Shown here piece after piece: positions 1-64,000 of a stretch of DNA of 64,000 nucleotides. How positions within the stretch are numbered: the stretch's first letter is position 1; every line of letters starts with the position of its first letter. This stretch comes from Candidatus Saccharimonadales bacterium (GTDB lineage: Bacteria; Patescibacteriota; Saccharimonadia; Saccharimonadales; 2-12-FULL-41-12). The notes below the pieces were generated by a model. The model was given only the letters and a program-made list of their open reading frames with translations. It made no database searches and was not told where the DNA came from. The stretch spans positions 384,387-448,386 of the forward strand of contig JBFIJM010000001.1 of the NCBI GenBank assembly GCA_041600715.1, in the 5' to 3' direction. The translations under genes were made by a program, and so were the position numbers.

Positions 1-439
1 GGTTAGGAGTACTAGTTATTTTAAGTTTGTCGGATTCTTTTAATAACCAAACCCAGCCACTTCCAAAACGAGCAACTGCTTCTTTACCGAAATCTTCCTT
101 AAACTGCTCGAAGCTTCCGAATGAATCAACAAACATATCATGAAGTCTACCTTGGGGCAAACCGCCAGTGTTTGGAGCCATGCATTCCCAAAAAAATGAA
201 TGGTTCCAGTGACCCCCACCATTATTCCTAACTACGTTTCTAATATTGTCTGGAAGACTATTTAGATCAGACAGAAGAGTTTCGATATCTGTATCCGCCC
301 ATTCTGTATTCTTAATTGCATCATTAAGTTTATCAACATAAGTTTGGTGATGCTTACTATGATGGAGTTCCATGGTCTGTGAGTCGATATAAGGCTCAAG
401 ATCACTATACTCATACGTAATCTTTGGTAATGTAAACAT
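1..439 (-). CDS. Fe/Mn-family superoxide dismutase (C-terminus cut by window edge)
   Basis: Own translation from ATG 439-437 (minus): MFTLPKITYEYSDLEPYIDSQTMELHHSKHHQTYVDKLN...NNGGGHWNHSFFWECM...FGSGWVWLL. Open-ended, so absent from the ORF track; track ORF 40..222 is an off-frame artefact inside it. Confidence 0.85.
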   Translation of the reverse strand, partial: MFTLPKITYEYSDLEPYIDSQTMELHHSKHHQTYVDKLNDAIKNTEWADTDIETLLSDLNSLPDNIRNVVRNNGGGHWNHSFFWECMAPNTGGLPQGRLHDMFVDSFGSFEQFKEDFGKEAVARFGSGWVWLLKESDKLKITSTPN

Positions 440-440
440 A

Positions 441-1226
441 TTATTCTCCTTTGGGTTTATATAACATAATAATCATAAATTCTGGTATTTTACTCAGTTT
501 CTGATAATCTTTCAGTGATATTTCTCGCATTTTCACTGCTGGTACAGGCTCAACAATACTCTCTATCAAAAATCCTGGGCTTGTGAGCTCTGACGAAATC
601 TCAGCTATAGGCTTAAACCAAGTAGTGACAGTACCCTTCCCCAGGGCATCACTTGATGACCGACGCTTCATAAGATCACCACTAATCTGATAGCTATTAC
701 TTATTTTATCTTTGATAATCTCGATTTTTTCAACCCGTTGTTTGTCAGTATTCTCAGACTCGTTAATTCCGGCGTTAACAGGATGATTAAACGATAATAA
801 AAACCGAGAGCCAGGCTTTAACACCCTATATACTTCTGACGCTGTTTTAGTCCAGTCTTCAATATAATGAATAGAAAGGCTAGCGTAAGCAAAACTAAAA
901 GTTTCGTCCGAAAAAGTTAACTTCTCCATATCCATTGTCATAAAATGGCAGTCTGGATGGCTTTGTGATGCTATCTTTATCATGGCTGACGAAATATCAA
1001 TACCTACTGATTCTTTTGCGCCACTTTTCTTCATGTGATAACTATCCTCACCACTTCCACACCCAAGACTAAGGACTGTTTTGTTGGTTAAGTCTGGTAG
1101 CAATGAATACATTGCCGGCTTCTCATACAAAGAATGGTAGACCGACTCGTGATGATTTCGGACATGATCAGTATAATTACTTGCATTATTGTTATACCAA
1201 TCAATACTCTCTTTGTTGGTACTCAT
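441..1226 (-). CDS. class I SAM-dependent methyltransferase
   Basis: Motif I VLSLGCGSGED. Track ORF 441..1286 trimmed to Met21 (ATG at 1226), which abuts the trmD stop at 1228. Confidence 0.7.
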   Translation of the reverse strand: MSTNKESIDWYNNNASNYTDHVRNHHESVYHSLYEKPAMYSLLPDLTNKTVLSLGCGSGEDSYHMKKSGAKESVGIDISSAMIKIASQSHPDCHFMTMDMEKLTFSDETFSFAYASLSIHYIEDWTKTASEVYRVLKPGSRFLLSFNHPVNAGINESENTDKQRVEKIEIIKDKISNSYQISGDLMKRRSSSDALGKGTVTTWFKPIAEISSELTSPGFLIESIVEPVPAVKMREISLKDYQKLSKIPEFMIIMLYKPKGE

Positions 1227-1227
1227 A

Positions 1228-1878
1228 TTAGGACGCCCTTTCTGAGTTTTTTTGGCGCCAAGCCTCGATTTCTGCATGGTTACCACTTAGTAGCACGTCT
1301 GGTACATTCATACCTCTAAAATTTTCTGGACGCGTATAGTGTGGGTGCTCTAGCGTTCTACCGTCGCTAAAGCTTTCTTTCAGTGCGCTGGTTTCACCTC
1401 CCAATACTCCAGGGAGCAATCTTACTACACTGTCCACGAACACCATTGCGGGTAGCTCCCCGCCAGTTAAGACATAATCTCCAATCGAGACCGTATGGTC
1501 TACAAGCTTCATCACTCGCTCATCAATACCTTCATATCGCCCACAAACTATAATCATTCCCATATTCTCATCAGCTACCTTTTGAGACATAGCCTGGGTT
1601 AATCTAGTTCCTCTGGGTCCCATAAAATACACTCTTGCAGTCGGATCAATTGACTTAGCATGTTCGACTGCGTTAAATAACGGTTCAGGCTTAAGTAACA
1701 TCCCATCTCCTCCGCCGTAAGGCGTGTCGTCTACAGTTTTTCGTGGGCCAATTCCAAAGTCTCTTAGATTAATGTAACTATAGTTTGTTATGCCCTTATC
1801 TTTCGCCTTAAACAACATGCTTGTTTCAAGCATCGGAGGGAACATTTCCGGGAAAAGTGATATAAACTGAATTTTCAT
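1228..1878 (-). CDS. trmD: tRNA (guanine37-N1)-methyltransferase
   Basis: PYGGGDGMLLKPEP and VCGRYEGIDERV motifs, 216 aa, in the rpsP-KH-trmD neighbourhood. Confidence 0.9.
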   Translation of the reverse strand: MKIQFISLFPEMFPPMLETSMLFKAKDKGITNYSYINLRDFGIGPRKTVDDTPYGGGDGMLLKPEPLFNAVEHAKSIDPTARVYFMGPRGTRLTQAMSQKVADENMGMIIVCGRYEGIDERVMKLVDHTVSIGDYVLTGGELPAMVFVDSVVRLLPGVLGGETSALKESFSDGRTLEHPHYTRPENFRGMNVPDVLLSGNHAEIEAWRQKNSERAS

Positions 1879-1894
1879 TACTACCTATTGTCTC

Positions 1895-1925
1895 ATAAAA
1901 TAAAACAACCCGGGCATAACCCGGG
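1895..1925 (-). terminator. rho-independent terminator downstream of the KH-protein gene
   Basis: Hairpin CCCGGG-CATAA-CCCGGG (1909..1925), followed on the minus strand by TTGTTTTATTTTAT. Confidence 0.5.
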
Positions 1926-2060
1926 GCGTTTTATCACATAAAGCTCCAATTCAATTTTTGAATTGCTCGCATTGAGCTGTATTTTTTATCTTTAGTCACT
2001 AGACTAGATTGATTGTAGCAAATGAAATAAAGTCACGCAAGTTACTAATAAACTTACCTA

Positions 2061-2483
2061 CTAAACGTCAAGATCGTCAAGATCAGCCAATTCTCGTCTT
2101 GCTTTTGCAACTGCGTCACTTTCCTGCTCTTGATCGTCACTAACTTCTACCTGCGGACTGTTTTCTGTCGGTTTCGCATCATCGTCTCCACCCCATACTG
2201 CTTTCGGTTCGTCAGCAGGCCCGTTATTATTGCTTCCTACTCCGTTATCAACAATTTTTAGGTTATATCTAGCGTCATTTTTTGTCCCTAATGCTCGTAG
2301 CAATGTCCTTACACTTTGTGCGGTTGCTCCGCGCTTGCCGATAACACGACCGAGATCTTCTGGATCAACAGTCAGCTCTAGCAATACACCTTTCTCATCT
2401 ATTCTCCGCTCTACGACTACCGCCTCAGGCTTCGTCACTAATGATTTAATTACAAATTCAACAAATTGCTGGTCAATACTCAC
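2061..2483 (-). CDS. KH-domain RNA-binding protein (YlqC/UPF0109-like) with acidic C-terminal tail
   Basis: VIGKRGATAQSVRTLL GxxG KH motif; classic position next to rpsP. Confidence 0.75.
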   Translation of the reverse strand: MSIDQQFVEFVIKSLVTKPEAVVVERRIDEKGVLLELTVDPEDLGRVIGKRGATAQSVRTLLRALGTKNDARYNLKIVDNGVGSNNNGPADEPKAVWGGDDDAKPTENSPQVEVSDDQEQESDAVAKARRELADLDDLDV

Positions 2484-2599
2484 AAGTTTATCCCCTTTAT
2501 TAGTTGCTTAACACTACCAGTATAGCAAAATATCCCGGCACGCTACCAGGATAATTATATTAATTAATAGCAGTCTGGTTAGACAATTCTACTCTATGC

Positions 2600-3043
2600 T
2601 TATTTAGTAGTTTCGGTTTCGTCAGCTTCGACAGGCGCATCAGCTTCAGGTGCTTTCTCAGCTACCTCGACGGTTGGTTCAGTTGTTTCTGCTTCTGGCT
2701 CTGATATCTCTTCTGCCACAGCTTCGACTGGGTTATTTTTACGTAACTTCTCTGGGTTACGGATAGTTCGAGTTTTGGTTGATGCCTCTGTCTTCACCCA
2801 AGATGGCAATTTAACCCCTTCGCTCTGGAGTAGGCGCACGACGCGCGGAGAAGGCTGTGCGCCATGATCAAGGTAGAATGTTGCTTTTTCTTTCACTAAC
2901 GTGGTCGTTTTAGTGTGTGGATCATAACTTCCAAGTAGCGCGACATACTTACCGCTAGTAGGCGTCTGTCGACTGTCTTGTACTACCACACGGTAGGTTG
3001 GATGACCTTTACGGCCCAAACGTTGCATTCTAATTGCTAACAT
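2600..3043 (-). CDS. rpsP: 30S ribosomal protein S16 with acidic C-terminal extension
   Basis: MLAIRMQRLGRKGHPTYRVVV... N-terminal S16 core; Glu/Ala/Thr-rich tail. Confidence 0.9.
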   Translation of the reverse strand: MLAIRMQRLGRKGHPTYRVVVQDSRQTPTSGKYVALLGSYDPHTKTTTLVKEKATFYLDHGAQPSPRVVRLLQSEGVKLPSWVKTEASTKTRTIRNPEKLRKNNPVEAVAEEISEPEAETTEPTVEVAEKAPEADAPVEADETETTK

Positions 3044-3125
3044 ATAGTAACGATTCTCTCTTTCTTATCAATCCATGTCGTCTTCGAACATCAAGACGGT
3101 TTTCTAAAATCAATTCTGTACTATT

Positions 3126-3857
3126 CTACAGATTATCGTCTCTGTTGTCAATCTGTTTCTTTTTAGCCTTATAATAATCGAGGGCTTCGCCGGCTGCTTC
3201 CTGCTGTCCCATCTGTTTGCTAGGGCCCTGTCCTTTACCTCTAATTTTGCCGTTCACAAAGACACCGATAGTAAACACTTTATCATGATCAGGTCCTACT
3301 TCTTCTAAAACTTTATATACCGGTGTAAAGCCTTCTACACTCTGTGAAAGCTCTTGCAGATGACTTTTTGCGTCCATCCATGATCCAGACTGTAAAATAG
3401 CTGGTAGCGTGCTAAGAAGTGATTTTACAATAAATTCTTTAGATGCCTCATAGCCACAATCAAGATAGATGGCGCCTATAACTGCTTCATAGCAGTTTGC
3501 CAAAATCTGCAGTCTTGCCCGTGGAGTGCCTCTTTTTTCTCCACGACTTAACCTTAGAAGCGGTTCAAAGTCGTGGTCTGATGCTGCGGCACCAATACTC
3601 TCTGTTCTTACCAGCGCACTTCTCCAGTTAGTAAGTATCCCTTCTGGCTCTTCATATGTTTTATACAGATACTCAGTCACTACCAGCTCCAAAACAGCGT
3701 CGCCAAGAAACTCAAGACGCTCATTATGCACCCGAGCTGTTTTCTTATGTTCGTTTACATAAGAACGGTGCGTAAAGGCAGTAACCAGTAAATCTACATC
3801 ATTGAACTCTACGTTTAATGTGTTTTGTGCAAACTCAGTGTATTTCTTTATATCCAT
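3126..3857 (-). CDS. rnc: ribonuclease III
   Basis: ERLEFLGDAVLE signature plus a C-terminal dsRBD-like region. Confidence 0.9.
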   Translation of the reverse strand: MDIKKYTEFAQNTLNVEFNDVDLLVTAFTHRSYVNEHKKTARVHNERLEFLGDAVLELVVTEYLYKTYEEPEGILTNWRSALVRTESIGAAASDHDFEPLLRLSRGEKRGTPRARLQILANCYEAVIGAIYLDCGYEASKEFIVKSLLSTLPAILQSGSWMDAKSHLQELSQSVEGFTPVYKVLEEVGPDHDKVFTIGVFVNGKIRGKGQGPSKQMGQQEAAGEALDYYKAKKKQIDNRDDNL

Positions 3858-3886
3858 CTGTTAAATTTAGTTTATTGTAATACTGC

Positions 3887-4387
3887 TTACAAACCAGCCT
3901 GTCTTATATTTTTTAGACCCAATAAAAACAATTTACTTATATCTTCATATTCAATCTTATCAAGTGCTTCATTGGCGCTAAACCAACCAATTCCGTTCAT
4001 CCAATCTTCTGGTTTTAGCTTGTCAGTATCACCTTGAGCTTGCACCAAAAAAATTTCAGTTGTCATTAATACCAAACTAGTCACTCGTCGATAACGGAAG
4101 TTGATTTTACCAAGCCAATTCAATACTTTCATCTCCTGTAATCCAGTCTCTTCACGTATCTCCCGTTCGGCAGTTTGTCGTGCTGACTCACCTTCCTCGA
4201 TATGTCCTTTGGGTATAGTCCATCTGTTTTTAGCGTCTTGTATCAATAGTATTTCTATCTCATTATTTTTTTTATTTCGCCTAAACACCATTCCACCACT
4301 AGTGGGCTCTCTTACAACCTCGTTTATTGCTGGCTTTCGGCGAGGCATAAACTTTTTTATACCTTGCATTGGTTTTGGTCGTTTCAT
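3887..4387 (-). CDS. NUDIX hydrolase
   Basis: Nudix box [22 protein letters not shown]; ATGA overlap with the nusB stop. Confidence 0.75.
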
Positions 4388-4860
4388 TGTTTTGCTTCTT
4401 TCTTGTTCGCGGTGTCTAGTTCGGAAGCAAGATCTGGATTAATCTGTCTCAAGAATGACCCCAACACACCGTTAATAAATTTGGATGAATTATCTCCACC
4501 ATAAGCTTTCGCAAGCTCAACACATTCGTTTATCACTACCTTTGGAGGAACATCTGGCTGTGATTCTAGCTCGTATGCACCCATCCTTAGAAGTAAATGA
4601 TCAATTCTTGCAATGTGGGCAAGTGGCCACTCTGGTGCTAAAGGCTGTAATTTCTCGTCTAAGCCCTCACTCTGGTCCAATACTCCAGTTACATACTTAG
4701 CAATAAAGTTATGGTCGTTTTTTGCCGCCTTATAACGGTTCATATTCCGAACTACTACTGCCTTACGATCAAGAGTCTTGTCTTCGCATGCACTCCTAAT
4801 GGTAATCTCGTAGAGACTTTGTAATACGATGATCCGACCAAGGTGTCTATTTGATGCCAT
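4384..4860 (-). CDS. nusB: transcription antitermination factor NusB
   Basis: 158 aa all-helical protein with a NusB-like C-terminus ([22 protein letters not shown]). Confidence 0.8.
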
Positions 4861-4943
4861 ATGTTCTCAAGTTGTTAATTATCGTTGTGCTGATGCTAAG
4901 TATAGCGGACTACGCCATAAAAAGCGTGTAAAAATAATTACGA

Positions 4944-5087
4944 TTATTTGTCCTTACCGGACTCTTTACGGGTTGTAAATGCTTTTACTGGGCTTTTGCC
5001 ATTTACGGCACGAGCTAGCTTTATCACAAGATGACTCCTGCGTGTTCCTGTTCGTCTATGACTTGTTCGTTTCTTTGGTTTACCCAT
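4944..5087 (-). CDS. rpmF: 50S ribosomal protein L32
   Basis: MGKPKKRTSHRRTGTRRSH. Track ORF trimmed to the internal ATG 5087, preceded by the GAGAGGA Shine-Dalgarno. Confidence 0.8.
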   Translation of the reverse strand: MGKPKKRTSHRRTGTRRSHLVIKLARAVNGKSPVKAFTTRKESGKDK

Positions 5088-5206
5088 AGATAATCCTCTC
5101 TGTGTTACAGATCTTATTAAGTAGTTAGGCCCTATTGTACCGTGTTTACCTCTAAAACACAAGAGTTAGCGATATTCTTTAACAGAGGTATGCGTCAAAA
5201 TATATA

Positions 5207-5235
5207 TTGACAATCTATAGCATAAGTGCTATAAT
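5207..5235 (+). promoter_or_regulatory. consensus sigma70-type promoter TTGACA-N17-TATAAT
   Basis: TTGACA 5207..5212, 17-nt spacer, TATAAT 5230..5235. The ATG at 5243 lies 7 nt after the -10. Confidence 0.7.
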
Positions 5236-5242
5236 GTATTAC

Positions 5243-5662
5243 ATGAAAAAAGATTCATACGTTTCATCATTCAATCGAGCCGTGGACAAGTTCGCCCAAA
5301 GCCCTGAACCATTGACGCCCCAAGAGATTTCCGAACGACGCACTTCTAAGACGTATTCGACATCGCGCTTCCCAAGGATTGCGCGCTGGACCACAGCTGG
5401 GCTTGCGGGACTTGCCTTTGCGCATTTCACATATGACACAAGCCCCAGTTGTGAAGGCTCTAAAAAAGTAAACGTTCAACCTGGCAACACTGTGGCCGGC
5501 TTATTATCTAACCATGTACAAGCACCCGATGGTTATGTTGATCTAAGACAGATTGATTACAGTGTAGAACGAATAAACATGGATGGAACTGTAACTAACC
5601 TGGCTAAAACTGCCCTTATTACTCCTGGTGATGTAGTTACTATGCCTGTAACCTGTAAGTAA
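5243..5662 (+). CDS. membrane-anchored hypothetical protein with degenerate LysM-like C-terminus
   Basis: Track ORF 5207..5662 trimmed to ATG 5243 because 5207-5235 is the promoter. TM segment WTTAGLAGLAFAHF; VQPGNTVAGLL...ITPGDVVTMP. Confidence 0.5.
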   Translation: MKKDSYVSSFNRAVDKFAQSPEPLTPQEISERRTSKTYSTSRFPRIARWTTAGLAGLAFAHFTYDTSPSCEGSKKVNVQPGNTVAGLLSNHVQAPDGYVDLRQIDYSVERINMDGTVTNLAKTALITPGDVVTMPVTCK

Positions 5663-5667
5663 ACGGT

Positions 5668-8109
5668 CTAAACCACAAAATTAACGAGTTTGTGAGCTAC
5701 GTAAATAGTTTTACGTAGCTCTTTTTCATGCAAATGTGAAGCAATCTTTTCATCGGATTTCACCATTGCAATAACCTCTTCTTCGCTAGCATTCGCCGGG
5801 ACAGAGACATTACCTCGCAACTTGCCGTTTATTTGCACTACTATCGTTATATCGTCAGTTTTTAGATAGTCCTCATTATGAGTTGGCCAGTTATCTTTAT
5901 TTACACTATCTTCGTTTCCTAGCTGATGCCACAATTCTTCGCTAATATGAGGCGCAAATGGCGCCACACACATTACTAAACTCTCTAGAGCGCTCTTCCA
6001 TACCTCGTTCTGACCCATGCAAACAACCTTGAGCTTAAACAACTCATTCACGCATGTCATCCCTGCAGAAATAGCCGTGTTGTACCGGTTTTCTTCGATA
6101 TCTATAGACATTTTTTTAATCATTGAGTGCTCGATATATTGTAGCTTCTTAATTTGATCTTCATTCAACACGACGTTATCTGAATCATTATATTCCTGTA
6201 CAAGGGTCCACATTCTGGTTAAAAACCGATGAGCTCCTGGCACTCCTTGCTCATCCCATCGTGCCCATATCTCAAGCGGGGCGGCAAACATTAAATATGT
6301 ACGTAGAGCATCAGCACCGTACCCTTGGTCAATTATTTCCAGCGGATCAACCCCATTGCCTTTTGACTTACTAAACATGGTGCCGTCGCTTGCAGTGACC
6401 TTCCCATTGAATAAAAACTGCTTAAATGGCTCCGGGCTGTTCACCAGGCCTAGTTTATAGAAAAACCTAGTAACAAACCTTGCATAAAGCAAATGAGCGG
6501 TTGCATGGTCGCCACCATTATAAAAATCAATAGGCATCCACTTATTAACAACATCCTTCTCAAATATCTGATTTGAGTTAGAGGGATCAAAGTAACGAAG
6601 CATATACCAACTACTACAGATATAAGTATCTAGAGTATCTGTCTCTCGCTCAGCCTTGCCTCCACACTGTGGACAATCGACTTCTATCCAGTCTACCGCA
6701 CGTGCCAAAGCACTGCGTCCATCACCGCTAGGCTGAAAGTCATCTAATTCTGGAAGAATTACAGGGAGATGATCGTCCGGCAAAAGCACCTCTCCACACT
6801 CTTTACAATTAACAATAGGGATAGGGGCTCCCCAATATCGCTGACGACTGACACTCCAATCTCGCATTTTGTAGTTAATTTTTTCTGATGCCACCGCAAC
6901 GTCAGAGAGATCAGACACAATTTGCTCACGAATATCAGATGAAGCTATGCCATCATATTTTCCAGAGTTAATCATTACCCCTTCGCTATTTGTACACTCG
7001 TCGTCAGTAGCTTCATTTTGTATAACCCTAATGATTGGGAGATTATATTTTTTTGCAAACTCATGATCCCGCTCGTCATGTGCTGGGACTGCCATGATTG
7101 CGCCTGTCCCATAGCCTGTTAATACATAGTCGGCGGTCCAAATTGGTATTTGCTCATTATTTGCAGGATTAATAGCGTATGCCCCAGTAAATACGCCTGT
7201 TTTCCCCTTGCTGGCTTGACGCTCTAATTCTGTTTTTAGCTGTGTAGCCTTTACGTATTCCTCTACTGTACTTCTTTGCTCATCACTAGTTAATGTTTTG
7301 ACAAGGTGGTGTTCTGGTGCCAGTACCAAAAATGTAACACCATACAATGTGTCTGGTCTCGTGGTAAAGACTTTAACATGCTCGTCAGTATTAGTAACTA
7401 GAAAGTTGATCTCAGCACCTTTTGACTTGCCTATCCAGTTTTTTTGAGCTAATTTAACACTTTCTGTCCAGTCAAGGTCATCAATGGCTTCAAGTAGCTC
7501 TTCTGCGTAATCAGTTATCTTAAAGAACCATTGCTTGACTTCCTTTTGTTTAACTATTGGATCATCAGGATTGTCATGGCGCCAACACTTGCCGTCAATA
7601 ACTTGTTCATTAGCAAGAACAGTTTGGCATTTTTCACACCACCACTGCATTCGGGCGTCCTGATAGGCTAAGCCATTCCGATACATTTCTGAGAAGATCC
7701 ACTGGGTCCATTTGTAGTACTCAGGAGTATGTGTGGCGATCTCCTTAGTCCAATCGTTACTCCAGCCCATTGCTTTATAAGCTTTATGATAGCCGGGTAT
7801 CAGTGACTTCATGCTCTGTTGCGGGCTCATGCCTTCTTTGATTGCGCGGTTTTCTGCCGGTAACCCAAAAGAGTCCCAGCCTACAGGGTGATAACTTTCG
7901 TAACCTTGCTGACGCTTATATCGAGCCTTAACATCACTTATGGTGTAGTTCATGGCATGCCCAATGTGTAAGTTACCGCTCGGATAATTAAACATACTCA
8001 TACCTACATACTTCGTTTTGTCGCTATGCAAATCGGCTACATAGGTATGGTTCTCATCCCACCATGCTTGCCATTTAGGCTCGATCTCTTTTGGATTATA
8101 TCGCTTCAT
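5668..8109 (-). CDS. leuS: leucine--tRNA ligase
   Basis: 813 aa with HIGH (GNLHIGH) and KMSKS-like (FSKSKGN) motifs and a CP1 editing domain. Confidence 0.95.
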   Translation of the reverse strand: MKRYNPKEIEPKWQAWWDENHTYVADLHSDKTKYVGMSMFNYPSGNLHIGHAMNYTISDVKARYKRQQGYESYHPVGWDSFGLPAENRAIKEGMSPQQSMKSLIPGYHKAYKAMGWSNDWTKEIATHTPEYYKWTQWIFSEMYRNGLAYQDARMQWWCEKCQTVLANEQVIDGKCWRHDNPDDPIVKQKEVKQWFFKITDYAEELLEAIDDLDWTESVKLAQKNWIGKSKGAEINFLVTNTDEHVKVFTTRPDTLYGVTFLVLAPEHHLVKTLTSDEQRSTVEEYVKATQLKTELERQASKGKTGVFTGAYAINPANNEQIPIWTADYVLTGYGTGAIMAVPAHDERDHEFAKKYNLPIIRVIQNEATDDECTNSEGVMINSGKYDGIASSDIREQIVSDLSDVAVASEKINYKMRDWSVSRQRYWGAPIPIVNCKECGEVLLPDDHLPVILPELDDFQPSGDGRSALARAVDWIEVDCPQCGGKAERETDTLDTYICSSWYMLRYFDPSNSNQIFEKDVVNKWMPIDFYNGGDHATAHLLYARFVTRFFYKLGLVNSPEPFKQFLFNGKVTASDGTMFSKSKGNGVDPLEIIDQGYGADALRTYLMFAAPLEIWARWDEQGVPGAHRFLTRMWTLVQEYNDSDNVVLNEDQIKKLQYIEHSMIKKMSIDIEENRYNTAISAGMTCVNELFKLKVVCMGQNEVWKSALESLVMCVAPFAPHISEELWHQLGNEDSVNKDNWPTHNEDYLKTDDITIVVQINGKLRGNVSVPANASEEEVIAMVKSDEKIASHLHEKELRKTIYVAHKLVNFVV

Positions 8110-8125
8110 TGATTAACAGTATAAC

Positions 8126-9043
8126 CTAAGAGGTTATATCAAGAGAATAATCGCGTGCAACTAACTCTATAAAACGCTCAGATAGCTCTGACATTTTCAT
8201 GCCGGCATATTCGGCCGACAACGGGAATAAGCTTTGTTCAGTAAGACCTGGCATAGTGTTTATTTCTAGAACGTGCATTGAGCCCGACTGGTCGATCATT
8301 ATATCCACTCTCGACAAGTGTCGGCAGTTCATGACGCTATTAACATGTTTAGCGAGTGTTTGCGCGTACTCTTGCTCAGTACTACTCACTAAAGTAGGGG
8401 GACATAGCTCCTGAGATTTGCCGTTATACTTGTTTTCGTAATCAAATTCGCCCTTTGGAGGAGGATGTATCTCGACGACCGGTAGAGCCACCCCGTCAAG
8501 TATCGGCACGGTTATCTCAATACCTGTTATCAGTTCTTCTATTATCATTTTACGGCCAGCAAAAGCTTCTTCTGCGTTTATTTTTCGTGAAATATCCCTA
8601 ATTATATGTGTACCCAAGCTCGAACCACCATCTACAGTCTTAAGGACGTGTGGCTTTTTTGCCAAATAATGCCCCTTATAATCTTTTAAAGATATATAGT
8701 CTGCTTTTGGCATTGGTATAAGTTTGGACACTAATATCCGCCGGGCTAGCCACTTATCAAAACTGTTTTTTGATGCTTTTGAGTCTGATCCGAGGTAGGG
8801 GATTTTATTTTTTTCAAGAAGCTTCTGCACTTGCCCATCTTCACCAAATGTACCGTGCAGAATTGGCAGTACTATGTTTTGTTTCTCGGTCTGAATGTAT
8901 TCTTGGCTCTCTCCTGGGTCAATAAATTCTGCGTTGTAGCCAGCCTTAAATAACCCTTCGTAAACAGAACGACTCGAACGAAGCGACACCTCTCGCTCAT
9001 CAGAAATTCCACCGCCAAGAACTATAATTTTTGGCTTAGCCAT
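8126..9043 (-). CDS. ddl: D-alanine--D-alanine ligase
   Basis: ATP-grasp protein, LEINTMPGLTEQSLFP C-terminal motif, adjacent to murF. Confidence 0.9.
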   Translation of the reverse strand: MAKPKIIVLGGGISDEREVSLRSSRSVYEGLFKAGYNAEFIDPGESQEYIQTEKQNIVLPILHGTFGEDGQVQKLLEKNKIPYLGSDSKASKNSFDKWLARRILVSKLIPMPKADYISLKDYKGHYLAKKPHVLKTVDGGSSLGTHIIRDISRKINAEEAFAGRKMIIEELITGIEITVPILDGVALPVVEIHPPPKGEFDYENKYNGKSQELCPPTLVSSTEQEYAQTLAKHVNSVMNCRHLSRVDIMIDQSGSMHVLEINTMPGLTEQSLFPLSAEYAGMKMSELSERFIELVARDYSLDITS

Positions 9044-10285
9044 TTATACTAAATTTAGCTTTCGTTTCTTGGTGCGCCACTCGCTTGACTGACGCACAAG
9101 TTTTCGAGCATGATCCGGATTTGCGAGAAGTAACTTTACAGCCTCCTCAGCAAACACACCGTTTTGTGATCCTTTTGCTAGGATTACTGCGTCTCGGGAA
9201 AGTACGCTTATAATATATTCTCCCGCGTCTTTTGGATTATTGGCACGATAAACCTTGCATCCTCTTTTCTCAGCCTCATGAGCAATGTATGTATTCGCGT
9301 CTTTTCCTAGAGTTATTACATAGTCAATTTTTTCTGGATCGCAGTATCTCCCCACCGAACGATGATGACGTACAGAATCATCGCCCAGTTCGTTCATCAT
9401 CCCCAATAATGCAATCCTTTGCTTTGCCGGAAAAGAATATAAAGTATCCAAAGCAATTTTTGTAGCTTCTGGACTAGCGTTATATGTATCATCAATTATA
9501 GTGCTGAGCTTATGTCCCTTTAGTAATTGTAGTCTCCCTGGTGCGGAATGTACGCTTCCAAGTCGTATTTCGAGTTTATCTGCGGGCTCGCCAACTAATA
9601 TCCCGACCAGGAAGGCTGATGTCCTTGAAAAAACTTGTGCTTCACTTATTACAGAGGACTTAACGCGGTAATTTTTATCCCCTAATTTGATCTGCCAATC
9701 GGTTATTGGTCGTTTCTGGGACAAGTGCACTTTATATATGTCTTCTGTTCGTATTCTCTTTAAATAGCCTGGTGCACACAAGTCGCCGTTAACAATAAGT
9801 TTTTTGCTGAACTTACGAACAGCTAATTCTTCCTTAGCTACCGCCTCTAGACTGTCGAAATACTGCATGTGTTCTGGACCAATCGATGTAACCACTCCGA
9901 TATCTAGGTATAAATATTTTTTAAACTGCGAAATCTGGCCTGGCCCGTCAGTGCCAAGCTCAACAACTACAACATCACATGGGAAAGGGTGTCTTAGTTG
10001 TTGTTCGATCTTAATAAATGTCAACAACCAAGCCAAAGGGTTAAATAGGGAAGGCAGTTCTAGACCAAAAAAAATCAAAGGAACACTTACGATATCATTA
10101 TAATTCCCCTTTTGATATCTAACATTATGCGTGTGTTCCAGAACCTCTGCGATGGCCAGTTTTGTGCTGGTTTTACCATAACTACCAACCACCCCAATGA
10201 CTGTAAAGCTGTTTTTTTGGCGAAGTCTCCGCACTTGCCAGCCCAGTACGGCAGTAACCGCATACTTTAAAATCTTCTTCGCCAT
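9044..10285 (-). CDS. murF: UDP-N-acetylmuramoyl-tripeptide--D-alanyl-D-alanine ligase
   Basis: Mur ligase P-loop GVVGSYGKTSTK and DDTYNASPEA motif, abutting ddl. Confidence 0.8.
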   Translation of the reverse strand: MAKKILKYAVTAVLGWQVRRLRQKNSFTVIGVVGSYGKTSTKLAIAEVLEHTHNVRYQKGNYNDIVSVPLIFFGLELPSLFNPLAWLLTFIKIEQQLRHPFPCDVVVVELGTDGPGQISQFKKYLYLDIGVVTSIGPEHMQYFDSLEAVAKEELAVRKFSKKLIVNGDLCAPGYLKRIRTEDIYKVHLSQKRPITDWQIKLGDKNYRVKSSVISEAQVFSRTSAFLVGILVGEPADKLEIRLGSVHSAPGRLQLLKGHKLSTIIDDTYNASPEATKIALDTLYSFPAKQRIALLGMMNELGDDSVRHHRSVGRYCDPEKIDYVITLGKDANTYIAHEAEKRGCKVYRANNPKDAGEYIISVLSRDAVILAKGSQNGVFAEEAVKLLLANPDHARKLVRQSSEWRTKKRKLNLV

Positions 10286-10303
10286 ACGATTATTATACCA
10301 AGT

Positions 10304-10750
10304 TCATGATTTTGAGGCTTTTTTTGAGTCGTCGCTATTAGCTTTTTTATTCTTTGCTTGATGCCCAAACCCGGCCAATCCTTTTATTGATGGATTTTTT
10401 ATCAGATGATAGAAGTACACTATTATGTATAAAAGACCGGCCACTATCAAAGGCAGGAACAATAATACTATCAAGCTACCAAGGACACTCTGAGTCATCA
10501 ATACAATCGCTGATACCAGATAGAGAGTCCAGACATAATAAGACCATACAACTAAAAGTTTTGCTAAACGTGGTTTATATAAAGTGCGCTTTGAGTACTG
10601 ATGCATACTTGGTAACTTGCAAAAGCTATCCAAAAAAACATCATTGTTATATTTTGATGCATCAAGTAAACCTACTAAAGCACGAGGCATACGGTAATGG
10701 TATAAGCCACCTAACCTGCGGAGAGTAATTATTTGCTTAGATTCTGGCAT
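10304..10750 (-). CDS. hypothetical membrane protein (2-3 TM, Lys-rich tail)
   Basis: ORF with clear hydrophobic helices; no recognisable family. Confidence 0.5.
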   Translation of the reverse strand: MPESKQIITLRRLGGLYHYRMPRALVGLLDASKYNNDVFLDSFCKLPSMHQYSKRTLYKPRLAKLLVVWSYYVWTLYLVSAIVLMTQSVLGSLIVLLFLPLIVAGLLYIIVYFYHLIKNPSIKGLAGFGHQAKNKKANSDDSKKASKS

Positions 10751-10867
10751 ACCAGAGGTACCACAGAGCTGTCACTGAATGTTGCTTGATTTTCATTTAC
10801 AGCTCTCCTTTCAATCACCGCCCCATATCGACAAATTTGGCGTGATAACTCATGTTTAGTGGGTTGA

Positions 10868-11803
10868 TTATTCGTTGATTCTTGACTGTAACTCAGTAAG
10901 AGAGATGACATCGGTCGGTTCTTCTATTGACCTCGTTAATCCATAGGCTGAAAACACTTCTTTTCTAGACTGACCTGGGAACTCAATTTCCATTAAATGA
11001 CGACTAATGACGTCTATTTTAACCCGTATCCCGATGTTTGCTGATTTTTCGTACTGCGCTGGATCAAGTAAGTCCTTATTGCCTACACCACTTACTTCTG
11101 CATACTCACGAAGTACTTCTACTAACGCTTGAGGTTTAATACTTATGTCCATAGTCATCACTGGTCTTAGATTTTGATAAGTAAGATCAGGTTGAGATAT
11201 TGTATAAACTCCCCTATCACGTATCATTCTCATGAGATTCTCTCGGTTCTCTTCGCTAAAATTACCCATCGGAATAAATGTAAAGATTGCTTCATTTAAA
11301 AGCTGTGGGTCACCGCCCTCATCTCCACTTCTTGTAGCCCATTTACCAATCACTTCATCAAAATTTTGACCCCCTGCTTGGCTAGGTGGCAGGGATATAC
11401 TACTGTAACGAACATAATCGACGTCATTTGTGCCAAGAGTTTCTGTAGTAATCGATGATTTTTCTCGATTGGCATCAATTTGATCAATGGTCGATTTAGA
11501 TTGAACCGCGGTTTCTGGACTAAATCTCACAAAAAATGTTTGCTTTACGTTTCGCGCGCCTTCAGTTTGAATAACGCTTCTTGCGATGCTGTCAGTTTCA
11601 AGTCCTTTCTCAACCATTCCATAGAAAACTTGATCTTCGTCGACAAATACTTGGTTATACCAAACATAGCTTCCAAGAAGATAGAGACCTAAGCCAACTA
11701 CTATTGGTGCTGTGATTAAAAATTTTGTAGAAGTTACAAACTTTCTTAGTGATGCGCGACTAATCTTTACTACCGGTTTCTTTAATTTAAACTGTTTTAA
11801 CAT
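10868..11803 (-). CDS. N-terminally anchored hypothetical exported protein
   Basis: Basic N-terminus plus TM (FLITAPIVVGLGLYLLGSYVW), then a 260-aa soluble domain; no family recognised. Confidence 0.55.
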   Translation of the reverse strand: MLKQFKLKKPVVKISRASLRKFVTSTKFLITAPIVVGLGLYLLGSYVWYNQVFVDEDQVFYGMVEKGLETDSIARSVIQTEGARNVKQTFFVRFSPETAVQSKSTIDQIDANREKSSITTETLGTNDVDYVRYSSISLPPSQAGGQNFDEVIGKWATRSGDEGGDPQLLNEAIFTFIPMGNFSEENRENLMRMIRDRGVYTISQPDLTYQNLRPVMTMDISIKPQALVEVLREYAEVSGVGNKDLLDPAQYEKSANIGIRVKIDVISRHLMEIEFPGQSRKEVFSAYGLTRSIEEPTDVISLTELQSRINE

Positions 11804-11823
11804 GTTGTTCTCCGTATAAATAG

Positions 11824-11841
11824 TGGTGGAGATACAGGGAC
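11824..11841 (-). repeat. detached direct copy of the tRNA-Ala 3' end (T-stem 3' strand, acceptor and CCA)
   Basis: TGGTGGAGATACAGGGAC is identical to 11993..12010 (18/18). Confidence 0.9.
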
Positions 11842-11992
11842 ATCGGCTACGCCTTCTTCGCTCAAAAATGCTCGATATGCATATCTGTGCGTTTCCTCGC
11901 TACGCCAAACCCTCGTTCGCTTTGCTCACTTACTCGGGTTTTCGCTGTATCCATTAATGATTGAACACTACCTTATGGGTGCGGTCAATCAT

Positions 11993-12069
11993 TGGTGGAG
12001 ATACAGGGACTCAAACCCTGGACCTCAGCGCTGCCAGCGCTGCGCTCTAATCAACTGAGCTATATCCCC
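11993..12069 (-). tRNA. tRNA-Ala(GGC), CCA encoded
   Basis: Hand-folded cloverleaf GGGGATA-TA-GCTC-AGTTGATTA-GAGC-G-CAGCG-CTGGCAG-CGCTG-AGGTC-CAGGG-TTTGAGT-CCCTG-TATCTCC-A-CCA; G3:U70 identity pair present. Confidence 0.9.
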
Positions 12070-12099
12070 GCATTAATAACATTGGTATGACTATTTTTC

Positions 12100-12117
12100 C
12101 TCAGTTGATTAGAGCGC
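12100..12117 (+). repeat. perfect 18-nt inverted copy of the tRNA-Ala D-arm (anti-D-arm in the leader)
   Basis: CTCAGTTGATTAGAGCGC is the exact reverse complement of 12042..12059 inside the tRNA gene. Confidence 0.9.
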
Positions 12118-12125
12118 ATGCGCAT

Positions 12126-12153
12126 ATATTAATTTTGCAGCCAGCTACGTCAA
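12126..12153 (-). promoter_or_regulatory. predicted tRNA-Ala promoter TTGACG-N16-TAATAT with GC-rich discriminator
   Basis: Minus-strand read AGCTCAGTTGACG-TAGCTGGCTGCAAAAT-TAATAT-ATGCGC. The -35 lies inside the duplicated tRNA 5' fragment. Confidence 0.55.
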
Positions 12154-12168
12154 CTGAGCTATATCCCC
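12150..12168 (-). repeat. detached direct copy of tRNA-Ala nt 1-19
   Basis: TCAACTGAGCTATATCCCC is identical to 12051..12069 (19/19). The downstream sequence does not fold as a tRNA. Confidence 0.9.
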
Positions 12169-12188
12169 ATATCAATGCCGTTATTGTA

Positions 12189-12220
12189 ACATAAAACTCG
12201 TCACCAAAATGATGACGAGT
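12189..12220 (-). terminator. rho-independent terminator of ligA
   Basis: Stem ACTCGTCA/TGACGAGT (12196..12220), followed on the minus strand by TTTTAT. Confidence 0.65.
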
Positions 12221-12236
12221 AACTGTCGTGCGCGCC

Positions 12237-12262
12237 CACCGCGCGGCGGTGTTTTTTGTTTT
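12237..12262 (+). terminator. plus-strand-oriented GC hairpin plus T-tract (orphan)
   Basis: CACCGC-GCG-GCGGTG followed by TTTTTTGTTTT on the plus strand; no plus-strand gene lies upstream. Confidence 0.45.
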
Positions 12263-12316
12263 GAATTATTTTTATTTTACAGCGCCGCATGCGCACGAGT
12301 ACATAAGCATTATACC

Positions 12317-15270
<2,954 letters not shown>

Positions 15271-15302
15271 ACTTTTCCTCTGTCGTTAAGAACCAGAACA
15301 CC

Positions 15303-16172
15303 CTACTGACGAGTGCCGATTTCTCGCAGAATCCTCACACGCTCTTTTATAGGTGGGTGGGTACTAAAAAGGCTGGATAATGAATTGCCTTTAAGGGGGT
15401 TTGCAAAAAATAAGTGAGCCGTCGATGCGTTAGGTTTTTGTAGTGCACTGCCATATTGACCAATTTTCTCAAGAGCGCTCGCCAAACCCTCTGGGTGTCT
15501 AGTAGTAAGAGCTCCCGTAGCATCTGCTAAATATTCGCGCTGTCGTGATATAGCTGCCTGTATAAGCCCCGCAGCGATAGGTGCGATGACAATAGCCGCG
15601 ATTGCTAGAATGAACTCGAACGGGTGACGGTTATCTCTGTTTGAGAAAAGGGTCATGTGTAATATTAAGTCAGCAATAATCGACACAACCGAGACTAGAG
15701 CAAAAGCGTACATAGTAACTCTTATGTCGTAGTTCTTTACATGCCCCATTTCATGAGCCATGACACCCTCAAGTTCTGTGTCAGTCATCATATCCATAAG
15801 TCCTGTTGTTGCACATACCGAAGCGTGCTTAGGGTCTCTACCAGTTGCGAAAGCGTTAGGAGCAGGATCATCCATGATATAAACCTTTGGCATAGGCATT
15901 CCGTTAGTGATAGCTAGGTTTTCTACAATTCTGTATAACCGCGGGTTGTCTCGTTTACTGATCTCTTTGGCTCCATTAACCGCGAGTGCCATTTTAGACC
16001 CCGCATAGTAAGTGAAGAAAGCATAAATCAAAGCACCTATCATTACATACGGAGTAATTATTGGATGCCCCAGGAACTCCGCCACTACATAACCTAGACC
16101 TGCTATGAGAAGGATAAAGGCAAAAAATATATAAAACGTTTTACGCTTGTTTTTGGCAATTTGTGAGTACAC
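15303..16172 (-). CDS. htpX: M48-family zinc protease HtpX
   Basis: HEMGHVKNYD zinc motif, 4 TM topology, adjacent to lemA. Confidence 0.9.
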   Translation of the reverse strand: MYSQIAKNKRKTFYIFFAFILLIAGLGYVVAEFLGHPIITPYVMIGALIYAFFTYYAGSKMALAVNGAKEISKRDNPRLYRIVENLAITNGMPMPKVYIMDDPAPNAFATGRDPKHASVCATTGLMDMMTDTELEGVMAHEMGHVKNYDIRVTMYAFALVSVVSIIADLILHMTLFSNRDNRHPFEFILAIAAIVIAPIAAGLIQAAISRQREYLADATGALTTRHPEGLASALEKIGQYGSALQKPNASTAHLFFANPLKGNSLSSLFSTHPPIKERVRILREIGTRQ

Positions 16173-16193
16173 GTACTCCTACCTCTTTCGTAC

Positions 16194-16754
16194 TTAGAAT
16201 TTAACTTCTGTTGGTTTCTGTACACTTGCAGACTCTGACTCATCAACGTCAAAGAACTCGTATTCTTTAAATCCGAGTACACCAGCAAAAATAATGTTTG
16301 GAAAGGTTTTAATTTTGATATTAAGATCACGAGCAGAGCCGTTATAGAACCGACGAGCAGCCTGTATTTTATCTTCTGTATCAACAAGCTCTTCTTGCAG
16401 GTGCTTGAAATTCTGGTCAGCTTTCAAGTCAGGATATGCTTCTGCTACAGCAAAAAGGCTCTTAAGTGTTTCTGAGAATGCGTTTTCAGCCTTAGCTTGC
16501 TCTTTAGGACCTTCCGCATGCATCGCATTAGATCGTGCCTCAGTTACTTCCTGAAACACACCTTTCTCATGCGTGGCATAACCTTTTACAGTATTCACAA
16601 GATTCGGAATAAGATCATAACGACGCTTAAGCTGGACTGTTATGTCGCTCCATGCTTCTTCAACACGAACCTTCGCGTTTACTAGACTGTTATAAATTAC
16701 GATAATAGCTAGTATTACGACTGCTAAAATCCCCAAAATTATCCAGGTTACCAT
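16194..16754 (-). CDS. lemA: LemA family protein
   Basis: N-terminal TM plus the typical LemA helical body (YNSLV...RRFYNGSARDLN). Confidence 0.85.
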   Translation of the reverse strand: MVTWIILGILAVVILAIIVIYNSLVNAKVRVEEAWSDITVQLKRRYDLIPNLVNTVKGYATHEKGVFQEVTEARSNAMHAEGPKEQAKAENAFSETLKSLFAVAEAYPDLKADQNFKHLQEELVDTEDKIQAARRFYNGSARDLNIKIKTFPNIIFAGVLGFKEYEFFDVDESESASVQKPTEVKF

Positions 16755-16853
16755 CTTAATTCCCTTTGTTATATTTGTACTTAATATTATAGCAAATCTT
16801 GAGTGCGCATAGCTAGTTAATATTAATCACATATCCTCTTAGCTCGAACCTGG

Positions 16854-16895
16854 CACCAAATAAAAAACCCACAAAAATGGGTTTTTTATTTGGTG
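16854..16895. terminator. 18-bp perfect palindrome forming a bidirectional terminator that includes the CACCA end of tRNA-Leu
   Basis: CACCAAATAAAAAACCCA-CAAAAA-TGGGTTTTTTATTTGGTG; the right arm overlaps the tRNA 3' end (16891..16895). Confidence 0.7.
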
Positions 16896-16975
16896 CGCGG
16901 GGCGGGAATCGAACCCGCACGTCTTTCGACAGCTGATTTTAAGTCAACCTTGGCTACCAATTACAACACCCGCGC
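16891..16975 (-). tRNA. tRNA-Leu(UAA), type II, CCA encoded
   Basis: GCGCGGG...GTTGA-CTTAAAA-TCAGC, long variable arm GTCGAAAGACGT, T-arm GCGGG-TTCGATT-CCCGC. Confidence 0.85.
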
Positions 16976-17471
16976 TAATTGTCGATTTTGTTAATCTTAC
17001 TTTCTTATTTTTACCACGATGTGTGGGTTGTAGGCTATGACAATTTGGACAAAGTATCCTTAGATTCTCTATTCTATTATCTTCCGGTCGGCCATTAATG
17101 TGATCAAGTTCTAACGGTAAACGGCCGTCAACCGAGACTCGACTCCACCCACATAGTTCACATTCTGGCTTTTTAACACCCTCTTTTATTAATCTTTTTC
17201 TCAGCTTGTGACTTTGAGTAAGCTTACCATCGACCAGCAAGTCTTCCAGTGTTTGTCGCGGGACTCTAGGGTCAAACTTCCATCCAATGTTCCAGCCCTT
17301 ACCTCGAAAGTGTTCAGTGTTTAGTTTCAGTTGCTCAATTCGAGCTTTAACTTGGCGATAATTTCCACCGGCTGGCACTAAACCTAAGGTCCTTATAACA
17401 GATCTTGTGCTGTAAGACTCTTTTACAGCCAAAATAAGTTGCTCATCAGTCCAGGATCTTCGTTGTGGCAT
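16944..17471 (-). CDS. free-standing HNH endonuclease
   Basis: CELCGW...LELDHINGRPEDNRIENLRILCPNCH HNH/zinc motif. The last 32 nt, including the stop, lie inside tRNA-Leu. Confidence 0.8.
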   Translation of the reverse strand: MPQRRSWTDEQLILAVKESYSTRSVIRTLGLVPAGGNYRQVKARIEQLKLNTEHFRGKGWNIGWKFDPRVPRQTLEDLLVDGKLTQSHKLRKRLIKEGVKKPECELCGWSRVSVDGRLPLELDHINGRPEDNRIENLRILCPNCHSLQPTHRGKNKKVRLTKSTISAGVVIGSQG

Positions 17472-17521
17472 ACACGAATGATATGGTAAACGTTATTAAA
17501 TTGTCAACGTACAATTATGTA

Positions 17522-17595
17522 TGGAGGCACCTACGGGTAACGCTCCCGTCTACGCGGTTTTGCAGACCGCTGCCTAACTTCTCGGCCAAGGCGCC
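17522..17595 (-). tRNA. tRNA-Cys(GCA), CCA encoded, atypical T-loop
   Basis: GGCGCCT-TG-GCC..GGC-A-GCGGT-CTGCAAA-ACCGC-GTAG-ACGGG-AGCGTTA-CCCGT-AGGTGCC-T-CCA. The U73 discriminator fits Cys; the T-loop lacks TTC. Confidence 0.7.
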
Positions 17596-17656
17596 AGATA
17601 CCAATGTATTGTAACCCCTAAGGAGTAAAAAAGTCTACCGTCAGCAGATGGGCTCC

Positions 17657-18190
17657 TTAATTATTAGTTACAATATATCGAACAGCATCCAGCAAATTCG
17701 GAGCAGAATAGACAGCTTCAGGGGATACGACCGTTTTGTTTCGTGCAGTCTTAACCAAAATGCTACCTTTGCACTTGGCATTAATTCCAGCCATGATGTC
17801 AGACTGGTTATCTCCAACCATGTACACGTCACACAAATTAAGTTTAAGTTCTTCCGATGCTTTATTTAGCATCTTCGGGCCTGGTTTACGCCAGTCACTA
17901 GCTTGTTCTCCACTTTCTCCGTTCATATAAGTTTTCAAAACCTGCACTCCGCTTGGAGTAAGTCGCTTCAGCACTTCGTTATGGATTCTCCAGAAGTCTG
18001 ACTCTGTAATTCTACCTTCAGCGATTCCTGCTTGATTGGTTATTATTACAATATTAAAGTTATTATCAGCTAACAATTTTAAAGCTTCTAATGTGTCAGG
18101 GAATAATTCAATTTTCTCGAGCGTGTCGACTCGCTCATCTACAGGATCCTGTATTATAGTCCCGTCTCTATCTAAAAATACTGTTCTCAT
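17657..18190 (-). CDS. HAD-IIIA phosphatase (GmhB / histidinol-phosphatase-like)
   Basis: FLDRDGTI motif I, ITNQAGI motif II, GDNQSDIMAG motif IV. Confidence 0.75.
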   Translation of the reverse strand: MRTVFLDRDGTIIQDPVDERVDTLEKIELFPDTLEALKLLADNNFNIVIITNQAGIAEGRITESDFWRIHNEVLKRLTPSGVQVLKTYMNGESGEQASDWRKPGPKMLNKASEELKLNLCDVYMVGDNQSDIMAGINAKCKGSILVKTARNKTVVSPEAVYSAPNLLDAVRYIVTNN

Positions 18191-18327
18191 AACCCCATAA
18201 TACTATGTTTAATTACTTTTCTAACTAACCTCATACTCACCGATTATTCCGGTTTTTATGGCTCCTGTTCGTTTATAGTTAGCAAAAATGACTCCAAAGA
18301 GTTATGTCGTTAATTTGCTGGAATTAT

Positions 18328-18858
18328 TCATTTGGTTTGCAGTTCTATTAATAATTTACTTGCAATCCTTTTAACGGTTTTTGACTTATGGCCTTGCTGT
18401 GTTTTAAATAGTGAAGTAGCCTCTTCGCCGGATATTGTCCCGTCATTCGTAAATTTCATAATTGTTTTCATAACATTTACAGAAACAATCCAGTCCACAT
18501 CAGTGGTTTTAAGTAAATGTTTAAGCCAAAATATAGCATTCGTCTTTTGATTTTTATTTAAGTCAGTTTCTCTATATATTTGAGCAATGTGCCACTGTAT
18601 CGACGGTTGAGTGAATGAGTGTAGTTCAGACTGAATTTTATCTATATATGGCAGTAGCCATTCGGGTTTTACGCGACCAATTTTCTCAATTGCATCAATT
18701 GCACGCATTCTGACCCAAGCATCGTCAACAAACAAGCAATCATAAAGCTCGCTTAGTTTAGTTCTATCTTGAAGAACTGCCGATATAACTTCGCCTGATC
18801 TTCCTAGAGAATTAGTTTTGCCACCATCTGCTAGTAAAGCTAGAAAAGTTTTCGTCAT
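18328..18858 (-). CDS. HEAT-like repeat protein (DNA alkylation repair-like)
   Basis: All-helical 176 aa; weak remembered resemblance to AlkD-type HEAT-like repeat proteins. Confidence 0.4.
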   Translation of the reverse strand: MTKTFLALLADGGKTNSLGRSGEVISAVLQDRTKLSELYDCLFVDDAWVRMRAIDAIEKIGRVKPEWLLPYIDKIQSELHSFTQPSIQWHIAQIYRETDLNKNQKTNAIFWLKHLLKTTDVDWIVSVNVMKTIMKFTNDGTISGEEATSLFKTQQGHKSKTVKRIASKLLIELQTK

Positions 18859-19123
18859 GCTTTAATATTAACAAAATACTAATTTTAGCAATGTAGTCTC
18901 TAAAAATAATTGGTAATATTCCTCACCGATACTGATAACAATCAGTCATATCTTAATTTTAATCATATATCAATCGAGAGGGGGCTGGATTTTCGTCCGA
19001 GCTGTAATTTGGCGCCAGATAGCTCACTTATTTCTAACTGTTAATCCCAGCAATGTTGATGAATACAAGCTAAAAGGTCTTGTACGGCTATTTAATCTAT
19101 CAGGCAGCTTGCTTAGTTAGAGG

Positions 19124-19786
19124 TTATCTTGTCTCTACGACTTCAACACGAGCAGGTTCCCGCATAATTTTGGCAAAGCGATACTTGTAATCATCGCCTC
19201 TTAGATTTAAGACTTCGCCAGCAACCCAAGAAGGGTCAAGCATTTCATCAAAATCGTCCCTCTCTATACCTTCCCAAAAGGCAGTATTCATTCCTGCTGG
19301 TCCAGCTACTAAGACTTTTCCTACACGACCGTCTACTGACATTGCGTTACTGAAATGTGCAGCACCCGCTTTGGCAAAATTATAAATCGGTTCAAGTTTT
19401 CGTGGCGTCCACTGCGAGGTGGAAGTTATCGTTACTAGTTCGTCCAACTTGCCCTGTTTCTCCAGTAGCGCACGAGTAAAGTAAATGAGTCCACGTCCGC
19501 CGACATCAATCATTTCCTCAATTTGCTCATCGCTTAAATCAGTAACTCTACCTTCTTGGAAATAACCAGCAGCATAAACTAAAGTACTAATCTCTGGTAA
19601 TTTAATTACTAGTTCGCCGACTCGTTGAGGAAGATTAGGTTCAGACAGGTCAAATCGCTCGTACTGTAATCCTGGTTCTTCAAGCTCGCGTCTACCGGTA
19701 ACATATATATCTCCACCTAGCTCACTAAATCCTCTTGCAATCTCTAAACCCAAACCTGATGTGCCACCTACAATAAGCGTATTCAT
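19124..19786 (-). CDS. short-chain dehydrogenase/reductase
   Basis: TLIVGGTSGLGLEIA Rossmann motif. Track ORF trimmed to ATG 19786, preceded by a GGGAG Shine-Dalgarno. Confidence 0.75.
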   Translation of the reverse strand: MNTLIVGGTSGLGLEIARGFSELGGDIYVTGRRELEEPGLQYERFDLSEPNLPQRVGELVIKLPEISTLVYAAGYFQEGRVTDLSDEQIEEMIDVGGRGLIYFTRALLEKQGKLDELVTITSTSQWTPRKLEPIYNFAKAGAAHFSNAMSVDGRVGKVLVAGPAGMNTAFWEGIERDDFDEMLDPSWVAGEVLNLRGDDYKYRFAKIMREPARVEVVETR

Positions 19787-19876
19787 GAATATTCTCCCAG
19801 TCAAGCTTAGTTAAGACTACAAGTCATTATATCTCATTCTGGCAAAGCTAGACAGAATCGCAGGCTCTCGGATTAT

Positions 19877-20275
19877 TTAATGCTCTGAGCTGTCGTGTTC
19901 AGGCGAGCTAGAGTAGCCCCAGTCCATTTGCCACTGTTTCATTTTAGTGATCTCTTTTTCTTGGGCATTTATAATTTCGTCAGATAATTCTTTGATCTCA
20001 TCATGTTTTGCATTAGCAGATGATAACTTAGCCATATCAACCGCGCTCTGGTGATGAGCGATCATTTCGTTAATAAACGCCTCATCATAGTCGTCACCTG
20101 TCTTATTCTCAAGCGATGCAACCATCTCACTCATTGAGATAGTGTCCATTATTGCAGATTTATCTGTGGGTTTATCTTCGGCCACGGGCTTGTCTAATGT
20201 AGTTGAAGCGATTGACACTATAAAACCCCCCAGAAAGAACCCTATTAATCCGTAAAGTAGTGGTTTTGTTTCCAT
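19877..20275 (-). CDS. DUF305-family exported protein (metal/copper-associated)
   Basis: N-terminal TM plus EMIAHHQSAVDMAK, the typical DUF305 helix pair. Confidence 0.65.
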   Translation of the reverse strand: METKPLLYGLIGFFLGGFIVSIASTTLDKPVAEDKPTDKSAIMDTISMSEMVASLENKTGDDYDEAFINEMIAHHQSAVDMAKLSSANAKHDEIKELSDEIINAQEKEITKMKQWQMDWGYSSSPEHDSSEH

Positions 20276-20286
20276 GTTAATTCTCC

Positions 20287-20565
20287 TTATAGCATTCTGC
20301 TTATTGCACCGACTAACTCGTCGGCTTTGTTTTGCTCATTGTGTGTATGTATTTCGTCATTGTTTAAACAGTGTTTTGCATGATCGCGCAGTAACTCGAG
20401 CGCTACCTTATCTAATCCTGCTTTTACTGCGCTTACCTGGGTCAGTATATCAATGCAATATTTATCCTCATCAACCATTTTTGATACCCCTCTTACTTGT
20501 CCCTCTATACGACTCAGTCTTTTGCGTAACTCTGGTTTAGTATCTGCATATCCATATTTAGTCAT
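20287..20565 (-). CDS. csoR: CsoR/RcnR-family metal-sensing repressor
   Basis: RLSRIEGQVRGVSKMVDEDKYCIDILTQVSAV...HAKHC with C-H-C ligand positions. Confidence 0.85.
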   Translation of the reverse strand: MTKYGYADTKPELRKRLSRIEGQVRGVSKMVDEDKYCIDILTQVSAVKAGLDKVALELLRDHAKHCLNNDEIHTHNEQNKADELVGAISRML

Positions 20566-20574
20566 CTTATCTCC

Positions 20575-21066
20575 TTAATGTTTATGGCCATGTCCGTGTT
20601 TGTCGAGCATATCCATCGTCAAAGCATGTCCTTTGTTACGCACAAGCAAATACTTATTGACTGGCAAAGCGACAAAAAACGCCACAGTCAACGCTACTGG
20701 CATACTGATCCAGAATAACGGGTCAACAATACCGGCGTGTAATGCTCCGGGTATACTTACCATTACTAGATTGTCTACAACTTCCATAGTAGTGATAGAT
20801 AGCGTGTCCGCAGCGAGTACAACCGATAATGCAGTCGTAAAACCAACTCCTGCTTTGACCAGTGGCAAAGTAGACAAGCTAAACCCGAATATGAACGCAA
20901 GAACGACTGCTAGTAGAATTGTGAATCCAATACTCAGGCCTAAAGCTAGACCTATAATTAAACCTAAAACCTCTCCGATCGCACAACCTGTTAAACAGTG
21001 CAGTGTTGCGCTTACGGCCATAGAATTTATGTTATGTTCAGCGTGACTATGATTATTGTCAGTCAT
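20575..21066 (-). CDS. DUF4396-like membrane protein with His-rich termini
   Basis: ATLHCLTGCAIGEV motif, 4-5 TM, N-terminal HSHAEH and C-terminal HGHGHKH. Confidence 0.6.
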   Translation of the reverse strand: MTDNNHSHAEHNINSMAVSATLHCLTGCAIGEVLGLIIGLALGLSIGFTILLAVVLAFIFGFSLSTLPLVKAGVGFTTALSVVLAADTLSITTMEVVDNLVMVSIPGALHAGIVDPLFWISMPVALTVAFFVALPVNKYLLVRNKGHALTMDMLDKHGHGHKH

Positions 21067-21105
21067 AGAAACATACTCCCTTACTTAAAAACTTTACTGT
21101 AAACT

Positions 21106-21124
21106 TATACCCCCCTAGGGTATA
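21106..21124. promoter_or_regulatory. candidate CsoR operator TATACCC-CCCTA-GGGTATA
   Basis: GC-tract-centred inverted repeat 40-58 nt upstream of the DUF4396 start, of the type bound by CsoR proteins. Confidence 0.6.
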
Positions 21125-21437
21125 CCATTTTTATATTTTTTGCAATGCTTTATCGCGGGATAATCGCGATTGGTAACCTAGTAGGCGTATGTGCGCCACT
21201 CTCGGCTACCCATAAACACGGGACTGTGGTCAGTAAACTACTGGCACACCGTCAAAGCGTTACTCCTTTGCACCCAGATGGATGTTTTTTAGTTTACGAA
21301 ACGTAAATTAACAATTTGGAATACGTACTTTCAAGGATTGAACTGAACGATAAAAAGTTGCAATATATACTAAACGACCCCTTTAAAACCAGCGTTGAGA
21401 CAAAGAAAAAAGTTCTTTCAGGCTCTAATTCTAATAT

Positions 21438-21461
21438 TTGGTGCGGGCAAGGAGACTCAAA
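21438..21461 (-). repeat. detached direct copy of the tRNA-Gly 3' end (outer att-like repeat)
   Basis: TTGGTGCGGGCAAGGAGACTCAAA is identical to 23401..23424 (24/24). Confidence 0.9.
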
Positions 21462-21544
21462 AGCTCCCGACCGGACGGTCTAGGGAGCTACCTGGCCAAT
21501 TGATTATTTTTAAAGAGGCCAGGAGTTAACCCCGGCTCAGACCA

Positions 21545-21577
21545 TGAAAAAAGCCCCACAAAAGTGAGGCGTTTTTC
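21545..21577. terminator. bidirectional terminator downstream of the 193-aa ORF
   Basis: AAAAAA-GCCCCAC-AAAA-GTGAGGC-GTTTTT (one C·A mismatch in the stem). Confidence 0.55.
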
Positions 21578-21708
21578 GTAGTGCGCATTTACGGAATCTT
21601 CTCAAACTATTTGAATGGATAGTCAAAGGTAATCCTTTTACCACTCCAAAGATAATGATAGCCGTTAGGATAGAGTCAAATATCATCTACTAATTGCGCC
21701 TCGATTGT

Positions 21709-22290
21709 CTAGTGATTTGCAACCTTGATACCTGCTTGCCAACCTGGCGCCCTGCCACCTTCTGGGGGGTGAAAACTATTTGCGTCTATTCCACTTTGTT
21801 CCAGCACCCAAGAAATGACCGAATTAGAGTTCCACATTTCACCCGTATCATTTTCATCACGCCCCCAGACAGGAGTAGGAATATCACCTATACCTTTAAG
21901 TATCCTTTCCATTTGTGCTTCGTTACGAGTAACGGTAATTGGCTGTCCAACAGCCGTATCAAGGTCTGGTATATTGCCTTCTTTCCAGCATCGTACTTCA
22001 TACCTAAATATAGCCAGCCCACCTAGAATACGCATGCCAACGGGTCCTTCTGCTACAACTCCCCGTTCAGCGTCGTCTTTGTTAACAACTGGAGCTTGCT
22101 CAATTACATATCTGCCATTTGGCGTAAATAACTGTAAGGCTGAATGGAACAATTTCTCACGTGAACGATGTTGCATTCTAGAAGCAACAGCTTCAAAAGC
22201 CCTTCCGCTTAGGCGCACAATATGCGCACCTGCACCTAATGGTATCCAGTAAAGTTCTGCTGAGTTTTCTTGGTTGCCTAAACTATTCAA
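21709..22290 (-). CDS. hypothetical soluble protein (islet cargo)
   Basis: 193 aa with YWIPLGAG ... FRYEVRCW ... WGRDENDTGEMWNSNS motifs; no assignable function. Confidence 0.6.
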   Translation of the reverse strand: MNSLGNQENSAELYWIPLGAGAHIVRLSGRAFEAVASRMQHRSREKLFHSALQLFTPNGRYVIEQAPVVNKDDAERGVVAEGPVGMRILGGLAIFRYEVRCWKEGNIPDLDTAVGQPITVTRNEAQMERILKGIGDIPTPVWGRDENDTGEMWNSNSVISWVLEQSGIDANSFHPPEGGRAPGWQAGIKVANH

Positions 22291-23119
22291 AATGTACAGC
22301 TCTCATAAAACTAACGAGAGCAGAAATGCTTCCAATTACTACAACTGAAACGATTATGACTGCTGGCAATAATTTACTGCTGAAATCATTAACCATCATT
22401 AGCATCATCGATGCTACGATACTACTTCCCATTAGTGCAGAAAAAGTAAGCCAAGGAGCTAGTAGATAAGTCCCGATTTTTCTGCCTTTAAGAGATAGAT
22501 AGCCAGTAGCTATGAATCCAGGCAATACAATTGCTAAATCAAGAACGTGTATAGGATTGACCGATAGTCCAGCGTCTATTGTTCCTTGCGGGGTTTTTCC
22601 AGTTGCTAATGCTGGAATGATTTCGCTTAGCCACAAAAGTGTAAAAAGAATACCAATTATTATTAAGGTGTAGCTAGCAAACTTATTTACCTTAGGTAAT
22701 TTAGCTTGGACACTTTTTAAAGATACAGCCGTTACTATCGTGTAAAATGTTAATCCTAAAACTGCTACATATACGAGAAATAGACTGTTGAAATGAACTG
22801 CAACGGCATAGATTATGTAAGCATAGAGTAGATAGAATAGCATACCCAACCATACAAAAAACGCCTTTGATGACCCTTTAGTTGCCTTGTACGCACTTAG
22901 CAGTAAAACTACCACGGCAACAAGATTTCCTATGTCCTGACCTTGTGCTTGTAATACCCAGTTTTCAGTTTCCTTAACATAAGGCGACGAGCTAAAAAGC
23001 CCAGCTAGACTTGCTAATGTTACTAGGAAAGACATTACTGCGGTTGAGATTATTTGCCACTTGGACAATTTAGCACTATCCATACTCTTATTGTAGTCCT
23101 GTCGTGCTGAATCCTTCAT
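22283..23119 (-). CDS. hypothetical polytopic membrane protein (about 8 TM, islet cargo)
   Basis: 278 aa, strongly hydrophobic, 8-nt overlap with the downstream ORF. Confidence 0.6.
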   Translation of the reverse strand: MKDSARQDYNKSMDSAKLSKWQIISTAVMSFLVTLASLAGLFSSSPYVKETENWVLQAQGQDIGNLVAVVVLLLSAYKATKGSSKAFFVWLGMLFYLLYAYIIYAVAVHFNSLFLVYVAVLGLTFYTIVTAVSLKSVQAKLPKVNKFASYTLIIIGILFTLLWLSEIIPALATGKTPQGTIDAGLSVNPIHVLDLAIVLPGFIATGYLSLKGRKIGTYLLAPWLTFSALMGSSIVASMMLMMVNDFSSKLLPAVIIVSVVVIGSISALVSFMRAVHFE

Positions 23120-23244
23120 TGATTACAATCACACAAACATATCTTTTTTCACCATTTTGTAAGCTGAGAAGTGAGTCCTGTTTCTGTGCAACAACAAATG
23201 CCACTTTTAATGGCGAATTACAGGAGTAAATTGGCTAGAAACAA

Positions 23245-23263
23245 TTGGTGCGGGCAAGGAGAC
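23245..23263 (-). repeat. detached direct copy of the tRNA-Gly 3' end (inner att-like repeat)
   Basis: TTGGTGCGGGCAAGGAGAC is identical to 23401..23419 (19/19). Confidence 0.9.
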
Positions 23264-23365
23264 AAGCCGGAAATTGTTCAGCTTTCTCGGAGCGAGCTCC
23301 TGTGAGAGCCTCCAATTATCAAACTCACCCTACGGCTACGGAGTTTGAGACACCGCGACACAAAC

Positions 23366-23393
23366 CAATGAAAAACCCGGCTCTGAGGCCGGG
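23366..23393 (-). terminator. terminator of tRNA-Gly
   Basis: CCCGGC-TCTGAG-GCCGGG followed on the minus strand by TTTTTCATTG. Confidence 0.65.
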
Positions 23394-23401
23394 ACTTTCA
23401 T

Positions 23402-23477
23402 TGGTGCGGGCAAGGAGACTCAAACTCCTGGCCTCTTCCTTGGCAAGGAAGCGCTCTATCAACTGAGCTATGCCCGC
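23402..23477 (-). tRNA. tRNA-Gly(GCC), CCA encoded
   Basis: GCGGGCA-TA-GCTC-AGTTGATA-GAGC-G-CTTCC-TTGCCAA-GGAAG-AGGCC-AGGAG-TTTGAGT-CTCCT-TGCCCGC-A-CCA. Confidence 0.9.
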
Positions 23478-23501
23478 ATGAATAATTTAATTTTTAATTT
23501 C

Positions 23502-23519
23502 GCTCAGTAGATCGAGCGC
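23502..23519 (+). repeat. inverted copy (16/18) of the tRNA-Gly D-arm in the leader
   Basis: GCTCAGTAGATCGAGCGC compared with the reverse complement of 23451..23468 (GCTCAGTTGATAGAGCGC). Confidence 0.8.
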
Positions 23520-23528
23520 TCGCGCTAC

Positions 23529-23556
23529 ATTATCATTTTTGCAACGAGTTGCGCAA
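23529..23556 (-). promoter_or_regulatory. predicted tRNA-Gly promoter TTGCGC-N16-GATAAT
   Basis: Minus-strand read AGCTCAGTTGCGC-AACTCGTTGCAAAAAT-GATAAT-GTAGCGCG; collinear with the tRNA-Ala module. Confidence 0.5.
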
Positions 23557-23572
23557 CTGAGCTATGCCAGCA
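23554..23572 (-). repeat. detached direct copy (18/19) of tRNA-Gly nt 1-19
   Basis: CAACTGAGCTATGCCAGCA compared with 23460..23478 CAACTGAGCTATGCCCGCA. Confidence 0.85.
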
Positions 23573-23752
23573 TATTTTAATCCAGACAGCGGACTTCGTC
23601 CTTTTCCGCTGTGACCATGCTCGAAGTAAACTTCTGTGCGTGGTCTTGCTTCACCGAACTGCTGGTTCACCAAAGGCTCTCGCATCCAGTTCTCGTCGCC
23701 CAGACACTGCCATAATAAAACTTTATCTAGCCTAGAGGCTACAAAAGTTTTA

Positions 23753-23828
23753 TGGTGGCTCCTCCCAGACTCGAACTGGGGACACACGGAGCTTCAATCC
23801 GTTGCTCTACCAACTGAGCTAAAGAGCC
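23753..23828 (-). tRNA. tRNA-Phe(GAA), CCA encoded
   Basis: GGCTCTT-TA-GCTC-AGTTGGTA-GAGC-A-ACGGA-TTGAAGC-TCCGT-GTGTC-CCCAG-TTCGAGT-CTGGG-AGGAGCC-A-CCA. Confidence 0.9.
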
Positions 23829-23864
23829 AAACCTATGCGATAAATTGTTTATGTTCGGTGTAGA

Positions 23865-23912
23865 GACACACGGAGCTTCAATCCGTCGCTCACTGGACTA
23901 ACGCTAAAGAGC
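23865..23912 (-). pseudogene. truncated tRNA-Phe pseudogene (nt 1-47; D-arm scrambled, no T-arm)
   Basis: 22 nt identical to 23781..23802 (anticodon arm plus variable loop), CTAAAGAGC 5' end conserved, D region diverged. Confidence 0.8.
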
Positions 23913-23957
23913 AAAAATCGCTAGCGACCGATGTATTTTACCTCAGATCGGTCGCTA
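23913..23957 (-). terminator. terminator of the SPFH gene
   Basis: 11-bp stem TAGCGACCGAT/ATCGGTCGCTA followed on the minus strand by GCGATTTTT. Confidence 0.7.
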
Positions 23958-23973
23958 CGACAAGTTTGAGGGC

Positions 23974-24714
23974 TTATTTACGACCTCTAAGAGCATCGAC
24001 GAGCTCCACAGGGAAAAGCATCATTGTTTTTTGTGATGGCTCAGTGGATATGCGTTCTAGTGTATTAAGCGTACGTAGATTTATAGCTCCAGGAGTAGAT
24101 GATAGTATTTTGGCAGCATCTGCAAGGGTTTGAGCTGCTAATTTTTCTCCGTCTGAATTTATGACATTGGCACGCTTTTCTCGCTCAGCTTCAGCTTGCT
24201 TGCTCATTGCGCGCTTCATATCCTGAGGCAATTCTATATTTTGGACTTTGACACTCCCTACATCAATCCCCCATTGGTCGGTCTGCCTATCAACAATTTC
24301 TTTAATCTGTAAGCTGATTTCTTCACGCTTACTTAGTAAATCATCCATCTCTACACTACCGGTAACATCACGTAGCGCCGCTTGTGCAAATTGACTTGTT
24401 GCATATATGTAGTTGGTAGTTTCTAGTACAGCTTTTGCAGGGTCGATTACTCGAAGATAGACTACAGCATCTACTCCTAAAGTCACGTTGTCTTTAGTAA
24501 TGACTTCTTGTTTGGTTACGTCTATTGGAGTAGATCGGACGTCTACCTTTATCATCCTTTGCACTACAGGAATTACGATACGAAGACCTGGCTGTTTAAC
24601 ACCAGTAAATTTACCTAGAGTTAATACTACCCCACGCTCGTACTGATTAACAATCTTAATTCCGCTAATTATTATCACCACTATTACCAGTAGTAAAAAT
24701 GTAAAGAATTCCAT
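23974..24714 (-). CDS. SPFH/band-7 (stomatin/prohibitin-like) membrane protein
   Basis: N-terminal TM, VNQYERGVVLTLGKF, coiled-coil AEAEREKRA region. Confidence 0.85.
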   Translation of the reverse strand: MEFFTFLLLVIVVIIISGIKIVNQYERGVVLTLGKFTGVKQPGLRIVIPVVQRMIKVDVRSTPIDVTKQEVITKDNVTLGVDAVVYLRVIDPAKAVLETTNYIYATSQFAQAALRDVTGSVEMDDLLSKREEISLQIKEIVDRQTDQWGIDVGSVKVQNIELPQDMKRAMSKQAEAEREKRANVINSDGEKLAAQTLADAAKILSSTPGAINLRTLNTLERISTEPSQKTMMLFPVELVDALRGRK

Positions 24715-24830
24715 ATTTTCTCCAAGGTTATTTTGCTATATTTATAATACTCTATTTTCTTAATGTATCTATTATCTAAACTAAGCTAAACTACAACTAC
24801 GTCAATCCATACTTCGAGTCGTTCATACAT

Positions 24831-24856
24831 ATTAAAAACCGGTCAAAGGACCGGTT
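24831..24856 (-). terminator. terminator of tRNA-Val
   Basis: AACCGGTC-AAAG-GACCGGTT followed on the minus strand by TTTTTAAT. Confidence 0.7.
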
Positions 24857-24863
24857 CTTAATA

Positions 24864-24940
24864 TGGTGGGTGATGAGGGACTCGAACCCCCGACCCCCTC
24901 GGTGTAAACGAGGTGCTCTAGCCAGCTGAGCTAATCACCC
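24864..24940 (-). tRNA. tRNA-Val(UAC), CCA encoded
   Basis: GGGTGAT-TA-GCTC-AGCTGGCTA-GAGC-A-CCTCG-TTTACAC-CGAGG-GGGTC-GGGGG-TTCGAGT-CCCTC-ATCACCC-A-CCA. Confidence 0.9.
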
Positions 24941-25035
24941 ATTGATATCGTGTAATTATACTATCTTGATTTAGTGATTATTTCTACTAGCTAGAGAGCA
25001 CGAGGTGCACTTGTTTAATATTGCAGTAAACTGCA

Positions 25036-25054
25036 CCAGCTGAGTTAATCATCC
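25036..25054 (-). repeat. detached direct copy (17/19) of tRNA-Val nt 1-19
   Basis: CCAGCTGAGTTAATCATCC compared with 24922..24940 CCAGCTGAGCTAATCACCC. Confidence 0.75.
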
Positions 25055-25109
25055 TAATAAAGTATTTAACAAGGGTAATATAGCAGGTTAATGATTAAAA
25101 CTCAATCAG

Positions 25110-25316
25110 TTATGCTACGACAGCATTTTGTTCTGTTGCCTGCTGACCTACAAATGATGCGATTTGCTCTACTCCTTGAGTTTGAGCGCTAACCTCAGAA
25201 ACAGGCGCAACTTGCTCAGTAATCCTTGTTTCTTGTCTTATAGCAGAATCACAATGTGGAGTTGGAGCATTGTGATTTATCCATGTTACTTTTGGATATG
25301 CGTAGTGGTGACTCAT
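25110..25316 (-). CDS. small hypothetical protein (68 aa)
   Basis: ATG preceded by AAAGGAAACAAA (Shine-Dalgarno) and by its own TTGAAG-N17-TATAGT promoter; no homology recognised. Confidence 0.5.
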   Translation of the reverse strand: MSHHYAYPKVTWINHNAPTPHCDSAIRQETRITEQVAPVSEVSAQTQGVEQIASFVGQQATEQNAVVA

Positions 25317-25397
25317 TTTGTTTCCTTTTGTCGTAATTTAGTATTTGTAATTATTGATACTTTTACTTTAATCTATATAATCTTATATCTAATAATT

Positions 25398-25426
25398 ACT
25401 ATATTCCTGTGATGCTTATACTTCAA
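25398..25426 (-). promoter_or_regulatory. promoter TTGAAG-N17-TATAGT for the 68-aa ORF
   Basis: Reverse complement of 25421..25426 is TTGAAG; reverse complement of 25398..25403 is TATAGT; the spacer is 17 nt. Confidence 0.55.
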
Positions 25427-25620
25427 TAATGCTTGGGGTTTTATAGCAAAATAGTATTTTCATACTTACATATGATCAAATATATACCGTTTTTGATATA
25501 AATTTGACATAAAGCACAAGTTTAACAATATTGACAATAATACAAGACGTGAATACTGACGAGAAGACAGCGCCAGGGCTTCGCGCCTGACTAACTTCGC
25601 ATTGGAAGTTCAAGGCACTC

Positions 25621-25650
25621 AAACCAAACTAAAACCCCGACAAATCGGGG
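25621..25650 (-). terminator. terminator of tRNA-Leu(GAG)
   Basis: CCCCGA-CAAA-TCGGGG followed on the minus strand by TTTTAGTTTGGTTT. Confidence 0.65.
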
Positions 25651-25658
25651 TCATAGTT

Positions 25659-25745
25659 TGGTGCGGACGAGAAGACTTGAACTTCCACAGGATTGCTCCC
25701 ACTAGCCCCTCAAGCTAGCGCGTCTACCAATTCCGCCACGTCCGC
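25659..25745 (-). tRNA. tRNA-Leu(GAG), type II, CCA encoded
   Basis: GCGGACG-TG-GCGGAATTGGTAGACGC..CTAGC-TTGAGGG-GCTAG, long variable arm, GGAAG-TTCAAGT-CTTCT-CGTCCGC-A-CCA. Confidence 0.85.
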
Positions 25746-25800
25746 GTAGGTAGGAATAACAGAGTATAGACTACGCTATAACTCCGCGAAACTCAAGTTT

Positions 25801-27438
25801 CTAAGTCCTCGGCATATGGTTGTATAAATGCTCGAACGAGAACTCGTGACGTAGATAAGGCTTAACATCATCCAGAGTAACGTCAATCTTTACTCCTTCG
25901 TTGAGTGTGCCATAAGGATCAAATACAGTTTTCACCTTACGAAGAAGTTGATAAACATCAGGTCCATATAACTTCTCTAGGTATGGACCCCTGATCCTAC
26001 CATCATTATGTTGAGCGGTAGTGCTACCGCCTAGTTCGATGACAAGATTATAATAATCGTCGATAATTCTAAATACTTTTTGTCTGTCTCCTACTTGGGC
26101 TAAATCTAGAAAAGGCTGTACATGTAGATTTGCGTTACCTAAATGACCCCACATGGTTACAGGCATTTTATAGCCTTCAAAAAGCTTATAAACCCGCTTA
26201 ATGTACTCAGCAGTACGGTCAGTAGGCACGATCGCATCATCGATAATAGGTACGGCCTCGGCACTATCACGACCATGCGAAAGTACAGATGCAACACTGT
26301 GGCGTATCTTCCACAACTGCTCTACTTCAATCTCATCAGTCTCGATTTTGTAAGTCAGCTGTTGTTTCTCAAGAATCTTAGACGCTTTTTTAGCCATTTT
26401 GGCCTGAGTCTTGGTAGATAAGTCATCAAATTCTATTAAAAGCACGAATCTAGGGAATGGTTGCTTTACAATTCCACGAAGTTGATTAGGATTGAACTGA
26501 TTAACATAACGGAGTAAGTTGTCATCTACCACTTCTATAGCGCTAGGAGGTTTAGATAGTTTCCTAAGATCTGATACGACATCCTGTAAAATTTCGGCAT
26601 CATCACAAAAGGCTGCAATTAAAGTACTTGCCGGATTGTACTGTTTAGTAGAAAGTGTAATCTCGGTAATTACCCCCAATGTACCTTGTGAACCGATAAA
26701 TAAAGGCGTTAAATCAAATGATCCGTCTTTACCCTTTATTGCGACCAGGTTATATCCAGATGCATTTTTGGTAACATCAAGCTCCGTTGCAGAAACTAAA
26801 TCTTGATTTTCCTCGATTAGAGTATCAAGAGCACGATATACTTCGCCCTCAAAAGTGGCTAAGCCCATTTTCTTATTGAGCTCACGCTTGCTTATTCGCT
26901 TTGTAACAATCGCTTCACCGTTAGCGAGGACTACTCGCAAACTACTCACGTAATCCTTTGTTGTTCCGTATTTTACGCTTTTTTCACCACCAGCATTGTT
27001 AGCTACTGCACCACCGAGAGTACAGTATTCTATGGAAGCAGGGAATGGTGGCAAAAATCTTCCATGAGTATGAAGCGTTTGTTGCAACTTAGCATAATTA
27101 AGCCCAGGCTCAACTGTCACTGAACCTGTTTTGGTATCTAACTCCAGAATTTTATTCATGTGTGCTGGAAACACCATGAGTACACCCTTGCCGATAGCTG
27201 CACCAGATTGATCCGTGCCTGCACCACGGGCAGTCAAAGGTATGACTCGTCCTCGTTCTGCAAGTTGCCATGTAAAACGCGCAGTCTTGCGGACATCATT
27301 TTCATTGCGTGGATAGGCGATGATTGCTGGTGCTATTGTAAAAACACTACTGTCAGTCGAAAAATAACGTCGTGCATCCTCGCCAGTCATAACTTCACCG
27401 ACTAGGTGCTCTTGCAAATAGTGTGCAACTTTATTCAT
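25801..27438 (-). CDS. FAD-binding (PCMH-type) oxidoreductase, GlcD/D-lactate dehydrogenase-like
   Basis: 545 aa; ARGAGTDQSGAAIG FAD-binding region; vanillyl-alcohol oxidase-type C-terminal domain. Confidence 0.75.
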   Translation of the reverse strand: MNKVAHYLQEHLVGEVMTGEDARRYFSTDSSVFTIAPAIIAYPRNENDVRKTARFTWQLAERGRVIPLTARGAGTDQSGAAIGKGVLMVFPAHMNKILELDTKTGSVTVEPGLNYAKLQQTLHTHGRFLPPFPASIEYCTLGGAVANNAGGEKSVKYGTTKDYVSSLRVVLANGEAIVTKRISKRELNKKMGLATFEGEVYRALDTLIEENQDLVSATELDVTKNASGYNLVAIKGKDGSFDLTPLFIGSQGTLGVITEITLSTKQYNPASTLIAAFCDDAEILQDVVSDLRKLSKPPSAIEVVDDNLLRYVNQFNPNQLRGIVKQPFPRFVLLIEFDDLSTKTQAKMAKKASKILEKQQLTYKIETDEIEVEQLWKIRHSVASVLSHGRDSAEAVPIIDDAIVPTDRTAEYIKRVYKLFEGYKMPVTMWGHLGNANLHVQPFLDLAQVGDRQKVFRIIDDYYNLVIELGGSTTAQHNDGRIRGPYLEKLYGPDVYQLLRKVKTVFDPYGTLNEGVKIDVTLDDVKPYLRHEFSFEHLYNHMPRT

Positions 27439-27522
27439 CGTAAGTTTGTTTTTATACCCTCGTTTTCTTGATCATATAGTACCACACGTCGCTTATGCTC
27501 ATCTAGAGCTGTTCATCAGTAG

Positions 27523-29301
27523 CTACTGGCTTTGAGGCGCTCGACGAACTGTCCATTTGTGAACTTCGCTGTATCTATCTGCTTGACTGTGTACTACTTT
27601 AGGTTCGAACCCTCTTAAAGAGTTATTAGCAATGTATAAATATCGCGGTTGATACAAAGCCAATGCTGGAGTATCTTTCTGCCAGGATTCCAAGAATGGG
27701 CGGTACTTTATGCTACGGAGAGCCTCATCAGAACGAGTTCGACCAGCTTCGAGCGCTCTATCAGCGGTTGGCGATGAATACTCACTCAAATTGAGTCGCG
27801 TCTCTGCCCGAGGATCAAACTGGGTGCTATGCCAATACGGATACACATCAGGGTCTAACCCAAGTGAGATACCGTACAAAAGGGCATCGTAATTATGAGT
27901 CGTGACACTTGCTTGCAATTCTTCATCAGACTGTAACACGACCTCTACTTCTACACCTAAGTCTCTCCATTGCTTCTGAAGAACGCCACTGACACTAGTA
28001 AATTCGCTTGTAGAGGCACTGAAGAGTTTAAAGCCAAGCTTTTTTCCATCCTTACTGCGTGTTTTTGTAACCGGATCGCGCACCCATCCTGCTGAGTCAA
28101 GTAGCGCGTTAGCCTCAGTCTGATTGTTAGTAATTTGTGCATAGGTCTTGTCGTACCCTATCTGCGACTTGAGTAATGGCTGATCCACTGGCTTAAGCGG
28201 ATAATCTAGTCTTTCAAAAATTTCACTTTTATTAGCTGAGAGTACTAAAGCTTTTCTTATTACTGGATCTTTAAGTGTTTCCTGAGTTGTCTTAAAGAAA
28301 ACCATTACTTGGCTAGTGACTGGAATATCATATTGTTCAGAGCGAGATTCGTCGATGTCTTCAGGGGGGGCACTCAGACCTGACATAGTATCCACTTCTT
28401 TATTTTGAAATGCCTGGACCAGCTTATCGGCATTTGAGTATGTTCTAATTATAATTCGCTCTAACTTTGGTGTGCCCAGATGGTACTGAGTGTTTGCAAC
28501 AAAGGCTATGCGCTCACTTTTATTGTCAGCCAACCCCTCTACTTCGACTGTTTTAAAAGCGAATGGTCCGCTACCTATCGGAAGTTCGTTATTAAAACTA
28601 CTAGCACGCAGTTGACTTACAGGCACTTCATCCAATATGTGTTTAGGAATAATACCGGTTGTCAGAGACTGATTAAAACCACTTAGTGCTGTGGGTAGTG
28701 TAAAACTAATAGTTTTTTCATCAATAATAGTTATTGTGATGTTTTTCCAGCCTGATATTAAATACGACCGAGCGTCAGGGTTCTTAATTGTATTAAAAGT
28801 GAACGCGACGTCTTCTGAAGTAATAGGCTTTCCATCATGCCAATAAACATTATCTTTTAGTCGGACTGTGTATACGGACTCTGTGTCATCTACAGATACT
28901 TCTCTAGCAAGATCAGGGACAATCTCTCCGCTTTTATCGTATTTTAATAGCCCCGAAAACACGATTCTGGAAACAGCTCCATCTACGCTATTTTGAGCAT
29001 ACAAGGGATTAGCATTAGTAAACGTCCCGACTATGCCTTCGCGTAGCGTACCTCCTGCTACTGGCATTACCTGCTGGTAGTGGGAAGACAAGGCGCGAGT
29101 TTGTAGAACTACACCAAGAATTAAGAGAACAGCAAGCCCAAGCCAGCCAAAAACAAATCGCTGTACTCCTACTAATCTTATTAACCTTTTAAAGACATAA
29201 CGTTCGATACCGCTGTCGGTTGACTCGCTAACTAAAGCAACCTGTTTGCGACGTTTCTTGAAAACACGGCGCAACTTTAGTCGCGTTTTGCGTATTTCCA
29301 C
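27523..29301 (-). CDS. family-5 (peptide/nickel, OppA-like) ABC substrate-binding protein, N-terminally anchored
   Basis: 592 aa; TM anchor FVFGWLGLAVLLILGVVL; typical SBP_bac_5 body; no permease or ATPase genes nearby. Confidence 0.7.
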   Translation of the reverse strand: MEIRKTRLKLRRVFKKRRKQVALVSESTDSGIERYVFKRLIRLVGVQRFVFGWLGLAVLLILGVVLQTRALSSHYQQVMPVAGGTLREGIVGTFTNANPLYAQNSVDGAVSRIVFSGLLKYDKSGEIVPDLAREVSVDDTESVYTVRLKDNVYWHDGKPITSEDVAFTFNTIKNPDARSYLISGWKNITITIIDEKTISFTLPTALSGFNQSLTTGIIPKHILDEVPVSQLRASSFNNELPIGSGPFAFKTVEVEGLADNKSERIAFVANTQYHLGTPKLERIIIRTYSNADKLVQAFQNKEVDTMSGLSAPPEDIDESRSEQYDIPVTSQVMVFFKTTQETLKDPVIRKALVLSANKSEIFERLDYPLKPVDQPLLKSQIGYDKTYAQITNNQTEANALLDSAGWVRDPVTKTRSKDGKKLGFKLFSASTSEFTSVSGVLQKQWRDLGVEVEVVLQSDEELQASVTTHNYDALLYGISLGLDPDVYPYWHSTQFDPRAETRLNLSEYSSPTADRALEAGRTRSDEALRSIKYRPFLESWQKDTPALALYQPRYLYIANNSLRGFEPKVVHSQADRYSEVHKWTVRRAPQSQ

Positions 29302-29315
29302 GTCCTTCTCCTTCC

Positions 29316-29531
29316 CTAGGCCATCACGCCGAATAACAGTGAGAAGGCAAAAATTACTGCCATGATAACTGTAATTTGGTGGATTGTTTTGTCTGTACCA
29401 CGACGGACTATATTCATCTCACCGCCACCACCGCCAAGGCCTGCTCCTAGTCCAGCCCCTCGAGTCTGCAATAAGATAAGTATAGTCATTATGACCATTG
29501 ATGCGATTGTAATATATCCAAATATTGTCAT
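29316..29531 (-). CDS. secG: preprotein translocase subunit SecG
   Basis: MTIFGYITIASMVIMTILILLQTRGAGLGAGLGGGGG. Trimmed to ATG 29531 (GGAGG Shine-Dalgarno, ATGA overlap with the upstream stop). Confidence 0.8.
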   Translation of the reverse strand: MTIFGYITIASMVIMTILILLQTRGAGLGAGLGGGGGEMNIVRRGTDKTIHQITVIMAVIFAFSLLFGVMA

Positions 29532-29893
29532 GAATCCTCCAAGATTGTAACTACCAGATAGTTTACCAGTCCTATGATCATACCTGCAAGCATTGCAAAC
29601 CAAAAGTTAGTCACTTCTAAAGAACTATAGAGCACGCTCACCAGTAATACCATTAGTCCGTTTATGACAACCATGAATAGTCCTAGTGTTAAAAATAATG
29701 CTGGCAATGATAAAAATATAACCAAAGGCTTTACTAACATATTTACCAAAGTGAGGATTAGGCCAGCAACGACTATTACCCCTAGACGGTCACCGTATTG
29801 AATATGACCACCAAGTAACCCAGAAGCTACCCATAACCCCAGACTTGCTATAGTCCACTTTATTAGAATATGTCGTAAGATCTTTTTGCTCAT
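29528..29893 (-). CDS. DUF360 / phage-holin-4-like small membrane protein
   Basis: 121 aa, 4 TM, LVNMLVKPLVIFLSLPALFLTLGLF typical of the YvlD/DUF360 family. Confidence 0.65.
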   Translation of the reverse strand: MSKKILRHILIKWTIASLGLWVASGLLGGHIQYGDRLGVIVVAGLILTLVNMLVKPLVIFLSLPALFLTLGLFMVVINGLMVLLVSVLYSSLEVTNFWFAMLAGMIIGLVNYLVVTILEDS

Positions 29894-29896
29894 TAG

Positions 29897-31153
29897 TTAA
29901 GAAATTACCTTAATATTTTTTGGGATAGCCTTAGACAAATTCTCTGCGCCATCACTAGTTATTAGTATATTATCCTCAATTCTTATTCCAATTCCTTCTT
30001 CTGGAATATAAATTCCCGGCTCCACAGTTAGCACCACGCCTGCTTCAAGTTTGGTTTTGTAGTCACCTACATCATGAACATCAATTCCTAAATAGTGAGA
30101 GGTGGAGTGAGGAAAGTACTTACGTACAGATTTCTGTGAAACTACTTTTATCAGCCCGAGTTTCTGCAGAGCTTTACCCATATAATTAAAGACCGCCTTT
30201 TCGTAGGTAGCCAAGTCTAATCCTGGTTTCAATTGTGAGTAAGCATAGTTATAAACATCTATAACAGCGTCGTATACCTGTTGTTGCCGTGCAGATGGAT
30301 TACGCACAATAGTACGCGTAATATCTGCGGAGTATTCACCGTCTCCCAGTCCTACATCAAGTAAAGTAAGTTTTTCATGATCAAGCGGACTATTATTACG
30401 GTCGTAATGTAACGTCATTGCATTGTCGCCGTTGGCTATGATCGGTTCATAACCAAAGTTTAGGCCCTTTAAAATCGCTTGTTTGTGAAGCTCTGCGAGT
30501 ACATCAGCTTCATTGATTGCCTCGTCGAATATTCTATCCAGTTCGACTAATACAGAATGGGTACTATTAATGGCCGACCGAATAGCCCGAATTTCGGCTT
30601 CCTGCTTTACTCTACGTAATTCTGCCATCACTTCACGTAAATCATCTAGGATTAAATCACTTCTCAGCTCTAATATTATTGATTTTAGGTGTGCTCGAGA
30701 AGGAGAAGTAAACATATGCATTTGTGGTATATATTCTGGTGGAGACTCTAACGTTGCTATCCGCTTACTTTTTAAGAGCAGTTTCTTTAATCGACTCCAA
30801 CCTTCTTTGGCAGAATAGATTGTTTCAATGCCAGATATACTTCTTAGCTCATCAGATGATACTGAACCATCAAATAGATCTCGGATAGGGTCTGTTTCTG
30901 GGCAGATTATATATTCGTCATCTCCGTCTATAACCAGCACCAGGCTAGGGCTTTTGAGACCAGTCAGGTACCAAAAATTTGAATCTTGCTTGAATGGATA
31001 ACTGGAATCGGCACTTTTTTGGATTAATGAATTACCAGCAATTACAATCGGTCCTTCACTTTTTCTTGCATGGCACAGTCGTTTTCGGTTTTCTGTAAAA
31101 AATCGAGAAGTAATGCCTATCTCTTTTTTTATTGTCTGCGAATTCACATCCAT
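29897..31153 (-). CDS. pepP: Xaa-Pro aminopeptidase (M24B)
   Basis: HSTSHYLGIDVHD and EPGIYIPEEGIGIRIEDNILIT metal-ligand motifs. Confidence 0.85.
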   Translation of the reverse strand: MDVNSQTIKKEIGITSRFFTENRKRLCHARKSEGPIVIAGNSLIQKSADSSYPFKQDSNFWYLTGLKSPSLVLVIDGDDEYIICPETDPIRDLFDGSVSSDELRSISGIETIYSAKEGWSRLKKLLLKSKRIATLESPPEYIPQMHMFTSPSRAHLKSIILELRSDLILDDLREVMAELRRVKQEAEIRAIRSAINSTHSVLVELDRIFDEAINEADVLAELHKQAILKGLNFGYEPIIANGDNAMTLHYDRNNSPLDHEKLTLLDVGLGDGEYSADITRTIVRNPSARQQQVYDAVIDVYNYAYSQLKPGLDLATYEKAVFNYMGKALQKLGLIKVVSQKSVRKYFPHSTSHYLGIDVHDVGDYKTKLEAGVVLTVEPGIYIPEEGIGIRIEDNILITSDGAENLSKAIPKNIKVIS

Positions 31154-31155
31154 TG

Positions 31156-31908
31156 CTAGTCTTGGATGTCCAACTTCAAGCCACTTATAAACGTTGGTGC
31201 CCAGTTTTCTTTATAGGCTTTGTTAGAAGGATGAAAAATATCCGACGCCATGGTGAGCAGACCAGAGTTAGATTTAACTTTGTCGTGTAGTGGGACTAGT
31301 TTAAACCCGTGCTTTTTAGCCAGTCGATACATGATTTCGTTAGCTATCTCAACCTTTGGCTGAACCTTCCTAAATCTAGTACCTCCAAAATATGGGACAT
31401 CTGATATCACCGATTGAGGAGGAAGTTTACTCATTATTTCATCCATCTCTTTTTCAAACTTTTCTGGCTCAAAAACGAGCATATCATTTGCGCCAATTTC
31501 AACTGTTACATATGGTTCAGAATCAAAATTTAACTTTTGGAATGCTGGTAGTTGGGTGTCAATAACATCTTTTAGTTTTGCGCCACTTTTGCTTAGATTG
31601 ATTGTCTGGACGTCTTGGCCTAACTGCTCTGAAAGATGTGCGCCAACTATTCCCACATATCCCTTCTCAGGTTGAGTTGCGCCAATACTTTGCCCCGCAG
31701 AGTCTCCAAAAGCTACATATGACTTCTTACTTAAATCTGCTGACGCATTCTGCACTGTCCAATGATTCTTGTACCGTGAAAGTTGGCTGTAGAGTTCTAT
31801 CAAACTTATTGCCCATAGTAAAATTAGAGTAACGACGACGATTACAACTCCACTCAGTACTGTTCGTATGTTTTCGTTCATTTGCGCGACACCCCTTTGT
31901 ATCTTCAT
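31156..31908 (-). CDS. SGNH/GDSL-family hydrolase, N-terminally anchored
   Basis: VAFGDSAGQS block I, GANDM block III, DIFHPS block V; ATGA overlap with the uvrC stop. Confidence 0.7.
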   Translation of the reverse strand: MKIQRGVAQMNENIRTVLSGVVIVVVTLILLWAISLIELYSQLSRYKNHWTVQNASADLSKKSYVAFGDSAGQSIGATQPEKGYVGIVGAHLSEQLGQDVQTINLSKSGAKLKDVIDTQLPAFQKLNFDSEPYVTVEIGANDMLVFEPEKFEKEMDEIMSKLPPQSVISDVPYFGGTRFRKVQPKVEIANEIMYRLAKKHGFKLVPLHDKVKSNSGLLTMASDIFHPSNKAYKENWAPTFISGLKLDIQD

Positions 31909-33485
31909 AATACAGCATCCTTGCTATCGCCATATTTCAGATCACGCTTAATCGGTCGCAGGTACTGTTTCAGTATTACTGTTTTTTTGGCGCCAATTAC
32001 CTTCTCTAATTCCCAATCTCGTGCTTGCATTACGCCACGTAAACTACCGAAAGTTTTTAATAGTTTTTTCTTAGTGCTCGGACCAATTGTCGGTATTTCA
32101 TCTAAGACGCTGGTTGACTGTCTATTTCTCCGTAGTGTTGAGTGGTAGCTAACAGCAAAACGGTGACTTTCATCTCGAATTCGCTGTAAGAGTTTTACTA
32201 AATTAGTATTGTGAGGAATATTTACCAGAATATAATCTTCTGATTCGGTACAATATCCACCTAAGGTATTTAGCATTTTTTTATTAAGCTCGACACCTGA
32301 ACGACCCTTAGCAATTACAATTTGCTCTTCGCGCTTAGCCAGCCCTATGAACGACCGAGTATTACCGAGTTCATCTCTTGCTGTCAGTGCTACATCGAGC
32401 TGTCCTTTACCACCGTCGATTAGCACTAGATCAGGAAGACCCCACAGCTTGACGTTTTTTTCACTAAAGCGACGACGGATTGTTTCGTTCATATTGTAAA
32501 AGTCGTTATTATGATCCTTTTTAGTCTTAAACTTACGATATTCGCCCTTGTTACTCACTCCATTAGTGAACACCACCATACTGGCTACCACGTCTGTGCC
32601 CTGCATATGACTGACATCATAACCTTCGATCCTGCGCGGATATGCAGACAGGCTTAGCAGGTCAACAAGCTCGCTCAATGCGTGGTCTTTGCTGATGTCC
32701 ATAAATTCTTTGTCACTAAAGACCACTTGTTTATTAAGGTTCTTAAGGTGTGCTACCTGATTTCTACGCTTAGCTGCTAACTCAAAAAGATGCTCCTTAG
32801 CAGCTTGCTTCATTTCTTTCTCTAACTCTTTGATCACCGCAGACCGTTTGCCTTCTATGACTGCAATCATCTTTCTAAGGTTTGACCGATACTCGCTTAG
32901 TGTGGTTTTGCCTTCTTCTAAACCTGGGTCAAGACCTAGATGATAATGAAGTGTCGCACGCTTTTGATGTGGCATTTTGCGAGTAGCATACGGGAATATT
33001 TTACGCAGAATTTTTAGTGCCTGCCGAACGCTCATTGTACTCAGATAGGGGCCGAAGTAGCGTGCTCCATCATCCAGTGGACGTCGTGTTGTACTAACGG
33101 TGGGATAGTCACTGTCAAAATCTATACGAATATAAGCCATCGACTTATCATCTCGTAGCAATATATTGTACTGAGGCATATAACGGCGGATCATCTCGGC
33201 TTCAAGAAAAAGCGCCTCAAGCTCACTCTCAACGACCATCCAATCTGTATCTGTAATTTCTGCGACTAGGGCTTCTGTCTTGGGATCACGGCTACGTGAT
33301 TTTTGAAAATACTGCCGGACGCGATTATTTAGTTTGGACGCCTTCCCGACATAAATAATCTGTCCTTTAGAATTTTTATGAAAATAAACCCCGGGTTCCC
33401 TAGGTAGCTGTTTCAACTTCTCTGAGAGAGTTTGTTCCACGCCTAAACCTGCTGAGCTTTTGGCTGGTTGGTACAATTGCCACAA
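31905..33485 (-). CDS. uvrC: excinuclease ABC subunit C
   Basis: GIY-YIG (GVYFHKNSKGQIIYVGKA), UvrBC region, RNase H-like domain and HhH. The true start is probably GTG 33440, just after the trhO stop. Confidence 0.9.
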   Translation of the reverse strand: MWQLYQPAKSSAGLGVEQTLSEKLKQLPREPGVYFHKNSKGQIIYVGKASKLNNRVRQYFQKSRSRDPKTEALVAEITDTDWMVVESELEALFLEAEMIRRYMPQYNILLRDDKSMAYIRIDFDSDYPTVSTTRRPLDDGARYFGPYLSTMSVRQALKILRKIFPYATRKMPHQKRATLHYHLGLDPGLEEGKTTLSEYRSNLRKMIAVIEGKRSAVIKELEKEMKQAAKEHLFELAAKRRNQVAHLKNLNKQVVFSDKEFMDISKDHALSELVDLLSLSAYPRRIEGYDVSHMQGTDVVASMVVFTNGVSNKGEYRKFKTKKDHNNDFYNMNETIRRRFSEKNVKLWGLPDLVLIDGGKGQLDVALTARDELGNTRSFIGLAKREEQIVIAKGRSGVELNKKMLNTLGGYCTESEDYILVNIPHNTNLVKLLQRIRDESHRFAVSYHSTLRRNRQSTSVLDEIPTIGPSTKKKLLKTFGSLRGVMQARDWELEKVIGAKKTVILKQYLRPIKRDLKYGDSKDAVL

Positions 33486-34333
33486 TGTGTTTTATGGCCA
33501 ATGCAAGCTTTGCAAATTAAGATCAATTTATTACATAGCTTGTCTGCGCAGTTTTCATAATTGCTTGTCTTTCCTTTGCAATGAACGCACTCACCAATAT
33601 CAACGCTTTTATCCGAGAATTTTTGGTTCATACGTTTGTCAAAAATATATAATGAACCTTCCCACAATCCTTCGTCACCGTACTTTTCGCCGTATTTAAC
33701 AATGCCCCCGTCCATCTGGTATACATCCTTAAACCCTCGGTTTTTCATGAGCACGCTTAGAGCCTCGCAACGAATACCGCCCGTGCAATAGGTAACAACA
33801 GGCTTGTCTTTTATCTTGTCGTATTTGTCACTCTCTAGTTCTTTAATGAAGTCACGAGTTGTGTTGGTATCTGGCACAACCGCATTCTTAAACTTGCCTA
33901 CTTTCGCCTCATAAGCATTACGTCCATCGAAAAACACCACATCGTCTCCGTGCTTTTCAACAAGCTCATGGACCTGATGAGGTTTCAAATGTTTCCCACC
34001 GCCAATAACGCCTTTAGTGTCCACTTTTATTTCATCTGGCCTCTCAAATGCTACTAGCTCTGGACGCACCTTGATACTTAGCCTAGGGAAATCTTCATCG
34101 GCGCCGTCGCTCCATTTGTAAGTGATCCCTCTAAATACCTCAGACGCGTTCATGTCACGTTTGTACTGCCTTAAAGATTCGATGTTGCCACCAAGCGTAC
34201 CATTGATGCCATGTTTACTTACAATAATACGACCCTTAAGACCAAGACGCTGACATAATTCGCGTTGCCATAGCATAGTCATTTTCGGGTCATGCACGGG
34301 CACGAATTTATAGTAGAGTATTACCTTTTTCAC
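33443..34333 (-). CDS. trhO: rhodanese-domain UPF0176 protein / tRNA U34 hydroxylase
   Basis: ILYYKF... N-domain, rhodanese active-site loop YCTGGIRCE, C-terminal Cys cluster. Confidence 0.75.
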   Translation of the reverse strand: MKKVILYYKFVPVHDPKMTMLWQRELCQRLGLKGRIIVSKHGINGTLGGNIESLRQYKRDMNASEVFRGITYKWSDGADEDFPRLSIKVRPELVAFERPDEIKVDTKGVIGGGKHLKPHQVHELVEKHGDDVVFFDGRNAYEAKVGKFKNAVVPDTNTTRDFIKELESDKYDKIKDKPVVTYCTGGIRCEALSVLMKNRGFKDVYQMDGGIVKYGEKYGDEGLWEGSLYIFDKRMNQKFSDKSVDIGECVHCKGKTSNYENCADKLCNKLILICKACIGHKTHCGNCTNQPKAQQV

Positions 34334-34459
34334 TACTGTTATTATACCACATTTTTATTCATGTCGTTTAGATGTTTCTACTATCCACTGCCCTGCTGTA
34401 GATTTGACCTTGGATAATTTTTGACAGCTCCCGGTCAACACTAAACAATAGATAGAATA

Positions 34460-35404
34460 ATGGAGAAGCCTCACAATTCCCCAGAACATCAAACACGTCA
34501 TTTTTACGCACGTCATCAATTAACATTAGTAGCGACCTTGAGCGGTGCTTTAGCCTTAGCAAATGTCGGATTTAGTGCTCAATCAAGGGCTTCAGAACGA
34601 AATTTTCTGCCGTTTTTACATGATACTCAGGAAACAAATCCACCAACCGATCAAGCTCCCGTTCCAGAAAGTCCATCACCGGAGCCATTTGCTCCTACAC
34701 CGACATATAATCCCCCTAAACCAGAACATAGGGAGCAGAAACCAAGCGAGTATGGTTGCACGTCTATCAGGGATTCAAAAGATGGTCGATATTATGGTCT
34801 TGCCTGTAAAAGTGGCGGTGATAAATTTACTCCAATCGGTGAACAAAAATATGAAGACAGACCATATGGGGTTTTTTATATAAAACATCAAGGCATTTAT
34901 ATGTGCGGTTACGGCAACGATGTCCTTGATCATAAGCCTAAATCCAATCTTCCGAAAACCGTCGGATCCTATTGTGTCAGGGCACAACCAAGACTAGAAA
35001 ACCGGAACAGCTATTTCACAGACCATAATTGTAAGTTAATTAAAGGCACATCGCGGGATAGTTGTAGTGACGGCAAGGAAATTGCAATAAAAGAGTCTTG
35101 CACAGGAGCAAAGCGTCGTCTATATGGGTTATTTATACCGAGCAGAAAAAGCGTACTGAATGTTCTGGGTAAAAAGGTGAAACATCCTTTTAGCCGACTT
35201 AGGAGCGAGAATACTAATGTGAAAAATGTCTTTTACCGTTTTGAGGTTAAGTCACCGGCAAGCTGGCATGGTAAGCAAATAAAATCTGCCGTAGTAAGAA
35301 CTCGTGATGTAGATGGAAATTTAGGCTGGGGCCACAAGAGGAGTGAATGCATACCGAAACACGGTAGAAAAGGCGGTCCCCCAGCTCGAAACCCCAAGAC
35401 TTAA
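34460..35404 (+). CDS. secreted Cys-rich hypothetical protein
   Basis: Signal-like LVATLSGALALANVGFSA, Pro-rich linker, then a roughly 220-aa basic domain with about 11 Cys; no family recognised. Confidence 0.6.
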   Translation: MEKPHNSPEHQTRHFYARHQLTLVATLSGALALANVGFSAQSRASERNFLPFLHDTQETNPPTDQAPVPESPSPEPFAPTPTYNPPKPEHREQKPSEYGCTSIRDSKDGRYYGLACKSGGDKFTPIGEQKYEDRPYGVFYIKHQGIYMCGYGNDVLDHKPKSNLPKTVGSYCVRAQPRLENRNSYFTDHNCKLIKGTSRDSCSDGKEIAIKESCTGAKRRLYGLFIPSRKSVLNVLGKKVKHPFSRLRSENTNVKNVFYRFEVKSPASWHGKQIKSAVVRTRDVDGNLGWGHKRSECIPKHGRKGGPPARNPKT

Positions 35405-35416
35405 TAAGATTTATAC

Positions 35417-36193
35417 TTAGTTTTTACGGACAATGAGGTGGAGCATTTGCGCCATACCAACACAAGATGGGTCTTTTCCAGCTTCTCGTTCAATATCAAG
35501 TAAGACCTTCAGGTCTCGTTCACCGAAGTCTTTCACTGGTTCGTTAATGCGGTCTGAAACCACCCTTACCCCAGCTAACAATGTAACCTCCGAACCTAAA
35601 GAACGAAGCAAATCCTGTAGCTCGTCGGGTTTAAATGCAGTTACTTCTCTATTATGACGATTAATAAAACGCCCTGTATTTTTAAAATACTCAATCGCGC
35701 TAATATCACCACTTGCTACAACTCTCTCAGCGGCAGCGCCCCAGCCCTTTTCAAGTACCGATAAATACCCGCCACTACGTACGTGAGACATTGCCTTTTT
35801 AAAATAATCAGAAGGCTCTGACTGATACATTGCAACTCCGTGCATGGTGACTAAATCAAAACGTCTCTCTGTCTGGTAGTCTGTGAAATTCATTTGTAAC
35901 GGATCTGTTATGCGTGCTCTGATACCCGGTTCGAGGGCTATAAACCGATTCCTAGCAAGATTTACTTGCTCTAATGAAGGCTCAACCATTGTCACCAGCA
36001 TACCTTTACTTGCTAACCAGGCTGTATCAATACCACTCCCCCCACAGACATCAAGCACGGTTCTTACATTCTTTGACTCGATATAAGGACTTAGGTTTTC
36101 ATGAGCTAGTGTGTAGCGTATAGCTCCTCTGGTATGTTCGCTGTAATTTAGGAAATCGTTAGAGATACCGTCAAATGATTCTGCTGTAGCCAT
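35417..36193 (-). CDS. class I SAM-dependent methyltransferase
   Basis: VLDVCGGSGID motif I. Confidence 0.7.
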   Translation of the reverse strand: MATAESFDGISNDFLNYSEHTRGAIRYTLAHENLSPYIESKNVRTVLDVCGGSGIDTAWLASKGMLVTMVEPSLEQVNLARNRFIALEPGIRARITDPLQMNFTDYQTERRFDLVTMHGVAMYQSEPSDYFKKAMSHVRSGGYLSVLEKGWGAAAERVVASGDISAIEYFKNTGRFINRHNREVTAFKPDELQDLLRSLGSEVTLLAGVRVVSDRINEPVKDFGERDLKVLLDIEREAGKDPSCVGMAQMLHLIVRKN

Positions 36194-36859
36194 TTACTCT
36201 TCTTCGGTGGCATCTGTCACAGATTCTTCTTCATTGGCTTCTGCTATAACCCCGTCAGCTTCATCTTGCTCTTTAAGAGCAGCGTCTGCGTCTGCAATCT
36301 GGTCACGTGGCATTTCTACTGAAGCTACTAATTGCTCGGTATCTGTTTTTATCGTCATTCCAGAAGGTGCTTTGATGTCTGCAACAGTTAGCTTATCCCC
36401 TGCCTCAGCTAGTACGGTTGCGTCTACTTCAATCACATCAACAAGATCTTTTGGTAGGGCTTCCACTTCTACGCTGTCTAGTCCATTTACAACTAATAGG
36501 TTCGCCCGTTCAGCAGGTATCTCGCCAACTAGTTTTACAGGGATCTGAGCCGTTACAGTCTCATTGGCTTTCACAGCCTGAAACACAGAATGATAAACTT
36601 TCGCACTCCCTGGCTTGTGAGTCACTTCTTTGATAAGAGTCGTGAATTTCTTTCCTTCAACATCAAGATCAACAGTGTGGTGCATTCCAGCCTTACGGTA
36701 AACTTTTACCAATTCTGGTTCATCAATCACAATATGATGCGATTCCTTACCATGATCATGTATAACAGCTGGCACATTACCTTCTGCACGCAGTGCATTT
36801 GGTTTAGCCCCTTGTAAATTTCGTTTTTTTGCAACGAGAGTCAGTGTTTCAGAACCCAT
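36194..36859 (-). CDS. rplY: 50S ribosomal protein L25 / general stress protein Ctc, acidic tail
   Basis: LRAEGNVPAVIHDHGKES... plus the Ctc-type C-terminal domain. Confidence 0.85.
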   Translation of the reverse strand: MGSETLTLVAKKRNLQGAKPNALRAEGNVPAVIHDHGKESHHIVIDEPELVKVYRKAGMHHTVDLDVEGKKFTTLIKEVTHKPGSAKVYHSVFQAVKANETVTAQIPVKLVGEIPAERANLLVVNGLDSVEVEALPKDLVDVIEVDATVLAEAGDKLTVADIKAPSGMTIKTDTEQLVASVEMPRDQIADADAALKEQDEADGVIAEANEEESVTDATEEE

Positions 36860-36923
36860 TCCATACCTCCAGATTTCAGATTTTCGTATTTATTATTATA
36901 CCACGATGTTATACTAATCCTCT

Positions 36924-37568
36924 ATGGAACTACTCGGTGCCTTCAATTTTCTTGATCCAGAAACGATTCTTACTAGCGGGGGGTTATTGTTAATAGCTTT
37001 TATTATTTTTGCCGAATGTGGCCTGTTGTTCGGATTTTTCTTTCCTGGGGATACCTTACTGTTCGCTGCGGGATTTTTTGCGTCCCAGGGTCAAGTCAGC
37101 CTCTTGTGGTTAATAGTGACTATCGTCGCAAGCGCTATTGCTGGCAATGCCGTTGGCTATGAAATAGGTAAAAGATCTGGACCTCGCCTTTTTACAAAGA
37201 AGGATGGAATAGTCTTTCGTGCTGAATACATAGAGCAAGCGGAAATATTCTATGAAAAACACGGGGGCAAAACCATTATTCTAGCGCGGTTTGTACCTAT
37301 AGTTCGTACTTTCGCTCCAGTTGTTGCAGGAATTGCCAAAATGAATATTAAGTTATTTACGTTTTATAATGTCTTAGGAAGTTTAATCTGGGGCGTGGGA
37401 GTTACGCTGGCAGGTTATTACTTTGGCAACCTCATACCAAATATTGACGCTTACATACTACCGATCATATTGCTTGCTATGACGCTAAGTTTCGGTCCTA
37501 GCCTGTACCATGTAATAGGTAACCCTTCAACCAGAAAGAAACTCTTAAAGAAACTTAGGAAACACTAG
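36924..37568 (+). CDS. DedA-family membrane protein
   Basis: FFFPGDTLLFAAGFFA and ARFVPIVRTFAP motifs. Confidence 0.85.
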   Translation: MELLGAFNFLDPETILTSGGLLLIAFIIFAECGLLFGFFFPGDTLLFAAGFFASQGQVSLLWLIVTIVASAIAGNAVGYEIGKRSGPRLFTKKDGIVFRAEYIEQAEIFYEKHGGKTIILARFVPIVRTFAPVVAGIAKMNIKLFTFYNVLGSLIWGVGVTLAGYYFGNLIPNIDAYILPIILLAMTLSFGPSLYHVIGNPSTRKKLLKKLRKH

Positions 37569-38031
37569 ATCTAGTTTTATCAATAGACACAACTCCAGCT
37601 AATACCGCAGCTCCAAATTGCTTACCTGTATAATTGCGTGTCTGTGGCTCTTTTATAGCGGGGTAAATAAAGTGTGTTAAATCTTGTTGACGCTCATATC
37701 CCTTCCAGAAAAATGCAGTTCTTTGTAGCACTTCTGAGGATGGATCTTCTAACACAAACTCATTAATGGACCTCCTGGCTAGTTCTATCCATCTAGGGGT
37801 TGCAAAAGGATGAATGACGGCTTCTTCCGTAGTCAGTTCATCCAGTGCAACTGCATAGAGCCCCACCTGCCTGATGCAATCTGGTCTTGTATCTTTGAGT
37901 TCCTCATCCCGGAAGCTCTCGCTTAACCTTGTTAATGCATCGTGCATTCTCGTTTCAATACCTTCAACCACAGTTTCATATGGGGTAGATTCAAAAACAC
38001 TATCTAATTCACGCAAAGAAGATCGTTTCAT
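37555..38031 (-). CDS. hypothetical cytoplasmic protein
   Basis: 158-aa ORF with no recognisable motif. Confidence 0.45.
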   Translation of the reverse strand: MKRSSLRELDSVFESTPYETVVEGIETRMHDALTRLSESFRDEELKDTRPDCIRQVGLYAVALDELTTEEAVIHPFATPRWIELARRSINEFVLEDPSSEVLQRTAFFWKGYERQQDLTHFIYPAIKEPQTRNYTGKQFGAAVLAGVVSIDKTRSSVS

Positions 38032-38038
38032 TAGTATA

Positions 38039-40846
38039 CTATTGCATATTTTTTAGAAATTTTCCAGTGTAGCTGTTCTTATTTTTTGCTATCTGTTCTG
38101 GAGTACCTTCGGCGACGATCTGGCCTCCTCCAGCACCACCTTCTGGCCCCATATCGATAACGTGATCTGCGGATTTGATAACGTCAAGATTATGCTCAAT
38201 CACCACCATACTATTGCCAGTATCAACCAGTGCGTGTAGTACATGTAAAAGCTTGTCAACATCTGCCATATGAAGTCCGGTTGTGGGTTCATCTAAGATG
38301 TACAACGTCCTGCCTGTTGGTCGACGAGAAAGTTCGGTTGCGAGTTTAATACGCTGTGCTTCTCCCCCACTTAGTGTTGTTGCAGACTGTCCTAAACTTA
38401 TATAACCTAGACCGACATCAACCAATGTCTGTAGTTTGCGTGCGATGCTAGGAATATTTGCGAAGAAATCCAGAGCCTGCTCGCAAGTCATAGCTAGGAT
38501 GTCGCTGATACTTTTTCCCTTGTAATGGATTTCTAAAGCTTCACGGTTGTAACGTTTACCTTTACAGACTTCACAGGCGACATAGACGTCAGGTAAGAAG
38601 TGCATCTCGATCTTTATGATTCCGTCGCCAGAACAGTTTTCGCAACGACCACCCTTAACATTAAAGCTAAATCTTCCGGCGCTATAACCTCGAAGTTTTG
38701 CTTCAGGCAAGCCCGCAAATAACTCTCTTATTGGAGTGAACAGACCTGTATAAGTAGCAGGATTACTGCGTGGAGTACGACCAATCGGTGACTGATCTAT
38801 GACAATCACTTTATCGAGGTTGTTAATCCCCTGTACTTCGTCATGGCGACCAGGATTAACGTGTGCACGCATAAGTCGCGCTGAAAGTTCTTTGGCGAGT
38901 ATGTCGTTGATTAGACTTGATTTACCCGAACCAGAAACACCACTTACCACAACTAGTTCGCCAAGAGGAATAGTAACGGTTATGTTCTGTAAGTTATTTT
39001 CACGAGCGTTTACGATGGTAATATTTTTACCGTTGCCTTCTCTGCGTTTTTTAGGTACGGCAATACTTTTCTTACCAGCTAAGTACTGCCCAGTGATACT
39101 CTTTGGATTTTTGATTATTTCGATAGGCGTCCCAGACGCTGTAACTCGACCACCATGAACTCCGGCACCTGGTCCTATATCAAGCACATAATCAGCAACA
39201 CGGATAGTGTCTTCATCATGCTCCACTACCAAAACTGTATTACCCAAGTCCCTCAAATGTTTAAGCGTAGTTATTAATCTTTCATTATCACGTTGATGCA
39301 ATCCGATACTGGGCTCGTCTAAGACGTAAAGCACACCTTGGAGACCGCTACCAATTTGGGTAGCAAGTCTAATACGCTGGGCTTCTCCGCCACTAAGTGA
39401 CGCGGCGCTTCGAAGAAGGTTAAGATAATTTAAACCGACATCTTGAAGGAATTTAAGTCGGGCTTTTATCTCCTTAAAAATCTGGGACGCAATCATTGCA
39501 TCACTATCTGAAAGCTTAAGGCTGTCAAAAAACCCTACTGCATCATCTATAGATAAAGAACATACATCCATAATTGATTGATCATCTATCGTGATAGCTA
39601 GCACCTCAGGTTTTAGACGCTTACCGTGACAAGCGTGACAAGGGCGCTCTTGCATGAAACGCTCAATATCTTTTCGCATAAATTCACTGTCAGTTTCTTT
39701 GTGGCGCCGTTCAAGATTAGGTACCACCCCTTCGTAAGTGGTGTCAAAATGCCGACCACTCCCGAGGCGTACTTGATAAGTTTCATTCCCAGTTCCATAC
39801 AATATTTTCTCTATATCAGCAGGTTTTAGATCGCCCGTTGGAGTATGTAAACTAAAGTTATACTTCTCCGCTACGGCTTGCATTTTTTTCATGTACCACG
39901 TATCAGTACTGACACGATTAAATGGCCGTATCGCACCTTCAGCAATGGTCAGCTTACCGTTAGGAATTACCAATTCCGGATCCACCTCTAATCTGTTACC
40001 CAAGCCTGTACATACAGGACATGCACCAAAGGGGCTATTAAAACTGAATGTACGTGGCTCAAGCTCTGGAATCGACACATCCGGGTGATCAATACAAGCG
40101 TACATCAGGCTGTACAGATGCTCTTCTTTATTATCAGCATTAACAACCAAAAGTTTGCCATCAGCCAAGTCGAGCGCCTGTTCGATGCTTTGTACAAGTC
40201 TCCCTCGACTGTCCTCATCATTCACAAGTCTATCTACTACTATTTCAATGGTGTGTTTATGATTTTTATCGAGTTCTGGCCACTCATCGAGAGCGTATAC
40301 AACACCATCAACTCGCGCTCGAGCGAAACCGCTTCGTGCATACTGCTCTGGAATATGTTCAAATTGACCCTTTTTTCCACTAACAATTGGAGCTAAAAGT
40401 AACAAACGAGCCTTATTGGTTGCATTCACGACCTGATCCACAATCATGTTTGGCGTTTGGCGACTAACAGATTTACTACAAATTGGACAATGAGGAATTC
40501 CCACACGTGCATATAAAAGACGTAAGTAATCATATGTCTCAGTCACTGTAGCAACAGTGCTTCGAGGATTTCGACTGGTAGATTTCTGATCTATCGATAT
40601 AGCTGGGCTTAGACCGTCAATTTGGTCAACATCCGGCTTTTCCATCAGACCAAGGAATTGCCTAGCATACGCGCTCAAACTCTCGACATAACGACGTTGT
40701 CCTTCTGCATATATTGTGTCAAAGGCAAGGCTAGATTTGCCTGACCCACTTAGTCCCGTAATCACGACTAATTTACCTCGAGGTATATCGACGTCAATGT
40801 TTTTTAAATTATGCTCACGAGCACCTCGTACCGAAATATATTCCAA
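38039..40846 (-). CDS. uvrA: excinuclease ABC subunit A
   Basis: 935 aa, two ABC modules ([18 protein letters not shown]), Zn-finger Cys pairs, TTG start. Confidence 0.95.
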
Positions 40847-40907
40847 ATTATCACCTACAAATTAACCAATATATTATACGTTAAAACGACTAGTTTATAC
40901 TAGTGTC

Positions 40908-41333
40908 ATGGCCAAACAACGAAACCATGGATTAGTTAAACGCATTGCTATCGATATTGCCGGGTTCACGATGATCATTGCGTCGCCGTTTCTCGGTTGG
41001 CTTCCTGGGCCTGGAGGAGTTCCGTTATTCCTCGCTGGGCTTGGAGTGTTGTCACTAAATTATGAATGGCCTGAGCGTATCCTTAAAAGCTTTGATCGAA
41101 CACGGAAAGAACTGACTGCAAAGTATCTTGTTAACAACCCTAGAGTTTCTCTTTCTGTAGATTTAGTGAGCGGATTATTAATTACTACCGGAGTTTACTT
41201 AATAATCACATCTGCATCAACGCCACCTAGATTAATTGGCGTTGGGTTATTCACAGCAGGAATAGTTCTATTATTTTCAAATCGGAATAGACTGCAGTCC
41301 TGGTTAAACAAACATAAGAAGAATAAGAAATAA
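40908..41333 (+). CDS. PGPGW-type small membrane protein
   Basis: WLPGPGGVPLFLAGLGVLS motif, 3-4 TM. Confidence 0.5.
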   Translation: MAKQRNHGLVKRIAIDIAGFTMIIASPFLGWLPGPGGVPLFLAGLGVLSLNYEWPERILKSFDRTRKELTAKYLVNNPRVSLSVDLVSGLLITTGVYLIITSASTPPRLIGVGLFTAGIVLLFSNRNRLQSWLNKHKKNKK

Positions 41334-41335
41334 TA

Positions 41336-41363
41336 TTGACTTTTTGACAATTTTCTATAGAAT
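41336..41363 (+). promoter_or_regulatory. promoter TTGACT-N16-TAGAAT
   Basis: TTGACT 41336..41341, TAGAAT 41358..41363, upstream of the 59-aa ORF. Confidence 0.45.
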
Positions 41364-41400
41364 TGATCTTAAATTAACTATTAGTTTACGTAAGGTCAAC

Positions 41401-41580
41401 AATGTTAGAATTTATTGTTTTAGGAAAAGTCCCAGGTTTTGAGATATATTTACCTTTTGGTATAACATTACTTCTTGTAGTAATATCGTTATCCTCTGTA
41501 TTTGCTTTTATATACAAAAACACTCTTCTTTTTCGTAATTATAAACAGCGGTTACAACAAATCTTCGACACTTCACTTTA
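41401..41580 (+). CDS. small membrane protein (59 aa), below the ORF-track cutoff
   Basis: Own translation MLEFIVLGKVPGFEIYLPFGITLLLVVISLSSVFAFIYKNTLLFRNYKQRLQQIFDTSL*. GTAAGG Shine-Dalgarno; convergent 3-nt overlap with sbcB. Confidence 0.4.
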
Positions 41581-43005
41581 ATCAATAGCAGGCGAAATGC
41601 TTTCTGCGTAAAGTTGGAGCTCCTCCAACAAATAAGTCTGCGAAGCAGTGATACCTTCTCGCACGGCTAAAGCTTGTAAACGTTGCATAAACGCAGGCAT
41701 ACTTCTTTGTAGTGCGTTTGTCCTATACTCCTCCCACAGAACACGCTCTTCTGCGGTTAAGTCAGCGGGATAATTCCTGGCCTTATACAGCGGGAGGAGA
41801 TTCTTAAGTCGCTGATCTTTAAGTTTGTTCATAAAATCATTGATTTTATCTGGTGGCTGTTGTCGTATGTCCTCACTTGTTCGCTTATCTGAGTCTGGTA
41901 TAAATCCATCATATAGCTGGGAGTCAACGTCTTTATCGTTCGCAAATAAAGCTCCCTGATCAGCACGCTCGTTATCTAGTATCTCAATGGCTTTGTGGAG
42001 ATGTTTTATAAACTCTGGCGCAGTATCAAGCTGTTTTTTATGAGCCATACATTGGGCTAGATCAATTTTTAGTCGATCCTTGTTTTCATTGTTTAGCACT
42101 CCTAGTGGAGCAACGGCTGGACAACGATTGAGTTGCATAGCCTTCACTGGTAATCTTAACGCGTCTGGGTCTTTGTTATATCGCCAAATCTCAGCCAACT
42201 TCTCTGGTGACATACTGATGAATTGAGACGGATCATGACGTAAATCGTACACCAAATAACCTTTATGCCCCGGATGCTTGCCTAAACTTGAAACAACGGC
42301 CAGCTTTTCATACGTTGCGCTGTATTTACCGCTTACGTATAGGAATGGCTGGTTGGTAACCGCTAATTCCTCAACACGTTTTTTATCTCGCATGCCGAGT
42401 AGATAATCAAAAAGCTTAGGCTGTTTATCTCGTATCATTTTAGCTACAGCAATTGTTGCACGTACATCGCTCATAGCGTCATGAGCGCTACTATGATTCA
42501 ATTTATTGAGCGAAGTTAAAAGCTCTAAACGATTAGTCGGCTTTCCGTCAGAAGCAAACGGCCAATTAATTCCCTCTGGCCGTAATGCCCTGGTCAGCCT
42601 TACCACATCTAAAATATCCCATCGACTTCTCTTGTTCTTCCATTGCCATTCATAAGGATCGTAGAAGTTGCGGTAAAGCATAAACCTCATAAACTCATCG
42701 TCAAATCTTACAGAATTGAAACCCGTAAAAATAGTTCCTTGCTTATTAATCTCCTTATCGAATATTTTTATGAATTCTGCTTCTGTAATACCATCAGATA
42801 CGGTCTGTTGTGGTGTAATACCAGTCACCATAATTGCGTCTGGTTCAGGCAAGATATCATCAGTGAGTTTGATTAGTAGATTATGTGGCTCATCATTTGG
42901 GTTGAGGTTCATGTCAGTTCGTTGACCAGCAAACTGCATAATTCGGGCTGAGCGCGGATTAACCCCGCTTGTTTCTAAATCGTAAAAATAAAAACTTTGA
43001 CTCAT
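41578..43005 (-). CDS. sbcB: exodeoxyribonuclease I
   Basis: FYFYDLETSG...RIMQFAGQRTD DEDDh exonuclease motif plus the ExoI SH3/C-terminal domains. Start set to ATG 43005 (GGAG Shine-Dalgarno, ATGA overlap). Confidence 0.85.
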   Translation of the reverse strand: MSQSFYFYDLETSGVNPRSARIMQFAGQRTDMNLNPNDEPHNLLIKLTDDILPEPDAIMVTGITPQQTVSDGITEAEFIKIFDKEINKQGTIFTGFNSVRFDDEFMRFMLYRNFYDPYEWQWKNKRSRWDILDVVRLTRALRPEGINWPFASDGKPTNRLELLTSLNKLNHSSAHDAMSDVRATIAVAKMIRDKQPKLFDYLLGMRDKKRVEELAVTNQPFLYVSGKYSATYEKLAVVSSLGKHPGHKGYLVYDLRHDPSQFISMSPEKLAEIWRYNKDPDALRLPVKAMQLNRCPAVAPLGVLNNENKDRLKIDLAQCMAHKKQLDTAPEFIKHLHKAIEILDNERADQGALFANDKDVDSQLYDGFIPDSDKRTSEDIRQQPPDKINDFMNKLKDQRLKNLLPLYKARNYPADLTAEERVLWEEYRTNALQRSMPAFMQRLQALAVREGITASQTYLLEELQLYAESISPAID

Positions 43006-44411
43006 GACCACTCCTTTTCATATTCGGCGATATCGAACTTACGCTTAAGCCCACTATAAACCATTGATCGAATTGTGCCATATACAGACCTCTCTTTCCA
43101 TGGTCGATCATGGACTCCTGAAATTGACCACATGATACCTGTGTAACCATTAGGATCGCCTCCGTCAATAGAATAAAAATCATTAAGATATATAAGTCGC
43201 TCAATTGCTTGAGTTGGTGATTCACTCCATTCAAGCACCTTTTTTGCCCAATACATTCGCATATAGCTATTCATCTTACCTGTTACTACCATCTGTTTTT
43301 GAGAAGCATTCCAGGCTGGATCATGGGTTTCAGATAGTTTAAGTTGCTCTAGTGTATATATATGCTCACGTACGTCATTAGCGTGGTCACTCAATGTTTT
43401 TTGTGCCCACAGTGGAGCCCCGTCTAAATTATCATAGTCTGAATTGTAATAACAAAAGTTATCACTTAACTCCTTACGTATCACCAACTCTTCTGTTAGA
43501 GCATCTATATTTTTTTGCAGAGCAAAGTCATTAGAAGCCTCTTTTGTAACTTCTAGTAAAATTCGAAGTGATGAGATCTGCCCAAAATGCAGATAAGGGC
43601 TGAGCCCTAATCCCGAGTCCGATGATAGATCGTTACGTTTTTCTGAATAGTTTGCAAGACGACTATTAATAAACTCTGATAAGCGGTCACTTGAAATTTT
43701 CTCACCACTAGGATAATACTCTGACAATCTACTTTCTTTATTTGTATCAAGCTTGGCAAGCATATTATTTATTTGATCTTTTAGTTCCGTTATTTTCATA
43801 ACCTTTCCACTCCAACCATACGGATGAACAACGACTTGCTGTGGTTCTTCTAAATATTTATCAAGATGACCAAATAATTTCGGACGCAAGGTCCTAGCAG
43901 AATGTTCCTGTTTGTTACTAGCTGTCCACACCGGTATGGCGTTATGAGTATCAACAACAAACGACTCACAATTGGTATGTTTCGCTAAATACATCTGCAA
44001 GTTCCTTGGCCCTCTGAGAGGATTAAAATCAAAGTACACAGAAGCTGGTGTAAGGTGCTTAAAACAATTAACTAGACGTCTCCTGGGATCTCCTAGAAGC
44101 ATGATGAAAGGTATTCTGTAGTCCCATAGTGACAACTCAACCTGTTTTAGGCCTTCTATCATCCATACATACTGCTCACGACTACGATGCCCTGTCGTTG
44201 GATACAAACAAAAAATCACCGCCAGGGGCAGTTTCTTTTCTATTGCACAATTTTGCGCCAGAACAAGAGCGTGATTATCGTTGACCCTCTGATCACGGGA
44301 CATAATATACAAAACACACTTGCCGTCACCGCTACCCTTACCAAGCTTTTTGGCACGAGTTTGGAGCAGTTGGTTAGTATTTAAATTGTCCAGATTTGCC
44401 ATTTTTACCAA
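43002..44411 (-). CDS. phr: deoxyribodipyrimidine photolyase, class II-like
   Basis: VLYIMSRDQRVNDNHAL, LSPYLHFGQIS, MRMYWAKK motifs. Confidence 0.8.
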   Translation of the reverse strand: MVKMANLDNLNTNQLLQTRAKKLGKGSGDGKCVLYIMSRDQRVNDNHALVLAQNCAIEKKLPLAVIFCLYPTTGHRSREQYVWMIEGLKQVELSLWDYRIPFIMLLGDPRRRLVNCFKHLTPASVYFDFNPLRGPRNLQMYLAKHTNCESFVVDTHNAIPVWTASNKQEHSARTLRPKLFGHLDKYLEEPQQVVVHPYGWSGKVMKITELKDQINNMLAKLDTNKESRLSEYYPSGEKISSDRLSEFINSRLANYSEKRNDLSSDSGLGLSPYLHFGQISSLRILLEVTKEASNDFALQKNIDALTEELVIRKELSDNFCYYNSDYDNLDGAPLWAQKTLSDHANDVREHIYTLEQLKLSETHDPAWNASQKQMVVTGKMNSYMRMYWAKKVLEWSESPTQAIERLIYLNDFYSIDGGDPNGYTGIMWSISGVHDRPWKERSVYGTIRSMVYSGLKRKFDIAEYEKEWS

Positions 44412-45651
44412 TGATAATTAAATCATCTGGATTTATTTTCTGGCGCTCAAGTTCATGCATAATACCCATTTTTCGCATAATGTCACGCAGTCTCTGAAGC
44501 CCATCACGACTTTCGAAATCAGTCCTAATAGCAAATCGTTCTATCTTTGGACCGACTACTTCATAATGATCTTCTTGTTTTGTAACTCTCCAATAATCTT
44601 CGCTATCCTCAAGAGATATAATCGGAATCGCATCTTCCTCTGCTTCTAGTGCAATCTCAGCTTCTTTATCCGCGAATATAACAGCCTGCCCTAATAAATC
44701 TTTAAGTCCGGCTCCACTCATTGCAGATATTGCCATGACAATACTAGACTTCGGGGCCACCTTTTTGACTGAGTTTATATGATCCTCAACAATATCATCG
44801 TCTAACCCTTCGGTTTTGTTGATCGCTACAATTTCTGGACGTACTGATAAATCCACACGGTACGCAGATAATTCATCTCTTATGATTTTGTAGTCTTTTG
44901 CGATGTCATTTGAATAAGCGTCGATCAAATGTATCAACACTCTTGTTCGCTCCACATGTCTTAAGAAGTCGACACCAAGACCTTTGCCCTCACAAGCGCC
45001 CTCTATGAGACCTGGTATATCTGCTACTAATAAGGCTCGGTTCTGGCCAACATCTGCTACACCCAGGTTTGGCTTCAGAGTCGTAAACGGATAGTTTGCA
45101 ATTTCTGGTTTAGCGTTCGTTATTCGGGATAAAAGAGTCGACTTACCAGCATTAGGTAACCCGACAAGGCCCACTTCTGCGATCATTTTTAGCTCTAAGG
45201 TAGCCGTAAATTCTTGGCCAGGCTCGCCCTTTTCTGCAACTCTGGGGACTTGCCTTACACTACTTGTAAAATGAGCATTACCGAAGCCACCCTTACCGCC
45301 TTTTGCAACGATAACTCTCTGGCCATCTGATGTAATGTCTCCAAGTAACTCTCCGTCTTGGTTATACACAACCGTTCCCACAGGTACCATTACCTCTAGA
45401 TCAACTGCTGATTTACCGTGACGCTTCCTCTTAGAGCCAGGAGAACCGTCCTTTGCGGTTATTTCTTTGTTGTAGCGAAAAGCAGCTAAGGTATTCTGTC
45501 TTGTACTACCTACCAGTATTATGTCCCCTCCTTTGCCACCGTCCCCTCCATCAGGACCACCTTTATCGATAAATTTTTCGTGTCTAAAACTAACCACACC
45601 GTTGCCACCGGCACCAGCACGCATTAATACAGAAACTTTATCGACAAACAT
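44374..45651 (-). CDS. obg: GTPase Obg/CgtA
   Basis: Gly-rich Obg fold (GGDGGKGGD), G1 GLPNAGKST, DIPGLIEGA, and an OCT-type C-terminal domain. Confidence 0.9.
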   Translation of the reverse strand: MFVDKVSVLMRAGAGGNGVVSFRHEKFIDKGGPDGGDGGKGGDIILVGSTRQNTLAAFRYNKEITAKDGSPGSKRKRHGKSAVDLEVMVPVGTVVYNQDGELLGDITSDGQRVIVAKGGKGGFGNAHFTSSVRQVPRVAEKGEPGQEFTATLELKMIAEVGLVGLPNAGKSTLLSRITNAKPEIANYPFTTLKPNLGVADVGQNRALLVADIPGLIEGACEGKGLGVDFLRHVERTRVLIHLIDAYSNDIAKDYKIIRDELSAYRVDLSVRPEIVAINKTEGLDDDIVEDHINSVKKVAPKSSIVMAISAMSGAGLKDLLGQAVIFADKEAEIALEAEEDAIPIISLEDSEDYWRVTKQEDHYEVVGPKIERFAIRTDFESRDGLQRLRDIMRKMGIMHELERQKINPDDLIIIGKNGKSGQFKY

Positions 45652-45726
45652 CTAATACTAGGATATAGGAATTAGCAATTAGTAACTAGGGTGTAATTAT
45701 TAATTGTTGATTCCTTACACTAACCG

Positions 45727-46902
45727 TTAATAAATAAAAGCGTAATTACCAAACTCGGCAGGAGTGATCGTACGATACGTTACACGACCCCATGACGGAT
45801 AGTTCATATCAGATACAAGGGCTGAGCCATCGTCGTTAAGCTTCTCTACGAATGCTACGTGTCCTAGACCTCCAATGTTTTTATGGTATAAGACTGCGCC
45901 GGCCTGTGGCTCACCGCCGGTTGGCAATCCTGCTCGTCGTGATACGCTCAGCCATGTGATCGCATTACCTAGGTTATTTGGAATCGGTCGTCCAATCTCA
46001 TTACGTCGATTGGCTGCGTGCCAAGTACACCAGCCATAATCATAACCATTAGAGCCGTATGATGGTGCAGAACCAAACGAGAAGCCAGCAGAATATCCCG
46101 ATGACGTAGACCGTGAGATCGGGGCCACTGTGGGCTGTACACCGTCAGGTATTACAATTCGCTCTCCTACTGTAAATCCTCCGGTCAATTCTGCGTCGTT
46201 AAAGGCTATTAGAATTTCTTTGTTGGCAAAGTACCTGGTGGCAATTGACTCTGGAGTATCGCCCGCCTTTACTGTGTAAATGAGACCATTTACTGGACTT
46301 ATAGTAAGTTGCTTGCCGACAGGTATGGAATCACCGCTGAGACCATTAGACATCCTAATGGTATCGGCAGAAATGCCAAATTTTGTTGCTAAAGAAGTAA
46401 CTGTATCACCTTCTACCACAATATAGTTTTTGATATCTTTCTTAGACTTAAGACCGGCTCCAATAATTTGTGGCTTTACAGAAACCATATCACCAGTGCT
46501 TGCAACAGCAAGTTGTGCGTTTACGCTGTCGGCTTTGTTAACAACAGCCGTTGATTCCTGTAAGCCAGTGAGCCTAGCTACATGTACAGCAACATCTGCT
46601 GAAGAAACACTATCCAGAGGTTTTGTAACTTCTGAGACAGCTAAAGGAGCACCAGAAGACTGATATGATGTTGGTGAAGACGTGCTTTGTGCGCTAACAA
46701 CAAACGCGCTTACAGAAGCAACCAATACAAAATTAGCGCCGATTATCCCGAATTTCGTGAGTCGACGCTTAGAACGACGGTTGATCCGTGTGAAAATACT
46801 TTTAGATTTCGTAGTTTTTCTCGTAGGCTGAGAAGTTTTGGGTCGAAGGCCTGTGAGTACTGTTGAATTACGAATAAATAATCTCCTGGCGTGGCGCTTC
46901 AA
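45727..46902 (-). CDS. LysM (x2) plus CHAP-domain peptidoglycan hydrolase, N-terminally anchored
   Basis: YIVVEGDTVTSLATKFGI and YTVKAGDTPESIATRY LysM repeats; C-terminal WCTWHAANRR...GHVAFVE CHAP Cys/His; TTG start. Confidence 0.8.
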   Translation of the reverse strand: MKRHARRLFIRNSTVLTGLRPKTSQPTRKTTKSKSIFTRINRRSKRRLTKFGIIGANFVLVASVSAFVVSAQSTSSPTSYQSSGAPLAVSEVTKPLDSVSSADVAVHVARLTGLQESTAVVNKADSVNAQLAVASTGDMVSVKPQIIGAGLKSKKDIKNYIVVEGDTVTSLATKFGISADTIRMSNGLSGDSIPVGKQLTISPVNGLIYTVKAGDTPESIATRYFANKEILIAFNDAELTGGFTVGERIVIPDGVQPTVAPISRSTSSGYSAGFSFGSAPSYGSNGYDYGWCTWHAANRRNEIGRPIPNNLGNAITWLSVSRRAGLPTGGEPQAGAVLYHKNIGGLGHVAFVEKLNDDGSALVSDMNYPSWGRVTYRTITPAEFGNYAFIY

Positions 46903-47186
46903 TGAACTTGTGAGGCGACCGTTGCCTAAAGCCTTATATACGCAGGTTTAATTTGTTATTTACAGACTGTATTGCACCCAAATAAGAGTTGCTCATTCTG
47001 TTTTTTTACTAAAGTTAACTGTCTGCAATATAAGGACGATACCATTAACAAATAAATAATTATCAATTAGATAATGTATATTTTTTGATACCGTAAGATA
47101 CATTGTAACAAATTTTACACTAAAATGCAAGTGTTTTTAGAGACTGCTACCACTGTAATTAACTATAATAATTTTATTAAAATTGT

Positions 47187-48203
47187 TTATCTACCACATA
47201 AAGTAGTGCAGTATTTCTCTATATTAGCTTCGTGTTCTTGTAAAGTACGTGAAAAATGAGTTGTCTTATCGTCGCCTGAGACAAAATATGTCCAATCAGT
47301 GCTAGCTGGAAATGCTACTGCACGTAGTGAACTCTCTGATACGTTACTGATAGGTCCGGGCGGTAACGAGGTGATATCATAGGTGTTATAACTTGGATCT
47401 AATTTAGCGTAATCATCAGTAGCATTGGACTCTAGTTTCATACCCTCACGTAATCGCTTAATAAAAACTTGAGCTACCTGGGCACGATCATCATCATTAT
47501 GGACTTCTCGTTCAATTATCGATGCTAAGGTAATACCCTGGTGTAGGGTCATTCCCTGTTTTGTAATTGCCTGGCGTAACTCTGCTGTAAGACGTAACTC
47601 TGTTTCATCCAAAGCTAGTCTTATTATCTCTTCAGGTGTTGTGGAGGCAACTTTTAGGAAACTCTCCGGATATATATACCCCTCGAGTGAAGCGTCTTTT
47701 GGTTTTTCTGAAAGAGCTGGATGATCTGCATATAGATCTGGGCTAAATGCACGATCTACATCTTCAGACGTGAATCCCTGCTCTATAAAATCATCCTTAA
47801 TCTGGTCTATTCTCTTGCCAGGTAAAATCGTAACCAAGTCTGTAGCCACCTTACCCTCTACAATCACATCGATTATTTCTGGGACACTTTGGGATTCACT
47901 AAGAATATAAGTTCCGGCTTTTATTTTGTCTCGTAGTTGATTGTTACGTACATACCATTCAAAAGCCCAATCGCTCTTTATTACACCTTTGGCTTTGAGC
48001 TTGTCAGCAATTTGACCTGTTGTAGCACCTGGCTCAACTGTAAATACATGAGTTACCTCAACTGCGCTAACTGGCTCCAGATTACTCTGATATGTTTTAT
48101 ATAAGTAAGTAGCGCCACCGACTACTGCAACTAGCAAGAACAGTAATATTCCCAGAACTACTGATCTGATTCGGGTTTTTCCCTTTACGTGGTCAAACTT
48201 CAT
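47187..48203 (-). CDS. mltG: endolytic murein transglycosylase MltG (YceG-like)
   Basis: N-terminal TM plus YceG body (LASIIEREV). Start set to ATG 48203 (GGAGG Shine-Dalgarno, ATGA overlap with ruvX). Confidence 0.85.
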   Translation of the reverse strand: MKFDHVKGKTRIRSVVLGILLFLLVAVVGGATYLYKTYQSNLEPVSAVEVTHVFTVEPGATTGQIADKLKAKGVIKSDWAFEWYVRNNQLRDKIKAGTYILSESQSVPEIIDVIVEGKVATDLVTILPGKRIDQIKDDFIEQGFTSEDVDRAFSPDLYADHPALSEKPKDASLEGYIYPESFLKVASTTPEEIIRLALDETELRLTAELRQAITKQGMTLHQGITLASIIEREVHNDDDRAQVAQVFIKRLREGMKLESNATDDYAKLDPSYNTYDITSLPPGPISNVSESSLRAVAFPASTDWTYFVSGDDKTTHFSRTLQEHEANIEKYCTTLCGR

Positions 48204-48634
48204 AATTCCTCCATTGTATCGAAAAATTCCTTTAGTATAAAACAAGCAGAGATCGAATCCTGGGAAGCGCCCTTGTAAGTTTTCAGTAGCTCATCGGCGC
48301 GCCTCGAACTTAACGACTCGTCAACAAACACTATAGGCTTACCAGAAACTTTTGCTATCTTGTCTCCTACTGTTCGTATTTTCTTGCTTTGTTGAGTTTC
48401 CTCACCTTGCATATTACGAGGCAAGCCTATAACAATCAGTTCAGCTTGTTCTCTTTCGATTATCAGCAATAACTGTTCAAATAATGAATCCAATGATAGA
48501 AGTGTCTCGATAGGTTCAGGGAGACGCGCAATTACACTAGCGCTTGCAAGTCCCGTTCTTGCATCACCAATATCTAGGCCTAGCACACGCCCGCTAGCGG
48601 GTAATAACACTGCCGTCAGCCTCTTCAATAACAT
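48200..48634 (-). CDS. ruvX: Holliday-junction-resolvase-like nuclease RuvX/YqgF
   Basis: VLGLDIGDARTGLA motif. The likely true start is GTG 48610, preceded by AAGAGG. Confidence 0.85.
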   Translation of the reverse strand: MLLKRLTAVLLPASGRVLGLDIGDARTGLASASVIARLPEPIETLLSLDSLFEQLLLIIEREQAELIVIGLPRNMQGEETQQSKKIRTVGDKIAKVSGKPIVFVDESLSSRRADELLKTYKGASQDSISACFILKEFFDTMEEL

Positions 48635-50303
48635 ACTTAATTTTGGTGTGTTTCTTTGGTACAGAATAGTTCCAAAATGGACTAGTGTCTACTCTGGCTT
48701 CGCTGATACCAGGACGGGATTTTAAGACTTGTTCTGCTTCACCACGCTTTTTACCAGCAATTTCTTCACTAATTTTCTGTTCATCTATCTCTGGCCCTGC
48801 CACAACTTTTGTCTGGACAGTCACATCTGTTTCTGTGCCTCTTTTTGCCCCAATAACATAAACGGCATTACCCAGTCCGTTATCCAGTATTGCCTGCTTA
48901 GATGTGTCTATAGAGTCTTCTTTATCAGCTTGTAACTGAACAGTTTTTTCTAGATCTGATTTATCAAGACCGAGCATACGGTAAGTTGTTTCTGCTGTTA
49001 CAGTAACTTCACTTGCTTCACCGTCAACTGCTGGTGAAGGCGAAAAAGCCGGCACCTCTGCTACAAAAGTCTCTGCTAGCGGTATAAAACCGTCTCTTTC
49101 AAGACTGGCGATCATTTCGTTTTTGGCAGTTTGCTGGCGATCAATTATTCGTTGCTTGGCAGTATCGACATCTTGCTGAGATACAACCTTACTAATCTTA
49201 CTGCTACCTCCAGTCATGGCGTCACCTTCAGCGGTAACTTGAGAAAATCCAGCTACGCTATAACTCCTAGCTGGAGCGTTATATTGATCACCATTATTCT
49301 GAGCTACAACAGAGACCGTACCGGTGTGGTCACCATTGCTTCGACATTGACCTCCGCTTCCTGGACTTGAAAATTCACCATCATCCAGCCGAAGTGAAGA
49401 TTGAGTTATGTACGTAGAGTTTCCGCTACTAATTCCTGTGCCTGCAGGTATCGTAACTTTATCATCGCTACAATTCCGGAAGGTTACAGTTCCTCCTGCC
49501 TTAGTTCCATTATCTTTCTGTCCGGTAGCAGGAACTTTTTCTGTTTCACTTTTTTTATTTTCGAGTTGTTTTGCTGGCACAATCAGGTCTTCTTCGTCTA
49601 GATTTGAGGCGGAAGTATCAGCAACAACACTGAAGGAGAGTTGAGCGTCACTTGTCTCACCTCGCAAAGTTATGGTTGCTTTTGGAGCAATTGCAATCGC
49701 CCAGTACCCAAAAGCGATCAATAATAAGAGTAGCAAGCCACCAGCAATCATTAGTGTACGGAACTTTTTGAAGTCGGGAACTTTCATTTTATTGCCATTT
49801 TTCTTCTTTTTGGCTTGTTTTGCAGCAGCGGAGATACTTCCTGCTGTTTCCGTCTTTGGTGTATTGTCTATCTCGATTGCTTCATTGCTCTCAGCCTTTG
49901 ATCCAGAATCAAAAACTCCCGGCAATACTGCTCCTAAAGGGGAGTTCCTGTCTATCTCCGGCTCGTTATCTTCGGTATTAAGTTCTTTCTTTGTAGCAGG
50001 TAGTTCGGGCGCTTTCGGTATATACGGTTTACTCATAAGGTTTGGTGCAACATGTAACCCAACAGCACCTGCAAGAGGCATAAGCCCAGGCTCAGAGGTA
50101 ATCAAAACGACTTTTTTATTATCTTGGTTGGCTGCGCGCTTAAGAAGTTTCATGTTTACAATGGACTGGAACATAGTTGCGCGCTTGGGAAGGACCAGAG
50201 CAACAATCGAGTCATTTGATGAGCGAACCTTATCAATAATGCCGGTAATTTCCTCGTCGACATCTACGTATACTGTTTTTTTGTTTGGTTTTTCTGGCTT
50301 CAT
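48594..50303 (-). CDS. bitopic hypothetical protein (cytoplasmic N-domain, TM, large exported domain)
   Basis: 569 aa; TM LMIAGGLLLLLLIAFGYWAIAIA; 4-nt overlap with ftsA; no family recognised. Confidence 0.6.
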   Translation of the reverse strand: MKPEKPNKKTVYVDVDEEITGIIDKVRSSNDSIVALVLPKRATMFQSIVNMKLLKRAANQDNKKVVLITSEPGLMPLAGAVGLHVAPNLMSKPYIPKAPELPATKKELNTEDNEPEIDRNSPLGAVLPGVFDSGSKAESNEAIEIDNTPKTETAGSISAAAKQAKKKKNGNKMKVPDFKKFRTLMIAGGLLLLLLIAFGYWAIAIAPKATITLRGETSDAQLSFSVVADTSASNLDEEDLIVPAKQLENKKSETEKVPATGQKDNGTKAGGTVTFRNCSDDKVTIPAGTGISSGNSTYITQSSLRLDDGEFSSPGSGGQCRSNGDHTGTVSVVAQNNGDQYNAPARSYSVAGFSQVTAEGDAMTGGSSKISKVVSQQDVDTAKQRIIDRQQTAKNEMIASLERDGFIPLAETFVAEVPAFSPSPAVDGEASEVTVTAETTYRMLGLDKSDLEKTVQLQADKEDSIDTSKQAILDNGLGNAVYVIGAKRGTETDVTVQTKVVAGPEIDEQKISEEIAGKKRGEAEQVLKSRPGISEARVDTSPFWNYSVPKKHTKIKYVIEEADGSVITR

Positions 50304-51595
50304 ACTCTTAATAGTTTATCAAACCTACTTTTTAAACTTGCATTTTCGGGTATTTCACTCTGGTCAAGAGTATCAAGACCAACTCTGAGTAGTCCCATGG
50401 CTGTTACAAATGTATGGTCTGTTACTTTTCCGCTAGAGTCCTTAATACCCACCACTTTATCAGGAGTAATAAAATCTATTGTTGGTTTTCGGGTAAAAGG
50501 TACGTCACGATACCAGTTTGTCTCTGTTAAGGCGTGTTGAATATTCTCAAGACTTGCACCACCGCCACATAAAAGAATTCGGTGTGGAACATTATCTAAC
50601 TCTGTGAATTCACTTAGTGCTAGCTCCACTCCTGAAACCCACACATCACAAGTTTTATCTAGCGCAGTATGCACTTCGTCATTTTTCTTTGGTGGCAGAG
50701 TGCCATTAGAAGCGTTGAGCTTATATTTTTCGGCAAGGTCGAAATCCACCGATAGATCTCTTTCAATAGCACGCGTAAATGCACGTCCGCCAATACCAAA
50801 CATCTTAGTACCTTGTACTCCACCATCATTTATCACGGCAATATCAGTAGTCCCGCCTCCCACATCCATAAGTACTGCACTCATGGTTGCATTAGGATTA
50901 TCGCCGATAACAGAACGAGCAACAGCAAATGGCTCCGCGGCAACTGCTAGTAAGTCTAGGTCAAGCTCTGTTGCAACGCGTTCTAGTGCAGATATATGGA
51001 TCATTGGAGCAAAAGCAGTATAGAGCTGGACAACAACGTCTCGCCCTTTAAAGCCAATAGGATTAGTTACCACATAGCCATCAATAGTAATACTGACTAG
51101 AGCACTGTTTACTAATCTAACATCAAGATGTTTCCCCCCCAGCTCGAGAATAAGATTTTTTTTCGCTTCCGTACTAGCCCGCTCCTGTACTAACTGTATG
51201 ATCTGCTCCATCTCAGCAACATCAATTTCTATGTCTGGCTCCTTGCGAGTACACCTAATGGTAGAGGTGGTCCCTTTAACAAGTTCTCCAGCAATACCTA
51301 AAATTGCTGTTCTTACACTTACTCCAGCTTGTTCTTCTGCTGTTGCAAGTGCTTGATTACAGTTCTGGACTACAGCACCAATATCAGCTATTGCCCCCGC
51401 TTGCATATCAGAGAGTTGTTGATGTGCACGACCGACACCAACTATTTCAAGCTTTGTTCCATCTATTCTAGCAATCAAAGCTTTTACAAACTCAGTACCC
51501 ACATCAAGCCCGACAATATATTGTTCGTTATTACTGCGAACAGACTGTGCACGCTTGGTTGCAAGCTCTTTGGCCTGTTTAATTTTATTAAGCAT
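50300..51595 (-). CDS. ftsA: actin-like ATPase, cell-division protein FtsA (PilM not excluded)
   Basis: VGLDVGTEFVKA phosphate-1, DVGGGTTD phosphate-2, LCGGGASL adenosine motif, amphipathic C-terminus. Confidence 0.65.
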   Translation of the reverse strand: MLNKIKQAKELATKRAQSVRSNNEQYIVGLDVGTEFVKALIARIDGTKLEIVGVGRAHQQLSDMQAGAIADIGAVVQNCNQALATAEEQAGVSVRTAILGIAGELVKGTTSTIRCTRKEPDIEIDVAEMEQIIQLVQERASTEAKKNLILELGGKHLDVRLVNSALVSITIDGYVVTNPIGFKGRDVVVQLYTAFAPMIHISALERVATELDLDLLAVAAEPFAVARSVIGDNPNATMSAVLMDVGGGTTDIAVINDGGVQGTKMFGIGGRAFTRAIERDLSVDFDLAEKYKLNASNGTLPPKKNDEVHTALDKTCDVWVSGVELALSEFTELDNVPHRILLCGGGASLENIQHALTETNWYRDVPFTRKPTIDFITPDKVVGIKDSSGKVTDHTFVTAMGLLRVGLDTLDQSEIPENASLKSRFDKLLRV

Positions 51596-51738
51596 ATGCT
51601 CATTATTATAGCACGACCAACTGATGTGAGTACTCTTGTTTGTAGCTATTTGTATAGAGTATAGGCACGTCTATACAACAGGGTCAGATCACAAATCATA
51701 AAGTTATAACTTCCTTCAAACAAGGGGGTGACTGCCAT

Positions 51739-53634
51739 CTACCCTAATATAGCTTTGATTCGACGAACCCCGGCGCTTGAAGCCTCTTCTTTTACGATCT
51801 TGAAGCGCTTTCCATTTTCCGCCAATACACCCGTACGCTCTACGTGTGGACCTCCACAAATCTCTATGCTAAACGCAGGCTGGTTTTCTGCACTCATTAC
51901 ATAAACCTTTACGTTATCACCGTACTTATCGCCAAACGCACCTTTAGCGCCTAGTTCAAAAGCTTTCTCCGTAGGATATTCTTTCCAGTTTACAGATAAG
52001 TCTGCATCGATTTGCTCATTCACAATATTTTCTACTTCGTCTAATTGCTCACGAGTCACCTTACTGTCATGACTAAAGTCGAAACGAGTTCGCTCTGCTG
52101 TGACGTTACTACCGCGCTGAATAACATGCTGACCTAGTACTCTGCGTAACGCCTCATACATTAAATGAGTAGCTGTATGTAGTTTAGTAGTTTCTTCTGA
52201 ATGATCAGCTAAACCACCCTTAAACACGCCTTTACTGGCTGTTTGAGACCGCTCCCGTTGCTGTTGTAGCTTATCTTCATATTGCTGGCGCCAATTAGGG
52301 TCTAGGTTGGCATTTTCAAGTGTTGTTCCAATAACTTCGAGGGATAGTTCAAGAGGGAACCCAAATGTATCAGACAGAATGAACATATCTTCTCCACTGA
52401 AAGATCCGTTATTGCGGTTATATATATTGTTTAGCTCTCTTAACCCCTTACGAAGAGTATGTCTGAAAGCCTTTTCTTCTTTACAAAGAACTTCTATCAC
52501 TTTCTGTTTGTGCTCTGCAACCTCTGGAAAATCGCTTTCATACATCTCTGCGATAATAGGTATAACTTCTTCCAAAAAGTTTTGCTCTATCCCTATTTCA
52601 AATGCTTGTCTTATTGCTCTACGCAGTAGTCTACGCATCACATAACCTTGCTCTTTATTACTCGGTACCACACCGTCAACAGCTAAGAAAGTCGCTCCTC
52701 GAAGGTGATCGGCAATCACTCTCATACTTTCGGTATGGCTGTCGTATTTTTTGACACTAAGCTCCTCTAACTTCTGAATAATTGGCAATAAAACACTAAT
52801 CTTAAATGCATCAGGGTCATTAAGCGAAGCCATGGCAATTCTCTCTAATCCACCACCAAAATCAATATTTTTAGATGGTAGTTGATCGAAGCCATTCTCT
52901 GTACGCACATACTCCATAAGCACGTTGTTGCCAATCTCTACAAACCTGCCACAGTCACAATTAGGGTGACAGTGTGTGCCGTACTCAGGGTTATGCGTTA
53001 CAAAATCGAATTCGTAAAATATTTCCGTAGATGGCCCCCCAGGCTCACCTATAGGCATATCTTTTATTTTTCCGTTTCGACACCACCAGTTTTTGGATGC
53101 ATCGTAATAAAAAATTCTTCCGTCTTGCATGCCCTTTTCTGAGCCATCTGCTTCTGAGCCAAGCTCGATCTCCTTAGCTTCAATACCCTCATTAGCAAAT
53201 AATATCTGCCAAATATTCCCGCTATCGGTATCCTTCGGTATGCCGTAAGTTTTATCACCAATAAAAACCGAAACGTATAATTTACTCGGGTCAAGCCCGA
53301 CTTTTTTGGTCAAAAACTCGAAAATCCAAGGTAGCTGTTCTGACTTAAAGTAGTCTCCCAGACTCCAGTTGCCTAACATTTCAAAAAAGGTAGTGTGTCG
53401 ATTGTCGCCTACTTCTTCTATATCCTGAGACCTTAGGCAAGTCTGGCTATCAACAAGACGCTTGCCCAATGGATGTTCTTCCCCTAGCAAATATGGGACA
53501 AGTGGTTGCATGCCCGAGCCAGTAAATAAAGTACTAGGATCATTTTGTGGTACCAAAAGCGCACGTGGGATATGGGCGTGTCCCCGTTCTTTGTAATAAT
53601 CAATATAAGCTTTTCTTATTTCCTGTGCGTTCAT
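51739..53634 (-). CDS. alaS: alanine--tRNA ligase (short form, no C-Ala domain)
   Basis: Catalytic core plus editing domain (HTATHLM...CGGPHV), but only 631 aa. Confidence 0.9.
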   Translation of the reverse strand: MNAQEIRKAYIDYYKERGHAHIPRALLVPQNDPSTLFTGSGMQPLVPYLLGEEHPLGKRLVDSQTCLRSQDIEEVGDNRHTTFFEMLGNWSLGDYFKSEQLPWIFEFLTKKVGLDPSKLYVSVFIGDKTYGIPKDTDSGNIWQILFANEGIEAKEIELGSEADGSEKGMQDGRIFYYDASKNWWCRNGKIKDMPIGEPGGPSTEIFYEFDFVTHNPEYGTHCHPNCDCGRFVEIGNNVLMEYVRTENGFDQLPSKNIDFGGGLERIAMASLNDPDAFKISVLLPIIQKLEELSVKKYDSHTESMRVIADHLRGATFLAVDGVVPSNKEQGYVMRRLLRRAIRQAFEIGIEQNFLEEVIPIIAEMYESDFPEVAEHKQKVIEVLCKEEKAFRHTLRKGLRELNNIYNRNNGSFSGEDMFILSDTFGFPLELSLEVIGTTLENANLDPNWRQQYEDKLQQQRERSQTASKGVFKGGLADHSEETTKLHTATHLMYEALRRVLGQHVIQRGSNVTAERTRFDFSHDSKVTREQLDEVENIVNEQIDADLSVNWKEYPTEKAFELGAKGAFGDKYGDNVKVYVMSAENQPAFSIEICGGPHVERTGVLAENGKRFKIVKEEASSAGVRRIKAILG

Positions 53635-53655
53635 ACTAGATCATTTTAACAGATT

Positions 53656-53686
53656 AACTTCTCTATTGAGCATCAATAGAGAAGTT
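53656..53686. promoter_or_regulatory. 13-bp perfect inverted repeat in the mnmA-alaS spacer
   Basis: AACTTCTCTATTG-AGCAT-CAATAGAGAAGTT, 22-52 nt upstream of the alaS ATG. Confidence 0.5.
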
Positions 53687-53727
53687 TGCTATTTTTTTCA
53701 CTCCACAATGCAGTCGTTATTGTACGT

Positions 53728-54768
53728 CTACTGAGTAGTCGAGATGATACCACTGCCAACAACACGGTCTTGGTCATAAATTACTGCCGACTGCCCAACT
53801 GACACAGCTCTTTGCTCCTGATCTAGATAAAGCGTACTGCTTTTAATTTTTGATTTTATTAGCGCACCCCTATAGCGTAGCTGAACGTCATAACTTTTTT
53901 CGTCACTAGGCGGATCATTAATCCAGTGAATCGATTCCAGCCCAACTGTCTTTGACCATAACGAAGAATCGTTGATGTCATTAGTAACAAATACTTTATT
54001 TTCATCCATGTCTTTACCTGTGACGTAGTAAGGTAGACCGCCCCCCACATTAAGACCGTGTCTTTGACCAATGGTATAAAAAATAGATCCGTCATGCTCG
54101 CCAATTTGACGGCCATTCTGGTCGATGATCGGTCCGGATTTTGTTTGAACATATTGTTTTAAGAAGTCTTTGATTCCTACCTTCCCTACAAAACATATTC
54201 CTTGGCTGTCTTTCTTGTGAGCTGTATCTAGTCCGAACCGCTCAGCCATGGCACGAACTTCGTCCTTTGTTGCAAATTCACCAATAGGAAAAATTGTTTT
54301 CTCAAGCGCCTCGCTCGTGACTCTGCATAAGAAGTAGGTTTGATCTTTGGCAGAGTTAACTGCTTTTAATAATTGACCGGTGCTAGTTCTTGCGTAGTGG
54401 CCTGTTGCTACTTTTTCGGCACCTTTTTCTAGCGAGGTTTCAAGGAAAAGCTTAAACTTTACCTCTTGGTTACACATAATATCAGGATTAGGTGTTCGCC
54501 CTCTTTTGTATTCATCGATCATATAGTCCACAACTTTTTGCTTATACTCTGCTTCGAAGTCAAACACCTCAAACGGTATATTTAGTCGCACAGCAAGTCG
54601 TTTAGCATCTTGGAAATCTTCTTTCCATGGGCATGCAAAACCGGGAAGATCCTGTGTCCAGTTCTTCATATACACGCCCACGACATTGTAGCCTTGTTCT
54701 TTTAGTAAGACCGCGGATAGCGAACTATCAACTCCCCCACTTAAACCAACATATACAGTTTGACTCAT
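53728..54768 (-). CDS. mnmA: tRNA 2-thiouridine(34) synthase
   Basis: VGLSGGVDSS PP-loop, catalytic Cys positions, 346 aa. Confidence 0.9.
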   Translation of the reverse strand: MSQTVYVGLSGGVDSSLSAVLLKEQGYNVVGVYMKNWTQDLPGFACPWKEDFQDAKRLAVRLNIPFEVFDFEAEYKQKVVDYMIDEYKRGRTPNPDIMCNQEVKFKLFLETSLEKGAEKVATGHYARTSTGQLLKAVNSAKDQTYFLCRVTSEALEKTIFPIGEFATKDEVRAMAERFGLDTAHKKDSQGICFVGKVGIKDFLKQYVQTKSGPIIDQNGRQIGEHDGSIFYTIGQRHGLNVGGGLPYYVTGKDMDENKVFVTNDINDSSLWSKTVGLESIHWINDPPSDEKSYDVQLRYRGALIKSKIKSSTLYLDQEQRAVSVGQSAVIYDQDRVVGSGIISTTQ

Positions 54769-54794
54769 CGATAGCGTATTATAACAAAATATTC

Positions 54795-55694
54795 TTATCT
54801 GATATCTTCGCGTTGCTCGAGGCGCTTACGAAGAGTGAAGAGTTCGTACTTTCGCCCAAGATAAAATGTACTAAGTATCAATGGGATGCTGATGGCTGCT
54901 GGTTGCCACAAAATCTTAACCGTCTCGCGAGTTTGCCCAGCTTGATCCCCAGATTGCCCCTCACCCACATTCTGGGTTAATGGACCGTTAGCCACTCCGA
55001 CCAACTGTAGGAATGCTACGTTTCCATCTCTGTCACTAGCTCTCACAATCACATTGTACACACCAGGGCTGTCGTAAATATGCTCGATATTAAAGGTTCC
55101 TGGAAACTGCTGGCTAATAATATCAGCTGTCTTGCCGTCACCCCAGTCTACAGTGATAGCATACGGACCATTACCGCCGGTTAGAGTAATGGGCCAGACA
55201 AGTTTTTGGCCTGGATTAGTACCTTTTTTAGCAAAACTGCTTGTTAATGATATTCGATTGCCTTGATTAAAACCTGTTACTGGAAAAGTAACTACAACCA
55301 CATTTGAGTCAGGCCCAGCTTGATCTAAATCATCGTATACACGAGCAACAAGTTCATTTCTACCACTAAAAAGATCTATCTGAATTGAAAAACTACCGTT
55401 TACGCACTGTTGGGCGCCTGCAAATACGTTGTTTTTAAATATTTTCACAAGCAATCCAGTTGGACAAATACCAGTGACTGTAACTGGCATAGTGCTAATA
55501 ACTGCACCATCGTTAGGGAAAGATATTACTGCAGGCGTGGTGGGTGGGGGCGAACTAATTCGTCCTTCTAAGCCAACAGATCCGCTTTCTTCTGTCTGAG
55601 CATTTATACGGAGTGGAGATGCAAACGCTATAAATATTAGGCTGATTGCAATCCCGAGAAAAAGTGCCGTGATGGATTTTGTATGAACGCTCAT
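54795..55694 (-). CDS. exported PKD-domain protein with C-terminal TM anchor
   Basis: Signal peptide (..INA/QT), ITVDWGDGKTADI...HIYDSPGVYNVIVRASDRDGN PKD repeat, C-terminal TM plus RKYELFTLRKR tail. Confidence 0.75.
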   Translation of the reverse strand: MSVHTKSITALFLGIAISLIFIAFASPLRINAQTEESGSVGLEGRISSPPPTTPAVISFPNDGAVISTMPVTVTGICPTGLLVKIFKNNVFAGAQQCVNGSFSIQIDLFSGRNELVARVYDDLDQAGPDSNVVVVTFPVTGFNQGNRISLTSSFAKKGTNPGQKLVWPITLTGGNGPYAITVDWGDGKTADIISQQFPGTFNIEHIYDSPGVYNVIVRASDRDGNVAFLQLVGVANGPLTQNVGEGQSGDQAGQTRETVKILWQPAAISIPLILSTFYLGRKYELFTLRKRLEQREDIR

Positions 55695-55749
55695 AATTAT
55701 GTATTCATACTACCATAAGCGGTGTTTATGTTTTCTCTGTTATTTTGTG

Positions 55750-56733
55750 TTATCGACGCTTAGTAGTCTTGGCGAATTTTTTCTTGTACAGAACATAACT
55801 GCCTGTGATGAGTGCACCCAGTAATACTACGAATATAATTACGAACCAAATTGGAAGATACCAGAAGCTTGACTTGTAGGTCACTACTTCTCCACCGTTA
55901 CCATAGGCAACAGATGCACTAAGTGTATATTTACCGGGGATTTTAATATTACTTATATCATCTGTAAATGTTCTAGATGAATTAGGCAATATTATACCTT
56001 TTGGCTCGGTATTATTAAGCTCATACTTTGCGACTTCTTTTCCTGTCATATTCTTTAGTTCAACCTGTCCAAAAGGTCGGGAGAATCCGTTACCAAGATT
56101 CTTGACGGTTGCCGATGACTGGCCAGGAGCTTTGAAGAAGAATTTACCACCCTTGCCATCACGAGTGGCTTCAAGGCGCTGTATTTGAATTTGTTCGTTG
56201 ACATCACCTGGTATTTCTACAAACACAAGATGCGCAACGCTAGCTGTTAGCGCAACTTGTCGTTGGGCTTCAGTTAATTCTTGGCCTTTGGGTAGGGAAG
56301 CGTACCGTACAGCCCCGAAATAAGCGCCAGGAGCCGTATCTACTGGCACATCAACAGTTAATTTAATTTCTTTTGTTTCATTTGCCTTAAGATCTACATC
56401 GGCCAAATCTCTAAGCATTTTATTAAGAGTGTATGGACTGCGTTCGCGTTTCTCATCAACAACTATTTGCGGGGTTCCGCTTTGTCCATCAGATTCGAAG
56501 TCATTTAGAAACACTTTAGCAGTGACATCAGCCTGGGTAATGTTCTTTAAAATGATAGAAAAGGTTTTCTGCTCACCTGGCTGTGCGTTTAGCTCTGTTC
56601 TTGTAGGAGAAAGTTGCAAACCACTGCCTCCAGTTTGTTGTGTTGCATTCTGTGCGCTTACAAATGGTATTAAGGTTGCACTCATGATGAAAGCAAAAGC
56701 TACAAGCATAAGTGCAGGTTTACGAATTAACAC
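55750..56733 (-). CDS. DUF916/DUF3324-like cell-surface protein (two Ig-like halves, C-terminal TM, basic tail)
   Basis: Signal peptide (VSA/QN), LQLSPTRTELNAQPGEQKTFSIILKN..., C-terminal PIWFVIIFVVLLGALITGSYVLY-KKKFAKTTKRR; topology of CscA-type proteins. Confidence 0.65.
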   Translation of the reverse strand: MLIRKPALMLVAFAFIMSATLIPFVSAQNATQQTGGSGLQLSPTRTELNAQPGEQKTFSIILKNITQADVTAKVFLNDFESDGQSGTPQIVVDEKRERSPYTLNKMLRDLADVDLKANETKEIKLTVDVPVDTAPGAYFGAVRYASLPKGQELTEAQRQVALTASVAHLVFVEIPGDVNEQIQIQRLEATRDGKGGKFFFKAPGQSSATVKNLGNGFSRPFGQVELKNMTGKEVAKYELNNTEPKGIILPNSSRTFTDDISNIKIPGKYTLSASVAYGNGGEVVTYKSSFWYLPIWFVIIFVVLLGALITGSYVLYKKKFAKTTKRR

Positions 56734-56806
56734 GTATAGTACCTCCGACGTTATTTTACCTAAAAGTATACGTGCCTTACTGATAGCATGTCAATTGCGT
56801 TTAAGT

Positions 56807-57847
56807 TTAAAAAGCTACTGAAGCAACATATGTAAGTGTTGTGGTGTAGATACCCGGGGGTTGAGTCTGATTGACATTGACTATGTAGCTAACCGTAAAA
56901 GCTGTGTAGTTAGACGGCAATGGCGAACTAGCCATTGCTCCGTTTTTAAAGAAAAAATGATTTGGATTAGCATAATTCGACGCAACTACTCCGGTACCTA
57001 TTCCTGCTGGGTTGGCTCCTATTGGAGGTACTGAATTAGCACGTAAATTCATGCCAAACTGGCTTACTCCAGCCTGACTAGGTAATGGCACAGCCAACGC
57101 CGGAATAACATTATTGCCAGATGTCATGGTTGTACCAATAACGCTTGTTACATAACCAGTAGGGTCATTGGTCGCAACAGAGAACTGAGAAGATAGATAT
57201 CTAGGCTCTTTGGTAGATAATTCACCAAAATTTAGTCGTGTGCCAGTAGCATTACTGCAATCAATCGCTACAACAACCCCTACGCAAAAGCTAAGATAGG
57301 GCGGTACAAATCCACTTACATTTAGTGGACTTGCGGTGGAGTATGCAACAGCACCATCATCAACAGTTGCACCAGTTCCATCACTACTAGAATATGATGC
57401 GATTCTGACATATGCAGTACTGTTAGGAGTGGATTGATTAATAATATTCGAAAAATTATATGTTGCAGGGATAGCTGACGTAAGACCAGGCAGTCTTGTT
57501 AGTACAATTCTATTTGCAGTCGAGGAGCCGTCTTTACTAAAACCAACTTCCCCTGTCTGACTATCAAGTACTACACCAGAGGCGTCAAGTCCTACTGGAG
57601 CCACACACGGTGCGCCAATTTGTGGGCTGTTAGAGCAGTATTCAAAGGATAATGAACCGATTGATGTAGTACTAGGAAAGGTAAAGCTAAAGAGATGATT
57701 GGTCGTGGCTCCAGGTGAGGATGAGCGAATACGAACTGAACGACCTGTCAGAGACGAGGCTGACACAATATTAAACCAAAGCAGTGGCGTCGCTGTTATC
57801 AGCGACGCCACTAGTACGAGGGTTGACCTTAGCCATACTTTCCGCAT
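56807..57847 (-). CDS. secreted T/S/G/A-rich two-domain protein, paralogue family member (346 aa)
   Basis: Signal peptide (VSA/SS); shares blocks with the 472- and 259-aa neighbours; ends ...PPGIYTTTLTYVASVAF. Confidence 0.7.
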   Translation of the reverse strand: MRKVWLRSTLVLVASLITATPLLWFNIVSASSLTGRSVRIRSSSPGATTNHLFSFTFPSTTSIGSLSFEYCSNSPQIGAPCVAPVGLDASGVVLDSQTGEVGFSKDGSSTANRIVLTRLPGLTSAIPATYNFSNIINQSTPNSTAYVRIASYSSSDGTGATVDDGAVAYSTASPLNVSGFVPPYLSFCVGVVVAIDCSNATGTRLNFGELSTKEPRYLSSQFSVATNDPTGYVTSVIGTTMTSGNNVIPALAVPLPSQAGVSQFGMNLRANSVPPIGANPAGIGTGVVASNYANPNHFFFKNGAMASSPLPSNYTAFTVSYIVNVNQTQPPGIYTTTLTYVASVAF

Positions 57848-57887
57848 ATGGTTATTTTAAACTATCTATGTAGCAATTTTCTAATTT

Positions 57888-59306
57888 TTAGAATGTAGGA
57901 GTTGCAATAAAGGTTGTAGCTACAGTGTACGTACCGGTCGGGGTAGTAGCATTGGCTGTTGAGCCAAATCGTAGCTTTACTAACTCATCATCAACAACAG
58001 AAGCTGAGCTAACTAAAGCTTGAGCCGTACCAGAATCTCTCCAGCCGAACTTATAACCAGCATCACTGTTTTCACAGTCACTACTACCGTCATCAGCAAC
58101 ATCATCATCGACATTACTATATACAGTGTTATATGTTCCACCAGTACCTGAACCAGTTCCACCTGCACCTAGGTTTGACGTTGAACCAATTCCACTAGTT
58201 GTGCTGGTTGAGTTGGCAATACATGCAATCTGGATACCAAATCGTTCTGTACCTGCCGTAAATGTTTCACCAGCAGAGTCATCAGCGCTAATAAAACACT
58301 GATCAGTTAGATTAGTGCCACTAGCGTTACATGTAGCTCCTGGCACACGGAAGGCTCGCAGTTCTTCTGTTCCAGTCGTGGCTTCAGAAGCGTAGTAGGT
58401 TAATGATACGCCGTTTGAGGCATTTGTATTAATCATAGCAGCACCGAACCTGTCGTTTCCGATCGATCCTGGAGGGCTATTATCTACTGGGGATCGAGCT
58501 ATGCCTAAGTTATCAATCACGCCAATATCAACGTTACTACTCTCGTTTGCTTCTGTTGCAGTACAATTGGTCGGCATATCGCCATCAGCAGAGCCAATTG
58601 AAGCTGTATTTGATCCAGCAGCATCATCAAGTGCAAACACACAGAATACAAGACGTTCCTGGACTCGGCCTGTTACAGTAAGCTGATTTACAATAGCTGC
58701 GGCAACAGTTCCGTCATGTATGGGGGTTGTGAATGTAGCAGTACTATAAAGCACTATTCTTACATATACAGGTGTGTAGTTGCCTGAAGGAATAGTTGGG
58801 TTTGTTACTGAATTTACCTGTATTAACTTCTCGTCGTTAACGGCCTCGTTAGTAGCTTCTGTTCGAGTAACACAGTACTGCGTTGATGCCCCACCATTAT
58901 CATGGTCTGTACATCCACCAGCAGTAGCACCCGTGTACTCTGTAAATGCTGTTGCATTAGTAAAACTTGTACCCCCATCTGTTGATGTAGTGGCGTGGCC
59001 TACTACCATCCCTGTTGGTAGCGTACAAGTACCTAAAGGTGTCTCACAAAAGCTTAACGCAATTGATTGAACCGGTGCTGGTGTTGCGCCAGAAGGAATA
59101 GTAAATGCAAAAGCATAACTTACTCCCGTTGCACCAGCTTGTGATGTACTTATTGTGACACGTCTACTAGCAAGTGTCTCTGCACTTGCCTGGCTCTGTA
59201 GCAGGAACGGAGCCGCTCCAGACACTGCCATGACCGATGCCACAACTATAAACGAAGCATCACGCGCTTTTTCGCGGAGAGCTTCTAGTTGAAACATACG
59301 TAACAT
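57888..59306 (-). CDS. secreted T/S/G/A-rich two-domain protein, paralogue family member (472 aa), probable major subunit
   Basis: Signal peptide (ASA/ET); five Cys pairs; own promoter and AAGGAG Shine-Dalgarno; ends ...TPTGTYTVATTFIATPTF. Confidence 0.7.
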   Translation of the reverse strand: MLRMFQLEALREKARDASFIVVASVMAVSGAAPFLLQSQASAETLASRRVTISTSQAGATGVSYAFAFTIPSGATPAPVQSIALSFCETPLGTCTLPTGMVVGHATTSTDGGTSFTNATAFTEYTGATAGGCTDHDNGGASTQYCVTRTEATNEAVNDEKLIQVNSVTNPTIPSGNYTPVYVRIVLYSTATFTTPIHDGTVAAAIVNQLTVTGRVQERLVFCVFALDDAAGSNTASIGSADGDMPTNCTATEANESSNVDIGVIDNLGIARSPVDNSPPGSIGNDRFGAAMINTNASNGVSLTYYASEATTGTEELRAFRVPGATCNASGTNLTDQCFISADDSAGETFTAGTERFGIQIACIANSTSTTSGIGSTSNLGAGGTGSGTGGTYNTVYSNVDDDVADDGSSDCENSDAGYKFGWRDSGTAQALVSSASVVDDELVKLRFGSTANATTPTGTYTVATTFIATPTF

Positions 59307-59351
59307 AATTTCTCCTTTTTATTGTTTTTGTTTTTTGTATGTACGCCTCTG

Positions 59352-59381
59352 TTTATACCATGAGCACTATACTTATAGCAA
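59352..59381 (-). promoter_or_regulatory. internal promoter TTGCTA-N18-(TGG)TATAAA ahead of the 472-aa gene
   Basis: Reverse complement of 59376..59381 is TTGCTA; reverse complement of 59352..59360 is TGGTATAAA (extended -10); an A-rich 5' UTR of about 45 nt ends in AAGGAG. Confidence 0.5.
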
Positions 59382-59411
59382 CAAGTTATCCACAGGGATG
59401 TATGTACCTAA

Positions 59412-60191
59412 TTAGAATGATGCTACGACAACAAGCACATGGCGCATTGTGTATTGACCTGCCTCGGTTAAATTAGCAATCTTTGCTATATAGCTAATAG
59501 TATAGTTCGTCTGGCCTACACCTTGGTTTCCTTGTACGGCATTTGCGACTGCAATAATGTCTCCATTGGCATACTTATACTGGTTGGAAAGCTCATATCC
59601 TGTTGCTGGCTCTCCATTTGCAAAAGTATTATCAGGTACATTTTGAGGATTCGCCCCCATCGAACCAGGAACAGTGTTAGCGACTAGATTAATACCGAAC
59701 TCCTCTATTCCATCGTCGTTAGACGGGGCACCTTGAGTAGACTTTGCATCTATTGTGTCGCCATTTTCACTAGTCAATGTTTGCGAGGCAGTTATGACAG
59801 AATACTCCGATGAAAGATAGCTTCGAACATAAAAGGTACAGCTACAGTCACCGCCTACTGCATCAGAATATGCGGTTGTATTGGGTGACAGTGTGCCAAA
59901 ATTGACATCTGCACCGGAGACAACCATCTCTAGAAAAGGCTCAGACGGAGTATTAGACCCTGCTACAACTTCATAGTTATTACTAGACCCCTGGCCAGTT
60001 CCCAGGGCACCGCTAGATTGTCGTGAACGATAATTTGGGGAACTTGCGTCTACTTCGCCTCCCGTTCCGAAGTACGACTCTTCTAGGCGGTAGTTTGGAG
60101 ATGAAGACTGTGCCAGCACTGCTAAAGGCAACAAAACCCCACATAGCGTAGCTATACTCACACCAGTCAATACACTTTTAATAACGCTCAT
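59412..60191 (-). CDS. secreted single-domain paralogue (259 aa) with SxNY repeats
   Basis: Signal peptide (VLA/QS); SSSPNYRLEES..SSPNYRSRQS..SSNNYEVV; FGINLVANTVPGSMGANP block shared with the 346-aa protein; ends ...AGQYTMRHVLVVVASF. Confidence 0.7.
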   Translation of the reverse strand: MSVIKSVLTGVSIATLCGVLLPLAVLAQSSSPNYRLEESYFGTGGEVDASSPNYRSRQSSGALGTGQGSSNNYEVVAGSNTPSEPFLEMVVSGADVNFGTLSPNTTAYSDAVGGDCSCTFYVRSYLSSEYSVITASQTLTSENGDTIDAKSTQGAPSNDDGIEEFGINLVANTVPGSMGANPQNVPDNTFANGEPATGYELSNQYKYANGDIIAVANAVQGNQGVGQTNYTISYIAKIANLTEAGQYTMRHVLVVVASF

Positions 60192-60226
60192 ATTTACTCG
60201 AAATTATAGCATAACGACTGCGCTTA

Positions 60227-60910
60227 TTATCTAGACTGAAACGTATTAAGGATCTGTGTAAACTGCGAGCTATCTGGGGTAGCTCTTAAGTTGTTATACC
60301 GGAGTGCATAAACGGCGCTAGTTCCGTCAGGCCGATCTAACCTAATATTTGTGGAGCTATCAACCAACCCTGCCATTACTGTATACATGGTACTGTCAGA
60401 GTCGCACATGATAGTCACCTTTTCAATTAATACTTCTTGGGCGCGATTACTAGTCTTGCCTCCCAAAGCTTCAGAACAATGATTAGAAATGTTTAGTGGT
60501 AGCATCTCTGAGTTATTAGACTTTAAATTAACTGGTAGTACTCGGGTTGTTTCTAAATTAGCAGGCACCTGGTTCACATAAATAACCAGCTCGTGCTCAA
60601 TAAGGCTGGATCTTAAACTACGATATACAAATTTAGATTGGGTAGATTCTGCAGGTACCTCTCCCCATGTCTTATCTGCTTGAAACTGAAAATAAGGAGT
60701 TTTAAAAACATTAATAGATGGTGCAAAATAACTATTGGTTGATTCAGAAGTTGTGGTCTGTGCGGTATTAGAAGAATCATCATTCATTACTGAGTAAAAC
60801 ATGTAGCCGATGAGAGTTAAAATACTACCAAAAACAAGTATTAGCACTAAGCGTACTTTAAGTAAGTACCTTCTTCTATCCCTATAATTTAAGTGGTTGT
60901 TATACTTCAT
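60227..60910 (-). CDS. N-terminally anchored exported hypothetical protein, first gene of the operon
   Basis: Basic N-terminus RDRRRYLLKVR plus TM LVLILVFGSILTLIGYMFY, then a 180-aa domain. Confidence 0.6.
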   Translation of the reverse strand: MKYNNHLNYRDRRRYLLKVRLVLILVFGSILTLIGYMFYSVMNDDSSNTAQTTTSESTNSYFAPSINVFKTPYFQFQADKTWGEVPAESTQSKFVYRSLRSSLIEHELVIYVNQVPANLETTRVLPVNLKSNNSEMLPLNISNHCSEALGGKTSNRAQEVLIEKVTIMCDSDSTMYTVMAGLVDSSTNIRLDRPDGTSAVYALRYNNLRATPDSSQFTQILNTFQSR

Positions 60911-60967
60911 ACCACAGTTATATTTACGCTAACCATACAATAACTAGTACCGTCCCTCTGCACATTG

Positions 60968-60981
60968 TGACATATATGTCA
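60968..60981. promoter_or_regulatory. 14-bp perfect palindrome TGACATATATGTCA in the divergent control region
   Basis: Perfect dyad. Further TGACAT or AGACAT copies at about 61012, 61024 and 61047, and a CGTTAACG palindrome at about 60993. Confidence 0.45.
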
Positions 60982-61067
60982 AAATAGGCAAACCGTTAAC
61001 GTTAATATGGCTGACATGCTTAAGACATAGTATGATATATATAATAGACATTTAGTCATTGGTGGTT

Positions 61068-62090
61068 ATGGAAGATAATAAAGAACAAAATTCGGGTGAA
61101 CAGCTTGATGCCTCTCAGGATAGTCTTGACTCAACAGACCAACAGACTCAAATAATAAACGATTCTGACGGTGATACTCTAGACGCATCAAAAAATACTG
61201 GCGAACCAGCCCCGGCAACAACTGAGGATAAAAAAAAGAACAAATCTCGCGGAGTAAAGGGGCTAGCTGGTAAGTTTAATATTTATCTTTTACTTTTCGT
61301 TTTCGTACTGCTTATTGCCGGAATTGTGACTTTCGTAAGTTACCAGCGTAGCCAGAAGGCGAGTGATCCAGCCGGGAGCGTTTCAACTGAGCCATTAAGC
61401 GATGAAGCTCTTGAGCAACTTCGTCAAACCGACGTAAAAGTCGGTGACCCTAAACAAATCTTAACTGTTGAATCAAACGCAATATTTGCTGGGAAAGTCT
61501 TAATTCGTGACAGCTTAGAAGTAGCTGGAGAAATAAAGGTAGGCGGCCCGTTAACTTTACCTGGGATAAGTGTTTCTGGAGCTAGTACGTTCGATCAGGT
61601 ATCCATAAACAATCTTCAGATTGCAGGTAACGCCACTATCCAGGGGCAGTTAAACGTCCAAAATAACCTTGGAGTGGCTGGCTCGCTTACTGTCGGGGGA
61701 ACAATATCAGCTTCGAGTCTCAATATACAAGTCCTCCTGATTAATCAAGACTTACAGATAAACGGCCATATTGACGCCGGAGGCGGTACGCCAGGTAAGT
61801 CTGATGGAGGTGCGCTAGGTGCTGGTGGCACAAGCTCAGTCAGCGGGACCGATACTGCAGGCACAGTAAACATCAACACCGGGGGCGGAACAGCGCCTGG
61901 GTGTTTTGTCACCATTAACTTCGTACGAAATTTCGGCCAAACGCCTCATGTTGTAATTACACCGGTTGGACCGGCAGGAGGCGTCCTGAACTATTACATA
62001 AATCGTAACTCGAGCGGTTTTAGTATTTGTACAGCAAACCCTGCTCCTGTTGGTCAGAACTTTGCTTTTGACTATATAGTTATCGATTGA
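61068..62090 (+). CDS. bitopic protein with acidic N-terminus, TM and exported beta-helix-like repeat domain
   Basis: Track ORF trimmed to ATG 61068; TM IYLLLFVFVLLIAGIVTFV; degenerate repeats (VAGEIKVGGPLTLPG / IAGNATIQGQLNVQNNLGVAGSLTVGG). Confidence 0.6.
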   Translation: MEDNKEQNSGEQLDASQDSLDSTDQQTQIINDSDGDTLDASKNTGEPAPATTEDKKKNKSRGVKGLAGKFNIYLLLFVFVLLIAGIVTFVSYQRSQKASDPAGSVSTEPLSDEALEQLRQTDVKVGDPKQILTVESNAIFAGKVLIRDSLEVAGEIKVGGPLTLPGISVSGASTFDQVSINNLQIAGNATIQGQLNVQNNLGVAGSLTVGGTISASSLNIQVLLINQDLQINGHIDAGGGTPGKSDGGALGAGGTSSVSGTDTAGTVNINTGGGTAPGCFVTINFVRNFGQTPHVVITPVGPAGGVLNYYINRNSSGFSICTANPAPVGQNFAFDYIVID

Positions 62091-62097
62091 TTAATGA

Positions 62098-62448
62098 TTA
62101 CACATCAAGAAAAATAGTCACCTTGTTGCTGTGAACATACATGACACCGCGTGATATTTTGATGCGCTTGTCTCCAGTGCTCGATGACTTAATTGCTAGC
62201 TCGCAAGGTGATAATAGCGTTATAAAATTATGATGACGCGGAAGTATATCAAATGGTCCGGTAAGATTTTCGGCTGAGATACTCTCGGCATCGTCATCGT
62301 AATACACCTGATAAGGCGAATAGACCTTGATGTGGATGGTGGTTGCAGTATCTTCTGGTTTTTGTTTTTTGGTATCTTTCGTTTGAGTGTTTTCTACAGC
62401 TGTATCAGGAGGAGGTGAAGCATCTGTCTCTGGGTCTTTTTGGGTCAT
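62098..62448 (-). CDS. atpC: F1 ATP synthase epsilon subunit, beta-sandwich only
   Basis: ENLTGPFDILPRHHNFITLL...MYVHSNKVTIFLDV; about 35-aa disordered N-extension; no C-terminal helical hairpin. Confidence 0.75.
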   Translation of the reverse strand: MTQKDPETDASPPPDTAVENTQTKDTKKQKPEDTATTIHIKVYSPYQVYYDDDAESISAENLTGPFDILPRHHNFITLLSPCELAIKSSSTGDKRIKISRGVMYVHSNKVTIFLDV

Positions 62449-62460
62449 ATATATTCCTCT

Positions 62461-64000
<1,540 letters not shown>

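Follow-up and report, generated by a model that had tools for sequence, protein, structure and literature searches.

Candidate tRNA-end foldback cassettes on both sides of a tRNA-Ala(GGC) gene in Saccharibacteria

Introduction

The RtT elements are the 178-bp repeats of the tyrT-tyrV operon of Escherichia coli (Rfam RF00391; rttR). They are known mainly from enterobacteria and their relatives, and their function has been unclear since their discovery. RtT RNAs are described as products of tRNA processing, set free from the primary transcripts of tyrT and of other tRNA operons (PMC4986893). The anatomy of the element was verified by us on tyrV of E. coli (NC_000913.3). The units lie directly downstream of the tRNA in three tandem copies, and in each unit the final 19 nt are an exact copy of the tRNA-Tyr 3' end including CCA, starting from position 58. 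Within the unit, the T-arm and acceptor 3' strand are present as an inverted copy, followed by a direct copy of the 5' part of the T-arm; the inverted copy pairs with the terminal fragment as an outer helix with a CCACCA tail.

Template switching, by which quasi-palindromes are corrected and direct-inverted-direct rearrangements are produced, is an established mutational mechanism, and the split tRNA genes of Nanoarchaeum carry complementary leader and trailer sequences. We analysed a 64,000-nt stretch of a Candidatus Saccharimonadales genome (called the window below), where a first-pass annotation had described a tRNA-Ala gene lying between copies of its own ends and had offered either a self-targeting leader or scars of recombination as the explanation. 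In our reading, which we hold with moderate confidence, the gene probably has one cassette on each side, a 5' and a 3' type, which belong to a conserved family of "tRNA-end foldback cassettes" found across Saccharibacteria. Each cassette would combine some 18-20 nt copied directly from the adjacent tRNA end with the neighbouring arm in inverted orientation and a core of non-tRNA sequence. No description of tRNA-end foldback cassettes was found in a literature search. The first-pass annotation overlooked both the RtT-like 3' half and the family-wide occurrence of the arrangement.

Repeats at the tRNA-Ala gene

The gene and the tRNA-derived repeats around it are as follows.

11993-12069, minus strand: intact tRNA-Ala(GGC) with encoded CCA (ARAGORN; Rfam tRNA, 64.8 bits)
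12150-12168, minus strand: 5' fragment, an exact 19-nt direct copy of tRNA-Ala nt 1-19
11824-11841, minus strand: 3' fragment, an exact 18-nt direct copy of the tRNA-Ala 3' end including CCA
12041-12059 and 12100-12118: anti-D-arm as an exact 19-nt inverted repeat
12100-12123, minus strand: full anti-D-arm, 24 nt with one indel, the inverted tRNA nt 33 to 11

A single tRNA is called in the region by both ARAGORN and Rfam, which agrees with the earlier statement that the fragments do not yield a second one. The 19-nt copy of the 5' end was confirmed as exact, and it is embedded in a 27-nt match with 89% identity that reaches 8 nt into the leader. The 3' fragment corresponds to standard tRNA positions 59-76; it is exact as first described, but its distance from the tRNA is 151 nt instead of 152 (the start-to-start spacing is 169). 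Likewise, the perfect anti-D-arm is real but 19 nt long, one more than the 18 nt given before. In a blastn-short search against the whole window, the 19-mers have an E-value of 1e-4 and the 18-mer 4e-4, and the Smith-Waterman scores of the repeats are 36-41, whereas 60-100 shuffled flanks reach at most 19-25. All the repeats at tRNA-Ala are real and non-random. The sequences between them are 151 nt and 81 nt long, and their sole open reading frame is an antisense one of 44 aa.

Structure of the 3' unit

The downstream half of the locus comprises these features.

11824-11992, same orientation as tRNA-Ala: 3' unit, directly downstream of the gene
11950-11999, minus strand: trailer hairpin closing on the tRNA CCA end, with arms 11985-11999 and 11950-11964
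11936-11951, minus strand: remnant of tRNA nt 70 to 52 (T-arm and acceptor 3' strand) in inverted orientation
11904-11913, minus strand: direct copy of the T-stem 5' strand and T-loop, GAGGGTTTGG (from the sequence and predicted fold)
11868-11892, minus strand: conserved core hairpin ACGCACAG-ATATGCATAT-CGAGCAT (RNAalifold, nhmmer)

In order, the unit consists of the hairpin closing on CCA, the inverted T-arm, the structured core and the 3' fragment from position 59, the end of which is 20 nt before the ATG at 11803. The arms of the trailer hairpin are a 15-nt repeat with 87% complementarity, and hairpins that include the CCA were found directly after the tRNA in every 3' unit examined. The inverted T-arm copy reported in the first-pass annotation does exist as the piece at 11936-11951, but on its own it is weak, with a score of 18 that equals the 95th percentile of the shuffles. 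A corresponding piece has the same position in every other 3' unit, and it is clearer in some of them, for example the 28 nt at tRNA-Leu of L027. In the predicted fold, the inverted remnant pairs with the 3' fragment and becomes the outer helix of the unit, with GGATACAG (11945-11952) pairing with CTGTATC of the fragment in the minimum-free-energy structure. The GAGGGTTTGG element and the inverted piece are also predicted to form an AAACCC...GGGTTT hairpin, and copies of the T-stem 5' strand and T-loop are present in the Gly, Phe, Leu and Val units as well.

The core hairpin has 11 base pairs, 9 of them with compensatory changes (RNAalifold, 7 units), and matches the family model with an nhmmer E-value of 3.5e-24. 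The Ala, Phe, Val and Gly versions of the 3' unit are related to one another, with nhmmer values of 1e-13 to 1e-31. For the CACAG-hairpin-CGAG core, the hammerhead, the twister and domain V of group II introns were considered and rejected, as their consensus nucleotides are absent. The Rfam search gave the tRNA only; RAGATH-28 (16 bits, E-value 1.3) and several miRNA models were dismissed as chance matches or plain hairpins.

Structure of the 5' cassette

The upstream half contains the following elements in addition to the 5' fragment and the anti-D-arm.

12183-12191, minus strand: extended -10 element TGtTACAAT of P1, read from the sequence, now 14 nt upstream of the 5' fragment
12126-12153, minus strand: P2, a cassette-borne promoter-like site TTGACG-N16-TAATAT (consensus match)
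12137-12148, minus strand: mini-hairpin GTAGC-TG-GCTGC within the P2 spacer (alignment A4; family consensus GCAGC..GCTGC)
12119-12125, minus strand: GC-rich discriminator ATGCGCA after P2
12070-12099, minus strand: A/T-rich spacer from the anti-D-arm to the tRNA, with a weak proximal -10-like site TGTTAT/TATTAA (read from the sequence)

The layout in order is the 5' fragment, the GCAGC mini-hairpin, the A/T-rich -10, the GC discriminator and the anti-D-arm. The 5' fragment occupies the ancestral position of the tRNA 5' end, and its TTGA provides the -35 of P2. This is the promoter proposed in the first-pass annotation, and it is present at 12153-12126, but alone it is not above chance for the region (2 sites with 2.4 expected). 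Equivalent sites were found in 6/8 5' cassettes; P2 is undetectable in 2/8, and the -35 is weak at tRNA-Val. In 8/8 5' cassettes an anti-D segment closely follows a promoter-like core and its GC-rich discriminator. These 5' cores align across tRNA-Ala, tRNA-Gly and tRNA-Val, and the sequence of the A/T-rich spacer varies among the cassettes and is unconserved.

The mini-hairpin is paired in 100% of the cells of alignment A4, with compensatory change in 3/5 pairs, and these values were reached by 0/500 shuffles. In intergenic context its motif was found exclusively in tRNA 5' cassettes. The P1 element, which sits 20 nt before the intact tRNA in the cassette-free relative L009, is conserved in L015 and similar in L018, and P1 is predicted to be the ancestral promoter of tRNA-Ala. 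The orthologous 5' fragments match at 17/19 positions in L015 and 19/19 in L018.

Occurrence at other tRNA genes and in relatives

The layout recurs in the window at tRNA-Gly and tRNA-Val, and partly at tRNA-Phe and tRNA-Leu(GAG). At tRNA-Gly there are a copy of nt 1-18, a 17/19 anti-D match and an exact 18-nt 3' fragment; tRNA-Val has a copy of nt 1-19 carrying 2 mismatches, and an anti-D segment. An inverted T-arm with a 3' fragment was found at tRNA-Leu(GAG), and a trailer unit at tRNA-Phe. Upstream of tRNA-Phe there is also a partial copy of nt 2-48, which is different and irregular.

A sample of about 10 contigs was reached via two marker proteins. The cassette layout was found in eight other Saccharibacteria contigs (L015, L018, L019, L020, L021, L025, L026 and L027), and the architecture extends to five tRNAs and to nine genomes. 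The comparison with related genomes proposed in the first-pass annotation gave orthologous cassettes of the tRNA-Ala locus in L015 and L018. Tandem arrays of 2 units were found in L018, L020 and L021, and the presence of cassettes is patchy among relatives. A LigA search of genome contigs returned only Clostridia and Bacteroidota sequences with about 40% identity. Two viral contigs hit by the core motif CGCACAGAAGNNNNCTTCGAG were treated as chance: the match in L023 is in an apparent coding sequence, and that in L024 is beside a coding region with no adjacent tRNA or tRNA-derived arms.

Filled and empty sites

Empty sites were identified in L009, L016 and L017 for tRNA-Ala and in L027 for tRNA-Gly, and direct duplications of 18-20 nt flank the filled sites. 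The tRNA-Ala of relatives ends 19-24 nt before the ATG of the downstream gene, which is where the window has its 3' fragment; similarly, the start of tRNA-Gly in L027 is the exact position of the Gly 5' fragment in the window. The direct fragments coincide in position with the tRNA ends of cassette-free relatives, which places the cassettes at positions 18-20 of the D-loop and 58/59 of the T-loop in the ancestral gene. The intact tRNA lies between the two fragments. The picture of empty and filled sites would equally be given by precise deletion.

These exact boundaries could suggest that the cassettes are non-autonomous mobile elements, which would insert at the D-loop (18-20) or the T-loop (58/59) with an 18-20-bp target duplication and bring along a promoter or terminator so that the tRNA stays functional. 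Their patchy distribution, the same core at different tRNAs, the constant duplication length and the coincidence of the outer boundary with the mature tRNA end are consistent with this. By the usual marks of MITEs and insertion sequences, target-site duplications and empty sites are present, but the ends of the insert are not inverted repeats, no other copy of the insert exists in the 64-kb window, and the family members at other tRNAs are diverged rather than near-identical. Moreover, the tRNA-specific arms are unexplained by simple transposition, the orthologous units are ancient and not recent, no transposase, recombinase or reverse transcriptase was found among the 6 window ORFs scanned, and the patchiness is equally explained by precise loss through the direct repeats. 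We therefore regard mobile cassettes as quite improbable. An IS200/IS605 or TnpB right-end guide was also considered and set aside, as neither element ends nor a transposase were seen. An invertible switch between the 19-nt inverted repeats was rejected, since inversion would leave a 5'-truncated tRNA.

A tRNA 3' segment that is repeated directly and runs up to CCA is also the classic signature of an att site, and the tandem units resemble tandem integrations, as would be expected of attL/attR remnants of deleted integrative elements (phages or islands) that used the tRNA gene as their attachment site. However, merely 151 nt without any gene separate the repeats, the identity begins at position 59 and not in the T-stem, and tyrosine integrases do not make a 5'-end duplication or inverted copies. 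At all loci the size is equally small, with a core that is conserved and structured. We consider this origin extremely unlikely. A retroviral-PBS-like origin, in which 18 nt would be the length copied up to m1A58, was rejected since the boundaries are equally explained by an integrase or by selection; no reverse transcriptase or other support was found.

Conservation

Synonymous sites between the compared genomes are saturated, with an identity of 0.23-0.34. Despite this, the cores of GlyW and GlyL027 are nearly identical over about 60 nt, and the Phe units of the window and L020 align with a z-score of 24.6. The fragments and arms follow the lineage-specific substitutions of the local tRNA. 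This conservation shows that the cassette cores are under purifying selection, and together with the compensatory pairs and the tracking of the tRNA it indicates maintained elements, not decaying scars.

The recombination-scar alternative of the first-pass annotation is thereby not supported. It would have the repeats as functionless, neutral by-products that arise when a fragile, highly transcribed tRNA gene undergoes local duplication or template switching. The direct-inverted-direct layout is indeed what template switching produces, the irregular upstream copy at tRNA-Phe suggests a general tendency to duplication, and the anti-D segment has decayed in L015 and L018. On the other hand, the architecture recurs at five tRNAs and nine genomes, and the cores are conserved with covarying pairs across genomes that are saturated at synonymous sites. 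This reading is already contradicted by the conservation data and very improbable; it could be rescued only if the loci were recent horizontal transfers and not orthologues.

Within the preferred cassette reading, the tracking of the own tRNA would reflect concerted evolution, which would also account for the perfect copies in the window. It may proceed by unequal exchange between the direct repeats, which fits the tandem 2-unit arrays, and by template switching across the inverted repeats.

Predicted leader pairing with the D-arm

In the folding prediction, the anti-D pairing beats the cloverleaf by 18-24 kcal/mol at tRNA-Ala of the window (ddG -18.5 to -24), and the predicted ddG is -11.9 kcal/mol in L015. 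The cofold of leader and tRNA suggested in the first-pass annotation is thus strongly favourable here, but the values for AlaL018 (-3.3), GlyW (-5.1) and ValW (-6.3) are near those of the cassette-free controls (-2.8 and -4.5) and overlap with them. The match to the D-arm is 12/19 in L015 and 15/18 with an indel in L018, and it is degenerate in ValW as well. Overall, the anti-D segment is degenerate in 3-4 of 8 cassettes, while each segment matches its own tRNA and the D-arms are invariant among orthologues. The exact runs are 19 nt in AlaW, 16 nt in GlyL026 and 15 nt in ValL025. The self-targeting leader proposed earlier therefore stands in part: all of the 8 cassettes retain the segment and the predicted pairing is strong here, but the perfect 19-bp match is unconserved and the advantage is small in most relatives.

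A cis-antisense lock would be the regulatory interpretation, where the anti-D leader pairs with the D-arm of the same pre-tRNA, holds it in an inactive duplex and controls tRNA maturation. It might be released by processing or by a competitor, for example the 5' fragment in P1 transcripts. The retention of the segment despite saturated divergence and the large predicted energies in the window and L015 argue for it. In addition, the anti-D-arm reaches past nt 20, beyond the 5' fragment, so only the tRNA can pair there; it lies at the predicted P2 start after the GC discriminator, and the three-segment layout of fragment, anti-D and D-arm resembles the logic of an attenuator. Against this, besides the degenerate complementarity and small energies noted above, the perfect match is equally explicable by templated correction of a quasi-palindrome, and the predicted P1 would also transcribe the 5' fragment, a competitor for the anti-D segment. 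We judge a lock to be unlikely. In the cassette reading, the leader/D-arm pairing is a built-in property of the cassette that is predicted to be strong enough here to block the cloverleaf, and it may be either a regulatory lock or a tolerated by-product of the foldback.

Proposed model and implications

For the cassette family, we propose that the 5' cassette may act as a promoter module, in which the -35 comes from the D-loop copy, the spacer holds a palindromic hairpin, and an A/T-rich -10 is followed by a GC discriminator. Transcription from it would start at the anti-D-arm or immediately upstream. On the other side, the 3' cassette would give a hairpin closing on CCA and then a structured trailer RNA ending in ACCA, which, by analogy with E. 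coli RtT, may be released upon tRNA processing. A more far-reaching reading is that Saccharibacteria possess an undescribed class of tRNA-end-mimicking cassettes, with a promoter module on the 5' side whose transcript would open with an antisense D-arm as a cis "lock" on tRNA maturation, an RtT-like trailer RNA on the 3' side, concerted evolution that keeps both matched to their tRNA, and a possible ability to move between tRNA genes. This full combination seems to us rather unlikely. If it were true, E. coli RtT would be one enterobacterial instance of a much wider and functionally important kind of tRNA-operon element.

The occurrence of units with RtT anatomy in a deeply divergent, genome-reduced phylum, at many tRNAs and with strongly conserved cores and co-evolving arms, argues for a useful role of tRNA-end foldback units. 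The Saccharibacteria cassettes offer a comparative handle on what this role is. With the mirror-image 5' unit, which combines a predicted promoter with an antisense D-arm, leader-controlled tRNA folding or processing becomes testable in genetically tractable Saccharibacteria. For annotation, tRNA fragments beside tRNA genes in Saccharibacteria should not be read as boundaries of prophages or islands.

Comparison with known systems

Template switching explains the perfect 19-nt inverted repeat beside degenerate orthologues as well as the direct/inverted/direct order. However, it is a mechanism of change and not an element, and the conserved non-tRNA cores are unexplained by it. Split tRNA genes of Nanoarchaeum are similar in that tRNA pieces adjoin complementary sequences, whereas here the tRNA is intact and the 18-19-nt fragments cannot assemble into a tRNA. 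As with att sites in tRNA genes, the tRNA stays intact beside an insertion that is polymorphic among relatives and has a directly repeated tRNA 3' end at its boundary. The cassettes differ from them by having no cargo or integrase, and by their 5' counterpart, inverted copies, constant size of about 100-170 nt and conserved structured core.

In anatomy, the 3' unit resembles RtT. In the window it also lies directly downstream of the tRNA in the same orientation, and tandem units occur in both systems. Both units end in a copy of the tRNA 3' end, of 18 nt from position 59 in the window and 19 nt from position 58 in E. coli. The inverted copy of the T-arm and acceptor strand is the outer helix in the predicted fold of the window unit too, and in both it is accompanied by a direct copy of the T-arm 5' part. 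The link is architectural only: no sequence similarity to E. coli RtT was detected (Smith-Waterman z-score below 2, no match by nhmmer), and no match to RF00391 (gathering score 45 bits) was found at E<=10 in searches of 3 kb, 186 nt and 326 nt. A resemblance of the module cores to E. coli RtT noticed by eye (GAGC..AGCGA and CGAAGGGCGAAGC) was rejected on the same grounds. For RtT, no counterpart of the mirror-image 5' unit is known to us. Unlike the E. coli element, the Saccharibacteria units open with a hairpin closing on CCA, have a CACAG-hairpin-CGAG core and are spread over many different tRNAs, each with arms that fit its own tRNA, and the Saccharibacteria 5' unit is a mirror image of the 3' unit that carries a predicted promoter.

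Repeats at the tRNA-Ala locus

The locus contains the following features.
11993-12069, minus strand: tRNA-Ala(GGC)
12150-12168: exact copy of tRNA nt 1-19 (5' fragment)
12100-12118: anti-D, a perfect 19-nt reverse complement of the D-arm (12041-12059)
11824-11841: exact copy of the final 18 nt including CCA (3' fragment)

The first-pass annotation had described these direct copies and, as 18 nt, the inverted repeat, and the repeat comparison bears them out; the anti-D match lengthens to 24 nt with one indel (tRNA nt 33 to 11). They are not chance matches, as indicated by blastn-short E-values of 1e-4 to 4e-4 against the whole 64-kb window and local alignment scores of 36-41 versus a shuffled-flank maximum of 19-25. 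The proposed promoter TTGACG-N16-TAATAT is present but, taken by itself, does not exceed the chance expectation for the region, and the degenerate inverted T-arm copy in the trailer was found but is weak by itself. The earlier observation is confirmed, while its interpretation, either a self-targeting leader or recombination scars, is only partly supported. We lean slightly towards a conserved family of tRNA-end foldback cassettes (copied and inverted tRNA-end pieces plus a non-tRNA core), the 3' one similar to RtT, the E. coli tyrT-tyrV repeat RNA, and the 5' one its promoter-bearing mirror image. The exact tRNA-end copies would then be cassette boundaries, held matched by concerted evolution.

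Distribution of the cassettes

The window belongs to a lineage of small-genome Saccharibacteria (TM7), and homologues of its slipin protein carry the names Saccharibacteria or Patescibacteria. Comparison loci L008-L017 were found through the 311-aa gene downstream of tRNA-Ala, L018 through one metagenome pattern scan, and L019-L022 and L025-L027 through the slipin gene adjoining tRNA-Val/Phe/Gly. Between the window and L019-L027, synonymous substitution has reached saturation (third-position identity 0.23-0.34, conserved four-fold-type residues), and so intergenic similarity retained at that distance implies constraint or continuing re-copying. When all tRNAs of the window and of the fetched loci were scanned uniformly, the cassettes proved, as judged from sequence, to be a family trait.

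5' cassettes (tRNA; 5' fragment; anti-D)
Window Gly(GCC), minus strand; 23554-23571, nt 1-18, 1 mismatch; 23502-23520, 17/19
Window Val; nt 1-19, 2 mismatches; degenerate
L015 Ala; 17/19; 12/19
L018 Ala; 19/19; 15/18 + 1 indel
L026 Gly; 18 exact; 16 exact
L025 Val; 20 exact; 15 exact
L027 Val; 19/20; 10 exact

3' units
Window: Gly (3' fragment 23246-23263, minus strand, exact 18 nt), Leu(GAG), Phe
L018: Ala (two units)
L019: Val
L020: Phe (two units), Val; 17646-17830, minus strand, Gly-type unit with no adjoining tRNA
L021: Val (two units)
L025: Leu
L027: Leu, Gly, Phe

By the same scan, tRNA-Cys and tRNA-Leu(TAA) of the window are cassette-free, as is tRNA-Leu(CAG) wherever found (L020, L021, L025, L027).

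The window tRNA-Gly has the full pair, 5' and 3' (23246-23571, minus strand). At 24941-25054 and 25551-25658 (minus strand) tRNA-Val has only a 5' cassette and tRNA-Leu(GAG) only a short 3' unit, whose inverted T-arm is exact over 12 nt and whose 3' fragment measures 11 nt. At 23865-23912 and 23575-23752 (minus strand) the window tRNA-Phe has an irregular partial copy upstream (nt 2-11, a scrambled D region and an exact 22-nt anticodon arm) and a trailer unit with orthologues in L020 and L027. This unit ends in just 7 nt of 3' fragment, after which the Gly cassette begins. Upstream of the tRNA-less L020 unit only ...GCTGCACCA remains, although the unit itself is well preserved in comparison with the window (z = 26); either the tRNA was recently lost or the unit can persist on its own. 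Tandem 3' units occur in L018 (615-885), L020 (10914-11218) and L021 (6090-6411); each unit opens with its own CCA-closing hairpin in L018 and L021, and the second L020 unit has none. This suggests growth and shrinkage by unequal exchange.

Cassette boundaries and anatomy

The tRNA-Ala end lies 19-24 nt ahead of the downstream-gene ATG in L009-L014, L015, L016 and L017; the window has the end of the 3' fragment, not of the tRNA, 20 nt ahead of that ATG (11803). Upstream, tRNA-Ala of the cassette-free L009 starts 20 nt past an extended -10, TGcTACAAT, and in the window and L015 the 5' fragment starts 14-16 nt past the same element, TGtTACAAT (P1; window 12191-12183). A second filled/empty pair is provided by tRNA-Gly: in L027 (empty) ...gtctggaactaaatttat runs straight into the tRNA start GCGGG, and in the window (filled) ...gtctggattaaaatat is followed by the 5' fragment (GCTGGC...), a 76-nt insert and the tRNA. 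By this sequence comparison, the fragments mark where the ancestral tRNA ends stood.

In the 5'-cassette alignment, direct tRNA nt 1-18/20 come first and the mini-hairpin GCAGC..GCTGC second. Next are an A-rich stretch that contains TAAT and one rich in GCGC, then an anti-D specific to the adjoining tRNA and, before the tRNA itself, a variable A/T-rich spacer. Pairing is 84% in the fragment/anti-D helix and 100% in the mini-hairpin, where 3/5 pairs show compensatory change; these values were reached by 0/500 shuffles. The hairpin-plus-A-run motif in intergenic context is confined to 5' cassettes. The 3' unit opens with a CCA-closing hairpin (CCA:TGG), followed by the inverted tRNA 3' part, a loop and a direct copy of the T-stem 5' strand with the T-loop (49-57). 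Next comes the core of 55-75 nt, which carries the motif CACAG-hairpin-CGAG, and direct positions 59-76 complete the unit. Compensatory changes affect 9 of the 11 consensus pairs of the core hairpin, and the 4:1 excess of G-U over A-C pairs favours an RNA in the orientation of the tRNA.

Conservation and matching to the local tRNA

The 3' units reach nhmmer E-values of 1e-13 to 1e-31. Between the window and L020, z is 24.6 for the Phe units and 26.1 for the Gly units, and relatedness extends to units of different tRNAs (Phe-Val z = 12-14, Ala-Phe z = 6). The Gly-unit core of the window and L027 is near-identical over ~60 nt despite saturated synonymous sites, while its inverted arm, direct arm and 3' fragment differ as the tRNA-Gly genes do (T-stem GGAG/CTCC versus GGGG/CCCC; acceptor strand TGCCCGC versus GACCCGC); the 5' fragments likewise track the difference GCGGGCA versus GCGGGTG. 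Since arms and fragments vary with their own tRNA, the tRNA-derived parts are kept matched to it, and we infer concerted evolution of these parts. Unequal exchange between direct repeats fits the one- versus two-unit arrays, and template switching across inverted repeats fits a perfect window anti-D beside degenerate L015 and L018 orthologues. Recombination scars, the other earlier reading, are contradicted by selection on the cores and co-evolution of the arms with the tRNA; the repeats also occur in some relatives, tRNA-Ala cassettes being found in L015 and L018.

Predicted pairing of the leader with the D-arm

Equilibrium folding of pre-tRNAs (kcal/mol; MFE; cloverleaf forced; ddG, free fold minus forced fold)
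Window Ala, from P1; -72.8; -54.3; -18.5
L015 Ala; -64.2; -52.3; -11.9
L018 Ala; -62.9; -59.6; -3.3
Window Gly; -59.3; -54.2; -5.1
Window Val; -60.5; -54.2; -6.3
Window Phe; -50.9; -48.7; -2.2
L009, cassette-free control; -65.9; -63.1; -2.8
L016, cassette-free control; -56.9; -52.4; -4.5

From the start predicted by the first-pass annotation, with a stricter fixed cloverleaf, the MFE for the window tRNA-Ala is -53.6 versus -29.8, and its D-arm is predicted to pair with the leader at probability 0.94-1.0. The self-targeting leader is thus partly supported, in that the predicted pairing beats the cloverleaf there, but the predicted advantage is small in L018 Ala and in window Gly and Val; predicted pairing is very strong at the window tRNA-Ala and not uniform across the family. 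The anti-D is retained everywhere, directly after a promoter-like core whose discriminator is GC-rich, and so may have a regulatory role. Use of the promoter and processing are inferred, as would be any regulatory lock.

Neighbouring elements

The stop codon of ligA and the tRNA-Ala promoter are separated by a strongly conserved ~110-nt element (window 12195-12312, minus strand). It comprises a start resembling TATAAT, an invariant 8-bp stem TCGTGCGC/GCGCACGA around an A-rich loop, an invariant GGTGGGCGCGCACGA and a terminator hairpin. Identity between the window and L015 is ~93% by eye, and the element also occurs in L018, L009 and L016, where it accompanies the tRNA, not ligA. No Rfam match to it was found, and it resembles a small RNA that has escaped annotation. 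Elsewhere, tRNA-Cys and tRNA-Leu(TAA) have between them a 175-aa HNH endonuclease ORF (16944-17471, minus strand; PF01844, E 1.6e-5), the final ~30 nt of which overlap the tRNA-Leu 5' part, and L021 has a LAGLIDADG-like ORF flanked by two tRNAs. In this group, genes for free-standing homing endonucleases seem to adjoin tRNA genes.

Comparison with E. coli RtT

The 19-nt 3'-end copy of tRNA-Tyr in RtT repeats is well known. In the E. coli K-12 tyrV region taken as reference (NC_000913.3 1286709-1287243), there are three RF00391 matches of 134-138 bits. The exact final 19 nt of tRNA-Tyr closes each of the three units, and every unit has inverted tRNA nt 77 to 56 followed by a direct partial T-arm copy; the outer helix of the structure given by Rfam is formed by the inverted piece and the fragment, with a CCACCA tail left over. 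With these three parts, RtT is itself a tRNA-end foldback unit. RF00391 had no match in any Rfam search of the Saccharibacteria units, and no sequence similarity was found between their 3' units and E. coli RtT, so homology is not demonstrable. RtT RNAs are reported to be freed from tRNA operon transcripts in processing (PMC4986893). The anatomy of the Saccharibacteria 3' units is the same as that of RtT.
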